Shown here piece after piece: positions 1-45,421 of a stretch of 45,421 bases of DNA (position 1 is its first letter; the number at the start of each line of letters is the position of its first letter). Source of the DNA: Acidimicrobiia bacterium (lineage in GTDB: Bacteria > Actinomycetota > Acidimicrobiia > Acidimicrobiales > Ilumatobacteraceae); the NCBI GenBank assembly GCA_050246915.1, contig JBFWVD010000044.1, positions 1-45,421 on the forward strand, given 5' to 3'. Under the pieces are notes generated by a model, which was not told the DNA's origin, made no database searches, and was given only the letters and a program-made list of their open reading frames with translations. A program made the position numbers and the translations under genes.

Positions 1-2
1 AC

Positions 3-134
3 ACCCTGGCCGATCACACCGAAGGCTTCCGCGGCTCACCCCAATACCAGCGCTGGCGCGCACTCCTGCACCACTTCTACGACCCGTTCCCCACGGTCTT
101 GCACTTCGATCCGGTCATCGACGAGCAGCGGTGA
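3..134 (+). CDS. C-terminal 43 codons of a gene that starts upstream of the window (unknown product)
   Basis: Open frame from the window edge to TGA at 132-134 with high GC at third codon positions. Too short to assign a function. Confidence 0.35.
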   Translation, partial: TLADHTEGFRGSPQYQRWRALLHHFYDPFPTVLHFDPVIDEQR

Positions 135-143
135 CGGGACCCA

Positions 144-1346
144 TCACTGGTGCAGTCGACGGGCGCCGAACCCATACAGCAGCACGACCGTCGTGGCGCA
201 TCCTGCCGCCATGAGGCCAGGCGCGACGATGCCCCATTCGTCATAGGCACGAGTGGCGACGATGGCCGAGATCCCGCGACCGACGGTCCCGAGGCCGACG
301 GCAAGACCGATTGACGATGCTCGAGCGGTAGGCATGATCTCACCGATGAGGGGTATGCCCGAGACGATGGCGTACTCGAAGGCCAGGAAGTACACCGCTA
401 TGAGCACGATGCCGGCCACCACCGAGTGGTCGGCAAATCCGAGGGCACATCCGACCGGAGCCATCACTGCCGCGCCGAACACCACCGAGCGCCGTTTGCC
501 GACGCGGTCGGTGAACCGCATCGAGCCGAGCGACGCCATGAGTTCAGCGAGGCCGAGGGTGGTGGCGGTCACCGCCACTTGCACGGTCGACATGCCGAAA
601 CTGTCCTGGAACCACGCTCCGAAGACCACGAACACACAGTTGGCGGCCGTCATCAGCACACCGAAGCCGATGTACACCGGCCACCCGACGCGCAGCATGG
701 CCTTCACCGACCGGCCCTCGGATCGATGTGCCACGCGAGCGGGAGCATCGGCGATGTGGCGATGGACGAGCCATGAGCATTGCGCGCCGACGATGGCCAT
801 GATGGCGAACGCCACTCGCCACGAGGACACCGCGGTGACGATGCCGAGCAACGGGACGGCCACCAACATCGCCAGCGCCCACGAGGTCTCGGTGAACCCG
901 GTGATCTGCGAACGCCGCTCGTAGGCGACGCGATCGGCGATCCACGCACCCATCGCCGAGTCGAACACGATCTTGCCGACGCAGATCATGGTGAAGGCAA
1001 CGGCGAACACCGCGACGTTGGGGCTGGCGGCCGCGAGGGCGGCGGCGGTGGCCACCATGGCCAGTCCTGCCACCATGGCGCGCCGTCGCGGTTGACGATC
1101 CACGGCTCGACCGACCGCTGGGGCCGTCACTCCCGAGAGTTCGCCCACGGACAGCGCAACACCCATGTCACCCAACGACACCCCGAGCCCGCGACCGATG
1201 ATGGCGATGAACGGACCACTGAAACGCAGCGTGGCGTTGGCCGCCCATCGGGCACCGGTGAGAACAGTGACCGCACCGAGCACCTCATCGGAATGATCGT
1301 CGTCGAGGAGGCGCGCCGCGATGCGGCCCTTGCCTTGCTGACTCAC
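144..1346 (-). CDS. MFS-type membrane transporter
   Basis: 400-aa ORF with about 12 hydrophobic helices, Gly/Ala-rich, typical MFS layout, and high GC3 coding bias. Confidence 0.75.
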   Translation of the reverse strand: MSQQGKGRIAARLLDDDHSDEVLGAVTVLTGARWAANATLRFSGPFIAIIGRGLGVSLGDMGVALSVGELSGVTAPAVGRAVDRQPRRRAMVAGLAMVATAAALAAASPNVAVFAVAFTMICVGKIVFDSAMGAWIADRVAYERRSQITGFTETSWALAMLVAVPLLGIVTAVSSWRVAFAIMAIVGAQCSWLVHRHIADAPARVAHRSEGRSVKAMLRVGWPVYIGFGVLMTAANCVFVVFGAWFQDSFGMSTVQVAVTATTLGLAELMASLGSMRFTDRVGKRRSVVFGAAVMAPVGCALGFADHSVVAGIVLIAVYFLAFEYAIVSGIPLIGEIMPTARASSIGLAVGLGTVGRGISAIVATRAYDEWGIVAPGLMAAGCATTVVLLYGFGARRLHQ

Positions 1347-1400
1347 GGTGTGGTGCTCACAGTGTTGAGCTCACGCTGTTGAGCTCACAGAGGGTTGGGC

Positions 1401-2162
1401 TCACAGGGCGCGTCGGTCGTTCAAGAACGGAAAGCGTGACCGCACCGATGCCACGTGCTCGGGATCCATGTCGGCCACCAGCAACGCCTCGATGGCATGC
1501 GCGGTGGCCAACTCGACACCGAGCGGGTCGATGATGCGCGAGTCACCGCTGTAGCTCAAGCCGCCACCTTCGCCGACGCGGTTCACACCCACTACGTATG
1601 CCTGGTTCTCGATGGCCCGGGCCCGCAACAAGGCCATCCAATGCTCACGTCGCGACTCGGGCCAGTTGGCCACCACCACATAGCAATCGGTGTCGCCAGC
1701 CATGTCCCAGAAGGCGTTGGCGAAGCGGAGGTCGTAGCAGACGAACGGCGTGATGCGCACCCCGTCGATGGTGAGCGTCATGCGCTCGTCACCGGCATCG
1801 TAGAGCTGATCTTCCTTGGCGTAGCTGAACGGATGGAGCTTGGCGTAACGATGCACACGGCCATCGGGGGCCACGATGGTGAACACGTTCTGAGGCCGTC
1901 CACCACTTCGGCTGGTCGGGATCGATCCGCCGATCCACATCCCGGAACGATGAGCCTGCTCGTGCATCCACACGGTGGTCGGCCCATCGAGCGGTTCGCT
2001 GATCCGCTCTGCCGCCATGGAGAACCCGGTGGCGAACATCTCGGTCACCAATGCCAACGTCGCTCCGGCGTCGGCCGCTCGGGCCAACGGCTCCACCAAC
2101 GAGGCGCGCGTCGTGGCCGGATCCTCCCACGCGATGTCGTGCTGCACGGCGGCGATCTTCAT
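1401..2162 (-). CDS. Carbon-nitrogen hydrolase (nitrilase superfamily, omega-amidase/Nit2-like)
   Basis: 253 aa. N-terminus MKIAAVQ is the usual CN-hydrolase start; the catalytic Cys context CYDLRF and size fit the omega-amidase branch. Confidence 0.8.
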   Translation of the reverse strand: MKIAAVQHDIAWEDPATTRASLVEPLARAADAGATLALVTEMFATGFSMAAERISEPLDGPTTVWMHEQAHRSGMWIGGSIPTSRSGGRPQNVFTIVAPDGRVHRYAKLHPFSYAKEDQLYDAGDERMTLTIDGVRITPFVCYDLRFANAFWDMAGDTDCYVVVANWPESRREHWMALLRARAIENQAYVVGVNRVGEGGGLSYSGDSRIIDPLGVELATAHAIEALLVADMDPEHVASVRSRFPFLNDRRAL

Positions 2163-2205
2163 CGGGTGATCCCTTCCATCTCTACGCGACGCACGGCCCT
2201 CGCCA

Positions 2206-3372
2206 TCACGACGGTCGCTTCATCGCTGCGAGTCGCTCGGCGGCCTGCGTCAACACCGATTGACGCTTGCAGAACGCGAAACGCACCAGCGGTGCCCCGA
2301 CCTGCTTGTCGTCATAGAACACATTCACCGGGATGGCCACCACACCAGCCATCTCGGGCAGCCGGCGACAGAACTCGAAGCCGTCGTCGAAGCCGAGGGG
2401 CCGCACGTCGGTCGTCACGAAGTACGTCGCGTCGGACTGGAACACCTCGAAGCCCGCAGCCCGCAAGCCGCCGCACAGCAGGTCTCGCTTGGCCTGCAGA
2501 TCGCTGGCCAGTGCGTGGAAGTACTCATCGGGCAAGGCCAGCGCGTCGGCAACCGCGTACTGGAATGGGCCGCTGCCCACGTAGGTCAGGAACTGCTTCA
2601 CCGTACGAGCGGCGGCCACGAGTTCGGCCGGGCCGCAGAGCCAGCCGACCTTCCAACCGGTGCAGTTGAAGGTCTTGCCGGCCGAACCGATGGTGAGGCA
2701 GCGCTCACGGATACCCGGATAGCTCGACAGGCTCCGGTGAGGAACACCGAAGGTGAGGTGCTCGTACACCTCGTCACACACCACGTACAGGTCCCGCTCG
2801 ACGCACAGCTCGGCGATGGCGGCCAACTCCGCCTCGGTGGCGACGTGCCCGGTGGGGTTGTGGGGGCTGTTGAACAACAGCATGCGGGTGTTGTCGGTGA
2901 TGGCATCGCGCAAAGCATCCACGTCGAACCCGAAGTGCGGCGGACGCATGGTGATCGGACGTCGGATCGCTCCGGCCAGCGCAATGGTGGCCGCATAGGA
3001 GTCGTAGAACGGCTCGAAGGCGACGACCTCGTCACCGGGCTCGCACAACGCCATGACCGCAGACGCGATGGCCTCGGTGGCGCCGACGGTGATGAGCACC
3101 TCGGTGTCGGGGTCGTAGTCGAACCCGTACCAATGCCGTTGGTGGTTGCTCACGGCCACCCGCAACGCCGCGATCCCCGGGCCTGGCGGGTACTGGTTGT
3201 GGCCTGCGCCGATGGCAGCAACCGCCGACGCCAGCAGCTCGGGTGGGCCGTCGGAGTCGGGGAAGCCCTGACCGAGGTTGATCGAGCCGGTCCGCGTGGC
3301 CAACTCGCTCATCTCGGCAAAGATCGTCGTGCCGAAACCTTGGAGATGGCGGGCGAGTGCTGGCCTGGTCAT
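2206..3372 (-). CDS. PLP-dependent class I aminotransferase (kynurenine/glutamine transaminase-like)
   Basis: 388 aa. SAGKTFNCTGWKVGW contains the Lys of the class-I aminotransferase PLP site; NPTG motif is present. Confidence 0.8.
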   Translation of the reverse strand: MTRPALARHLQGFGTTIFAEMSELATRTGSINLGQGFPDSDGPPELLASAVAAIGAGHNQYPPGPGIAALRVAVSNHQRHWYGFDYDPDTEVLITVGATEAIASAVMALCEPGDEVVAFEPFYDSYAATIALAGAIRRPITMRPPHFGFDVDALRDAITDNTRMLLFNSPHNPTGHVATEAELAAIAELCVERDLYVVCDEVYEHLTFGVPHRSLSSYPGIRERCLTIGSAGKTFNCTGWKVGWLCGPAELVAAARTVKQFLTYVGSGPFQYAVADALALPDEYFHALASDLQAKRDLLCGGLRAAGFEVFQSDATYFVTTDVRPLGFDDGFEFCRRLPEMAGVVAIPVNVFYDDKQVGAPLVRFAFCKRQSVLTQAAERLAAMKRPS

Positions 3373-3440
3373 GGTTCCGAGACTACGAGGGCTGCCGACG
3401 CGTTGACGTCTTGGCGCCCGGCCCGGAGATCTTCGGATCG

Positions 3441-4871
3441 TCAGGAAGTGATCAGCTTGGATGCCGTGGTGAGCTTGTCGCCCGTCACCGCCGCCTTGGA
3501 CCCAGTAGTGGCCACGATGGTCACGGGCACCAGCTCGCCGGAGTCGAGCCGGACGGCATCGACGCCGCCCTCGAGATGCACGATGGCCAGCGCGTCGACG
3601 ATCAGGGTATTCGACGCCATCGCAACGGTGAGGCTCACGGTCAGCGGCACCGGTGTGACGGTGATCGCAGGTGCCTTGTCGAACGTGGCGATGGCGATGC
3701 GACCGTTGGCCGGATCGTTCACAATGACCGCGATCGTCACCGGCACCGCTGACCGGTCGGGCAAGCGAGCTTGCATCTTGTCGCCGACGTGGAGATGGGG
3801 CGACAGGGCGTCAGTGACCGCGATCTCCGCCACGATGTCGGTGGATCGCACGGTGAGCACCTCGGTGCCGTCGCTGATCGATGACCCGGCCGCGAGTGAC
3901 GCCGACTCGACGACCACTGGCGTCGGCGAGAACACGACGTCGCCCAGTGCGACCACGCCGGTACTCGAGAGACCGCGAGACTCCTGCCACGCCGTCACGG
4001 CGGTCTTGGTCGACGCGTCGAAGTGCGTGTCGATCGTTCCAGGATCAAAACCTGCGGCGGACAGCGCCGTTTCCAGTTGCTGCACATCGGCGCCATCGCT
4101 CACGCCACTGTTCAACGTGCGATAGGCTCCGATCGATCCGGGCAGCAAGATCGTGGGCACGTCGTCCGCCGAGTACAGCGTCGATCCGAAGTCGATCCGC
4201 TCCCCCGACTTGGCGATCGAGGTGAGGACGAACGACTTGGGACTCGAAACGCTGCGGGCCGCAGCGCCACCTGGTGCAGCACCGGCGCCGCCCGTCACGC
4301 CGGCACCGCCGGTCTGGGTCGCCGGGGCCTGGGTTGCCGGTGTGGTGCTCACGGTTGTGGTCGGGCTCAGGGGCGTCGTCGTCTCGGTCGGGGCCGACGT
4401 GTCGGTCGGGGCCGTCGTACTCGTGGGACCTGGCGTCGCGGACGAGTCCGTCGGAGGATCGCCTTCGGCCGCGGCGGTGATGCCTGCCGCTACAACGGCG
4501 TTGCCTCCGCCCGCGTTCGCCGCGCCCGCGTTGGCAGCAGCGCTGGACGTGACCACCTGATCGGACTGATGCGAGATGACCCATGTCGTGGCCGCTCGCA
4601 ACGTGCCCCTGGTCGACAACGTCTCGGTGAGATCACCGCGGGTCACGGCACTGGACTTCGAGGCGATGCTCGCTGGTGCTTGCGCGGCGGTGGTGGTCGA
4701 TGCGGCACCGTCGACCATCGGCGTCGCGGACGTCGCTGCTGCGGGTGTCGATGTCGATGTGGATTCCTGGGCCACCGATCGGCCCACGACGAAGACGCCG
4801 GACACCACCACTGCTGCCAGCACCGCGACGATGCCGGCCGGGACCCCGATGCGAGAGTTCGATCGCGTCAT
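3441..4871 (-). CDS. HlyD-like membrane-fusion protein (MFP) periplasmic adaptor with inserted peptidoglycan-binding domain (paralog 2)
   Basis: Start chosen at MTRSNS (ATG 4871), 1 nt after the permease stop. N-terminal TM helix, Ala/Thr/Pro-rich linker, PG_binding_1-like segment (QQLETALSAAGFDPGTIDTHFDASTKTAVTAWQ), then beta-rich MFP-like C-terminus. Confidence 0.6.
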   Translation of the reverse strand: MTRSNSRIGVPAGIVAVLAAVVVSGVFVVGRSVAQESTSTSTPAAATSATPMVDGAASTTTAAQAPASIASKSSAVTRGDLTETLSTRGTLRAATTWVISHQSDQVVTSSAAANAGAANAGGGNAVVAAGITAAAEGDPPTDSSATPGPTSTTAPTDTSAPTETTTPLSPTTTVSTTPATQAPATQTGGAGVTGGAGAAPGGAAARSVSSPKSFVLTSIAKSGERIDFGSTLYSADDVPTILLPGSIGAYRTLNSGVSDGADVQQLETALSAAGFDPGTIDTHFDASTKTAVTAWQESRGLSSTGVVALGDVVFSPTPVVVESASLAAGSSISDGTEVLTVRSTDIVAEIAVTDALSPHLHVGDKMQARLPDRSAVPVTIAVIVNDPANGRIAIATFDKAPAITVTPVPLTVSLTVAMASNTLIVDALAIVHLEGGVDAVRLDSGELVPVTIVATTGSKAAVTGDKLTTASKLITS

Positions 4872-4872
4872 G

Positions 4873-6087
4873 TCAGCTCGCTCGCAATGCTTCGGTGGGG
4901 GACAAGTTGGCGGCACGCGCCGCGGGATAGAGACCGGCGATCGCACCGATCACCAACGCCGCGCCAACGCCGCCGAGCGCGGCCGGCCACGGCAACACGA
5001 CCTTCCAATCCTTGATCTGCGAGTACACGACCGTCGTCAGCGCTCCGAGACCGACTCCGACAACACCACCGATACCGGCCAGCACCAGCGACTCGGTGAG
5101 GAACTGGCGGCGGATGTGCGGGCGCGTGGCGCCGAGCGCGCGTCGCAGACCGATCTCGTTGCGTCGCTCGATGACGGCGATGACCATCACGTTGGCGATG
5201 CCGATGCCTCCGACCAGCAAGGCCACGGCGCCGAGGCCGAGGAACAGCGAGGTGAAGGTCTCGTCCACCTTGGCCTGCGCCTCGAGCACATCAGAGGGAC
5301 GGGCCACCGTGACCTCTTGCGGATTCTCGGGGCTCACCGTGAGGGGGAGCACGCCCCGCACATCGTTGATGAACTCCGGGACCGCTCGGATGTACAGACG
5401 ACTGGGCGCGTTGGTGACGCCGAGATAGGTCACGGCAGCGTCGACGCCGACCAGCGCCGCCCGATCGAGATCGGGCGCCAGAGGGAACGCATCAAGCGTT
5501 CCGATGACGGTGAACCAGGTCCCATCGAGCAACAACTGTTGACCGAAGTCCACCGAGGTGATGCCGAGCCGCTCCGCCGCGATCTGTCCCAGCACGACGG
5601 TCGGATACTGACTCGTCGCCGTGTTGAACCAGCTCCCCGTGGCCACCTTGCCGTTCAGCGCTTCGAGCAGATTGGCATCCGTGGCGATCACCTTCACGCC
5701 CTCGGTCTGCGATGCGTTGATCGCAGCATTGAGCAGCACGGTGGCCGAGGAGTCGATGACCGACGTAACGCTCTGCACCGGCGCGATGCGGTTCACCTTC
5801 GCAGCAGCATCGGCCGGGAAGGTCCCCGTGGATCCACCGAAGCCGGTGCCGGGCGCAACGGTGAGGAGGTTCGTGCCGAGCGTGGCGATCTCTGCTTTGA
5901 GGTTGGCACTGCTCGACTTCGACAATCCGAGGACGCCCACCAACGCAGCGATGCCGATCGAGATGCCGAGCGCCGACAATGCCGTACGGAGCTTGCGGGT
6001 GCGCAGGCCCGACGATCCAGTCCGAGCCACGTCCAGTGCCCGGAGGCGACTGGAGGGGATCTGATCGACAGCGGTGCGACGGGTCAT
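4873..6087 (-). CDS. ABC transporter permease, MacB/FtsX family
   Basis: 404 aa. N-terminal TM helix, large periplasmic domain, three C-terminal TM helices (FtsX fold). ATGA overlap with the upstream ATPase gene. Confidence 0.8.
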   Translation of the reverse strand: MTRRTAVDQIPSSRLRALDVARTGSSGLRTRKLRTALSALGISIGIAALVGVLGLSKSSSANLKAEIATLGTNLLTVAPGTGFGGSTGTFPADAAAKVNRIAPVQSVTSVIDSSATVLLNAAINASQTEGVKVIATDANLLEALNGKVATGSWFNTATSQYPTVVLGQIAAERLGITSVDFGQQLLLDGTWFTVIGTLDAFPLAPDLDRAALVGVDAAVTYLGVTNAPSRLYIRAVPEFINDVRGVLPLTVSPENPQEVTVARPSDVLEAQAKVDETFTSLFLGLGAVALLVGGIGIANVMVIAVIERRNEIGLRRALGATRPHIRRQFLTESLVLAGIGGVVGVGLGALTTVVYSQIKDWKVVLPWPAALGGVGAALVIGAIAGLYPAARAANLSPTEALRAS

Positions 6088-6887
6088 CGCGATCCACCGA
6101 TCGAGGACCGCGGGGCACGCACGTGTGTGGCGATGTCGGTGGCGATCTCGTCGGCCGTGAACTCATCGGCCACGATGCGGCCGTCACGGAACACGACCCG
6201 CCGACCGATCCGGGAGGCCAGATCGTTGTCGTGCGTGATGATCACAATGGTCGATCCCTCATCGTGCAGCTCACCAAGGAGTTCGATGATCGACGCGCTG
6301 GTCTTGGAGTCGAGCGCGCCCGTGGGTTCATCGGCGAGCACCAACGATGGACGGCCCACGATGGCGCGCGCGATGGCGACGCGTTGCTTCTCGCCTCCGG
6401 AGAGTTGGTTGGGTCGATGCCCCATGCGATGCGAGAGCCCCACCCGACGCAACGCCTCGAAGGCCCGCGCTCGCCGATCGTGGATGGCCATCCCGGTGTA
6501 CAGCAGCCCGTTGGCGACGTTGTCGAGCGCGTTCTCGCCCTCCATCAAAAAGAAGTGTTGGAACACGAAACCCACGAGGTTCGCCCGCACCGCAGACAGG
6601 CGCCGGTCCGACATGTCCGAGACGAGATGGCCGGCGATGCGCACGTCGCCCGACGTCGGCCGGTCCAGCGTTCCAACGATGTTGAGCAATGTGGACTTGC
6701 CTGATCCGGATGGACCCACGATGGCGATCATCTCGCCGGAGTCGACTCGCAGCGACACGTCGTCGAGCGCCACGACCGGAGGATTGCCCGGATAGATCTT
6801 GGACACCCCGGCCAACTCGAGCGCGGCTGGGACGTCACCGGAGTGCGGATCGGCCGCGTGGACCGCGAGCGCGTCCGACGCACTCAT
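6084..6887 (-). CDS. ABC transporter ATP-binding protein (MacB-type ATPase)
   Basis: Walker A GPSGSGKST, signature LSGGEKQRVAIARA, Walker B LVLADEPTGALD, H-loop. Confidence 0.9.
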   Translation of the reverse strand: MSASDALAVHAADPHSGDVPAALELAGVSKIYPGNPPVVALDDVSLRVDSGEMIAIVGPSGSGKSTLLNIVGTLDRPTSGDVRIAGHLVSDMSDRRLSAVRANLVGFVFQHFFLMEGENALDNVANGLLYTGMAIHDRRARAFEALRRVGLSHRMGHRPNQLSGGEKQRVAIARAIVGRPSLVLADEPTGALDSKTSASIIELLGELHDEGSTIVIITHDNDLASRIGRRVVFRDGRIVADEFTADEIATDIATHVRAPRSSIGGSR

Positions 6888-7984
6888 GCCGGGACCACGA
6901 TCTGATCGCCGGCAGCAACCTTGCCGGTGATCTGCACATAGCCATCGACATACATGCCCGTCTTCACGCCGACGAACTTCGATGTCCCATCGCTGTTGCG
7001 GACCTCGACAGCGAGACCGCCCTCGGCCAGCGCCACCAGCGCCCGCGTCGGCACGGTCACGACACCGAGCGCGCTCTGGTCGACCAGTTTCACGGTGACC
7101 GGACCTTCGATTGCGGTAGCCGGATCTACCTCCGCGGTGATCTTCACCGCCACTGACGGTGAGCTGTTGGGTCCGGTCGCCGCTGATGCGACCGAGCCGA
7201 CGCTGGCGACCTTCCCGGTCGCCGTGGTCGTGGCATCGGCCAACGTGATGTCGACTGCGTCATCCACATTGAACTTCTCCATCTCCGACACCGGGATGGC
7301 CAATGACACCGTCGGCGCGGCGAGGGTCTGCAACTCGGCCAGCGATCCACCGCTGCGCACGGCCTCGCCGACCGTCGGTGTCTGGCTGACGATGGCGCCA
7401 CTCGGGACCACCGCCACGAGCGACTTCGCCACAGCACCGTTCGCGGTGACACCGAGCGCTGTCTGCCAACGCTTCACCGCGGCCGTCGTGGCCGACGTCC
7501 ACGTCTGGTCCACCACGATCTTGTTGTTCGGGTCGAAACCCGCGGTGACGAGATAGCCCTCGATCAGTTCGATGTCGGCACCGGCGGCGCTGGTTGACGA
7601 GAGGTCCCGCCAGATCGGAACCGTTCCTTCGATCACCGTGATCGGCGAGGCGTCGATGCGGGCCAACACCATCCCGGTGGTCAGCTTGGTACCGACCGGC
7701 ACGATCTCGGTGAGGGTTCCGCTCGATGCCGCCGAGACGGTGAGCGATCCGTTCACCGTCAACGTGCCCGAGTACGAGAGGTACGTCCGTAGATCGCGCG
7801 TCTCTGCCTTGACGACGGTGGTCGCGGCCTTCTTCACGACTGCGTCGTCGGAGTTCGTGGAGTCGCGGATGGCCGACACTCCTGCCATCGCCCCGGCACC
7901 GAGCACGAACGCGGCGAGCGCGATCGGCCAACGGCGTCGGGGCTTGGGCAGGAAGTCGGCCAGCGATTGACCGTCCGCGCTCAT
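6884..7984 (-). CDS. HlyD-like membrane-fusion protein (MFP) periplasmic adaptor with inserted peptidoglycan-binding domain (paralog 1)
   Basis: Start chosen at MSADGQ (ATG 7984-7982), which gives an ATGA overlap with the lipoprotein stop. TM helix, PG_binding_1-like segment (IELIEGYLVTAGFDPNNKIVVDQTWTSATTAAVKRWQ), beta-rich MFP domains. Stop overlaps the ATPase start (ATGA). Confidence 0.65.
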   Translation of the reverse strand: MSADGQSLADFLPKPRRRWPIALAAFVLGAGAMAGVSAIRDSTNSDDAVVKKAATTVVKAETRDLRTYLSYSGTLTVNGSLTVSAASSGTLTEIVPVGTKLTTGMVLARIDASPITVIEGTVPIWRDLSSTSAAGADIELIEGYLVTAGFDPNNKIVVDQTWTSATTAAVKRWQTALGVTANGAVAKSLVAVVPSGAIVSQTPTVGEAVRSGGSLAELQTLAAPTVSLAIPVSEMEKFNVDDAVDITLADATTTATGKVASVGSVASAATGPNSSPSVAVKITAEVDPATAIEGPVTVKLVDQSALGVVTVPTRALVALAEGGLAVEVRNSDGTSKFVGVKTGMYVDGYVQITGKVAAGDQIVVPA

Positions 7985-8772
7985 GACGTGGTCGTGGTGG
8001 TGGTCGACCCCTGGGCTGCTTGGAACGCGTCGGTGAGGATCGGCTGGCACTTGGTCAGCGCTGCGGTCACCGCCGGGTCACTCGTATCGAGCCCGAGGGC
8101 CTCGGCGATGCGCGCCGAGGGATCGCCCCCGGGTCCACGCTCGCCGCGGGCCGCGCCGTCGGGCGGTGGGCCATCGGGCGGTGCACCGTCAGCGGGAGGC
8201 CCACCGGCCGGCCCTGATCCGTTGGCAGCCGCAGAGCCGCCCGCCACCGTCGAAACCGTTGCTCCATTGGCCGTCCCGCCCGGTCGGCCGCCGCCGGGTC
8301 CCGGGAGCGTCAGGTCGCCGACGTCGAGACCCTCGCCCCGGAGGCAATCGCTGAACTTCACCATGGCGTCTTGGATCTCGGTCGAGTTGGCGAACCCACC
8401 GCGCCCGCCGCCGAACGTGACGCCCTCGATCAAGCTGGCACACGCGGTCCGGGCCGTCTCGAACTCGGGATCGGAGCGAAGATCGCCACCGCCGGCACCC
8501 GGGGTGAACAGCCGGACGTTGCCGTCGGAGTCAACGGTCGGGTCAGCGAAGCTCTCGACCCCGTTGTCCCGCATGCACTTCGCATAGGCGAGAGCTTTGT
8601 CCTCGGTGAGCTTGGAACCATCGGTGGCCAACGTGCTCACCGTCGAGCCGTCGGTCCCATCCGTGGTGAGTGTGGCGATGCCGGCGGTCTTGGTACCACC
8701 GCCGCCACACCCGACGAGCAAGACCGCGGCGAGCACGCCACTGGCAATGGTTCCGGCAGGACGCAGGGGCAT
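7981..8772 (-). CDS. Secreted lipoprotein with three Cys-containing repeat motifs (unknown function)
   Basis: Start chosen at MPLRPAG (ATG 8772-8770) with GAGGAG RBS about 8 nt upstream. Lipobox LLVGC. Repeated motif K(A/F)xxCMRDNGV..FADP / FSDCLRGEGLDV / LTKCQPIL, Gly/Pro low-complexity tracts. First gene of the ABC operon. Confidence 0.6.
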   Translation of the reverse strand: MPLRPAGTIASGVLAAVLLVGCGGGGTKTAGIATLTTDGTDGSTVSTLATDGSKLTEDKALAYAKCMRDNGVESFADPTVDSDGNVRLFTPGAGGGDLRSDPEFETARTACASLIEGVTFGGGRGGFANSTEIQDAMVKFSDCLRGEGLDVGDLTLPGPGGGRPGGTANGATVSTVAGGSAAANGSGPAGGPPADGAPPDGPPPDGAARGERGPGGDPSARIAEALGLDTSDPAVTAALTKCQPILTDAFQAAQGSTTTTTTS

Positions 8773-9025
8773 AGGGGCTCCTCGGTATGACCCCCGGCAT
8801 GGGGGCGTTCGACGTCGATCGCTGGGCGACGCATGGCACTGTGCCGACCGATGGTGAGAGCCAGTGAAGAACTCCAGAAAAGACCCCAACTTCTTGCCGA
8901 AAGTCCCCCTTCCCATTCCCCGGGCCGAGGAGTAGACCAACTGGTCGGAGCGCCGGGAAGTCTGGTCGGCACACAATCCACGGGCGTCCGTCACCTCGGC
9001 GGACACAGGGCGTCAAGGAGTCGGC

Positions 9026-11047
9026 GTGTCGCCAGTTCTCATCCTCATCATCGCAATCGTCGTTGTCGCGCTCTTCGTGCTGCTGCGATCGCTGTACTCG
9101 ATCGGACCGACCCAGGTCGGCCTCGTCAACAAACGCCTCGCCCGCAAGAAGCTCCGCGAGGGTGATCCCATCGCTTTCAACGGCGAGGCCGGCTATCAGG
9201 CCGAGCTACTCATGCCGGGTCTTCGATTCAAGTTGTGGCCGGTGTACGGCGTGGCCCGCCATCCGTGGGTGCAGGTGCCCGCTGGCGAGATCGGCGTGGT
9301 CATCGCCCAGGTCGGTGCCAACCTCCCCATCGGCGCCAAGAGCGCGGTCTACAAACCCGAGTTCGGCAACTTCTCCGACGTCGGGACGTTCCTCAGCGGT
9401 GGTGGGCAAAAGGGTGTGCAACGTCCGGTGCTGACACCGGGCACCTTGCTCCCCATCCATCCCGTGGCCTTCCTGGTCCTCACCGCCTACCAGGTGTACG
9501 GCCTCCCGGTCTCACCCGATCTGCGCGGAACCTCCAGTAAAGGTGGGTTGACACCCGAGGCCTTCGGCCTGACGCCGCAGCAGCTGAAGGTGGTGGTGAT
9601 CGCCCCCGAGGGCAACGCCGACCGCATCGGCGTCGTGACCGCGCTGGAAGGCGAGCCATTGCCATCGGGCGACATCGCGGCACGACTCGGTGGGTACGCC
9701 GACGTGTTGGCCATGGAGCAGGCCAACGCCCTCGACGCCGAGATCATCGAAGTGCTGCTCGGCAACAAGAACGGTCTGCACAACAACTATCAGGACTTCC
9801 AGAAGTTCGTTGACTCCGGCGGCCGCATCGGTCTGCAGCACGATCCGCTGCTCTACGGCGCCTATCTGCTCAACCCGTTCCTCGTGTCGGTGGAGCTCGT
9901 ACCGATGCTGGTGGTCAAGCAAGGTGAGGTGGCCGTGGTGAAGGCCTTCGTCGGCCTTCCCACCCTCGACACCTCGGGTGCGGAGTTCAAGTTCGGGTCC
10001 ATCGTCCGTCCCGGCCATCGCGGTATCTGGGAAGAGCCGCTGCGCACCGGCAAGTACCCGATCAACCCCCGTTGCTACGCGGCTGAGATCGTGCCGACGT
10101 CGATCCTCACCCTCAACTGGTCCAACGAGGTGAGCCGCGCGCACTCGCTCGACGCCAACCTCGGACCCATCGAGGGCAAGAGCCGTGAGGGTTTCGTGTT
10201 CACCATCGAACTGCAGGTGCAGATCCACGTTCCCGACACCAAGGCCCCGAAGGTCATCTCGATGGTCGGCACCATGCTCAACCTGGTGAACGAAGTGCTG
10301 CAATCCGCGGTGGGCAACCACTTCCGCAACACCTTGCAGGACCTCGAGGCAGTTCGCTTCATCGAGACCCGTATGGAAGTGCAACGAGCGGCGCTGTCGG
10401 CGGTCACCGAGTACCTCGGCGCATACGAGGTGGAGACCAAGGGCGTCTACATCCAGAATGTGAACTTCCCGGCCGAGCTGGTGGAGGTCCTCACCGAGCG
10501 AGAGATCGCCAAGCAGGAGCGAGCCACCTTCGAAGAGCAGCAGCGGGCCCAGACCGCTCGAATCGAGACCGAGAAGGCACGCGGTACCGCCGACATGCAA
10601 GGCCAATTGGCATCGTCGGAAGTGTCGATCTCCATCAACTCCAACCGAGCCGATGCCCGCGAAGCCGAAGCCCGAGGCGAGGCCGCGTTCGTTCGTACCA
10701 CCGGCGAGGCCGAAGCCGCCAGGATCCAGGCCATCGGTCTGGCCGAGGCCAAGGCCACCGAAGCGTTGGGACTGGCCAAGGCCGAGGGCTTCGAAGCTCA
10801 GCAACGGGCCCTGGGTGCGGCAGCCACCGCCATCGTGGCCGTGGCCAACGCCGTGGCAGACGGCAACATCAAGGTGGTGCCCGACGTGCTCGTGGCCGGG
10901 TCGAACGGCGGCAGCGGGTCGATCGAAGGGCTGGCCGCTGCACTCATCAAGATGGTGCAGGGCAAGAACGCCGCCGAGGACCGAGCCGCTGCCGTCGAGG
11001 CCGCTGAGCTGCCGCCGCCGGAGAGCGCCGAATCCGCACCCCAGTGA
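9026..11047 (+). CDS. Flotillin-like SPFH/band-7 family protein
   Basis: GTG start with AAGGAG RBS 7 nt upstream. N-terminal TM helix, SPFH domain, long Glu/Ala/Arg-rich coiled-coil tail. 673 aa. Confidence 0.8.
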   Translation: MSPVLILIIAIVVVALFVLLRSLYSIGPTQVGLVNKRLARKKLREGDPIAFNGEAGYQAELLMPGLRFKLWPVYGVARHPWVQVPAGEIGVVIAQVGANLPIGAKSAVYKPEFGNFSDVGTFLSGGGQKGVQRPVLTPGTLLPIHPVAFLVLTAYQVYGLPVSPDLRGTSSKGGLTPEAFGLTPQQLKVVVIAPEGNADRIGVVTALEGEPLPSGDIAARLGGYADVLAMEQANALDAEIIEVLLGNKNGLHNNYQDFQKFVDSGGRIGLQHDPLLYGAYLLNPFLVSVELVPMLVVKQGEVAVVKAFVGLPTLDTSGAEFKFGSIVRPGHRGIWEEPLRTGKYPINPRCYAAEIVPTSILTLNWSNEVSRAHSLDANLGPIEGKSREGFVFTIELQVQIHVPDTKAPKVISMVGTMLNLVNEVLQSAVGNHFRNTLQDLEAVRFIETRMEVQRAALSAVTEYLGAYEVETKGVYIQNVNFPAELVEVLTEREIAKQERATFEEQQRAQTARIETEKARGTADMQGQLASSEVSISINSNRADAREAEARGEAAFVRTTGEAEAARIQAIGLAEAKATEALGLAKAEGFEAQQRALGAAATAIVAVANAVADGNIKVVPDVLVAGSNGGSGSIEGLAAALIKMVQGKNAAEDRAAAVEAAELPPPESAESAPQ

Positions 11048-11109
11048 TCAGGCCCCAGTGATCAGGCCCCAGTGATCAGGCCCCAGTGATCGGCACCCCA
11101 GTGATCGCC
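11039..11109. repeat. Tandem 14-bp repeat CCCCAGTGATCAGG, about 4.5 copies
   Basis: Read directly. Copy 1 contains the flotillin stop codon (TGA 11045-11047). Each unit carries TGA and the palindrome TGATCA. Confidence 0.9.
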
Positions 11110-11136
11110 ACACGGTGAGCACCCACTGATGTCGAG

Positions 11137-11174
11137 CCGTCCACTCCGCCTTGTAGGCCCGACGGAGTGGACGG
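11137..11174. terminator. Perfect 12-bp inverted repeat (CCGTCCACTCCG-N14-CGGAGTGGACGG): hairpin terminator candidate or operator
   Basis: Read directly between the flotillin stop and the aldo/keto reductase start. No U-tract, so it would be an I-shaped terminator (actinobacterial style) or a protein-binding palindrome. Confidence 0.4.
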
Positions 11175-11225
11175 ATATGGTCGCACCCGTCGCGCGCATC
11201 GCTGATCACGGTTGAGGAGACGGTT

Positions 11226-12215
11226 GTGGAGTACGTACGGCTCGGGAGCACAGGGCTGCGGGTATCGCGCCTCTGCCTGGGCACCATGACCTTCGGTCTC
11301 CAGTGCGACGAGCAGCAGTCCCACGCCATCCTCGACACTGCATACGACGCCGGCATCACGTTCCTCGACACGGCCGACGTCTACCCGGTGGGCGGGACCG
11401 TCGACACGGTCGGACGCACCGAGGAGATCATCGGACGCTGGATGGCCGGACGGCGCGACGACGTCATCGTGGCCACGAAGGCGTTTGCGTCGATGAGCCG
11501 ACGTCAATGGGATCGCGGCACGTCGCGCAAGCATCTCCTCGATGGCATCGACGCATCGCTCCGTCGCCTCGGCACCGACTACGTCGACCTCTACCAGTTG
11601 CACGGCGACGATCGGTCCACACCGCTCGACGAGACGCTGGCCGCGCTCGACACCATCGTGCAATCGGGCCGGGCCCGCTACGTCGGCTGCTCGAACTTCC
11701 TCGCCTATCGATTGGCCACCGCCCTCGGCCGAAGCGATGTGCGCAACATCGTGCGCATGGTCTCGGTGCAGCCCCGCTACTGCCTGTTGTGGCGCGGTAT
11801 CGAACGAGAGTTGCTCCCGCTGTGCGAGCAGGAAGGCCTGGCTGTCATCCCGTACAACCCGCTCGCCGGTGGTTTGCTGAGCGGGAAGCACCAGCGATCG
11901 ACCGCACCAGCGGACGGGACGCGCTTCACGCTGGGACACGCCGGAAAGATGTACACCGAGCGCTATTGGCATGACCGTGAGTTCGACACCGTCGACGCCC
12001 TCCGTCCGTTCGCCGACGAGCTCGGCATCTCGCTGGCGACGCTCGCCGTGTCCTGGGTGCTGGCCAACCCCACGGTCACCGCTCCGATCATCGGTGCCAG
12101 CAAGCCCGAGCAACTCGCCGATTCGATCGCGGCGGCGTCGACGCCGCTGTCGGTCGACGTCAAGACTGCTCTCGACCACCTCACCACTGACTTCCTCGCT
12201 ACAGATGGGTTCTGA
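11226..12215 (+). CDS. Aldo/keto reductase
   Basis: GTG start with GAGGAGA RBS. LGTMTFG, DTADVY and IVATK motifs of the AKR superfamily. 329 aa. Confidence 0.85.
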   Translation: MEYVRLGSTGLRVSRLCLGTMTFGLQCDEQQSHAILDTAYDAGITFLDTADVYPVGGTVDTVGRTEEIIGRWMAGRRDDVIVATKAFASMSRRQWDRGTSRKHLLDGIDASLRRLGTDYVDLYQLHGDDRSTPLDETLAALDTIVQSGRARYVGCSNFLAYRLATALGRSDVRNIVRMVSVQPRYCLLWRGIERELLPLCEQEGLAVIPYNPLAGGLLSGKHQRSTAPADGTRFTLGHAGKMYTERYWHDREFDTVDALRPFADELGISLATLAVSWVLANPTVTAPIIGASKPEQLADSIAAASTPLSVDVKTALDHLTTDFLATDGF

Positions 12216-12218
12216 TCA

Positions 12219-13373
12219 ATGACCGCATCGAACGAACTGTCCTTCTACCCGACGGACCTCACTGCCGACGAGCTCGCGCTCCAGGCACAGGTGCGCGCCT
12301 TCCTCGAGCGTGAGCTGCCACCGGGCTCCTTCGAGCCCGGGCTCGGCATGGGTGCCCACGGGGACAAGGAGTTCTCGCTCAAGCTGGGCGCCAACGGCTA
12401 TCTGGGCATGGCCATCCCCAAGCGTTACGGGGGCGGCGAGCGCAAGGCCGTCGATCGCTTCGTGGTCGTCGAGGAATTGCTCCGCTGGGGTGCGCCGATC
12501 GGCCGCACCTGGGTGGCCGATCGCCAGACCGGCCCCGTGCTGGTGAAGTTCGGCACCGAGGAGCAGCGTGAACGCTTCCTGCCCGGCATCTGCCGTGGCG
12601 AGATCGCCTTCTCGATCGGGATGAGCGAGCCCGACTCCGGCTCCGACCTGGCCTCGGTGTCGACGCGAGCCACGAAGACCGACGGCGGTTGGTTGCTGAA
12701 CGGTACGAAGATCTGGACGACCAACGCCCACATCAACGACTGGTTCATCGTGCTGTGTCGAACCGACCCGGACTCGAAGCGCCACGACGGTCTGAGCCAG
12801 CTCATCGTGGACCTCCACCAAGAGGGCGTGGAGGTGAAGCCCATCCCCTACCTCGACGGCACCGCCGAGTTCAACGAGGTGGTGATGACCGACGTGTTCG
12901 TGCCCGACGAGCTGGTGCTCGGACAGGTCGGCATGGGCTGGGCACAGAACACGTCAGAGCTGGCCTATGAGCGCGGCGGTCCCGATCGTTGGTTGTCGCC
13001 GTTCGTGCTGGTGCAAGCCTTCTTGCGCGAGATGCCCGACCTGGCAGCCACCGATGCCGGACAGCAGCTCATCGGCTGGGCCACCGCGAAGTGGTTCGGC
13101 CTGCGTCGCCTCTCGCTCTCGGTCGCCCGCAAGATCGATGCCGGCGGTGCACCATCGGCCGAGTCGTCCTTGGTCAAGGAGATGGGCAGCCGCTTCGAGC
13201 AGGACGTCATCTACCAACTCGGTCGTCTCGTCGACCTCGAACCGTCGCCCGAATCGTCGTCGTTGTTCGAGCGCTTGCTGGTGAAAGCGACGCTCACCAA
13301 CGGTGGGTTCACCATCCGCGGCGGCACCATCGAGATCCTCCGTTCCGTTGCCTCGAAGGGACTTCGTTCATGA
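12219..13373 (+). CDS. Acyl-CoA dehydrogenase family protein (subunit A of a probable heteromeric pair)
   Basis: 384 aa with ACAD N-terminal, middle and C-terminal domain architecture. Starts 3 nt after the AKR stop. Confidence 0.85.
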   Translation: MTASNELSFYPTDLTADELALQAQVRAFLERELPPGSFEPGLGMGAHGDKEFSLKLGANGYLGMAIPKRYGGGERKAVDRFVVVEELLRWGAPIGRTWVADRQTGPVLVKFGTEEQRERFLPGICRGEIAFSIGMSEPDSGSDLASVSTRATKTDGGWLLNGTKIWTTNAHINDWFIVLCRTDPDSKRHDGLSQLIVDLHQEGVEVKPIPYLDGTAEFNEVVMTDVFVPDELVLGQVGMGWAQNTSELAYERGGPDRWLSPFVLVQAFLREMPDLAATDAGQQLIGWATAKWFGLRRLSLSVARKIDAGGAPSAESSLVKEMGSRFEQDVIYQLGRLVDLEPSPESSSLFERLLVKATLTNGGFTIRGGTIEILRSVASKGLRS

Positions 13374-14443
13374 GCCACTTCCCCGACGTCGATCCCCTCT
13401 TGATCGAGACCGCCGACAAGGCGTTCGCCAGTTCCTGCACCCACAGCGCGCTCCAAGATGCCGAGCGCGACGGCTGGGCGCCGGCGGTGTGGGGCGCCAC
13501 CGCTGACATCGGCCTGCAACTCATCTCCGTACCGGAGGAGAACGGAGGCGTGGGCGGAACGCTCGTCGACGCGTTGGCCGTGCTCTTCACCGCCGGTCGT
13601 CACGCCGCGCCGATCCCATTGGCAGAGAACGGTGTCATCGCCGGATGGCTGGCCGCATCGGCCGGCCTCACCCTGCCCGACGGCGTCGTCACGGCGGTGA
13701 CCGCCACCAACTTCAACACGTTGCGCGTCGATGGCGGCAAGGTCTCAGGTTCGGCCAAGTACGTGCCGTGGGCCCGCAAGGCCGACACGATCGTCGCGTT
13801 GGCCGACAGTGACGGCGGGCCGCAGGTCGTGATGTTGAACGCCGCCGATCTCACCGTCGATCAGGCCACCAACATCGCCGGCGAGCCACGTGATGCCATC
13901 ACGGCCAGCGCCGTCACGCCTGTTGCCACGGCCGCGGCCAACGGCGCCGACGCCGCGTCGTTGCGGCTCCGTGCCGGCCTCGCTCGTGCCGCGCAGATGG
14001 CCGGTGCACTCGAGCGGATGAGCGAGATCACCGTCGGCTACACCAACGAGCGCCATCAGTTCGGCAAGCCGATCAGCTCGTTCCAAGCCATCCAGCAGCA
14101 CTTGGTGCACACGGCGCAGGATGCCGCCATCGTCACCATCGCCGTTGCCACTGCAGCGCGCGTTGCTCTCCATGGCGATGCACGGTTCGAGATCGCCAGC
14201 GCGGTGACCCTCGCCGATGATGCGGCCGTGACTGCGTCGCGCGCTGCGCATCAGGCCCACGGTGCGATGGGCCTGACCCAGGAGTACACCCTCCACCACT
14301 TCAGCCGCCGGCTGTGGGCATGGCGCCACGAGTTCGGCGGTCCACGAGCGTGGACCACCGACGTCGCCGGTTACGCGCTGCAGGCCGGACCCGATGGGCT
14401 CTACCCGCTCATCACCGGTGGCACCGCCATGCTGGTGGGCTGA
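13370..14443 (+). CDS. Acyl-CoA dehydrogenase family protein (subunit B of a probable heteromeric pair)
   Basis: Start at MSHFPDV (ATG 13370) with ATGA overlap on the upstream ACAD stop. The 127-codon N-terminal extension in the ORF track is antisense to nothing and overlaps the ACAD-A gene, so it was rejected. ACAD-like C-terminal helices. Confidence 0.8.
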   Translation: MSHFPDVDPLLIETADKAFASSCTHSALQDAERDGWAPAVWGATADIGLQLISVPEENGGVGGTLVDALAVLFTAGRHAAPIPLAENGVIAGWLAASAGLTLPDGVVTAVTATNFNTLRVDGGKVSGSAKYVPWARKADTIVALADSDGGPQVVMLNAADLTVDQATNIAGEPRDAITASAVTPVATAAANGADAASLRLRAGLARAAQMAGALERMSEITVGYTNERHQFGKPISSFQAIQQHLVHTAQDAAIVTIAVATAARVALHGDARFEIASAVTLADDAAVTASRAAHQAHGAMGLTQEYTLHHFSRRLWAWRHEFGGPRAWTTDVAGYALQAGPDGLYPLITGGTAMLVG

Positions 14444-14518
14444 CCCTCAACTCGACCCCGGCTCGTCCGTCGGCCGGGCCCTGACGTGCACGCTCAGCCG
14501 ATACCGGGTTCGTGTGGC

Positions 14519-14731
14519 TCAGCGCAGAAGCATCTGCATGAGACCCAAACCGGTCCCAAGAAGACCGCAGAGGAGCCAGAGCCGCGTCCCGATCCGCCTG
14601 AACCAGTCGAAGTACGCCGGATCAGCGATGCTCCGGATCGGGTGGAACCATCCACGAGGCCCCTCGATCAGAAGAATCGCGAGCAGGCCCATCCCAGTGA
14701 AGATCAGTCCGAAGACCAGAACGTCTGGCAT
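14519..14731 (-). CDS. Small two-TM membrane protein (hypothetical)
   Basis: Start at MPDVLVF, preceded by AAAGGGGGA RBS. Two hydrophobic helices; about 70 aa. Confidence 0.4.
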   Translation of the reverse strand: MPDVLVFGLIFTGMGLLAILLIEGPRGWFHPIRSIADPAYFDWFRRIGTRLWLLCGLLGTGLGLMQMLLR

Positions 14732-14791
14732 CGCGATGTCCCCCTTCACGGATCAGAGTGCGGACCGCTTCTCGGCAAGCGTCGCGGCGAG

Positions 14792-16717
14792 TCAGGCGCT
14801 GGGGTCGACGAACACCGCGGTCACGTCGGTGACGACATCGACCGCGGTGAACGCTCGCACACACGTGCCATTCGCGTCGGCTGCGCCCAGTGCCATGACC
14901 GGTCGGATGGTGCGCGCCGCGTAGTTGACGTTCGACGTGCCCGACGTCGTGCCGCACGGTTGCACGGTCACATAGCCATCAGCGGTGGGGTTCACGGCAG
15001 TGACGTTGAGGACCTCGACGCCGGTCACGGCCGGGAGCGAGAGTCCGTTGAGCGCACCATTGGGTCCGGCGCCGCCGGGGCTGCGGGTGTCGCTGAGGCG
15101 ATATGGGGTCACCGCCAACAGGCCGAGGCGGCCCGACGGTGAGAACGTCCCGAACACATCGATGACCAGATCCATCGGCGAGGACGTGGTCACGCACACC
15201 TTGCCGCCCACCACTGGGGCGAGCACGGCGTTGGACACCACTCGACCGCCGACTCGCGCCGGATCCACGTTGAGCACCGACGTCTCGGCGTTCACACCGC
15301 ACGGTTGCACCGACACGAACCCCGCCCCAGCGGGATCGACACCGGCAATGCCGAGCCACACCGCGCTCACGTTGGCCGGCATGTTCGGAACCGAGCTGAG
15401 ATCGAGCTCGGTCGCCTGACCGGCGGTGCGACGGCCCTTCACACTCAACTGAGCGATGCCGCCCGTACGAGTATCGACCAGTCGGGATGGACCGCTCGGC
15501 GTGAAGCGCGCGCCGGCCGGTGTGAACCATCCGACGACGTCGATCAGCACGTCGGTGTCAATTGTTGTTGCTACACACAGATCCTGATCGGCACCGAGTC
15601 GAACGATGGCGGCATTGGCCACGTTCTGACCACGCACCACGTTGAGGCTCGAGGTACCGGGCACGCCTCCGTCGCAGGGATGTGCCGTGAGATACCCCGG
15701 GCCGCACGGACCCACCGAGGTGAGGTTGATCGCGGCGGCCGTGGCCGAGGCCGGGGCGATGCCAGTGAGGTCCACGCGCAGGCGACGCCCTGCGCCGAGC
15801 GGCTCCGTCCGAGACGGGTCCTCAATGTCGTCGGCTCGGGTGTCGGCCACGCGATCGGGCGTGATCGACACGAATCCACTCAATGGCGTCGTCACCGTCA
15901 ACGGTGCTGTGGTGGGAAGCGCCTCACCCGAGCGACCAGCGATGGCACAACGGCCGAGGACGACATCGCCCACAACACGATCGAGCCACTCGACCAGAGC
16001 CATCGTGCCGACGGGCGTGATGTGGATCCCGTCCCACCAGAACCAACAGCCGGTGTTCGTCTCCATACCTCGAGATCCGGGTGCGCCCACCGAGGTGCGC
16101 GGCTGATTGCACTGCGTCGCCGTGTACCCGTCCCAGTCTTCGACGATGAGGTTGGAGTACTGCGCCGCCTTCTCCGCCAAGTGGGTGTTGTGCTTCTCGA
16201 ACAGCCCACGCGCCGATCCGTAACCGGGCACGTTGTAGCTCGTGGTGGTGCGGTAGTTGATCCAGATCACGTACGGGATGCCTTGGCTGTTGGCCTCGGC
16301 CATCACTGCATCGATGCCGGCTCGGATGTCGTTGTCGTCGTACCCGGCCATGATCACCACGGCGTCACCGAGTTGGCCCCGCCGGGCACGCATCTCATCG
16401 ATGACGGTGGCTGGTTTGTAGCGAGCGCCGGTGATGCGGTCGAGGCCGGTGCAACTCACACCGATGATGCGCCGGCAACTCTCGGCGATCATCTCTGCAT
16501 CGAATCGCTGATCGAGCACATCCACCGAGTGGGTGACACCCATACCGTCGTACCAACTCGTCGCGGCCATGGTGGAGTCGCCGAGGAACGTCACGCGCGG
16601 CTTGGTGGCTGCTGATGCCGAGTCCGCTGTCGCTGTCATGTGCATGCCGACGCCGAACAACGCCATGACTGCGACAAGAGCTACCCCGCGGACGGTTCCC
16701 AACACTCGGTGGTCCAT
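14792..16717 (-). CDS. Secreted SGNH/GDSL-type hydrolase with three C-terminal ~125-aa repeat domains (RxxDTR...VNVT...GYVTVQPCG...SNLN type)
   Basis: Start chosen at MDHRV (ATG 16717-16715) before a signal peptide. GDS(T) block VTFLGDST and the DGIH catalytic block (WWDGIHIT) of SGNH hydrolases. Three tandem divergent copies of the same beta-rich module that is found in the deacetylase at 23085-24875. Confidence 0.7.
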   Translation of the reverse strand: MDHRVLGTVRGVALVAVMALFGVGMHMTATADSASAATKPRVTFLGDSTMAATSWYDGMGVTHSVDVLDQRFDAEMIAESCRRIIGVSCTGLDRITGARYKPATVIDEMRARRGQLGDAVVIMAGYDDNDIRAGIDAVMAEANSQGIPYVIWINYRTTTSYNVPGYGSARGLFEKHNTHLAEKAAQYSNLIVEDWDGYTATQCNQPRTSVGAPGSRGMETNTGCWFWWDGIHITPVGTMALVEWLDRVVGDVVLGRCAIAGRSGEALPTTAPLTVTTPLSGFVSITPDRVADTRADDIEDPSRTEPLGAGRRLRVDLTGIAPASATAAAINLTSVGPCGPGYLTAHPCDGGVPGTSSLNVVRGQNVANAAIVRLGADQDLCVATTIDTDVLIDVVGWFTPAGARFTPSGPSRLVDTRTGGIAQLSVKGRRTAGQATELDLSSVPNMPANVSAVWLGIAGVDPAGAGFVSVQPCGVNAETSVLNVDPARVGGRVVSNAVLAPVVGGKVCVTTSSPMDLVIDVFGTFSPSGRLGLLAVTPYRLSDTRSPGGAGPNGALNGLSLPAVTGVEVLNVTAVNPTADGYVTVQPCGTTSGTSNVNYAARTIRPVMALGAADANGTCVRAFTAVDVVTDVTAVFVDPSA

Positions 16718-16857
16718 CCGTCGATCGTAGGAGTCGTTGATTCCCGCGGGGCGGATTCCTGCCGAACGGCTCATGCCATGTGAAATCCCCGTTGCGCGGT
16801 CCCACAAACATCTCCCTGGCCGGTACGGTCGATGCACGAACTGAGAGGTGGTCCCCC

Positions 16858-17508
16858 ATGGGCCTTACTCCGACACCCCCGCACGAACGACCACGGCTGC
16901 GTGGCGCAATGCATGCACTGGTGTTCTTCGCCGCCATCCCGGCGGCGATCTTCCTCATCCTCCATGCTCACCGAGCAACCGCGATTGCGGCCGCCTCGGT
17001 GTATGCCGCCAGCGTGTTGGCCCTGTTCGGGACCTCGGCCGGGTACCACCGTCTGACGCGATCGCCGAAGGCCACGGCCATCATGCAACGCCTCGATCAT
17101 TCGATGATCTACGTGCTCATCGCCGGTACCTACACCCCCATCTGCCTGTTGGCCCTGCCCCGGGCGTGGGGAATACCGATCCTGGCGATCGTCGGTGTCG
17201 GTGCGCTCATCGGTGTGGCCACGACCGTGTTCGCCTTCAATCGCTGGCGCATCTTGCACTACGCGCTCTACCCGATCATGGGGTGGATCGCCGTGGCAGC
17301 TGGGCCGCAGTTGGCCGACAGTCTCACCGGTACGCAACTGGCATTGATCGTTGCTGGTGGCGTTCTGTACACCGCGGGGTTCCCGGTACTCCTCACCGAG
17401 AAGCCCAATCCGTGGCCGAAGACGTTCGGTTATCACGAGGTGTGGCATTCGTTCACCGTCGCCGCTGGTGCTTGTCACTTCGCTGCGGTGGCATTGATCG
17501 TCAGCTGA
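16858..17508 (+). CDS. Hemolysin-III / PAQR family membrane protein
   Basis: Start at MGLTPT with GAGGTGG RBS. Seven TM helices; His-rich conserved positions (HxxxH near the C-terminus HEVWH). About 216 aa. Confidence 0.8.
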   Translation: MGLTPTPPHERPRLRGAMHALVFFAAIPAAIFLILHAHRATAIAAASVYAASVLALFGTSAGYHRLTRSPKATAIMQRLDHSMIYVLIAGTYTPICLLALPRAWGIPILAIVGVGALIGVATTVFAFNRWRILHYALYPIMGWIAVAAGPQLADSLTGTQLALIVAGGVLYTAGFPVLLTEKPNPWPKTFGYHEVWHSFTVAAGACHFAAVALIVS

Positions 17509-17571
17509 TCGCCCGCACCGACGTTCCTCAGCGAAGCGACTGCACTGGAGCGACTGCACTGACGCGGCGGC

Positions 17572-19980
17572 TCACACATCGACCTCGCTCACCGCAGCTT
17601 GCACCGGCCGGTCACGCGGCAGCACGTCGAAGATCGATGGCGGTTCGGTCCACACATCGCGCTGCGGCACGTTCGACTGTTCGGCGCGGCGAGCCGCGTC
17701 GATGGCGCGCCAGACCCGCTCCGGAGTGCACGGCATGTCGACATGCCGCACCCCGAGATGCGTCAGCGCATCGACGACCGCGCTCTGCACCGCAGGAGTC
17801 GAACCGATGGTGCCGGACTCTCCGATCCCCTTGGCGCCCAAGGGGTTCAGCGGTGTCGGGGTCTGAGTGTTGAAGGTCTCGAAGCTCGGGAGTTCGGCCG
17901 CGCTCACCATCGCATACTCCGCCAGCGTCGACGTGAGCGGATTGCCGTCCTCGTCGTAGACGAACTCCTCGAACAGCGCCTGTCCAATACCGGAGGCGAT
18001 GCCGCCGTGCTGCTGCCCGGCCACGATCATGGGGTTCACCACGGTGCCGCAATCGTCGACGGCGATGTGGCGCAACAACTCGACCTTGCCGGTCTCGGTG
18101 TCGATCTCGACGACGGCGACGTGCGCGCCAAAGGGGAAGGTCGCGCCGCCCTGCGCCTGATCGAGGGCCACCGACAGCGGTGATCCTGACGACTCGAGTT
18201 CGTGTCGGGCGATGTCTGCCCAACTCACCGTGCGCGCCGGCACTCCCGCGACGCCGAGGGTCCCGTCACCGACGACGATGATGTCGGCCGGATCTGCCTC
18301 GAGAACCCGCGCCGCGATCTCGCGTGCCCGCACCACCATCTCCCTCGACGCCATCAGGACGGCCGATCCACCCAACTGCAGTGAACGCGAACCGCCCGTG
18401 CCCCCGCCGCGCGGCACCAACGCCGTGTCGGACTGCACGTAGCGGATGTTGTCGAGGTCGATGCCGAGCGTGTCGGCTGCGATCGTGCCAAAGGTGGTGG
18501 CGTGCCCTTGTCCGTGTCCGGACGTGCCAACCGAGACCGTGGCCGTGCCGTCGACCTCGATGACGACGCTGGCGTACTCCTGTCCCGACCCGCCGGCGGT
18601 GATCTCCACGTACGTCGAGACGCCGATGCCGATCTGCTTCACATCTGCGCGTTCACGCCGTTGCTGCTGTTCGCGACGCAGCTCGGCGTATCCCGCTCGG
18701 TCGAGTGCCTCGTCGAGCGACGCCCTGTAGTCCCCGACGTCGTAGCGGGCACCGGTGACCGTGGTGTACGGGAACGCATCCGAGCTCAACAAGTTCTTGC
18801 GCCGAATGTCGACCGCGTCCAGAGACAGTTCATGAGCGGCCATGTCCATGATGCGTTCCAAGAACGCGGCGGCCTCGGGGCGTCCCGCACCTCGGTACGC
18901 ACCGGTGGGCGTGGTGTTGGTGACGGCGACCGCACCGCTGAAGCTGATCTTCGGGATCTCGTAGGGGCCTTGTGCCATGAGTCGCGTCGGCCCGATGGCA
19001 AGACGACCACCGAAGCCGGCATAGGCACCCCCGTCGCCGATGACGCGAGCCCGCATCCCGGTGATGCGTCCAGCGCGGGTGAACCCCATCTCGATGTAGT
19101 GCACCTGGGCGCGACCATGTGGTTGCGACAGCAGGTGCTCGGAACGGGTGTCGGCCCAGGCGACAGGACGAGCGAGGCGCAACGCTGCGGCGATGGCCAC
19201 GAAGTGCTCGGCGAGGACGCCGACCTTGCCGCCGAACCCTCCACCGACGTGCGGGGCGATGACCCGGAGCGAATCGGGGGACAGACCCAAGGACCTGGTG
19301 GCGAGGCGCAAGAAGCCATGCGGCTGCTGGGTCGACAGATGAACGGTCGCCACGTACGGATCGGCGGGATCGATGGCGGGAACGACGGTGATGGCGTTGC
19401 CTTCCATCGGCATGATCGCCAACCGCTGGTTCACGAACCGGCCACGGACGATCACCTCGGCGTCGTCGAGCGCCCCATCGTGGAGCGTCCAGTCATCGTC
19501 GAGCAACGATGCGGCCAGGTTGCGGTCGACGTCAGCGAACAACAGCGGCGCGCCGGGAGCGAGTGCATCCTCGGGGTCGACGACAGCCTCGAGCGGCGTG
19601 TAGTCCACATCCACGACGGCGGCGCCGTCAGCGGCCGCGACCTTCGACGTCGCCACCACGACGGCGACGGCCTCGCCGACATAGCGGACGCGATCGACCG
19701 CAAGCGGCGGTTGGGCGATGGAGGGGTGCAGCACCACGCCGAACAGATTGAAGCGCGGCAACTGGAGATCGGCCGCCGTGTAGACGGCCACGACGCCATC
19801 GACGGCGAGCGCCCCGTCGATGTCGATGGCCCCGAGTTCCGCATGCGCATACGGACTGCGCACGAACGCCAGGTGGAGCAGACCGGGGATCCGGAAGCTG
19901 TCGACGAAGGTGGTGTGACCGGTGAGCAGATCGGGGTCCTCGACGCGGATGACGGACGTTCCGATGAGTGATCCGGGCAT
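17572..19980 (-). CDS. Xanthine dehydrogenase/CO-dehydrogenase large-subunit family molybdopterin enzyme (form II CoxL-like, AYRGAGR motif)
   Basis: 802 aa, aldehyde oxidase/xanthine DH a/b hammerhead plus MoCo-binding domains. Active-site loop reads TGAYRGAGRPE (form II/putative type, not the VAYRCSFR of true CODH). Confidence 0.85.
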   Translation of the reverse strand: MPGSLIGTSVIRVEDPDLLTGHTTFVDSFRIPGLLHLAFVRSPYAHAELGAIDIDGALAVDGVVAVYTAADLQLPRFNLFGVVLHPSIAQPPLAVDRVRYVGEAVAVVVATSKVAAADGAAVVDVDYTPLEAVVDPEDALAPGAPLLFADVDRNLAASLLDDDWTLHDGALDDAEVIVRGRFVNQRLAIMPMEGNAITVVPAIDPADPYVATVHLSTQQPHGFLRLATRSLGLSPDSLRVIAPHVGGGFGGKVGVLAEHFVAIAAALRLARPVAWADTRSEHLLSQPHGRAQVHYIEMGFTRAGRITGMRARVIGDGGAYAGFGGRLAIGPTRLMAQGPYEIPKISFSGAVAVTNTTPTGAYRGAGRPEAAAFLERIMDMAAHELSLDAVDIRRKNLLSSDAFPYTTVTGARYDVGDYRASLDEALDRAGYAELRREQQQRRERADVKQIGIGVSTYVEITAGGSGQEYASVVIEVDGTATVSVGTSGHGQGHATTFGTIAADTLGIDLDNIRYVQSDTALVPRGGGTGGSRSLQLGGSAVLMASREMVVRAREIAARVLEADPADIIVVGDGTLGVAGVPARTVSWADIARHELESSGSPLSVALDQAQGGATFPFGAHVAVVEIDTETGKVELLRHIAVDDCGTVVNPMIVAGQQHGGIASGIGQALFEEFVYDEDGNPLTSTLAEYAMVSAAELPSFETFNTQTPTPLNPLGAKGIGESGTIGSTPAVQSAVVDALTHLGVRHVDMPCTPERVWRAIDAARRAEQSNVPQRDVWTEPPSIFDVLPRDRPVQAAVSEVDV

Positions 19981-19996
19981 GGATCGACGTTATGGG

Positions 19997-21556
19997 ATGC
20001 ACGCAGATCGCGACGACCGACCCGAGGACCTACAGTCGAAAACGATGTTCCCCGAGACCGACGATCAGATCCGAGTGCAGAAGGCGAGCGAACTCGTCGC
20101 GGATCGGATCCGCCGACGGATCGTGCGCGGGGACCTCCCCGTGGGCACCCGCCTCCCGCCAGAGGAAGAGCTCATGGCGTCGTTCGGGGTGGCGCGGACC
20201 ACATTGCGCGAGGCCCTACGGGTCCTCGAGGCACAAGGCCTCCTTCGGATTCGTCGCGGTCGAGGTGGGGGCGGGGTCGTCACCCTTCCCACGCTCACCC
20301 AGGCCAGCGAGACGCTGGGGGCGTACCTCCAGCTGAATCGGGTCCGGCGCGGCGATCTCGATGACGCGAGGCTGATGTTCGAGCCGGCGTTGGCGGCCAA
20401 CCTCGCCCGAACACAACGGCCCGAGGACCTCGCCGTGCTCGACGGTTTCGTCGACGCGGCCTCGCAAGCCGCTGCTGCTGATGACCGACCGGCGTTCGGC
20501 GCCGCGGCGGCAGGACTGCACATCGCCATCGTGGAGCGCGGCGGCAACATCACCTTGGCCACGCTCGGAGCTCTGCTCGTCGATCTCGCCAGTTGGCGAT
20601 ACGCGACCGGGGCGAGCCAAGCCACCAAGGAACAGATGCGGCGGGCCGCGAAGTCATACGCGAAGTTGACAGCGTTGGTCCGTTCCGGCGACCCGGAACT
20701 CGTGCAGGCGCATTGGCATTCGCAGTTGAGCTATCTGGCCACTCGCGACTCTGATCGCGAGATCGGCCTCGACCTCACCGGCACGCGTGAGAGCACCAAC
20801 TCCGCATGGTTCGGTCCCGTCGGCGCACCGGGCGCGAGCGCGCCAGAGGTGAAGACGAGCCGCCTCGTCGCCAACGAGTTGCGGAGGCGGATCCTGTCCG
20901 GACAGTTGCAGATCGGCGATCGACTCCCGGTGGAGGAAGAGCTCACCGCGGCGTTCGGGATCGCCCGCACCACGCTGCGCGAAGCACTACGCATCTTGGA
21001 GGCGGCCGGTTTGATCACCATCCGCCGTGGACGCGGTGGCGGCGGCACGGTGACGCTCCCGTCGCTCGAGCATCTCGCGCTGCCGATCGTGACCGTGCTG
21101 CAGATGCAGCACACGACGCTCGGCGATCTCGGCGCTGCCCTCGAGATCATCGAGCCCCAGCTGGCCGGGCAGCTGGCCGTCACGCGCACTGCCGCTGACC
21201 TCGCGGCCATGAACGCCATCGTGAGCCGAGCCTTCATCGCTGCCGCGCAAGAGGACAACGCCGAAACGCGTCTCGCCAACTTGGCCATGCATCGCCTGGT
21301 CATCGAACGCGCCGGCAACACCACCGTGACGGGCCTCATGACCCTCATCAACGATGCGGTGACTCGCAGCTTGGTGTACTCGACCGCAGAGACGAGCCCG
21401 GACCAGCTGACCATCGTTGCCAAGTCATTGCGACGCCTCGTGAGCATGGTGCAAGCGGGCGACGCAGCTGGGGCGACCGAACATTGGAAGCGACACCTCG
21501 CCGTGCTTCGTCACGTTCGAAAGAGCGTCGCCGACGTGGAGATCTACGACCTCTGA
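19997..21556 (+). CDS. Single-chain tandem GntR/FadR-family regulator (two complete HTH + FCD modules in one polypeptide)
   Basis: Two successive GntR winged-HTH segments (…LPPEEELMASFGVARTTLREALRVLEAQGLLRIRRGRGGG… and …LPVEEELTAAFGIARTTLREALRILEAAGLITIRRGRGGG…), each followed by an ~130-aa helical FCD-like domain. The start is uncertain (ATG 19997 or 20045); the 19922 start would overlap the divergent CoxL-like gene. Confidence 0.7.
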   Translation: MHADRDDRPEDLQSKTMFPETDDQIRVQKASELVADRIRRRIVRGDLPVGTRLPPEEELMASFGVARTTLREALRVLEAQGLLRIRRGRGGGGVVTLPTLTQASETLGAYLQLNRVRRGDLDDARLMFEPALAANLARTQRPEDLAVLDGFVDAASQAAAADDRPAFGAAAAGLHIAIVERGGNITLATLGALLVDLASWRYATGASQATKEQMRRAAKSYAKLTALVRSGDPELVQAHWHSQLSYLATRDSDREIGLDLTGTRESTNSAWFGPVGAPGASAPEVKTSRLVANELRRRILSGQLQIGDRLPVEEELTAAFGIARTTLREALRILEAAGLITIRRGRGGGGTVTLPSLEHLALPIVTVLQMQHTTLGDLGAALEIIEPQLAGQLAVTRTAADLAAMNAIVSRAFIAAAQEDNAETRLANLAMHRLVIERAGNTTVTGLMTLINDAVTRSLVYSTAETSPDQLTIVAKSLRRLVSMVQAGDAAGATEHWKRHLAVLRHVRKSVADVEIYDL

Positions 21557-21859
21557 CCTCGGGCCTTGCCATTCGCGCGCAACGCTGGTGCCATCGTCAA
21601 CTTCAATTGACAACGACGCAGTGCCCAGGATGACTCGAGCGGAGCTGTGACTCAACGCATGCGCTCCAACCGTGCCTTGGCCCCGAAACCAGCATCGCGC
21701 CGGGCGTTCTAGGGGTCGCCACATTCGCTTCGGATCGGGCAAGCTTCACCGGTGAGCAAGCGGTGGGCGACCCGTCGGCGAGCGCAGATCGCTGAAACAC
21801 CAGGTGCTCATCCAATCCGCCTGCGACGTGGCATCGCCTCGCGTCTTCGGCTCGGAACC

Positions 21860-22285
21860 ATGACACAGGTCTACGCGTACGGCGCACTTGGGCTTTCGGT
21901 CTACTGGTCGCCTTCGGTGTTCACATCGGATCTGTACTCCACCCGTGACCGATGGCTGTTGGCGCTGGCAATCGTGGGATTGCTCGCCGTGCGCGTCGCC
22001 ATCGCCACAGACTGGGTAGAGGCAACATCGAGCGGCCTCACGTGGCGATCGATCTTCGTGAGACGCCACTTGCCATGGTCCGACATCACGTCCCTCCAAC
22101 TCGGGGAGCCAACGAACTCCGGCATCCACGGGCACGCCCCCGACGCTCTTCGAGTGAACGGCCCCCGCTTCATCGGCGGTCACTTCGCGGTCCACACATC
22201 GATTCAATGCCGCAACGAGGCAATAGAGGACTTCATCGCCGCCGCAACCGAACTTCGACTTACCGCGATGAACATCGAAACGTAG
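21860..22285 (+). CDS. Hypothetical membrane protein (two TM helices + PH-like/DUF304-like C-terminal domain)
   Basis: Start at MTQVYAYG, two hydrophobic helices. GC3 is somewhat lower than in neighbouring genes. No family assigned with certainty. Confidence 0.35.
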   Translation: MTQVYAYGALGLSVYWSPSVFTSDLYSTRDRWLLALAIVGLLAVRVAIATDWVEATSSGLTWRSIFVRRHLPWSDITSLQLGEPTNSGIHGHAPDALRVNGPRFIGGHFAVHTSIQCRNEAIEDFIAAATELRLTAMNIET

Positions 22286-22436
22286 GACTGAGCACCGGGT
22301 AGCCGACACTTCCCACCGCGTGAATGAGCACATCCCCGTCGATCCACGGCGAAACCTCCCGTGACAAGCGTTTGACAATCGACCAGCCCGCGGCGGCATC
22401 GAGCGTGGCCAGCCGACACGAAACCGCAGGTAGAGC

Positions 22437-22512
22437 TGGTGGGCCGCCTGGGACTCGAACCCAGAACCAGCGGATTAAAAGTCCGATGCTCTGCCAATTG
22501 AGCTAGCGGCCC
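22437..22512 (-). tRNA. tRNA-Lys (anticodon UUU)
   Basis: Reverse complement reads GGGCCGCTAGCTCAATTGGCAGAGCATCGGACTTTTAATCCGCTGGTTCTGGGTTCGAGTCCCAGGCGGCCCACCA. 7-bp acceptor stem, D-arm, anticodon loop CTTTTAA (UUU), T-arm GGTTCGAGTCC, encoded CCA. Confidence 0.85.
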
Positions 22513-22666
22513 GCGTCCGAGCGAGCTCGGCCGACTGGGACCAGGTTAGGTGCAGGCCGACGCTCGGATGGCAACCGATTCGGGCCAGCCGGCGCCGACC
22601 CTGGTTCAGCGGCCGAGACGCCGGGCACTTCGCGGCAATGGACACGGCACCGGAGCCTCCCCGACG

Positions 22667-22909
22667 ATGACTGACTACGTCATCCCTGACCCCGAGCCCA
22701 AGGAGATCGACGAGCGCCTCGCCATCGAGTTGCGCCATCTCGCCGACAACGCCGTGCTGAAGGGCGCCCCATCGGGCAACGAGAAGTGCGACAACTGCCT
22801 CTACTACCTCGAGAACTCCGCAGAGATCTCCTACTGCTGGCACCCCAAGCTGCGCATCCTCGTGGGATCACAATGGTGGTGTCAGTGGTGGGAACAGATC
22901 CCCACCTGA
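22667..22909 (+). CDS. Small Cys/Trp-rich protein (80 aa; CxxC…C…WWCQWW), hypothetical
   Basis: ATG with GGAGC RBS about 10 nt upstream and very high GC3. Four Cys (CDNC, YCWHP, WWCQWW) suggest a metal-binding knuckle. Confidence 0.45.
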   Translation: MTDYVIPDPEPKEIDERLAIELRHLADNAVLKGAPSGNEKCDNCLYYLENSAEISYCWHPKLRILVGSQWWCQWWEQIPT

Positions 22910-23060
22910 ACCAAGAGCGTCAAGTGTGATTGACGCCGAGCGAAGATGGCGCACTTTCGCACCTATGCGGTGGAAAACTGCAACAAGTTAGAAAACCGAC
23001 GTTCGCCAACCGACGTTCGCCGGCCGACAACGCCGACCGACAACGCCGACCGGTCACAAA

Positions 23061-23081
23061 GCCTGCGCAGCCAGCGAGGCT
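23061..23081. terminator. Short GC hairpin (AGCCAGC-GAG-GCTGGCT) in a convergent intergenic region
   Basis: Read directly; it lies between the 3' ends of the small Cys protein gene and the deacetylase gene. There are also 13-14-bp direct repeats (ACCGACGTTCGCC x2, CCGACAACGCCGA x2) at 22995-23050. Confidence 0.3.
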
Positions 23082-23084
23082 GGC

Positions 23085-24875
23085 TCAGTTGTTGATGACC
23101 GACAACGCGTCGCGCACGGTACGAACGGAGATCCCGCTCGACGCGATGCGATCCAGATAGGCATTGAACATCGATGGCGAAGAGTCATAGGTAGTCGGGC
23201 TGTCCACGATGTTGTGGAACACCAAGATGAGCCACGTATTGCTCGAGCGCGCCTGATTCACCCACGACTGAACCTGATCGACCGATGTCGTGTTCAACAC
23301 GTTCTGCACCTGCAGGCGATATGGATCAGTGGCCCGTGGATAGTTGAAGCCCGACTCCACGGTGCGATGTGAGCCGTACACAGATCTGATGTCGTCGAGA
23401 ACACCAGCTCCAAAGTACTCACCGTACGGTGACGCGAAGTTCGAGATGCTCACTCCGAGCTGCGACTCCAGGTCCGATCGCGACTGTGCGAGTTCACGAT
23501 GCCGCGCCGAGGCGCTGAGCGTCGGCAGATGCGGATGGGAGATGGTGTGTGATCCGATCTCGTTCCCCGCGTTCATGAGCTGTCGCACTTGCGAGACGTT
23601 CATGTAGGGCGAACTCTGGAAGCCAGACAGGACATAGAACGTCCCCGTCATACCGTGGGCTTGCAGCCTCGGCAATGCAGCGGTGAGGTGGGAGAGCCAG
23701 CCGTCGTCGAAGGTGAGCGACACCATCCCGCCAGAGATCGGACCACCCCCGCCACCCGGGGGTCGAGTGGTGGTGGTCGTCGACGGCAATGTGGTCGTCG
23801 TCGGTGGGCGCGTCGTGGTGGTCGGCGGGACCGTCGTGGTCGTGGTCGGTGGGCGCGTCGTGGTGGTCGGTGGGACCGTCGTGGTCGTGGTGCTGGTCGT
23901 CGTCGGCGGGAGCGTCGGCTCGACCGGTTCGTCGGCGAGAAGGCCAGCGATCGGCACGTACCCGACAACGTCCATCACCACATGCGCAGAACCCGCAAAG
24001 TTCCCAACCGCAACACCACCACCAACACCAACCTTCGCCACCACCAAATTCGCGACCGTCGCACCAGCAACCACATTCACCGACGACGCCACCGGCTCAA
24101 CCTCACCAGCCGGCCACACCGTCACATGCGAACCATCCGACGGCTCCACCACCGTCACATTCACCACAACCGCCGCCACACCCGACAACGGCACACCACC
24201 ACGACCCAACAACCCGAACACCACCGGCGAACCAGCAACCACCGGCCCACCACCAACACCCCCACCATCAACCGTCACACCACCAGGCCGCGTATCCACC
24301 ACACGCGCCGGCGACAAAACACCAAACCCAGAACCCGTCGGCACATACCCGACAACGTCCATCACCACATGCGCAGAACCCGCAAAGTTCCCAACCGCAA
24401 CACCACCACCAACACCAACCTTCGCCACCACCAAATTCGCGACCGTCGCACCAGCAACCACATTCACCGACGACGCCACCGGCTCAACCTCACCAGCCGG
24501 CCACACCGTCACATGCGAGCCATCCGACGGCTCCACCACCGTCACATTCACCACAACCGCCGCCACACCCGACAACGGCACACCACCACGACCCAACAAC
24601 CCGAACACCACCGGCGAACCGGCAACCACCGGCCCACCACCAACACCCCCACCATCAACCGTCACACCACCAGGCCGCGTATCCACCACACGCGCCGGCG
24701 ACACCGGGACGATCGACGGTGTCTCGACGGCCGCGGCCGGCCGCTGATCGACGCCGACCACCGACACGAGCGACGCGGCCAACAAGGTCAGCACCACGGC
24801 CACGAGCACTCGAACCGGGGGTGCGGAACGACGCTCAGATGCGTCGGCCGCCAGGGGGGTTGTCCGCCTCGACAT
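23085..24875 (-). CDS. Secreted polysaccharide deacetylase (CE4/NodB domain) with two N-terminal 129-aa repeat domains and a Thr/Pro linker
   Basis: Signal peptide. Two identical RVVDTRPGG…VNVTVV…HVTVWPAG… modules. Linker (TTTTVPPTTTTRPP)n. NodB motifs TFDDGW and HTISHP in the C-terminal domain. ATG at 24875 (a TTG at 24884 is also possible). Confidence 0.75.
   Translation of the reverse strand: MSRRTTPLAADASERRSAPPVRVLVAVVLTLLAASLVSVVGVDQRPAAAVETPSIVPVSPARVVDTRPGGVTVDGGGVGGGPVVAGSPVVFGLLGRGGVPLSGVAAVVVNVTVVEPSDGSHVTVWPAGEVEPVASSVNVVAGATVANLVVAKVGVGGGVAVGNFAGSAHVVMDVVGYVPTGSGFGVLSPARVVDTRPGGVTVDGGGVGGGPVVAGSPVVFGLLGRGGVPLSGVAAVVVNVTVVEPSDGSHVTVWPAGEVEPVASSVNVVAGATVANLVVAKVGVGGGVAVGNFAGSAHVVMDVVGYVPIAGLLADEPVEPTLPPTTTSTTTTTVPPTTTTRPPTTTTTVPPTTTTRPPTTTTLPSTTTTTRPPGGGGGPISGGMVSLTFDDGWLSHLTAALPRLQAHGMTGTFYVLSGFQSSPYMNVSQVRQLMNAGNEIGSHTISHPHLPTLSASARHRELAQSRSDLESQLGVSISNFASPYGEYFGAGVLDDIRSVYGSHRTVESGFNYPRATDPYRLQVQNVLNTTSVDQVQSWVNQARSSNTWLILVFHNIVDSPTTYDSSPSMFNAYLDRIASSGISVRTVRDALSVINN
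23945..24718. repeat. Near-perfect 387-bp tandem duplication (2 copies) inside the deacetylase gene
   Basis: The two DNA copies differ at only a few positions; each encodes one 129-aa RVVDTR-type domain. Confidence 0.85.
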
Positions 24876-25014
24876 GAACGACAACCTACGCGCCGCCCAC
24901 TACCGAATGGCGGCGGTTCACAGATTCGCCACACAATGCAGGGGTTCCACCCAAGATCGTCCCGATCGTCTCAAGAACCCTTGACGGAGAGCGTCAGACG
25001 GCCGACAGCAGGAC

Positions 25015-27174
25015 GTGACGCGCGCGCACGTACGAGACGATGAGAGGGGGTTCACCCTCATCGAGTTGATGGTGGTGGTTCTCGTCATCGCCGTGCTGCT
25101 CGCGATCGCCATCCCCAGCTTCTTCGGTGCGCGCACCAGAGCACAGGCACTCGCCGCTCGTTCGACGCTCACCCAGGCGCTCGACGTCGCAACGGTGACT
25201 CTCGCCGAGGCCACGACCATCGGCTCGGAACCACTTTCAACAACGGTGGCCCGTCTCCAGGCGCAAGAGACGTCGTACACGTTCACGGCCGCAGTGTCGA
25301 CTGGTCCCAGCGTCGTGTCCGTCGCTACCGCATCGGGCAACATCACCTTGGCGGTGGCGGGCACCGACGGCACCTGTGTCATCGGCACCAGCCGCTCGAC
25401 CGGTCGGATCACCGCGGACACGACCGGTGCGTGCCTCGCGACCACATTCCTGTCATCGACACTGCTCAACCCGACCGGCACGACCACCACTGCGGCGACC
25501 ACCACGACAGTTGTTCCGACGACCACCACGACGCCCACGACGACAACCGCTGCGACGCCGCTCACAACCGTGCGACTCCTCAGCAGCACTGGCGCACCGC
25601 TGTCGGGCGGTTCGGTCACCTATGTGCTCGGTGGGTACACCTACACCTTCGGTACGACCGGCTCGAACGGCTCGGCCACGGCGAACCTGTCGCCCGGCTC
25701 GGTCACGATCAACCTCGACTACGCCGGAGGACGGGCGAGCACCGTGGCCACTGTTGGGCCGGGCACCGTCATCACCTTCACCACGGTGCCGGTCACCGTC
25801 CAGTTGCTCTCATCCACCGGCACCGGCATCGCCGGTGCAACCGTGGACTACTTCAACCCGTACTGGAACACACTCGGCACCACCAACGCCTCCGGCACCG
25901 CCACCAAAGAGATGCTCCCCGCGACATACAGCACATTGCAGCTCGACTACGCCGGCGGGACCAACACCCGCACCAACGTCTCCATCACCGGCGCCACCAC
26001 CCTCACCTTCACCACTGTGCCCGTCACCGTCGACTTCCGGACGTCCACTGGTACGCCCATCGCCGGTGCAACCGTGAACTACTTCAACCCGTACTGGAAC
26101 ACACTCGGCACCACCAACGCCTCCGGCACCGCCACCAAGGAAATGCTCACCGGCACCTATAGCCAACTCGATCTCGTGTACGCCGGCGCAACGAGCAGCC
26201 GAACCAACGTGTCCATCACCGGGGCGACCACGATCACCTTTGCCACGGTGCCGGTCACTGTCCAGCTGCGCTCATCCACCGGTACGCCCATCGCCGGCGC
26301 GGACATCAACTACTTCAACCCGTACTGGAACACACTCGGCACCACCAACGCCTCCGGCACCGCCACCAAAGAGATGCTCCCCGCGACGTACAGCACATTG
26401 CAGATCGACTACGCCGGCGGGACCAACACCCGCACCAACGTCGCCATCACCGGCGCCACCACCATCACCTTCACCACCGTCCCCGTCACCGTCGACTTCC
26501 GGACGTCCACCGGTACCGGCATCGCCGGCGCGGACATCAACTACTTCAACCCGTACTGGAACACACTCGGCACCACCAACGCCTCCGGCACCGCCACCAA
26601 GGAAATGCTCACCGGCACCTACAGCCAACTCGATCTCGTGTACGCCGGCGCAACGAGCAGCCGAACCAACGTCTCGATCACCGGGGCGACCACGATCACC
26701 TTTGCCACGGTGCCGGTCACCGTCCAGCTGCTCTCATCCACCGGCACCGGCATCGCCGGCGCAACCGTGAACTACTTCAACCCGTACTGGAACACACTCG
26801 GCACCACCAACGCCTCCGGCACCGCCACCAAAGAGATGCTCCCCGCGACATACAGCACATTGCAGCTCGACTACGCCGGCGGGACCAACACCCGCACCAA
26901 CGTCGCCATCACCGGCGCCACCACCATCACCTTCACCACCGTCCCCGTCACCATCACAGTGCTCAACGGTTCGGGCACCTCGGTATCAGGAGCGACGGTC
27001 AGCTACGCCAATCCGTATTGGAACTCGTTCGGCACCACCGGTGCTGGCGGCGTTGTAGCGAAGGAGATGTTGCCCGACAACTACGACTCGATCACGGCGA
27101 GCTGGACCGGCGGCACTGCGCAGCGAACCAACGTTGCCGTCACGGCAGCCACGTCGTTGACGTTGAGCCCCTAG
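25015..27174 (+). CDS. Type IV pilin-like protein (prepilin leader + N-methylation site + pilin globular domain with D-region Cys pair) fused to nine tandem ~77-aa beta-sandwich (CarboxypepD_reg/Cna-B-like) repeats
   Basis: GTG start. Leader MTRAHVRDDERG followed by FTLIELMVVVLVIAVLLAIAIPSF (class III signal, E at +5). C…C pair GTCVIGTSRSTGRITADTTGAC. Thr-rich linker, then repeats TFTTVPVTV(Q/D)…YFNPYWNTLGTTNASGTATKEML…YAGGTNTRTNV. The antisense ORFs 24918-25619 and 25810-26628 were rejected. Confidence 0.7.
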   Translation: MTRAHVRDDERGFTLIELMVVVLVIAVLLAIAIPSFFGARTRAQALAARSTLTQALDVATVTLAEATTIGSEPLSTTVARLQAQETSYTFTAAVSTGPSVVSVATASGNITLAVAGTDGTCVIGTSRSTGRITADTTGACLATTFLSSTLLNPTGTTTTAATTTTVVPTTTTTPTTTTAATPLTTVRLLSSTGAPLSGGSVTYVLGGYTYTFGTTGSNGSATANLSPGSVTINLDYAGGRASTVATVGPGTVITFTTVPVTVQLLSSTGTGIAGATVDYFNPYWNTLGTTNASGTATKEMLPATYSTLQLDYAGGTNTRTNVSITGATTLTFTTVPVTVDFRTSTGTPIAGATVNYFNPYWNTLGTTNASGTATKEMLTGTYSQLDLVYAGATSSRTNVSITGATTITFATVPVTVQLRSSTGTPIAGADINYFNPYWNTLGTTNASGTATKEMLPATYSTLQIDYAGGTNTRTNVAITGATTITFTTVPVTVDFRTSTGTGIAGADINYFNPYWNTLGTTNASGTATKEMLTGTYSQLDLVYAGATSSRTNVSITGATTITFATVPVTVQLLSSTGTGIAGATVNYFNPYWNTLGTTNASGTATKEMLPATYSTLQLDYAGGTNTRTNVAITGATTITFTTVPVTITVLNGSGTSVSGATVSYANPYWNSFGTTGAGGVVAKEMLPDNYDSITASWTGGTAQRTNVAVTAATSLTLSP
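25790..26945. repeat. Higher-order tandem DNA repeat: 462-bp unit (two alternating 231-bp subunits), about 2.5 copies, >90% identical
   Basis: Identical antisense ORFs are displaced by 462 bp (25810-26166 vs 26272-26628). The protein repeats alternate between Q-type and D-type variants. Confidence 0.85.
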
Positions 27175-27235
27175 ACGTCCGAGGGCGCCAACCGATTCAA
27201 CGTCGTCGGGCACCCGACGCGAAGATCACCACTGT

Positions 27236-28090
27236 ATGGATCTCCACGCCTATCTCGGCCTGCAGCCCACCGCCGACCCCTTGCGGTGGACGCTCGAGCT
27301 CAACGATCGCATCACCACCCCACAGCACTTCATGAACGGAGGGTCGGGTTTCGCGGCGTGCATGTCTGCCTTCGAGAACGTGACCGGTCGACCCGTCGTG
27401 TGGGCCTCATGCCACTTCGAATCGTTCGTGTATGCGCCCGCAGTCCTGGAGATCGATCTCGCCCTGCATCGCGAAGGGGGCACGACCTCGCACGGCCGTG
27501 CCGTGCTGCGCAACGGGGACGACACCATCTTGTCGGTCGACGTTGCCCTCGGCCGGCGGGCCGACGGGTTCGAGGGAACGTGGCTGACACGCCCACAGGC
27601 CCCCGATCCACGCGACTGCGCCCGCATCGATCTGAAGACGGCGGGGCCAGCCGAGCGATCCATCGCCGATCACACCGACATGCGACGCGCCATCGGTCGT
27701 ACGGTCGACCAGTTCGATGGAACACCCAGCGATGGTCATTCCGCGCTCTGGATCCACATGGACACCATGTCGGGCCCGGTGACTGCAGGCGAGTTGGCCA
27801 TCGTCGCCGACTTCGTGCCGTTCGACATCGGTCAGCCGCTGGGGCAGAACCTCACCGGTTCGAGCATCGACAACACGTTGCGCATGTGCGAGCTACGGCA
27901 GACCGACTGGGTGCTGCTCGACATCCACATGCATGCGATGCATCGCAACGTGATGCACGCAACGGCGGGACTGTGGGCCGAGGACGGAACGCTGCTCGGC
28001 CTGGCCAGCCAGACGATGCTCGCTCGTCCGGCCGGGAAGATGCCGCCGAAGGCTCCTGATCACTCGATCGAGTCGGACCCGACGTCGTAG
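27236..28090 (+). CDS. Acyl-CoA thioesterase, TesB-like (double hot-dog)
   Basis: 284 aa, two hot-dog-like halves; size and GGSGFAA region resemble acyl-CoA thioesterase II. Family assignment is tentative. Confidence 0.5.
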   Translation: MDLHAYLGLQPTADPLRWTLELNDRITTPQHFMNGGSGFAACMSAFENVTGRPVVWASCHFESFVYAPAVLEIDLALHREGGTTSHGRAVLRNGDDTILSVDVALGRRADGFEGTWLTRPQAPDPRDCARIDLKTAGPAERSIADHTDMRRAIGRTVDQFDGTPSDGHSALWIHMDTMSGPVTAGELAIVADFVPFDIGQPLGQNLTGSSIDNTLRMCELRQTDWVLLDIHMHAMHRNVMHATAGLWAEDGTLLGLASQTMLARPAGKMPPKAPDHSIESDPTS

Positions 28091-30117
28091 CGCAGGAGCA
28101 CGCGTGCGGCGGCCGCGGCCGGGAGCCCGACGAAGCGCTCGGGCGATTCGACGACCACACCTGGGCCGATCTGCAAGAGCAACCGCTCGAGCCACCGCTC
28201 ATCGGCGACCGGGAGCTCGATTCGACAGCGATCTGCACCAGAACTGGAGAGCGTCGCCGGGTGGACCTCGCCCACCCAAGCAGCGCGCGCCGGCGCAGTG
28301 AGCACGACGACCTCGGAGCCTTCGGGCGGCCACGGCGCCCGCTTGCGGGGAGCCGATCGTTCGAAGGTCTCGCCGGAGGGCTCGACATCGAGAACGCGGT
28401 CGATGCGGAAGCGACGCACGGTCTCGCTGCTGCGATCCCATCCGTCGAGATACCAGCGCCCGGCGTCGAGCACCACGTCGAGCGGCTCGATCCAGCGTCC
28501 TTCGCTGATGCGATTGGAGGTAGCGGCGAAGTAGTCGATGCGCACCAACCGGCGATCGCGCACCGCGGCCCGTAACACCGGAACGTGTGCCGGTGTGTCG
28601 AGCGCGACGCGCAAGAATTGCGCGGCATCAAGCGATCGCCGCACCTTGTCGAGAGCGGAAGCCAGCGCATCGCGGCGTTTGGGTTCGGTCACCTCGAGCA
28701 GCACCTGACCGGCCGTGCACACCGCGAGCACCTCCGCGGATGTCAGTTCCCCCGGCCCGGCAGGCTGAAGCACCGGAACCGGGCTCATGCTCACCTCGAC
28801 AGTGCTGGGGTCAGCGCTCGGATCATCGAGCACGCCATCGACGTCGTCACCGTCGTCGAACACGATCTCGAACAGATCCTCGGTGTTGTACGGCGGCACC
28901 CCGCACACCGACGCCAGCTGCAGATCCTCCATCACGGTGGACGCCGGCACACCAAAGCGCGAGGCCAACTCCGACACCGCAACAGCGCGGCCGTCTTGGC
29001 GCGACAGCCATGTGAGCATCGCCATCGTTCGTCGCAGCCAACGCATCGCCGGCTGCGTCTTCTGCGGGCCCGACGCCGCTCGCGCTTGCGGTGCAACGCT
29101 GGCACGAGGTCGAGACCGGCGCGCCGACTCGAGCGATGAGGCCTCCGTGGAGCGCATGGCCTTCAACCAGTCCGTGACGAACTCCACCATCTCTGGTGGC
29201 CCGACCACCCAGGCATCGTCTCCGAAGCCGAGGACCCAGGTGCGCAGGGCTTCGGGAAACGACACCGCCAGCCGCACGATCACGCCGTTGTCACCGTCGG
29301 GTCCGTCACCGGTGACCTCGGCGATCACCGACCCCGAACGCAACGTCGACTCGACCCACACTGCCAACGGCCCCCGCACCGCGACGTCGACCATGACCGG
29401 CTCGCCCTGCGGGATGGCCCACGACTCGCTCGGCATGACCTGTTCGGGATCCCACTCCTGCGGTCGTTCGAACGCTCCGGGCTCCCCCACCGTCACACCG
29501 CTCATGCGGTCGATGCGGTAGGTGCGGACCCCATCGCCGATGAGCTCGCCCGACACGTACCAGTTCGTGCGGCGCATCAAAAGCCCGAACGGTCGAACCC
29601 GATGGGGCCGTCCGTTGTAGACGAACTCGACCTCGCATCCCAGCGACGCCGCTCGCAGCAGATCGCCGACCTCACTCGGCGCGCTCAGATCACCCACCGG
29701 CAGATCGGCCAGTGGATCGCTGCCCCCTAGCTTCCACAGTGCGAACGTGTCGGCTTCGCCAGTGAGGTCGACCAGTGACAGCGCTTGACGAATGGCACCG
29801 GCCTCGACGTCGGTGAGCCCGAACTCGGGCAGGACGCTGCGTTCGGGGGAGATCCGATAGGCCCAACGGTCGCTCTGGTCGGCCTCGGTCCGATCACCGC
29901 GGTCCACGGTCTCCACCGGAAACCCGTTCAACCCGAGCTGACGCCGATCGCGCACGAACTCCTGCCGGGCGTTCTCGCGTACGTCGGAGAACCCGGGCAC
30001 CGTCTCGATGATCTCCGTCAGGGTGTGCCCGTCGGAGTTCAACAGCATCGTCACCAGGTTCAAAAGCCGTTCTCGCCGCTCCGCCGCCATCGACCCCATC
30101 GTGACAGACCGCGTCAT
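28060..30117 (-). CDS. Fused double HTH-WYL-WCX transcriptional regulator (PafBC-like single chain)
   Basis: Two modules, each with an N-terminal winged-HTH (ERLLNLVTMLL… / MRWLRRTMAMLTWL…) and a WYL domain (RRTNWYVSG… / DAGRWYLDGWD). 685 aa. The start may lie at an internal Met (30090-30117). The 3' end overlaps the thioesterase 3' end by 31 bp (convergent). Confidence 0.65.
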   Translation of the reverse strand: MTRSVTMGSMAAERRERLLNLVTMLLNSDGHTLTEIIETVPGFSDVRENARQEFVRDRRQLGLNGFPVETVDRGDRTEADQSDRWAYRISPERSVLPEFGLTDVEAGAIRQALSLVDLTGEADTFALWKLGGSDPLADLPVGDLSAPSEVGDLLRAASLGCEVEFVYNGRPHRVRPFGLLMRRTNWYVSGELIGDGVRTYRIDRMSGVTVGEPGAFERPQEWDPEQVMPSESWAIPQGEPVMVDVAVRGPLAVWVESTLRSGSVIAEVTGDGPDGDNGVIVRLAVSFPEALRTWVLGFGDDAWVVGPPEMVEFVTDWLKAMRSTEASSLESARRSRPRASVAPQARAASGPQKTQPAMRWLRRTMAMLTWLSRQDGRAVAVSELASRFGVPASTVMEDLQLASVCGVPPYNTEDLFEIVFDDGDDVDGVLDDPSADPSTVEVSMSPVPVLQPAGPGELTSAEVLAVCTAGQVLLEVTEPKRRDALASALDKVRRSLDAAQFLRVALDTPAHVPVLRAAVRDRRLVRIDYFAATSNRISEGRWIEPLDVVLDAGRWYLDGWDRSSETVRRFRIDRVLDVEPSGETFERSAPRKRAPWPPEGSEVVVLTAPARAAWVGEVHPATLSSSGADRCRIELPVADERWLERLLLQIGPGVVVESPERFVGLPAAAAARVLLRYDVGSDSIE

Positions 30118-30167
30118 CCGGTCGCAGACGCAACGGTCCGCGCCTGGCCACGATCGATCGGCGCCCA

Positions 30168-30596
30168 GTGGGTCGGCAGTGGTTCAATGGCCCCGTGGCC
30201 CAGAGCGAACCGAACCCCCAGACCGCTGATCTCACCATCTTGGGGGCGACGGTCCGTCATCCGGTGGAGCACGTGGAGTGTTTCCCCGCACCGAAGAACG
30301 TCCGCATCGTCCGTTTCACCAACGACGAGCTGAACTCCATGTGTCCGGTCACTCAGCAGCCAGATCTGTCGACGGTCGTCATCGAGTACGAACCCGATCA
30401 ACGCTGTGTCGAGTCCAAGAGTCTCAAGCTCTACCTGTGGAGCTTTCGTGACAAGGCCGTGTTCGCCGAAGCGATGGCCGCACAGATCGCCGAGGAGATC
30501 ATGTCCTCCGCGCAGCCCCGACGTGTCACGGTCACCTTGACGCAACGTCCTCGCGGCGGGATCGAAGTTCAAGCCATCGCGGAGCTGTGTCGCTGA
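30168..30596 (+). CDS. queF: NADPH-dependent 7-cyano-7-deazaguanine reductase (preQ1 synthase), type I QueF
   Basis: GTG start. Catalytic Cys motif NDELNSMCPVTQQPD and the QueF motif ESKSLKLYLWSFR. 142 aa. Confidence 0.8.
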   Translation: MGRQWFNGPVAQSEPNPQTADLTILGATVRHPVEHVECFPAPKNVRIVRFTNDELNSMCPVTQQPDLSTVVIEYEPDQRCVESKSLKLYLWSFRDKAVFAEAMAAQIAEEIMSSAQPRRVTVTLTQRPRGGIEVQAIAELCR

Positions 30597-30731
30597 CGCG
30601 CTCGCCGTTTGTCTTCGTTCCCCCGATCGGTGGGCTCCAGACGCACGCGCTCATGAAGATCGCCTGAAGGACGGCTTAAGAACCTCCGGACGCGATCAAG
30701 GCCGTGTCACGGAACGCCGAAACTCCGGGCA

Positions 30732-32042
30732 GTGCCTGTCTCATCTGATGAAGTCGCCCACCTCCTCCGGCGCGCCGGGTTCGGCGGTACGAGTGCGGAG
30801 ATCGCCGCGCTCACCAGCTTGAACCTGGACCGTGCCGGGTTGGTCAACCGAATCCTCGATCTCTCCTCGGCCCCGCCGGACACCATGCCAGCGTTCATCA
30901 CCGACGAGAACCTCGGCGAGTGGGAACGGGTCGAGAAGCTCATCATGTGGTGGATCGACCGCATGGCGACCTCCCCGTGTCCGCTGTCGGAGAAGATGAC
31001 CTTGTTCTGGCACGGCCACTTCGTGGTCGGCCGCGACAAGGTGCAGTGTCCACGGCATCTCTACGACCAGCTGCATCTGTTCCGCACCAATGCGCTGGGG
31101 AACTTCCGAGATCTCACCCGTGCCGTCGGGCGCGATCCGGCGATGCTCGTGTACCTCGACAACGATCCCAACGAGGTCGGCAGCCCCAACGAGAACTTCG
31201 CACGCGAACTGATGGAGCTGTTCACCCTCGGCCTCGATCAGTACACGCAGGACGACATCATCGCTTCGGCACGCGCCTGGACGGGCCATGGCCTCACCGA
31301 GTCCGAGACCTACCCGGTGTACGAGTTCCATCCCACCAAGCACGACAACGGCAACAAGACGTTCTTCGGCACGACCCGCAACTGGGATGGTCCCGAGATC
31401 ATCGATGAGATCTGCAACGGTGCGAAGCGACCGATCATGGCGCGCTTCATCGCCAAGAAGGTGTTCTCGTTCTTCGCGTACCCGGGCCCGAGCGACACGA
31501 TCGTGCAGCAGTTGGCTGACGTGTTCATCGCCAACGGGCTGTCGATACGTGAGCTGGTTCGGGCCGTGTTCATGCACGATCAGTTCTGGTCGGACACCGC
31601 CCGCAACGGCCTCATCCGCACGCCGGTGGAGTTCGCGGTCGCCGCCATCCGCCACACCGGTGTCGGCACGTACGACGCCAACCCGCAGTGGTGGTTGTCG
31701 GAGATGGGGCAGAAGCCGCTCGAGCCACCGAACGTGGCCGGCTGGAAGCAGAACGCCTACTGGCTCAGTGCAACGTCGCTGTGGGCCAAGGCGTCGTTCG
31801 CCCAGAACCTCGGATGGAAGGTGGGTGAGGGCAGCCTGCTCGAGGATCTGAAGGCCAACACCCTTACCCCGTCAGCCGCAATTCAAATTGCGTTCGATCG
31901 TTTCGGTATCACCAATCCGTCGCCGCAGACCAGGCAACGCCTCGAGAGTTGGATCGCCACCGAGCGGGCCAACGATCGCTGGTTCATCCCACCGGGGCTC
32001 ACCACCGCCCTGCTGCTCACCCCGGAGTTCCAGCTGGCATGA
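30732..32042 (+). CDS. DUF1800 family protein
   Basis: GTG start. Hallmark N-terminus VAHLLRRAGFG and the conserved WHGHF/LGNF blocks. 436 aa. Confidence 0.8.
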   Translation: MPVSSDEVAHLLRRAGFGGTSAEIAALTSLNLDRAGLVNRILDLSSAPPDTMPAFITDENLGEWERVEKLIMWWIDRMATSPCPLSEKMTLFWHGHFVVGRDKVQCPRHLYDQLHLFRTNALGNFRDLTRAVGRDPAMLVYLDNDPNEVGSPNENFARELMELFTLGLDQYTQDDIIASARAWTGHGLTESETYPVYEFHPTKHDNGNKTFFGTTRNWDGPEIIDEICNGAKRPIMARFIAKKVFSFFAYPGPSDTIVQQLADVFIANGLSIRELVRAVFMHDQFWSDTARNGLIRTPVEFAVAAIRHTGVGTYDANPQWWLSEMGQKPLEPPNVAGWKQNAYWLSATSLWAKASFAQNLGWKVGEGSLLEDLKANTLTPSAAIQIAFDRFGITNPSPQTRQRLESWIATERANDRWFIPPGLTTALLLTPEFQLA

Positions 32043-34036
32043 CCGATCACAAGCAACTCTCCTTGCATCGCCGGCACTTCCTCCAAGCCGCGCTGGCCAC
32101 CGGCGCAGCGTCGCTGGTTCCGGACTTCCTCCGCTTCGGTCAAGCCCAGGCCGCAACTCCGGTTGCCGCCAACGAGGGCATCTTGGTCCTGGTGACCTTG
32201 GCCGGCGGTAACGACGGCCTCAACACGGTCATCCCCATCGACTCGAGTCGCTATCGCGATCTCCGCGGCGGCTTGGCCATCACCCGCGCCCATGGGGCGC
32301 ACGACATCGGCAACGGGTTCGCGCTGCATCCATCGTTGAGCGCTCTCAAGCGTCGCTTCGATCAAGGGACCGTGGCCATCGTGCAGGGCGTCGGCTATCC
32401 CGACCCGAACCTGTCGCATTTCGACTCCATGGGCGAATGGATGACCGGTTGGGGTGGCGCAGGCCATCCCGGCACCGGTTGGGTCGGCCGCTGGCTCGAT
32501 GGCTTGCCCAATCCCGACTCTCTTCGGCTGGTGTCCATCGGCGGCAACGTCCCTCCGCATCTACGTGGCGCGTCGTACTCCGGCGTGGCGCTACCACCGG
32601 ACATGGACAGCGCTTTCGGGACCGATCGATCCGAGGACTACTACGCGCGGCTCATCGATCTGGTGAGCTCCTACGGCGCCAGCCCCAACTCGCGCGGAGC
32701 GTGGGCCGATCGCATCGGACTGCTCGAGCGAGAGACCATCGCGCTCGGCAATCAAGTGTCTCCCGCCTACAACGACATCGAAGGCGACGGCCTGACGCGC
32801 GAACTGCGCCTCGTCGCCGGTCTCATCAACGCCAACGTCGGCGTGCGGGTGTTCAGCGTGGAGATGGGCGGGTTCGACACCCACGAAGGCCAAGCCGGCG
32901 ATCATGCCGCGCTGCTGGCCGAGCTCGACGCCGCCATCGATGCGTTCTTCACCAAGCTCTCCAGTCGCTTCTTGTCCCGCGTCACGCTCATGACCTTGTC
33001 CGAGTTCGGTCGCCGACCCGAAGCGAACGGTTCGAGCGGCACCGACCACGGCACCGCTGCTCCCCTGTTCGTGATCGGTCAAGGCGTACGAGGCGGGTTC
33101 CACTCAACGGCCCCATCCCTGACCGCGCTCGATGAGGACGACAACCTGGTGGCCACCTGCGACTTCCGCCAGGTGTATGCGTCGATGCTGAGCGGTTGGC
33201 TCAGCGCACCGTCCCAACCCATCCTGGGGCGGGCGTACACGCCGTTCGATCTCTTCCGCTGGGGACCTGGCGGGCCGACTGCCTCGGGTGGCGGAACGGC
33301 CGGTACCGGGTACTGGACACTCACCAACAACGGACAGGTCACGGCGTTCGGCGGCGTGAGCGCCATGGGCAACGCGCCGTCCAGCGTCAGTGCGGTGGCC
33401 ATCGCTTCAACACCGTTCAAGGACGGCTACTGGATCACCACGGCGACGGGCGCCGTCTACCCCTACGGCTCCGCGGTGCATTGGGGCGACATGGCCGGCA
33501 CCAAACTGGCCTCGCCGATCGTGGACATGGTCTCCACCCCATCGGGGATGGGCTACTGGTTGCTCGGCCGCGACGGCGGCGTGTTCAGCTTCGGAGACGC
33601 CGAGTTCTACGGGTCCACCGGCAACCTCAAACTGGCGGCGCCCGTCGTCGGCATGGCGGCATGCCCCAGCGGACGGGGCTACTGGTTCGTGGCCGCCGAT
33701 GGCGGCATCTTCGCTTTCGGTCCCGATGCGCAGTTCTACGGATCGACCGGTGACCTTCGGCTGTCCCAACCCGTCGTAGCCATGGCCCCGACGCCAAGTG
33801 GCAAGGGCTATTGGCTGGTCGCTCGTGACGGAGGCGTGTTCGCCTTCGGTGACGCGCCGTTTCGTGGTTCGACGGGAGACATCACGCTCAACCAGCCGAT
33901 CATCGGCATCGTGCCGACGCCGACCGGCGACGGCTACTGGTTCGTGGCATCCGACGGCGGCGTGTTCGCCTTCGGCGACGCGCCGTTCCTCGGTTCTGCC
34001 GTCGACGGCGGAGCCAGCGTCGTGGCCATGGCTTGA
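32039..34036 (+). CDS. DUF1501 family protein (Tat signal) with ~230-aa C-terminal extension of six GYW…DGGVFAFGDAxFxGS repeats (propeller-like)
   Basis: ATG 32039 in ATGA overlap with the DUF1800 stop. Twin-arginine motif HRRHFLQAALATGAASL. DUF1501 core with GGxDxHxxQ-type blocks (MGGFDTHEGQ). Six ~43-aa repeats at the C-terminus. Confidence 0.8.
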   Translation: MTDHKQLSLHRRHFLQAALATGAASLVPDFLRFGQAQAATPVAANEGILVLVTLAGGNDGLNTVIPIDSSRYRDLRGGLAITRAHGAHDIGNGFALHPSLSALKRRFDQGTVAIVQGVGYPDPNLSHFDSMGEWMTGWGGAGHPGTGWVGRWLDGLPNPDSLRLVSIGGNVPPHLRGASYSGVALPPDMDSAFGTDRSEDYYARLIDLVSSYGASPNSRGAWADRIGLLERETIALGNQVSPAYNDIEGDGLTRELRLVAGLINANVGVRVFSVEMGGFDTHEGQAGDHAALLAELDAAIDAFFTKLSSRFLSRVTLMTLSEFGRRPEANGSSGTDHGTAAPLFVIGQGVRGGFHSTAPSLTALDEDDNLVATCDFRQVYASMLSGWLSAPSQPILGRAYTPFDLFRWGPGGPTASGGGTAGTGYWTLTNNGQVTAFGGVSAMGNAPSSVSAVAIASTPFKDGYWITTATGAVYPYGSAVHWGDMAGTKLASPIVDMVSTPSGMGYWLLGRDGGVFSFGDAEFYGSTGNLKLAAPVVGMAACPSGRGYWFVAADGGIFAFGPDAQFYGSTGDLRLSQPVVAMAPTPSGKGYWLVARDGGVFAFGDAPFRGSTGDITLNQPIIGIVPTPTGDGYWFVASDGGVFAFGDAPFLGSAVDGGASVVAMA

Positions 34037-34126
34037 CGTCCGGTCAGGGGCCACTGTCCGGGTCATGGCGCTCCGGGGCGGGCGCCATGACCGGGGAACA
34101 CCGGTCGGGGACGCCAAACTGGCCGT

Positions 34127-34930
34127 GTGCTCGATTGGCTCACCAACATCACTCGTCGGCGCGCCGTGTACGTGGTGGCGGCGTTGCTGACGACGGTTGC
34201 GGTGGTCGGTCCATGGCTGTTGGCTCGATCGTCGGACGGCGGGAAGTCCAACGGCGCAGTGACCACCACGACCGACGCCTTCATCGGTACCGACGTCACC
34301 ACGCCACTGCCCACGGCGACACCGTCGAACACGACGGTCTCCGTCCCGGGTGCAACCACAATTGCGGTCAGCTCCACGACCGTGGGCCCAACGACCGCGA
34401 GCTCGACGACCGTCCCCAACGGTGCCTCCACAACGCCCGGCAGCGCGACCTCCGTCGTGGGGACGACCATCGCCGAGACCAACCGGGACAAGGGCGACGA
34501 TCCCAACCCTGGCGTGATCTACCCCGGTCGGCCCGACATCAGCGACAACGACCAGGAGCGAGCGGTGGGCGTCGGCACCGAACCCGCTCGACTCAGCGGG
34601 TTCAGCGTATGGACCGAGAAGGTGACCGCAGAGGCGACGGGTCCCGATGCGGCAACGGGCCCGTTCCTGCGCATCACCATCCGCATCATCAACCGGGACA
34701 ACGGCACCCAAGGGGTGAGCGATTCACAATGGACGTTGCTCACGCCGCAAGGTGTCGTGGCCCCCACCTCGTACGCCACCCCGGGGTTGGTCAATGATTC
34801 GAAGATGGCCGGCAACAGCGAGTTGCGCGCCGAGGTGTGGTTCCCCGCCTCGTCGACCGGTCGTTACTGGCTGCGCTTCCGACCCGACCAGGGCTCGGCC
34901 CGCGGCATCTGGGCGATCGACGTTTCTTGA
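34127..34930 (+). CDS. Membrane-anchored protein with Thr-rich linker and C-terminal beta domain (DUF4352-like, tentative)
   Basis: N-terminal TM helix, low-complexity Thr/Ser/Pro stretch, ~120-aa C-terminal domain. Family call is weak. Confidence 0.4.
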   Translation: MLDWLTNITRRRAVYVVAALLTTVAVVGPWLLARSSDGGKSNGAVTTTTDAFIGTDVTTPLPTATPSNTTVSVPGATTIAVSSTTVGPTTASSTTVPNGASTTPGSATSVVGTTIAETNRDKGDDPNPGVIYPGRPDISDNDQERAVGVGTEPARLSGFSVWTEKVTAEATGPDAATGPFLRITIRIINRDNGTQGVSDSQWTLLTPQGVVAPTSYATPGLVNDSKMAGNSELRAEVWFPASSTGRYWLRFRPDQGSARGIWAIDVS

Positions 34931-34993
34931 TCGAGCCCGGGCACACTTGCGCGACAACATGAAGATCCGCCCGACACGACCGATGGATCCCCG

Positions 34994-35704
34994 ATGCCCC
35001 CAGCGATGAACCCGACCGGCCTCACCATCGGCCTCGACGCCGACGACACCCTCTGGCACAACGAGCGCTACTTCATCGACGTGACCGACCGATTCGTGGC
35101 CATGTGCCGTCGCTACGTCGACAGCGCCGATCTCGACGAGCGGCTCTCCAACACCGAGCGACGCAACCTCGCGCTGTTCGGCTACGGCGCCAAGGGCTTC
35201 ACGTTGTCGCTCATCGAGACCGCCATCGAGGTGACCGGTGGTCGTATCGCAGCAGCCGACATCCACGAGTGCATCGAGTGGTGCCGCTGGATACTGGCTC
35301 ATCCGGTCGAACTGCTCGACGGCGTGGCCGAGGTGGTCGATCAACTCTCCAGCGACTTCGATCTCGTCGTGATCACCAAGGGCGATCTGCTGCACCAGGA
35401 AGCCAAGATGGCGGGCTCCGGATTGGCGGAGCGCTTCCGCTCCATCGAGGTCGTGAACGAGAAAGATCCCGATACCTATCGCCGCGTGCTCGACGAGCTC
35501 GGTGTGGCGCCGGACCGTTTCGTGATGGTCGGCAACAGCGTGAAGTCAGATGTGCTGCCCGTGCTCGAGATCGGCGCACTCGGGGTGCACATCCCGTACG
35601 AGACGACATGGGTCCACGAGATCGTGCACGATCACGATTCTCAGTTCCCGGTATTGGGATCGATCCTCGAACTGCCCGGGCTCATCGCTCAGCTTGATCT
35701 GTGA
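34994..35704 (+). CDS. HAD-superfamily hydrolase
   Basis: Motif I IGLDADDTLW (DxD). Motif III/IV region …VGNSVKSDV…. Confidence 0.75.
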   Translation: MPPAMNPTGLTIGLDADDTLWHNERYFIDVTDRFVAMCRRYVDSADLDERLSNTERRNLALFGYGAKGFTLSLIETAIEVTGGRIAAADIHECIEWCRWILAHPVELLDGVAEVVDQLSSDFDLVVITKGDLLHQEAKMAGSGLAERFRSIEVVNEKDPDTYRRVLDELGVAPDRFVMVGNSVKSDVLPVLEIGALGVHIPYETTWVHEIVHDHDSQFPVLGSILELPGLIAQLDL

Positions 35705-35731
35705 GCATCGGCGCGTCGGGCACCGATCGCG

Positions 35732-37570
35732 TCACTCCTTGTACATCGCCTCGATCTCGGCGGCGTAGCGGGCGTGGACGCCGCGGCGCTTGAGCTTCGA
35801 TGTCGGTGTCAGCACGTCGGAATCGGGCAGCCACTCCTCGCCGATGAGGTGAAAGCGACGGATGTGTTCGACGCTCGCAAAGCGGGCATTCACCTCACGC
35901 ACGCCTTCGGACACCTCAGCCACGACCCGCAGGTCTTCGGCCAGCTCGGCCAAGGTGCCCTCGATCCCGTGGGCCTTGGCCCAGATGGGCGCGTACTCGG
36001 GATCGAGCACCAACAGCGCGCTCACGAACTTGCGACCGTCCCCGATCGCACAGGCCTGGCCGATCAGCGGGATGGTCTTGAGTTCGAGCTCGAGGTTGGC
36101 GGGGCTGATGTTCTTCCCACCCGCGGTGATGATGAGCTCCTTCTTGCGATCCACGATCTTCAAGAAGCCGTCGGCGTCGATCACGCCGATGTCACCCGTG
36201 CGCAGCCAGCCATCGACCACCGTCTCGGCCGTCTTGTCAGGAGCCTTGTAGTAGCCCCGGAACACGTTGCCGCCTCGGCACATGATCTCGCCGTCATCGG
36301 CGAGCGCCACCTCGCAGCCAGGGATGGCCGGTCCGACCGAGCCGGGCTTGATTCGATCGGGATGGGCCTCCCAGTTCATCGGGCCGCTCGACTCGCTCAT
36401 GCCGTAGATCTCCGACAGCGCAACTCCAATTGCGTTGTACCACTCGATGAGATCATGCGATATCGGTGCCGCACCACTGATGGCCAACACGACGTCGTCG
36501 AGGCCGAGCATGGCGCGCACCGGAGCGAACGCCACCGCGTCGAGGAACGCCAACGTCTCGAGCTGCTCGGCGGTCGCTGTACCGGCGCGACGAGCGGCCA
36601 CGATGGTCTTGGCCAAGGCCACACCCTCGTTGAACTTGGTCTGCTTGTCGGGGTCAGTGGCGAGCGCGGCGTTCACGCCGCTGTAGAACTTCTCCCAGAT
36701 CCGCGGCACCCCGAACATGACCTCGGGTCGCACGTCTTTCACCAAGCTGCCCAGCTGCGCCATGTCGGGGCAGCAGGTGACGGTCATGGCCAGCAGCAGA
36801 TGTTGATAGTGGCTCGACATCCGCTCGGCGATGTGGGCCATGGGCAGATAGCTGATGACCCGGCGCCCCACCGTCCCTTGTTCGCCGAGCAGATCGCGGT
36901 AACAGCGGATCAACTGTTCGGCGGTGTACATGACGTTGGCCTGATCGAGCATCACGCCCTTGGGCGGTCCGGTGGTGCCGGAGGTGTAGATCAACGTGGC
37001 CAGATCGTCGGGCGAGGTGAGCGCCGCCAGCTCGTCGAGATCGACCGTTCCGTGCTGGAAGAGATCGGCATATGGCACCAACCCCGCAGCCAACGACTGC
37101 GGTCCGGTCAGCAACACGATGATCGTGTGCAGCTTCGGCAGTTGGTCCCTCACGCTGAGCACCTTGGCGAGGAAGCCACCGTCTTCGACGATGGCGACCG
37201 TCGCCTCGCAATGATGCGCCTGGTATTCGATCTCCTCCGGCGAGCTCGAGTTGTAGATCGACACCGGGGTGGCCCGCAGGAACTGCAGCGCGGTGTCGAG
37301 GATGTGGAACTCGGGCCGGTTACGCATCATGAGCACGACGCGGTCCCCCGCCTTGATGCCCACTTTTCGTAGGCCCGCCGCGGCCTGAGCAACGTCATCG
37401 CGATACTGCGCCCACGTCCACGTCTGCCACGAGTCGCGTGCGTCGGATCGGGAGACCCGCAGCGCCAGCACATCGGGATGCGCAGCGGCAGTGGCCAGAA
37501 GAGCCTTTGGTCCGGTCATGCCGGCGACCGCCGCGGCGATCTCGCGGTCCTCGGCAGCGAAGTCACGCAT
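35732..37570 (-). CDS. Long-chain fatty-acid--CoA ligase (AMP-dependent synthetase, FadD-type)
   Basis: Start at MRDFAAE (ATG 37570) with GAGGGAGGG RBS. AMP-binding motif YTSGTTGPPKGV. A10 region …GWLRTGD…PISAK-like at the C-terminus. The 122-codon upstream extension was rejected. Confidence 0.85.
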   Translation of the reverse strand: MRDFAAEDREIAAAVAGMTGPKALLATAAAHPDVLALRVSRSDARDSWQTWTWAQYRDDVAQAAAGLRKVGIKAGDRVVLMMRNRPEFHILDTALQFLRATPVSIYNSSSPEEIEYQAHHCEATVAIVEDGGFLAKVLSVRDQLPKLHTIIVLLTGPQSLAAGLVPYADLFQHGTVDLDELAALTSPDDLATLIYTSGTTGPPKGVMLDQANVMYTAEQLIRCYRDLLGEQGTVGRRVISYLPMAHIAERMSSHYQHLLLAMTVTCCPDMAQLGSLVKDVRPEVMFGVPRIWEKFYSGVNAALATDPDKQTKFNEGVALAKTIVAARRAGTATAEQLETLAFLDAVAFAPVRAMLGLDDVVLAISGAAPISHDLIEWYNAIGVALSEIYGMSESSGPMNWEAHPDRIKPGSVGPAIPGCEVALADDGEIMCRGGNVFRGYYKAPDKTAETVVDGWLRTGDIGVIDADGFLKIVDRKKELIITAGGKNISPANLELELKTIPLIGQACAIGDGRKFVSALLVLDPEYAPIWAKAHGIEGTLAELAEDLRVVAEVSEGVREVNARFASVEHIRRFHLIGEEWLPDSDVLTPTSKLKRRGVHARYAAEIEAMYKE

Positions 37571-37592
37571 GGTAGCGACCCTCCCTCGATGC

Positions 37593-37617
37593 TGTGTCAC
37601 AGGACACATGGTGACAC
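37593..37617. promoter_or_regulatory. Overlapping palindromes TGTGTCACAGGACACA / TGTCAC-N10-GTGACA just upstream of the fadD-type gene: candidate TetR/FadR-type operator
   Basis: Read directly, 23-47 bp upstream of the ATG at 37570, in a 144-bp divergent intergenic region. Confidence 0.35.
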
Positions 37618-37714
37618 GGTTCGCGCTCCGCGTCAGTGCCGGGCGGCCGGCCGATCGCCGAAACGCGCACTGCTCGCTCGTCGGCGCGGGCCATGACCCC
37701 GTAGCCTCCCGGCC

Positions 37715-37969
37715 GTGGGCACGTTCTTGTGGGTTCTCGGCGCCATCGTGATCGGCGTCGTGGTGTTCAAGATCGGGATGGGCATGCTCCGGTCGTTCGG
37801 GACGCCGTTGCCGCCGCCACCTCCAGCCGGCGAGATGCGCAAGGTGAACATCCGTTTCCGCTGTTCGATCTGCGGGACGGAAGTGAAGATGACGACCGCC
37901 GCCGAGGAACTCCCCGAGCCGCCGCGTCATTGTCAAGAGGACATGGACCTCGTGGCGCCGATCGAATGA
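37715..37969 (+). CDS. Small protein: N-terminal TM helix, poly-Pro hinge, C-terminal zinc-ribbon-like CxxC…HC (hypothetical)
   Basis: GTG start. 84 aa. Sequence VLGAIVIGVVVF then PPPPPAGE then RCSICGTEVKM…PRHCQEDMD. Confidence 0.4.
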   Translation: MGTFLWVLGAIVIGVVVFKIGMGMLRSFGTPLPPPPPAGEMRKVNIRFRCSICGTEVKMTTAAEELPEPPRHCQEDMDLVAPIE

Positions 37970-37982
37970 ACAGCCAGCTCAA

Positions 37983-38047
37983 AGTAGGTTAACTACTTAT
38001 CCACAGGTGTGGATAAGCCTGTGCGAACTCACAGCTGTGTAGTTCGC
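37983..38047. promoter_or_regulatory. AT-rich cluster of three palindromes: AGTAGGTTAACTACT; TTATCCACA-GG-TGTGGATAA (two inverted DnaA-box-like 9-mers); GCGAACTCACAGCTGTGTAGTTCGC
   Basis: Read directly in the convergent intergenic region between the zinc-ribbon gene and crgA. Local GC is far below the window average. Confidence 0.4.
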
Positions 38048-38079
38048 CCGCCCACCGTGGTGGCCTCGGTACGGGCAGT

Positions 38080-38170
38080 CAGCGGTGCGTGACCAGCGGT
38101 GCGTGACCAGCGGTTAGTGACCAGCGGTCAGTGCCGCTGCGTGACCAGCGGTCAGTGCCACTGCGTGGCG
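38080..38170. repeat. Degenerate tandem repeats (unit CAGCGGTNNGTGAC, about 5 copies) that echo the last codons and stop of crgA
   Basis: Read directly. The last unit contains the crgA stop (38152-38154). Confidence 0.8.
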
Positions 38171-38514
38171 GTGATGATGCCGGCCAGGATCAGGCCGAGA
38201 CCGCCGAGCAGCACCCAGTTGCTGGTATCCCAGAACGACCCGATGTAGTTGACGACGATCAACAGCGCACCGGCGATGAGGAAACCGCCCATCAGCCACG
38301 GCAACCACGGGGGGCTGACCTTCATGGTCTTGGGCACGGGCGGCGTGTAGCGCGACGACGAGTCGGATGCGTGGTGAGCACGATCGACGCTGTCGGCGGC
38401 GCCCGCCGTGACCTTCTTGGTCACCCGGCCCGAGGTCGGTGCCGAACTGGCAGCCGAGCCGTCGGTCTTGGTTCCAGGGAGCGTGCGACCGCCCTTGCGC
38501 TTCGGAGGTGCCAT
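38152..38514 (-). CDS. crgA: Cell division protein CrgA
   Basis: Start at MAPPKRKGG (ATG 38514). Two TM helices. The C-terminal …ITATQWH matches the CrgA signature (…RWH in mycobacteria). Conserved position next to pabA/pknB. Upstream ORF extension rejected. Confidence 0.75.
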   Translation of the reverse strand: MAPPKRKGGRTLPGTKTDGSAASSAPTSGRVTKKVTAGAADSVDRAHHASDSSSRYTPPVPKTMKVSPPWLPWLMGGFLIAGALLIVVNYIGSFWDTSNWVLLGGLGLILAGIITATQWH

Positions 38515-38591
38515 AGCGATCGCATGGTAGGCCACCGACCACCGGGACAATGCGCTTTCGCGGCGACAACGTCGCATGGGAGCATGCCGAG

Positions 38592-39182
38592 GTGACCCGC
38601 GTCCTCGTGATCGACAACTACGACTCGTTCGTCTACAACCTCGTCCAGTACCTCGGCGAGTTGGGCGCCGAGCCCATCGTCTATCGCAACGACGCCATCG
38701 ACTGCGCCGAGATCGAGCGCTTGGCTCCAGATGCGCTCTTGCTGTCACCGGGTCCCGGCCGGCCCGAGGATGCTGGCGTGATGTGCGAGGCCATCGAGCG
38801 CTTCGCCGGTCGCATCCCGATGTTCGGTGTGTGCCTCGGCCACCAGGCCATCGGGCATGTGTTCGGCGGCAACGTGGTTCGTGCGCCCGAGCTCATGCAC
38901 GGCAAGACGTCGATGGTGGAACACCTCGGTGTCGGCGTGTTCGCGGGCATCGGGTCACCGATGGAAGCGACCCGATACCACTCGCTGGTGGTAGAGCGCT
39001 CCACGATGCCCGAGTGCCTCGAGATCATCGCCCAGACCGCCGACGGCACCGTGATGGGGCTTCGTCATCGCACCTTCGCGGTGCACGGTGTGCAGTTCCA
39101 CCCCGAATCGATCCTCACCGCTTCGGGCCACGATCTCCTGCGCAACTTCTTGAACGAGGCCGCCGCGCACCAGCCGGCCTGA
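38592..39182 (+). CDS. pabA: Anthranilate/aminodeoxychorismate synthase component II (class I glutamine amidotransferase)
   Basis: GTG start (V-T-R-V-L-V-I-D-N-Y-D-S-F) with GGGAG RBS. Catalytic GVCLGHQ Cys and the HPES His/Glu. Equivalent to mycobacterial Rv0013 trpG. Confidence 0.85.
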   Translation: MTRVLVIDNYDSFVYNLVQYLGELGAEPIVYRNDAIDCAEIERLAPDALLLSPGPGRPEDAGVMCEAIERFAGRIPMFGVCLGHQAIGHVFGGNVVRAPELMHGKTSMVEHLGVGVFAGIGSPMEATRYHSLVVERSTMPECLEIIAQTADGTVMGLRHRTFAVHGVQFHPESILTASGHDLLRNFLNEAAAHQPA

Positions 39183-39206
39183 GGCAGAACCGGCACACGG
39201 CCTCGG

Positions 39207-41315
39207 TCAGGGGCCGGTCGTGGTCGTCGTCGCCGATGTCGTCGTGGTCGCCACAGTGGTCGGGGTGGTGGTCGTCGGCGGCGGAGCGGTGGTGGTCGTG
39301 GGATCGGGAGCCTTGCCTACGTTGAGCACCACGGTCTGACCAGCGGCAAGCGTGTTCTTGTTGTTGCCTTCGGGCGACTGGCTCACGACCTTGCCGGCCT
39401 GGCTGACATCGGCGATGTTCACGAGCGTGACCGTCCGGCGCAGACCGACAGCCTGCAGTGCGGTCGTGGCTTCCGTCTCTGTCAGTCCGACCACGTTCGG
39501 CACCACCACCGGGGCCGGCCCGGACGACACGATGACCTGGATCGTGGAGCCCTTGTCGACGGCGACGTTCACCGCGGGGTCGGTCCGGATGACTGCGCCG
39601 ACCTTCACCGAATCACTCGCTTCGTTGACCACCACCGGTTCGAGGCCGAGCTTGGTCAACTGGGTGGCCGCCGGCACCTGATCGAGGTTGAGGACGTTGG
39701 GGACGATGACCTTGTCCTTGCCCGAGGACACCACCAGCGCCACGCTGGCTCCCGGCGCCACCTTGCCGGCTGGCGGGTTCTGGCTGATCACGGTTCCCGC
39801 CGCGACCGTGTCGGATGCCTGCGGCGTGATGGTCACCTTGAACCCGAGGGACTCGAGCGTCTTTTGCGCGTCGGTGGCGATGGTGCCATCGACCTTGGGC
39901 AAGTCGACTTGCTCCTTGCCCGCCGACACGACGAGCTTCACCTCAGTGCCCGAATCGACCTTCGTGCCCGCAGTCGGGGTCTGGGAGATGACCTTGCCCA
40001 ACTCGATCGTGTCCGACGTGGCCTGCTCCGCGACGGGCTTGAGACCTTGGCTCTGCAGTGCGTTGGTCGCGAACTCGACGGTCTCACCGACCACCGACGC
40101 CACCTCCACCTGACCAGCCGTACCATCGCTGGGGTTGTCGAGGAACTTGTACAGCGCAAAGAAAATTGCGGCGAGCACGACGATGGTGGCGACGACCGCA
40201 GCGACGATGGCCCCGACGCGTCGAGGCGGCTCGTCGTAGGTGACCGGCGGAAGGCCGCCGTGCACCACCGGCGGCTGCACGCGCTGTGCGGGCAGAGCTT
40301 GCGTAGCGTTCGAGTAGGCCGCTTGTCCGCGCTGTTGCGCGACGGTCGTGGGCGGTGCAACCGACGGCACCGCTGCGGTCGCGCCCACACTCGCTGCGCC
40401 CGCAGCGGGAACTGTCGTCGTTGCGTCGAAGGGGAGGTTCCGGGCCGCGTTCACCGGGTCGGAGGTCTCTGGCCGCGACTGCATCTCGCGGAAGCGACGC
40501 AGATCCATGCGCAACTCATCAGCGGACTGATAGCGCTTGACCGGATCCTTCTGCAGGAGGCGATGGATGACCGTCTCGAACTGCGGCGGGATGGCCGAGT
40601 TGAGTTGACTCGGCCGCACCGGCATCTCGTGCACCTGCTTGTAGGCGATGGACACGGGGTTGTCACCGGTGAACGGTGGACGACCGGTGACCATCTCGTA
40701 CATCACGATCCCGAGCGAGTACAGATCGCTGCGCGGATCGGGTTGACCCCCTTGGGCCTGTTCGGGTGAGAAGTAGGTGGCCGTCCCCATGACGGCGCCC
40801 GCTTGGGTGAGGTCCTGCTCGGTGCGGGTGTTCATGGCCCGAGCGATGCCGAAGTCGGCGACCTTCACCACGCCGGAGTCGGACACGAGGATGTTCGCCG
40901 GCTTCACGTCACGGTGCACGACGTTGTTGCGATGGGCGAAACCCAAGGCCGAAGCCACATCAGCGGCGATGTCGGCGGCGCGACCCGCTGGCAACGGTCC
41001 ACCGACGCGCAGTACGTCCGCGAGCGATCGTCCGTCGACGAACTCCATGACGATGAAGTACGTGCCGCCCTGCTGACCCCAGTCGAACACTCCGACCACG
41101 TTGGGATGGGTGAGGTTCGCGGCCGACTGGGCTTCGCGACGGAAGCGCTCGACGAAGTTCGGATCGGACGCGAACTCGGGGAACAACACCTTGATGGCGA
41201 CAGGCCGGTCGAGAAGACGATCGTGTGCCTTGAATACGTCCGCCATGCCACCCCGGCCCACACGGGACTGGATCTCATAGCGATCGTTGAACACAGGGCG
41301 CGTCGGGTCGGACAT
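39207..41315 (-). CDS. pknB: Ser/Thr protein kinase PknB with four extracellular PASTA domains
   Basis: Hanks kinase motifs (GRGGMADV, VAIK, HRDVKPANI, DFG, SPEQ), TM helix, 4 PASTA repeats, Thr/Pro-rich tail. Confidence 0.9.
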   Translation of the reverse strand: MSDPTRPVFNDRYEIQSRVGRGGMADVFKAHDRLLDRPVAIKVLFPEFASDPNFVERFRREAQSAANLTHPNVVGVFDWGQQGGTYFIVMEFVDGRSLADVLRVGGPLPAGRAADIAADVASALGFAHRNNVVHRDVKPANILVSDSGVVKVADFGIARAMNTRTEQDLTQAGAVMGTATYFSPEQAQGGQPDPRSDLYSLGIVMYEMVTGRPPFTGDNPVSIAYKQVHEMPVRPSQLNSAIPPQFETVIHRLLQKDPVKRYQSADELRMDLRRFREMQSRPETSDPVNAARNLPFDATTTVPAAGAASVGATAAVPSVAPPTTVAQQRGQAAYSNATQALPAQRVQPPVVHGGLPPVTYDEPPRRVGAIVAAVVATIVVLAAIFFALYKFLDNPSDGTAGQVEVASVVGETVEFATNALQSQGLKPVAEQATSDTIELGKVISQTPTAGTKVDSGTEVKLVVSAGKEQVDLPKVDGTIATDAQKTLESLGFKVTITPQASDTVAAGTVISQNPPAGKVAPGASVALVVSSGKDKVIVPNVLNLDQVPAATQLTKLGLEPVVVNEASDSVKVGAVIRTDPAVNVAVDKGSTIQVIVSSGPAPVVVPNVVGLTETEATTALQAVGLRRTVTLVNIADVSQAGKVVSQSPEGNNKNTLAAGQTVVLNVGKAPDPTTTTAPPPTTTTPTTVATTTTSATTTTTGP

Positions 41316-41362
41316 GTCGATCGGTCAGACTACCGATGCCCAGGCCGCGAGCCGGGTCACGG

Positions 41363-42829
41363 TCATCTCGTCACCGCAAGGGCAGCGGTGAGCACTTGTT
41401 GCGCGATCGGCGCGGCAACCCGTCCACCGGTCACCTCGCTCACGCCAGGTTGGGCTTTCACCAGCACCGCCACCGCCACTCGTGGCGCCTCGGCGGGAGC
41501 AAATCCCACCACCCATGCATGTGAGCTGGGCGGGTCGGTACCGAGCTGAGCGGTGCCCGTCTTGCCGGCCACTGTGACGCCGTCGATGGCCATGCGTGTC
41601 GCCGTGCCTGCACGGACCACTTCCACCATCGCATCGCGCAGCACCAAGGCGCTGGCGGGTGACATCGCCCGCTTCCACACCTGCACCGGTTCCGACGCCA
41701 ACTGCTCACCGTCGGAGTCGCGGATCTCCTTGAGGACGTGCGGGGCCATCATGGTGCCGTTGTTGGCCACGGCCGCGGCCACCAACGCCATGTGCAACGG
41801 CGAGGCCTGCACGTCGTTTTGACCGAACGCACTCTGCGCCAACTTGGGATCGTTGCGATCGAAGTCGGCGACGGACGGGAAGAACGAGGTAGCGACTGGT
41901 CCGGGCAGGTCGAGCGGCATCGGGGAGTTGAACCCGAAGGCCTCCGACGTGGCGACCATCTGGGGTGCCCCGATCTCGAGGCCCATGCGGGCGAACACCG
42001 TGTTGCAACTGACGCGCAGCGCGTCCACCAAGTTGCCGCCACAGGTGGCGCCACCGAAGTTGCCGATGGCCTTCGTGGTGAGTGGCGGCGTGAAGGACTG
42101 CTCCACCGGATACACCGGCGTCGACGCGGTGACCTTTCCCGATTCGAGCCCTGCGGCACCGGTGACGATCTTGAACGTGGAGCCCGGGAAGTAGCGCTCC
42201 TGGAACGCGTTGCCGAGCAGCGGCTTTCCCGTGGCGGTGTTGAGTTGCTCGCGGATCTGCTTCACCGCATTGAAATCGTGCGACGCCAGGAGGTTCGGGT
42301 CGTAGCTCGGCCACGAGTACATCGCCAAGATCGCGCCGGTGCGCGGATCGAGGGCGACCACAGATCCTTCCTGCTCGCCAAGTGCTTGGGCCGCAACGGT
42401 CTGCACGTCGTTGCGGACGGTGAGCGTGACGTCCGCCAGTCGGGTGCGCTCGATGAAGAGATCGATGAAACCCTTCACCTTCTGCTCTGCGGTCTGGCCG
42501 GCCAGTTGATCGTTGTACTGCCGCTCGATACCCGAAGAACCGAACGCGAACGAGAGACTGCCGGTGATGTGAGCGAAGAGCTGACCGGTGGGATAGGTGC
42601 GCAAATAGCGATAGCGATCATCGACCGGCTCGCTCTTGGCCAGCACCACACCGTCGGCCGATTGGATGACGCCGCGACTTTGGGCGAAGTCACGCACGGT
42701 CTGGCGGCTGTTGAGCGGCGATGCGTTGTACTCGTCGCGCTTGGCCACTTGGATCCAATTGAGCATGACGAACAGCGCCAAGTAGAGCACGAGCAGCGCG
42801 ATGCCGAGACGACGGATGCGGGTGTTCAC
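41363..42829 (-). CDS. pbpA: Class B penicillin-binding protein (PbpA-type D,D-transpeptidase)
   Basis: N-terminal TM helix, SxxK (STFK), SxN and KTG (KTGT) transpeptidase motifs. Confidence 0.85.
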   Translation of the reverse strand: MNTRIRRLGIALLVLYLALFVMLNWIQVAKRDEYNASPLNSRQTVRDFAQSRGVIQSADGVVLAKSEPVDDRYRYLRTYPTGQLFAHITGSLSFAFGSSGIERQYNDQLAGQTAEQKVKGFIDLFIERTRLADVTLTVRNDVQTVAAQALGEQEGSVVALDPRTGAILAMYSWPSYDPNLLASHDFNAVKQIREQLNTATGKPLLGNAFQERYFPGSTFKIVTGAAGLESGKVTASTPVYPVEQSFTPPLTTKAIGNFGGATCGGNLVDALRVSCNTVFARMGLEIGAPQMVATSEAFGFNSPMPLDLPGPVATSFFPSVADFDRNDPKLAQSAFGQNDVQASPLHMALVAAAVANNGTMMAPHVLKEIRDSDGEQLASEPVQVWKRAMSPASALVLRDAMVEVVRAGTATRMAIDGVTVAGKTGTAQLGTDPPSSHAWVVGFAPAEAPRVAVAVLVKAQPGVSEVTGGRVAAPIAQQVLTAALAVTR

Positions 42830-44274
42830 TGCTCGTCATTCCATTCGGCGACGTCGCTGGGCTGAGTGTCAACTGCAATTGCGCTCGGTCGCGCATCGAT
42901 GACCGTGAGATCGCCGGCGACCTCTTCACGATGAGCTGCCTTGCGAGCCGCTTCGCGCTTCACGCGACGGGGAATGCGCGTCGGTGGTTCTGCCACTTCG
43001 CAACGCCGCACCGCGCTGTCGTGGCTGATGCGCATCAAGATGGCGATCAGCACGTAGTTGGCCAGCAAGCTGCTGCCGCCGTAGCTCACGAACGGCAGGG
43101 TGACACCAGTGAGCGGCACCAGGCGCACAACACCGCCGATGATCACGAACGCCTGAACCCCCAAGATGGTGGTGAGGCCGGTGGCGAGCAGTTTGTCGAA
43201 GGTCCGCTCGGTGGCCAGCGCGATGCGCAGGCCAGCGCCGATCATGAGGATGTAGCTGATGAGGACGGCGGTGGCACCGACGAGGCCGAGCTCCTCGCCG
43301 ATCGCAGCAAGGATGAAATCGGTCTGCACTGCCGGTACGCGGGTCGGGTCACCGAGGCCGATGCCGGTTCCGGTCACGCCGCCCCATGCAAATGCGAACG
43401 AGCTCTGCACCAACTGGTAGCCCTTGCCCTGCACGCGGCTCCACGGATCGAGCCACGTGGCCACCCGGGTGCGCACGTGTTGGAACGATTGATATGCGCC
43501 ATACGCGCCGATGCCGAACAGCCCGGCGCCGATGACGAGGAAGCGGCCCTTCTCGGTGGCCACCCACAACATCACGACGAACAGCGTGAAGAACAGCAGT
43601 GACGAGCCGAGGTCCTTTTCGAAGATCATCACCATCAACGACGCACCCCACGCGACCAACACCGGTCCCAAGTCGCGCGGCTCGGGCAGCGAGAGTCGAC
43701 CGATGCGCAATGTGCCGGCAGCGATGACCTCGCGGCGATCGGTGAGGTACGCAGCGAGGAACAGGGCCAGGCAGATCTTGGCCACCTCGCCGGGTTGGAA
43801 GGTGATGGTGCCGACGCGGATCCACAGTCGGGCGTCGTTGGGAGCAAAACCCAGACCCGGGACGATCGGCAACAGCAGCAGCCCGATGCCGGCGAGTGCG
43901 AAGGTCCACTGATAGCGCTGCAGATCACGCACCCTGCGCAGCGCCAGCAGTGTGATGGCGAACGCGGCGACGCCCAGCGCGGTCCAGGTCGCCTGCAGGC
44001 CGGCGAGATCGTCGTTGATGCGAGCGATGAACACGTAGCCGACGCCATTGAGCAACGCCGCAAGTGGCAGCAACACCGAGTCGGCACCGGGCACCATGAC
44101 GCGGGCCACCAGATGCGGCACGAGCAACAACCCGAGCATGATCACCGAGAACGGGATGATGTTGGTCGGTAGCGCCGATGTCTGGCCGAGCTCGCCCAAC
44201 ACGTAGGCGGCGACCGTGACCAACCCGGCCATCACGATGAGGCCGAGCTCGGTGTTACGGCGAGGTGCGGCCAT
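42826..44274 (-). CDS. rodA: SEDS-family peptidoglycan glycosyltransferase (RodA/FtsW)
   Basis: 10-TM FtsW/RodA/SpoVE fold, conserved periplasmic loop. ATGA overlap with pbpA, so translationally coupled. Confidence 0.85.
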   Translation of the reverse strand: MAAPRRNTELGLIVMAGLVTVAAYVLGELGQTSALPTNIIPFSVIMLGLLLVPHLVARVMVPGADSVLLPLAALLNGVGYVFIARINDDLAGLQATWTALGVAAFAITLLALRRVRDLQRYQWTFALAGIGLLLLPIVPGLGFAPNDARLWIRVGTITFQPGEVAKICLALFLAAYLTDRREVIAAGTLRIGRLSLPEPRDLGPVLVAWGASLMVMIFEKDLGSSLLFFTLFVVMLWVATEKGRFLVIGAGLFGIGAYGAYQSFQHVRTRVATWLDPWSRVQGKGYQLVQSSFAFAWGGVTGTGIGLGDPTRVPAVQTDFILAAIGEELGLVGATAVLISYILMIGAGLRIALATERTFDKLLATGLTTILGVQAFVIIGGVVRLVPLTGVTLPFVSYGGSSLLANYVLIAILMRISHDSAVRRCEVAEPPTRIPRRVKREAARKAAHREEVAGDLTVIDARPSAIAVDTQPSDVAEWNDEQ

Positions 44275-45421
44275 CAGGGAACGGATGCGGCCGTGGTCGG
44301 CGCAGTTGCCGGCGCGACCGTGGTGGGAGTGGCCGCCGGCGCAACGATGGTGGCGCTGGCGGGCACCGTCGTGCCGAGCGGTGTCGCGCCGGGAAGGGTC
44401 GTCGCGGTGACGTCGATGGTGGTCGATGTGCCGGCGATGGTGGTGGGACCCGATGGGCTGTCCTGCTCGACCTTCTCGGCCACCTTGCGAGCCACGTAGG
44501 TGCGAGCCTCTTCGAGCGATCCGAAATGGCGGCCGGACACGATGCGTTCCCGATCGGCTTCGGGGAACTGGATGAGCGTGTACGAGGTCTTCTCCTCGAG
44601 CGTCGGGTCGAACCAGAGCAGCCCGCCGGGTCGACCCTTCTGCACCACGACGTCGTCACCGACCGTGGTGACGGTGTACCCGGATCGGGCGTAGAGAGCG
44701 ATGGCCGAGAACCCCACCGCTGCAGTGATGGCGAGGAGACCGACGAACGCGAACGTGCGCCAGGTGGAGGTGCGCGGGCGCAACGGTCGATCGGGATCGC
44801 CAACGACAACGTGCACCGGTTGCCCCGGTCCGTCGCTGCCGTCATCGCTGGTGAACGCCTGCTCGTCACCGAGCCAGTTGCCGACCGTGGGGTCGACCTC
44901 TCCGACGCTTCCGCTCGCCGCGGCTGTGCCCACAGCCGATGCAACATTGGTTGACGTGAGGTCGCCCGCATCCGTCGCCGCGCCAGCAGGGGGCGCGAAC
45001 GGGACGGGCGCGGGATGATCGCCGTTGGTCAGCCAGCCGCCGAGCTCGGGCTCGAGGTGTGACACCACCAGTGGATCGTCGGCCATCACATCGACGACGA
45101 GCACGGTCACGTTGTCGCGAGCGCCAGAGACGAGGGCCCGTTCGAGGAGCTCGTCGGCACAGGCCTGTGGGTCGGACACGGTGCGCAGGACGCTGGCGAT
45201 CTCTTCGTCGTCGATCTCACCGGTGAGTCCGTCGGAGCACAGCAGATAGCGATCGCCGGCGAATGGGGTGACTTCCCAGGTGTCGACCACGACGTCGGGC
45301 TCGATGCCGAGCACGCGGGTCACGATGTGTCGCCGGGGATGATGACGGGCCTCTTCGTGGGTGATCTCGCCCGCCGCCACCAGATCTTCCACGAACGAGT
45401 GATCACGGGTGATCTGCAGGA
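44274..45421 (-). CDS. pstP: PP2C-family Ser/Thr phosphatase PstP (partial; N-terminal catalytic part lies beyond the window end)
   Basis: The C-terminal end of a PP2C domain (…LQITRDHSFVEDLVAAGEIT…GARDNVTVLVVDV) runs open to the window edge. Followed by TM helix and a Thr/Pro-rich extracellular tail. The stop overlaps the rodA start by 1 nt. Confidence 0.8.
   Translation of the reverse strand, partial: LQITRDHSFVEDLVAAGEITHEEARHHPRRHIVTRVLGIEPDVVVDTWEVTPFAGDRYLLCSDGLTGEIDDEEIASVLRTVSDPQACADELLERALVSGARDNVTVLVVDVMADDPLVVSHLEPELGGWLTNGDHPAPVPFAPPAGAATDAGDLTSTNVASAVGTAAASGSVGEVDPTVGNWLGDEQAFTSDDGSDGPGQPVHVVVGDPDRPLRPRTSTWRTFAFVGLLAITAAVGFSAIALYARSGYTVTTVGDDVVVQKGRPGGLLWFDPTLEEKTSYTLIQFPEADRERIVSGRHFGSLEEARTYVARKVAEKVEQDSPSGPTTIAGTSTTIDVTATTLPGATPLGTTVPASATIVAPAATPTTVAPATAPTTAASVP

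Follow-up and report, generated by a model that had tools for sequence, protein, structure and literature searches.

The locus examined here raises the question of what a large regulator built of two WYL-containing modules does beside a queF gene and away from proteasome genes, in a window that constitutes one complete contig of 45.4 kb (45,421 nucleotides) of an Acidimicrobiia metagenome-assembled genome (MAG). In mycobacteria PafBC serves as the chief activator upon DNA damage, and it is the prototype of "sigma adaptation"; reviews describe it as bound closely to the Pup-proteasome locus, with R46, R50 and the GTC promoter triplet conserved near-absolutely. The reading favored below, to which a probability of about 0.55 is assigned, is that the regulator would, by analogy, sense ssDNA and activate transcription by sigma adaptation, as a member of a PafBC subfamily without proteasome linkage whose promoter specificity is probably altered, and that queF and a convergent thioesterase gene would be mere neighbors.

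The regulator CDS (28060..30090, minus strand) encodes 676 aa from M10, the start called by NCBI, while the longest ORF, 28060..30117(-), runs from the ATG at 30117 and encodes 685 aa with coding-type composition (GC3 0.81). M10 at 30090 is the more likely start, because the NCBI call and the alignment with PafB both place it there. An identical protein is deposited as MGE3326995.1 (100% identity), sister MAGs carry MGE0308369.1 and MGD9795993.1, and the single fused ORF recurs in three MAGs at NCBI as well as in relatives with as little as 47% identity; since the one-ORF form is seen in independent assemblies and in relatives, the fusion is considered genuine and a frameshift or assembly artefact is ruled out as its source. 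Similarity between the two halves of the protein is weak (33% identity over 60 aa, E 0.003), which rules out a recent internal duplication. The original prediction of a 685-aa ORF with two HTH-WYL-WCX modules agrees with the ORF list, GC3, and the Pfam and PDB alignments.

Pfam detects two WYL domains, two WCX domains (PF25583) and one HTH_PafC domain (PF19187), the last in the second module only. The order of the modules is PafB-like first and PafC-like second, with which the secondary structure of the AlphaFold2 (AF2) model is consistent. All domains are encoded on the minus strand. The PafB-type winged helix-turn-helix of the first module (HTH-B, 29851..30090, residues ~1–80 of the 676-aa form) was not detected by Pfam; it was delimited by alignment with M. 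smegmatis PafB residues 1 to ~80 and with 6SJ9, and it aligns with the PafB winged HTH of both 7P5X and 6SJ9. The AF2 model gives it a three-helix-plus-wing form (helices 2–16, 24–30 and 38–54; strands 59–63 and 76–80). It is followed by the Sm-fold ligand domain WYL-B (29476..29643, residues ~150–205, with "NWYVSG" and "VRTYRIDR"), which is the first Pfam WYL stretch, and by WCX-B (29155..29397, residues ~232–312; best PF25583 stretch 241–321 in 685-aa numbering). An inter-module linker (29053..29130, residues ~321–346) has AF2 pLDDT below 50 and varies in length and sequence among relatives, forming gapped, unconserved columns in alignment A1. The second module comprises the PafC-type HTH-C (28636..29037; PF19187, E 9.5e-15, residues 361–494 of the 685-aa form), which matches PafC of 7P5X; WYL-C (28378..28587, with "GRWYLDGWD" and "RRFRIDRV"; best Pfam stretch 511–580 in 685-aa numbering), which aligns with PafC and 6SJ9; and WCX-C, with approximate limits 28096..28323, which is the second Pfam WCX stretch and corresponds to AF2 elements 593–675.

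Comparison with solved structures places this architecture in a family. The best phmmer match in the PDB is the PafBC protein 6SJ9 (residues 12–677 against 2–662, E 5e-25), and within the regulator the N-terminal half matches PafB of 7P5X (E 5e-12) and the C-terminal half PafC (E 3e-17). A Foldseek search with the AF2 model (pLDDT 77) likewise ranks 6SJ9 first (E 3e-29, 724 aligned columns), followed by PafB/PafC and then by DriD, BrxR and CapW. With 6SJ9 the global TM-score is only 0.26–0.28, so the match holds domain by domain and not for a common overall conformation, and identity in the structural alignments to solved PafBC-type proteins is only 21–24%. Judged from these alignments, the regulator is a single-chain PafBC-family protein, as the original prediction of a fused PafBC-like protein had proposed. 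The fusion alone is not new, because natural PafBC fusions, the "class C" WYL proteins, have already been described (PMC6789036). The fused PafBC of Arthrobacter aurescens (Aau; 6SJ9) is organized like the window protein as one chain of HTH-WYL-WCX, linker and HTH-WYL-WCX in PafB-then-PafC order, and the double arginines and the aromatic residue of the WYL domain are conserved in both halves; it differs by an identity of only ~21% in the structural alignment together with the low global TM-score, and in HTH-B, where the window protein has Gln at Aau R44 (M. smegmatis R46) and Ala at the core Phe. M. smegmatis PafB and PafC (7P5X, 9FND) share with it the PafC-type HTH and the equivalents of R50, R208, R211, R214 and Y196, whereas the window protein is fused rather than made of two chains, has Gln, His and Gly in place of R46, R181 and R204, is not encoded in an operon with pafA, and has no canonical motif detectable in its contig.

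The Foldseek ranking also bears on whether the gene, like those for BrxR, CapW or CRISPR-associated WYL proteins, encodes the regulator of an anti-phage system or mobile element. DriD (8TP8), BrxR (7T8K) and CapW (7TB6) share the HTH-WYL-WCX module fold with the window protein, and in DriD and CapW the WYL domain is documented to sense ssDNA (PMC9186387). They are, however, one-module homodimers that often adjoin their target operon, and they match less well (Foldseek E 1e-9 to 1e-5, against 1e-29), the closest match of the regulator being a double-module PafB-PafC protein and not a single-module homodimer. Generic CRISPR-associated WYL models of PADLOC do match the regulator itself, TrwC-relaxase and TraG-like genes follow the regulator in three distant lineages of the R45 type described below, and a small prophage-like gene block lies downstream in locus L003. 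In the window, on the other hand, none of the nine neighboring proteins matches a PADLOC family, no TrwC or TraG homologue was found, and base composition is uniform along the whole contig. A defense-type WYL regulator would be a single module beside a defense operon, and what is found is two modules with no PADLOC-positive neighbor, so that the anti-phage role suggested in the original prediction gains nothing from the surrounding genes and is regarded as very improbable.

The genomic context likewise departs from that of known PafBC genes. PafBC is "tightly associated" with the Pup-proteasome locus (PMC8223512), and a position just downstream of pafA in that locus has been used as a check of PafBC identity (PMC6789036); judged on the 45.4-kb contig, the regulator gene does not occupy such a position. 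No Pup_ligase, Pup, Proteasome or Mpa domain (pafA, pup, prcAB, mpa) was found by Pfam within the contig, and tblastn with the Pup-proteasome (PPS) proteins of locus L020 found no match in the window, in keeping with the earlier remark that the regulator lies away from proteasome genes. The Aau pafBC gene is, by contrast, part of the Pup-proteasome locus (PMC6789036). The PPS-linked PafB/PafC proteins of Acidimicrobiales (L005 from MAG RYN_34, L024 and L025, and the fused L020) belong to the same class and have the same domain set, with 29–35% identity to the window protein, and lie in loci of the form prcA-pafA-DUF3866-pafB-pafC or pafA-pafBC. They keep F44 and R46 ("FRRAFERDK") and have Arg45 in common with the window protein, which nevertheless falls in a separate clade.

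It is in the base-reading helix of HTH-B that the departure from canonical PafBC is most specific. In M. smegmatis numbering, R46 and R50 are the HTH-B residues that read the pair of guanines in the GTC triplet (PMC8635444). The recognition helix of the window protein, RENARQEFVRDRRQLGL (29929..29979, minus strand), keeps the R50 equivalent (R47) and has Gln (Q43) at the R46 position, so that only one of the two guanine-reading arginines is present; an arginine (R42) stands at the position of M. smegmatis S45, one residue before the R46 site, and F44 is replaced by Ala. R42, F45, R47 and D48 are invariant across alignments A1–A3. The ligand-binding residues are better preserved: in each WYL domain the double arginine and the aromatic residue are conserved ("RTYRIDR" and "RRFRIDR"), as is the WYL tyrosine (in module C, "RWYLDGW"), and M. 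smegmatis PafBC needs the double arginine, aromatic residue and tyrosine to bind ssDNA and become active (PMC6789036, PMC11804915). Among the WYL-B residues listed in PMC11804915, the window protein retains counterparts of R208, R211 and R214 but has His at R181 and Gly at R204; the Y196 equivalent is present too. In M. smegmatis, ssDNA binding depends on R181 of WYL-B (PMC11804915), and its replacement by His in the window clade counts against transferring ssDNA binding.

The altered helix is not a peculiarity of the window. All ten PafBC-like lineages found outside PPS loci (the window, P0002, P0004, P0005, P0006, P0007/P0012, P0016, P0021, P0022 and the split P0084) have a helix of the form A/V-R-x-x-F-x-R-D-K, which lacks Arg46 and carries an arginine one residue earlier (R45), and R46 is retained in seven of the seven PPS-linked proteins (those of M. 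smegmatis and Aau, with linkage taken from the literature, and L020, L005, L024, L025 and L051), so that the correlation covers 17 lineages of known context. A genome-contig scan with the single window protein yielded one relevant locus (L005), a metagenome-contig scan with the clade alignment yielded six, and a profile search for homologous proteins, with a word pre-filter applied, gave at least ten matches. In a neighbor-joining tree of 135 PafB-halves, the non-PPS and PPS-linked proteins are split in 85% of 200 bootstraps, a moderate support from a tree built on simple distances; the split of the non-PPS proteins from the Acidimicrobiales-type PPS-linked proteins alone is found in 99%, and the nearest neighbors of the window clade are of the R45 type in 200/200 replicates. 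Half of the scored sequences (66/132), including both fused and split proteins, are R45-type, the 132 having been drawn from the top 150 representatives and the matches of earlier searches, in a family of ~2300 representatives. By helix and tree, the window protein is a member of a distinct PafBC sub-branch outside the Pup-proteasome locus, and the new point is this grouping, in which the non-proteasome context goes together with the loss of Arg46 and an Arg one residue earlier. The sister branch, to which roughly one in two of the 132 scored sequences belongs, thus departs from both the proteasome linkage and the R46 conservation.

The same data must be weighed against a simpler account, in which the gene would be the sole PafBC of its organism, relocated from a Pup-proteasome locus or surviving the loss of one, and would act as the canonical RecA-NDp master activator, with the exchange of Arg46 for Arg45 being neutral. 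The end-to-end PafBC homology, the PafB-PafC order, the WYL arginines and the conserved R50 all accord with this account, as does the presence of both R45 and R46 in PafB of PPS-linked Acidimicrobiales, from which it follows that R45 may already contribute to DNA contact in this lineage; the guanine read by R46 might remain within reach of an Arg at position 45. However, PafA/PPS loci that include pafB/pafC of their own are common across Acidimicrobiales, and the non-PPS proteins branch apart from the PPS-linked ones as a clade of their own instead of nesting among them. A search for PafA proteins returned more than 8000 matches. The promoter motif of the PafBC regulon in M. smegmatis, where ssDNA-activated sigma adaptation takes place, is tGTCgg-N10-tA-N3-T (RecA-NDp; 7P5X, 9FND). 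Its long form, TGTCRGTG-N8-TANNNT, has no match in the contig at up to one mismatch, and its short form, GTCGG-N10-TANNNT, occurs 27 times against 20.9 ± 4.8 expected, which speaks against a canonical activator only as a weak test because the contig contains no classical repair genes (no recA, uvr or imu genes). A sole, canonical orthologue is therefore considered fairly unlikely.

A proteasome-unlinked, ssDNA-sensing activator would operate, by analogy with M. smegmatis, through binding of ssDNA arising from DNA damage or processing in an arginine-lined groove or tunnel of the two WYL/WCX modules. Once activated, the regulator would insert between promoter DNA and sigma-A's domain 4, with HTH-C touching sigma and HTH-B reading an upstream element that replaces the -35 element. 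With Arg46 replaced and an invariant Arg one residue earlier, the element read by HTH-B of the sub-branch would probably be other than the canonical GTC-containing -26 element, so that its regulon may differ from, or add to, the canonical PafBC regulon. Both ligand and activation mode are extrapolated from the mycobacterial proteins. The window gene is a credible candidate for an ssDNA-responsive activator. If this reading is true, PafBC-type sigma adaptation would have diversified in promoter specificity and its coupling to pupylation would not be obligatory, and the sub-branch would offer a natural set of variants for probing how HTH-B encodes promoter choice. Tentatively, Acidimicrobiia and perhaps other deep-branching Actinomycetota could possess two PafBC systems per cell, a PPS-linked GTC-reading pair and a proteasome-independent, often fused Arg45 paralogue with a separate regulon, which in some lineages might include neighboring TrwC/TraG-like and DEDD exonuclease genes and here possibly queF.

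The neighborhood of queF was at the center of the original prediction, according to which a shared 50-bp spacer might couple 7-deazaguanine metabolism to a stress regulator. By its signature, the gene (30168..30596, plus strand) is a queF of type II, a standard TIGR03139 equivalog encoding a unimodular preQ1 synthase (NADPH-dependent 7-cyano-7-deazaguanine reductase): it matches TIGR03139 (QueF-II) with 105.9 bits, against a curated cut-off of 86.9, as well as Pfam QueF, and its translation contains the catalytic-Cys motif "SMCPVTQQPD" and ESKSLKLYLWSF (E-S-K-S-x-K-L-Y motif). The two genes are divergent, as predicted; the distance of 50 bp presupposes the longest ORFs (regulator ATG at 30117) and becomes at least 77 bp with M10 (30091..30167, between the strands) and longer still if queF starts at the GTG at 30195, giving a range of 50–104 bp. 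On the hypothesis that the regulator binds this spacer and co-regulates itself and queF, preQ1/7-deazaguanine synthesis would be tied to a stress or ssDNA signal. The short divergent spacer is compatible with such control, as is the retention of the adjacency in a 58%-identical relative, in which the called starts of regulator and queF are 5 bp apart, and other WYL regulators (BrxR, CapW, SiwR) control adjacent genes (PMC9122588, PMC10693628).

Several lines of evidence oppose it. queF is the divergent neighbor only in the window lineage and this relative; in the clade's three remaining sub-lineages (47–48% identity) the place upstream is taken by a fasciclin gene, a DUF4352 gene or an unknown gene on the same strand, and the adjacency is lost in every more distant relative. 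The spacer is not alignable to that of L001, the other queF-linked locus, and no element is common to the two; a repeat search in the spacer returned only 8–19-nt repeats at chance level, none conserved in L001. Two one-mismatch motif sites in the 5' coding region of the regulator, facing queF (29983 and 30031), were discarded, as the GTC is not conserved in L001. The spacer contains no TA dinucleotide and thus no TANNNT -10 element, and a search of 29900–30260 found none within ~200 bp; nor does the spacer hold a PafBC/RecA-NDp motif, for which a search of upstream regions had been proposed earlier. A sigma-70 and terminator scan of 27–31 kb found nothing. As had been stated at the outset, queC, queD and queE are missing among the main window ORFs scanned by Pfam, as is tgt, and no dpdA lies nearby. 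Co-regulation with queF is accordingly regarded as quite improbable, and the link between the two genes is probably not real.

Inherited gene order suffices as an explanation for the adjacency, because both queF-linked loci lie in a conserved oriC-proximal region, marked by gyrBA in L001 and by the pknB cluster in the window. The gene on the other side of the regulator is the convergent, overlapping acyl-CoA thioesterase-like gene that had been predicted (27236..28090, plus strand; Pfam 4HBT_3C, E 1.3e-12), whose 3' end overlaps that of the regulator by 31 bp and which is missing from related loci. In view of these comparisons, queF and the thioesterase gene most likely adjoin the regulator because of a gene order specific to the lineage within the oriC-proximal region. 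Neither near the locus (E ≤ 1) nor over the whole window (gathering score) did Rfam searches reveal a preQ1 or other riboswitch, and their sole match is a tRNA-Lys at 22437–22512.

The fused regulator (28060..30117, minus strand) is encoded by a 685-aa ORF with a GC3 of 0.81, the third-position bias of real genes, on a contig of 66% GC. Pfam searches recognized WYL and WCX in two stretches each, along with a PafC-type HTH (PF19187, residues 361-494); the N-terminal HTH matched no Pfam model but aligns position by position to the winged HTH domains of M. smegmatis PafB and the fused A. aurescens PafBC. An AlphaFold2 model (20-sequence alignment, mean pLDDT 77) predicts this N-terminal HTH as three helices and a wing, followed by WYL, WCX, a disordered linker (321-346) and a second HTH-WYL-WCX set, confirming, along with the ORF, the Pfam matches and the alignments, the double architecture originally described. 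The true start is probably at 30090, because the identical protein MGE3326995.1 is annotated in NCBI at 676 aa, from a start codon whose Met lines up with PafB Met1.

The PafBC-like assignment holds at both the sequence and the fold level. The best PDB sequence match is 6SJ9, the natural A. aurescens PafBC fusion (regulator residues 12-677, E 5e-25), followed by M. smegmatis PafC, which matches the C half (E 3e-17), and PafB, which matches the N half (E 5e-12). Foldseek returned the same order, with 6SJ9 first (E 3e-29), then PafC/PafB, and then DriD, BrxR, and CapW. The global TM-score against 6SJ9 is low (0.26-0.28), and the agreement is therefore at the level of domains rather than overall conformation. 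Since the two halves resemble one another only marginally, a recent internal duplication was rejected, and the protein is an ancient pair of PafB and PafC fused into a single chain. Fusion as such is already known, with natural examples on record in Kocuria, Thermobifida, and Arthrobacter ("class C", PMC6789036). A reading as a defence regulator was rejected, as none of nine neighbouring proteins matched a PADLOC family.

The regulator thus belongs to the PafBC superfamily and, by analogy, may work like PafBC. In M. smegmatis, ssDNA is bound by WYL residues R181, Y196, R204, R208, R211, and R214 of PafB and R201 and R204 of PafC (PMC11804915). Most of these ligand residues are kept in the alignment, including the WYL tyrosine and, in both WYL domains, the double arginine with an aromatic residue ("VRTYRIDR", "RRFRIDRV"), whereas PafB R181 and R204 are replaced by His and Gly, respectively. 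By homology, ssDNA would bind the WYL/WCX tunnel and activate the regulator, which would then bridge promoter DNA through the N-terminal HTH (HTH-B) and sigma-A domain 4 through the C-terminal HTH (HTH-C). In M. smegmatis HTH-B, R46 and R50 read the two guanines of the GTC triplet in the -26 element, a feature whose conservation among actinobacteria is reported to be nearly absolute (PMC8635444). In the window protein the recognition helix is "ENARQEFVRDRR", compared with "DEAFSRMFERDK" in M. smegmatis: the R50 equivalent is kept, R46 is replaced by Gln with an invariant Arg one residue earlier, and the core Phe44 is replaced by Ala. Because a base-reading position is substituted, the sequence suggests that the upstream element differs from the canonical GTC.

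Pup-proteasome genes were not detected in the 45,421-bp window, a complete contig of an Acidimicrobiia MAG, either by Pfam or by tblastn with a reference set from a proteasome-linked locus (L020), in agreement with the original observation that the regulator lies away from them. Lacking both R46 and pafA-locus linkage, two defining features of canonical PafBC, the window protein is therefore a variant rather than a plain member.

More interesting than the window itself is that genomic context correlates with the type of recognition helix. The family comprises 2331 cluster representatives at E<=1e-30, and genomic context was obtained for 17 lineages, 7 proteasome-linked and 10 unlinked (linkage in M. 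smegmatis and A. aurescens was taken from the literature). Among the linked loci, L020 carries mpa-dop-pup-prcBA-pafA followed by a fused pafBC, with tatC further downstream; prcA-pafA-DUF3866-pafB-pafC is found in L005 (Acidimicrobiales MAG RYN_34), L024, and L025; and L051 has a DUF3866 fragment directly upstream of pafB. The unlinked homologues have diverse neighbours: a divergent queF (window and P0002), an upstream fasciclin gene (P0005), a divergent DUF4352 gene (P0004), an uncharacterised upstream gene with a prophage-like block downstream (P0006), pgi upstream with a convergent RNase T-like exonuclease (P0007/P0012), a downstream TrwC-domain gene with a convergent TraG-like gene (P0016, P0021, and P0022), and a convergent PolB-exo-like exonuclease (the split P0084). 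Arg occupies position 46 in all seven linked lineages; in all ten unlinked lineages Arg46 is missing and an Arg is present at position 45. Among 132 scored sequences, drawn from the best 150 of the 2331 representatives plus matches of earlier searches, 66 are R45-type and 63 have R46.

When 135 PafB halves were placed in a neighbour-joining tree, the linked/unlinked split was recovered in 85% of 200 bootstraps, rising to 99% against the Acidimicrobiales-type linked proteins alone, and every replicate put R45-type proteins closest to the window clade. Fused and split forms are intermixed within both groups, and fusion therefore happened repeatedly. The correlation points to a PafBC sub-family that is independent of the proteasome and may have re-wired promoter specificity. 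That its members consistently lie apart from the proteasome genes suggests that their regulon is not tied to pupylation in the manner reported for mycobacteria. The main rival explanation is that the regulator is the genome's only PafBC, relocated with unchanged specificity; a true coexisting paralogue system seems rather doubtful.

The neighbours of the regulator are as originally described: queF (30168..30596, plus strand; score above the TIGR03139 cut-off) and a convergent acyl-CoA thioesterase-like gene (27236..28090, plus strand) whose 3' end overlaps that of the regulator by 31 bp. The proposed coupling to queF did not hold up. A divergent queF occurs only in the window lineage and P0002 (58% identity), where the called starts lie 5 bp apart; it is not present in the three other sub-lineages of the window clade (47-48% identity), and QueF tblastn over the fetched loci recovered no further locus. 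The right end of the window carries the oriC-proximal actinobacterial cluster pstP-rodA-pbpA-pknB plus trpG, and the P0002 locus adjoins gyrB-gyrA-DUF3566; thus both queF-linked loci lie in the conserved oriC-proximal region. Apart from the regulator's first codons, nothing in the two spacers could be aligned, and the window spacer yielded no PafBC (RecA-NDp) motif in motif scans, no Rfam match, and only chance-level repeats. Two motif-like sites in the regulator's 5' coding region, facing queF, were rejected, their GTC not being conserved at the P0002 locus (L001). Neither queC, queD, queE, nor tgt was found among the main window ORFs scanned. Co-regulation of queF and the regulator is unsupported and seems improbable. 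As there is no TANNNT hexamer on either strand within 29900-30260 and no TA dinucleotide in 30091-30194, both promoters must either depart from the canonical form or sit deeper within the adjacent coding sequences. Within the nine codons that precede the annotated start, "T-M-G-(S/P)-M-A" is common to the window and P0002 only, and "CACGATGGGKYCSATGGC" is common to their DNA (window 30097-30117; L001 7615-7640); this reflects either a start further upstream in these two lineages or a short conserved DNA element.

Several further features were observed. In three distant unlinked lineages (L018 4695-7110; L045/L046 12007-14645; L047 12127-15950), a TrwC relaxase-domain gene begins 30-57 bp after the fused gene, followed by a convergent TraG/VirD4-like coupling-protein gene, with the surrounding chromosomal synteny (CofC, gpsA) otherwise conserved; these genes might be local targets for a regulator that senses ssDNA. 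In other unlinked lineages, a gene for a DEDD-type 3'-5' exonuclease (RNase_T or PolB-exo-like) is convergent to the PafBC-like gene(s) (L004 12115-12786; L021 12080-12664; L048 2556-3206). Acidimicrobiales Pup-proteasome loci carry the DUF3866 gene (Pfam E 7.6e-109) between pafA and pafB (L005 2502-3563; L024 4953-5924; L025 1810-2781; L051 1-297). Downstream of the 47%-identical P0006, a block (L003 2386-9639) resembles an integrated prophage or a mobile element: it comprises some 18 small genes on one strand that have no Pfam match, together with HTH_31, MerR/HTH_17-like, and DUF1643 genes. Within the window, a 544-aa ORF (19922-21556, plus strand) combines two GntR HTH with two FCD domains and so represents a second "double" regulator built by tandem fusion; it is divergent from the gene for a molybdopterin subunit of the xanthine-dehydrogenase type (17572-19980, minus strand). 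GC skew is strongly negative (-0.17 to -0.39) across 23.5-27 kb, and a 719-aa protein (25015-27174, plus strand) carries at its N terminus a methylation motif like that of type IV pilins, ahead of some seven long Thr-rich repeats ("NYFNPYWNTLGTTNASGTATKEML..."). Directly 3' of queF lies a DUF1800/DUF1501 (TAT-signal) gene pair (30732-34036, plus strand), with repeated "GYW..(A/S)DGGVF(A/S)FGDA.F.GS" units in the DUF1501 protein's C-terminal extension.
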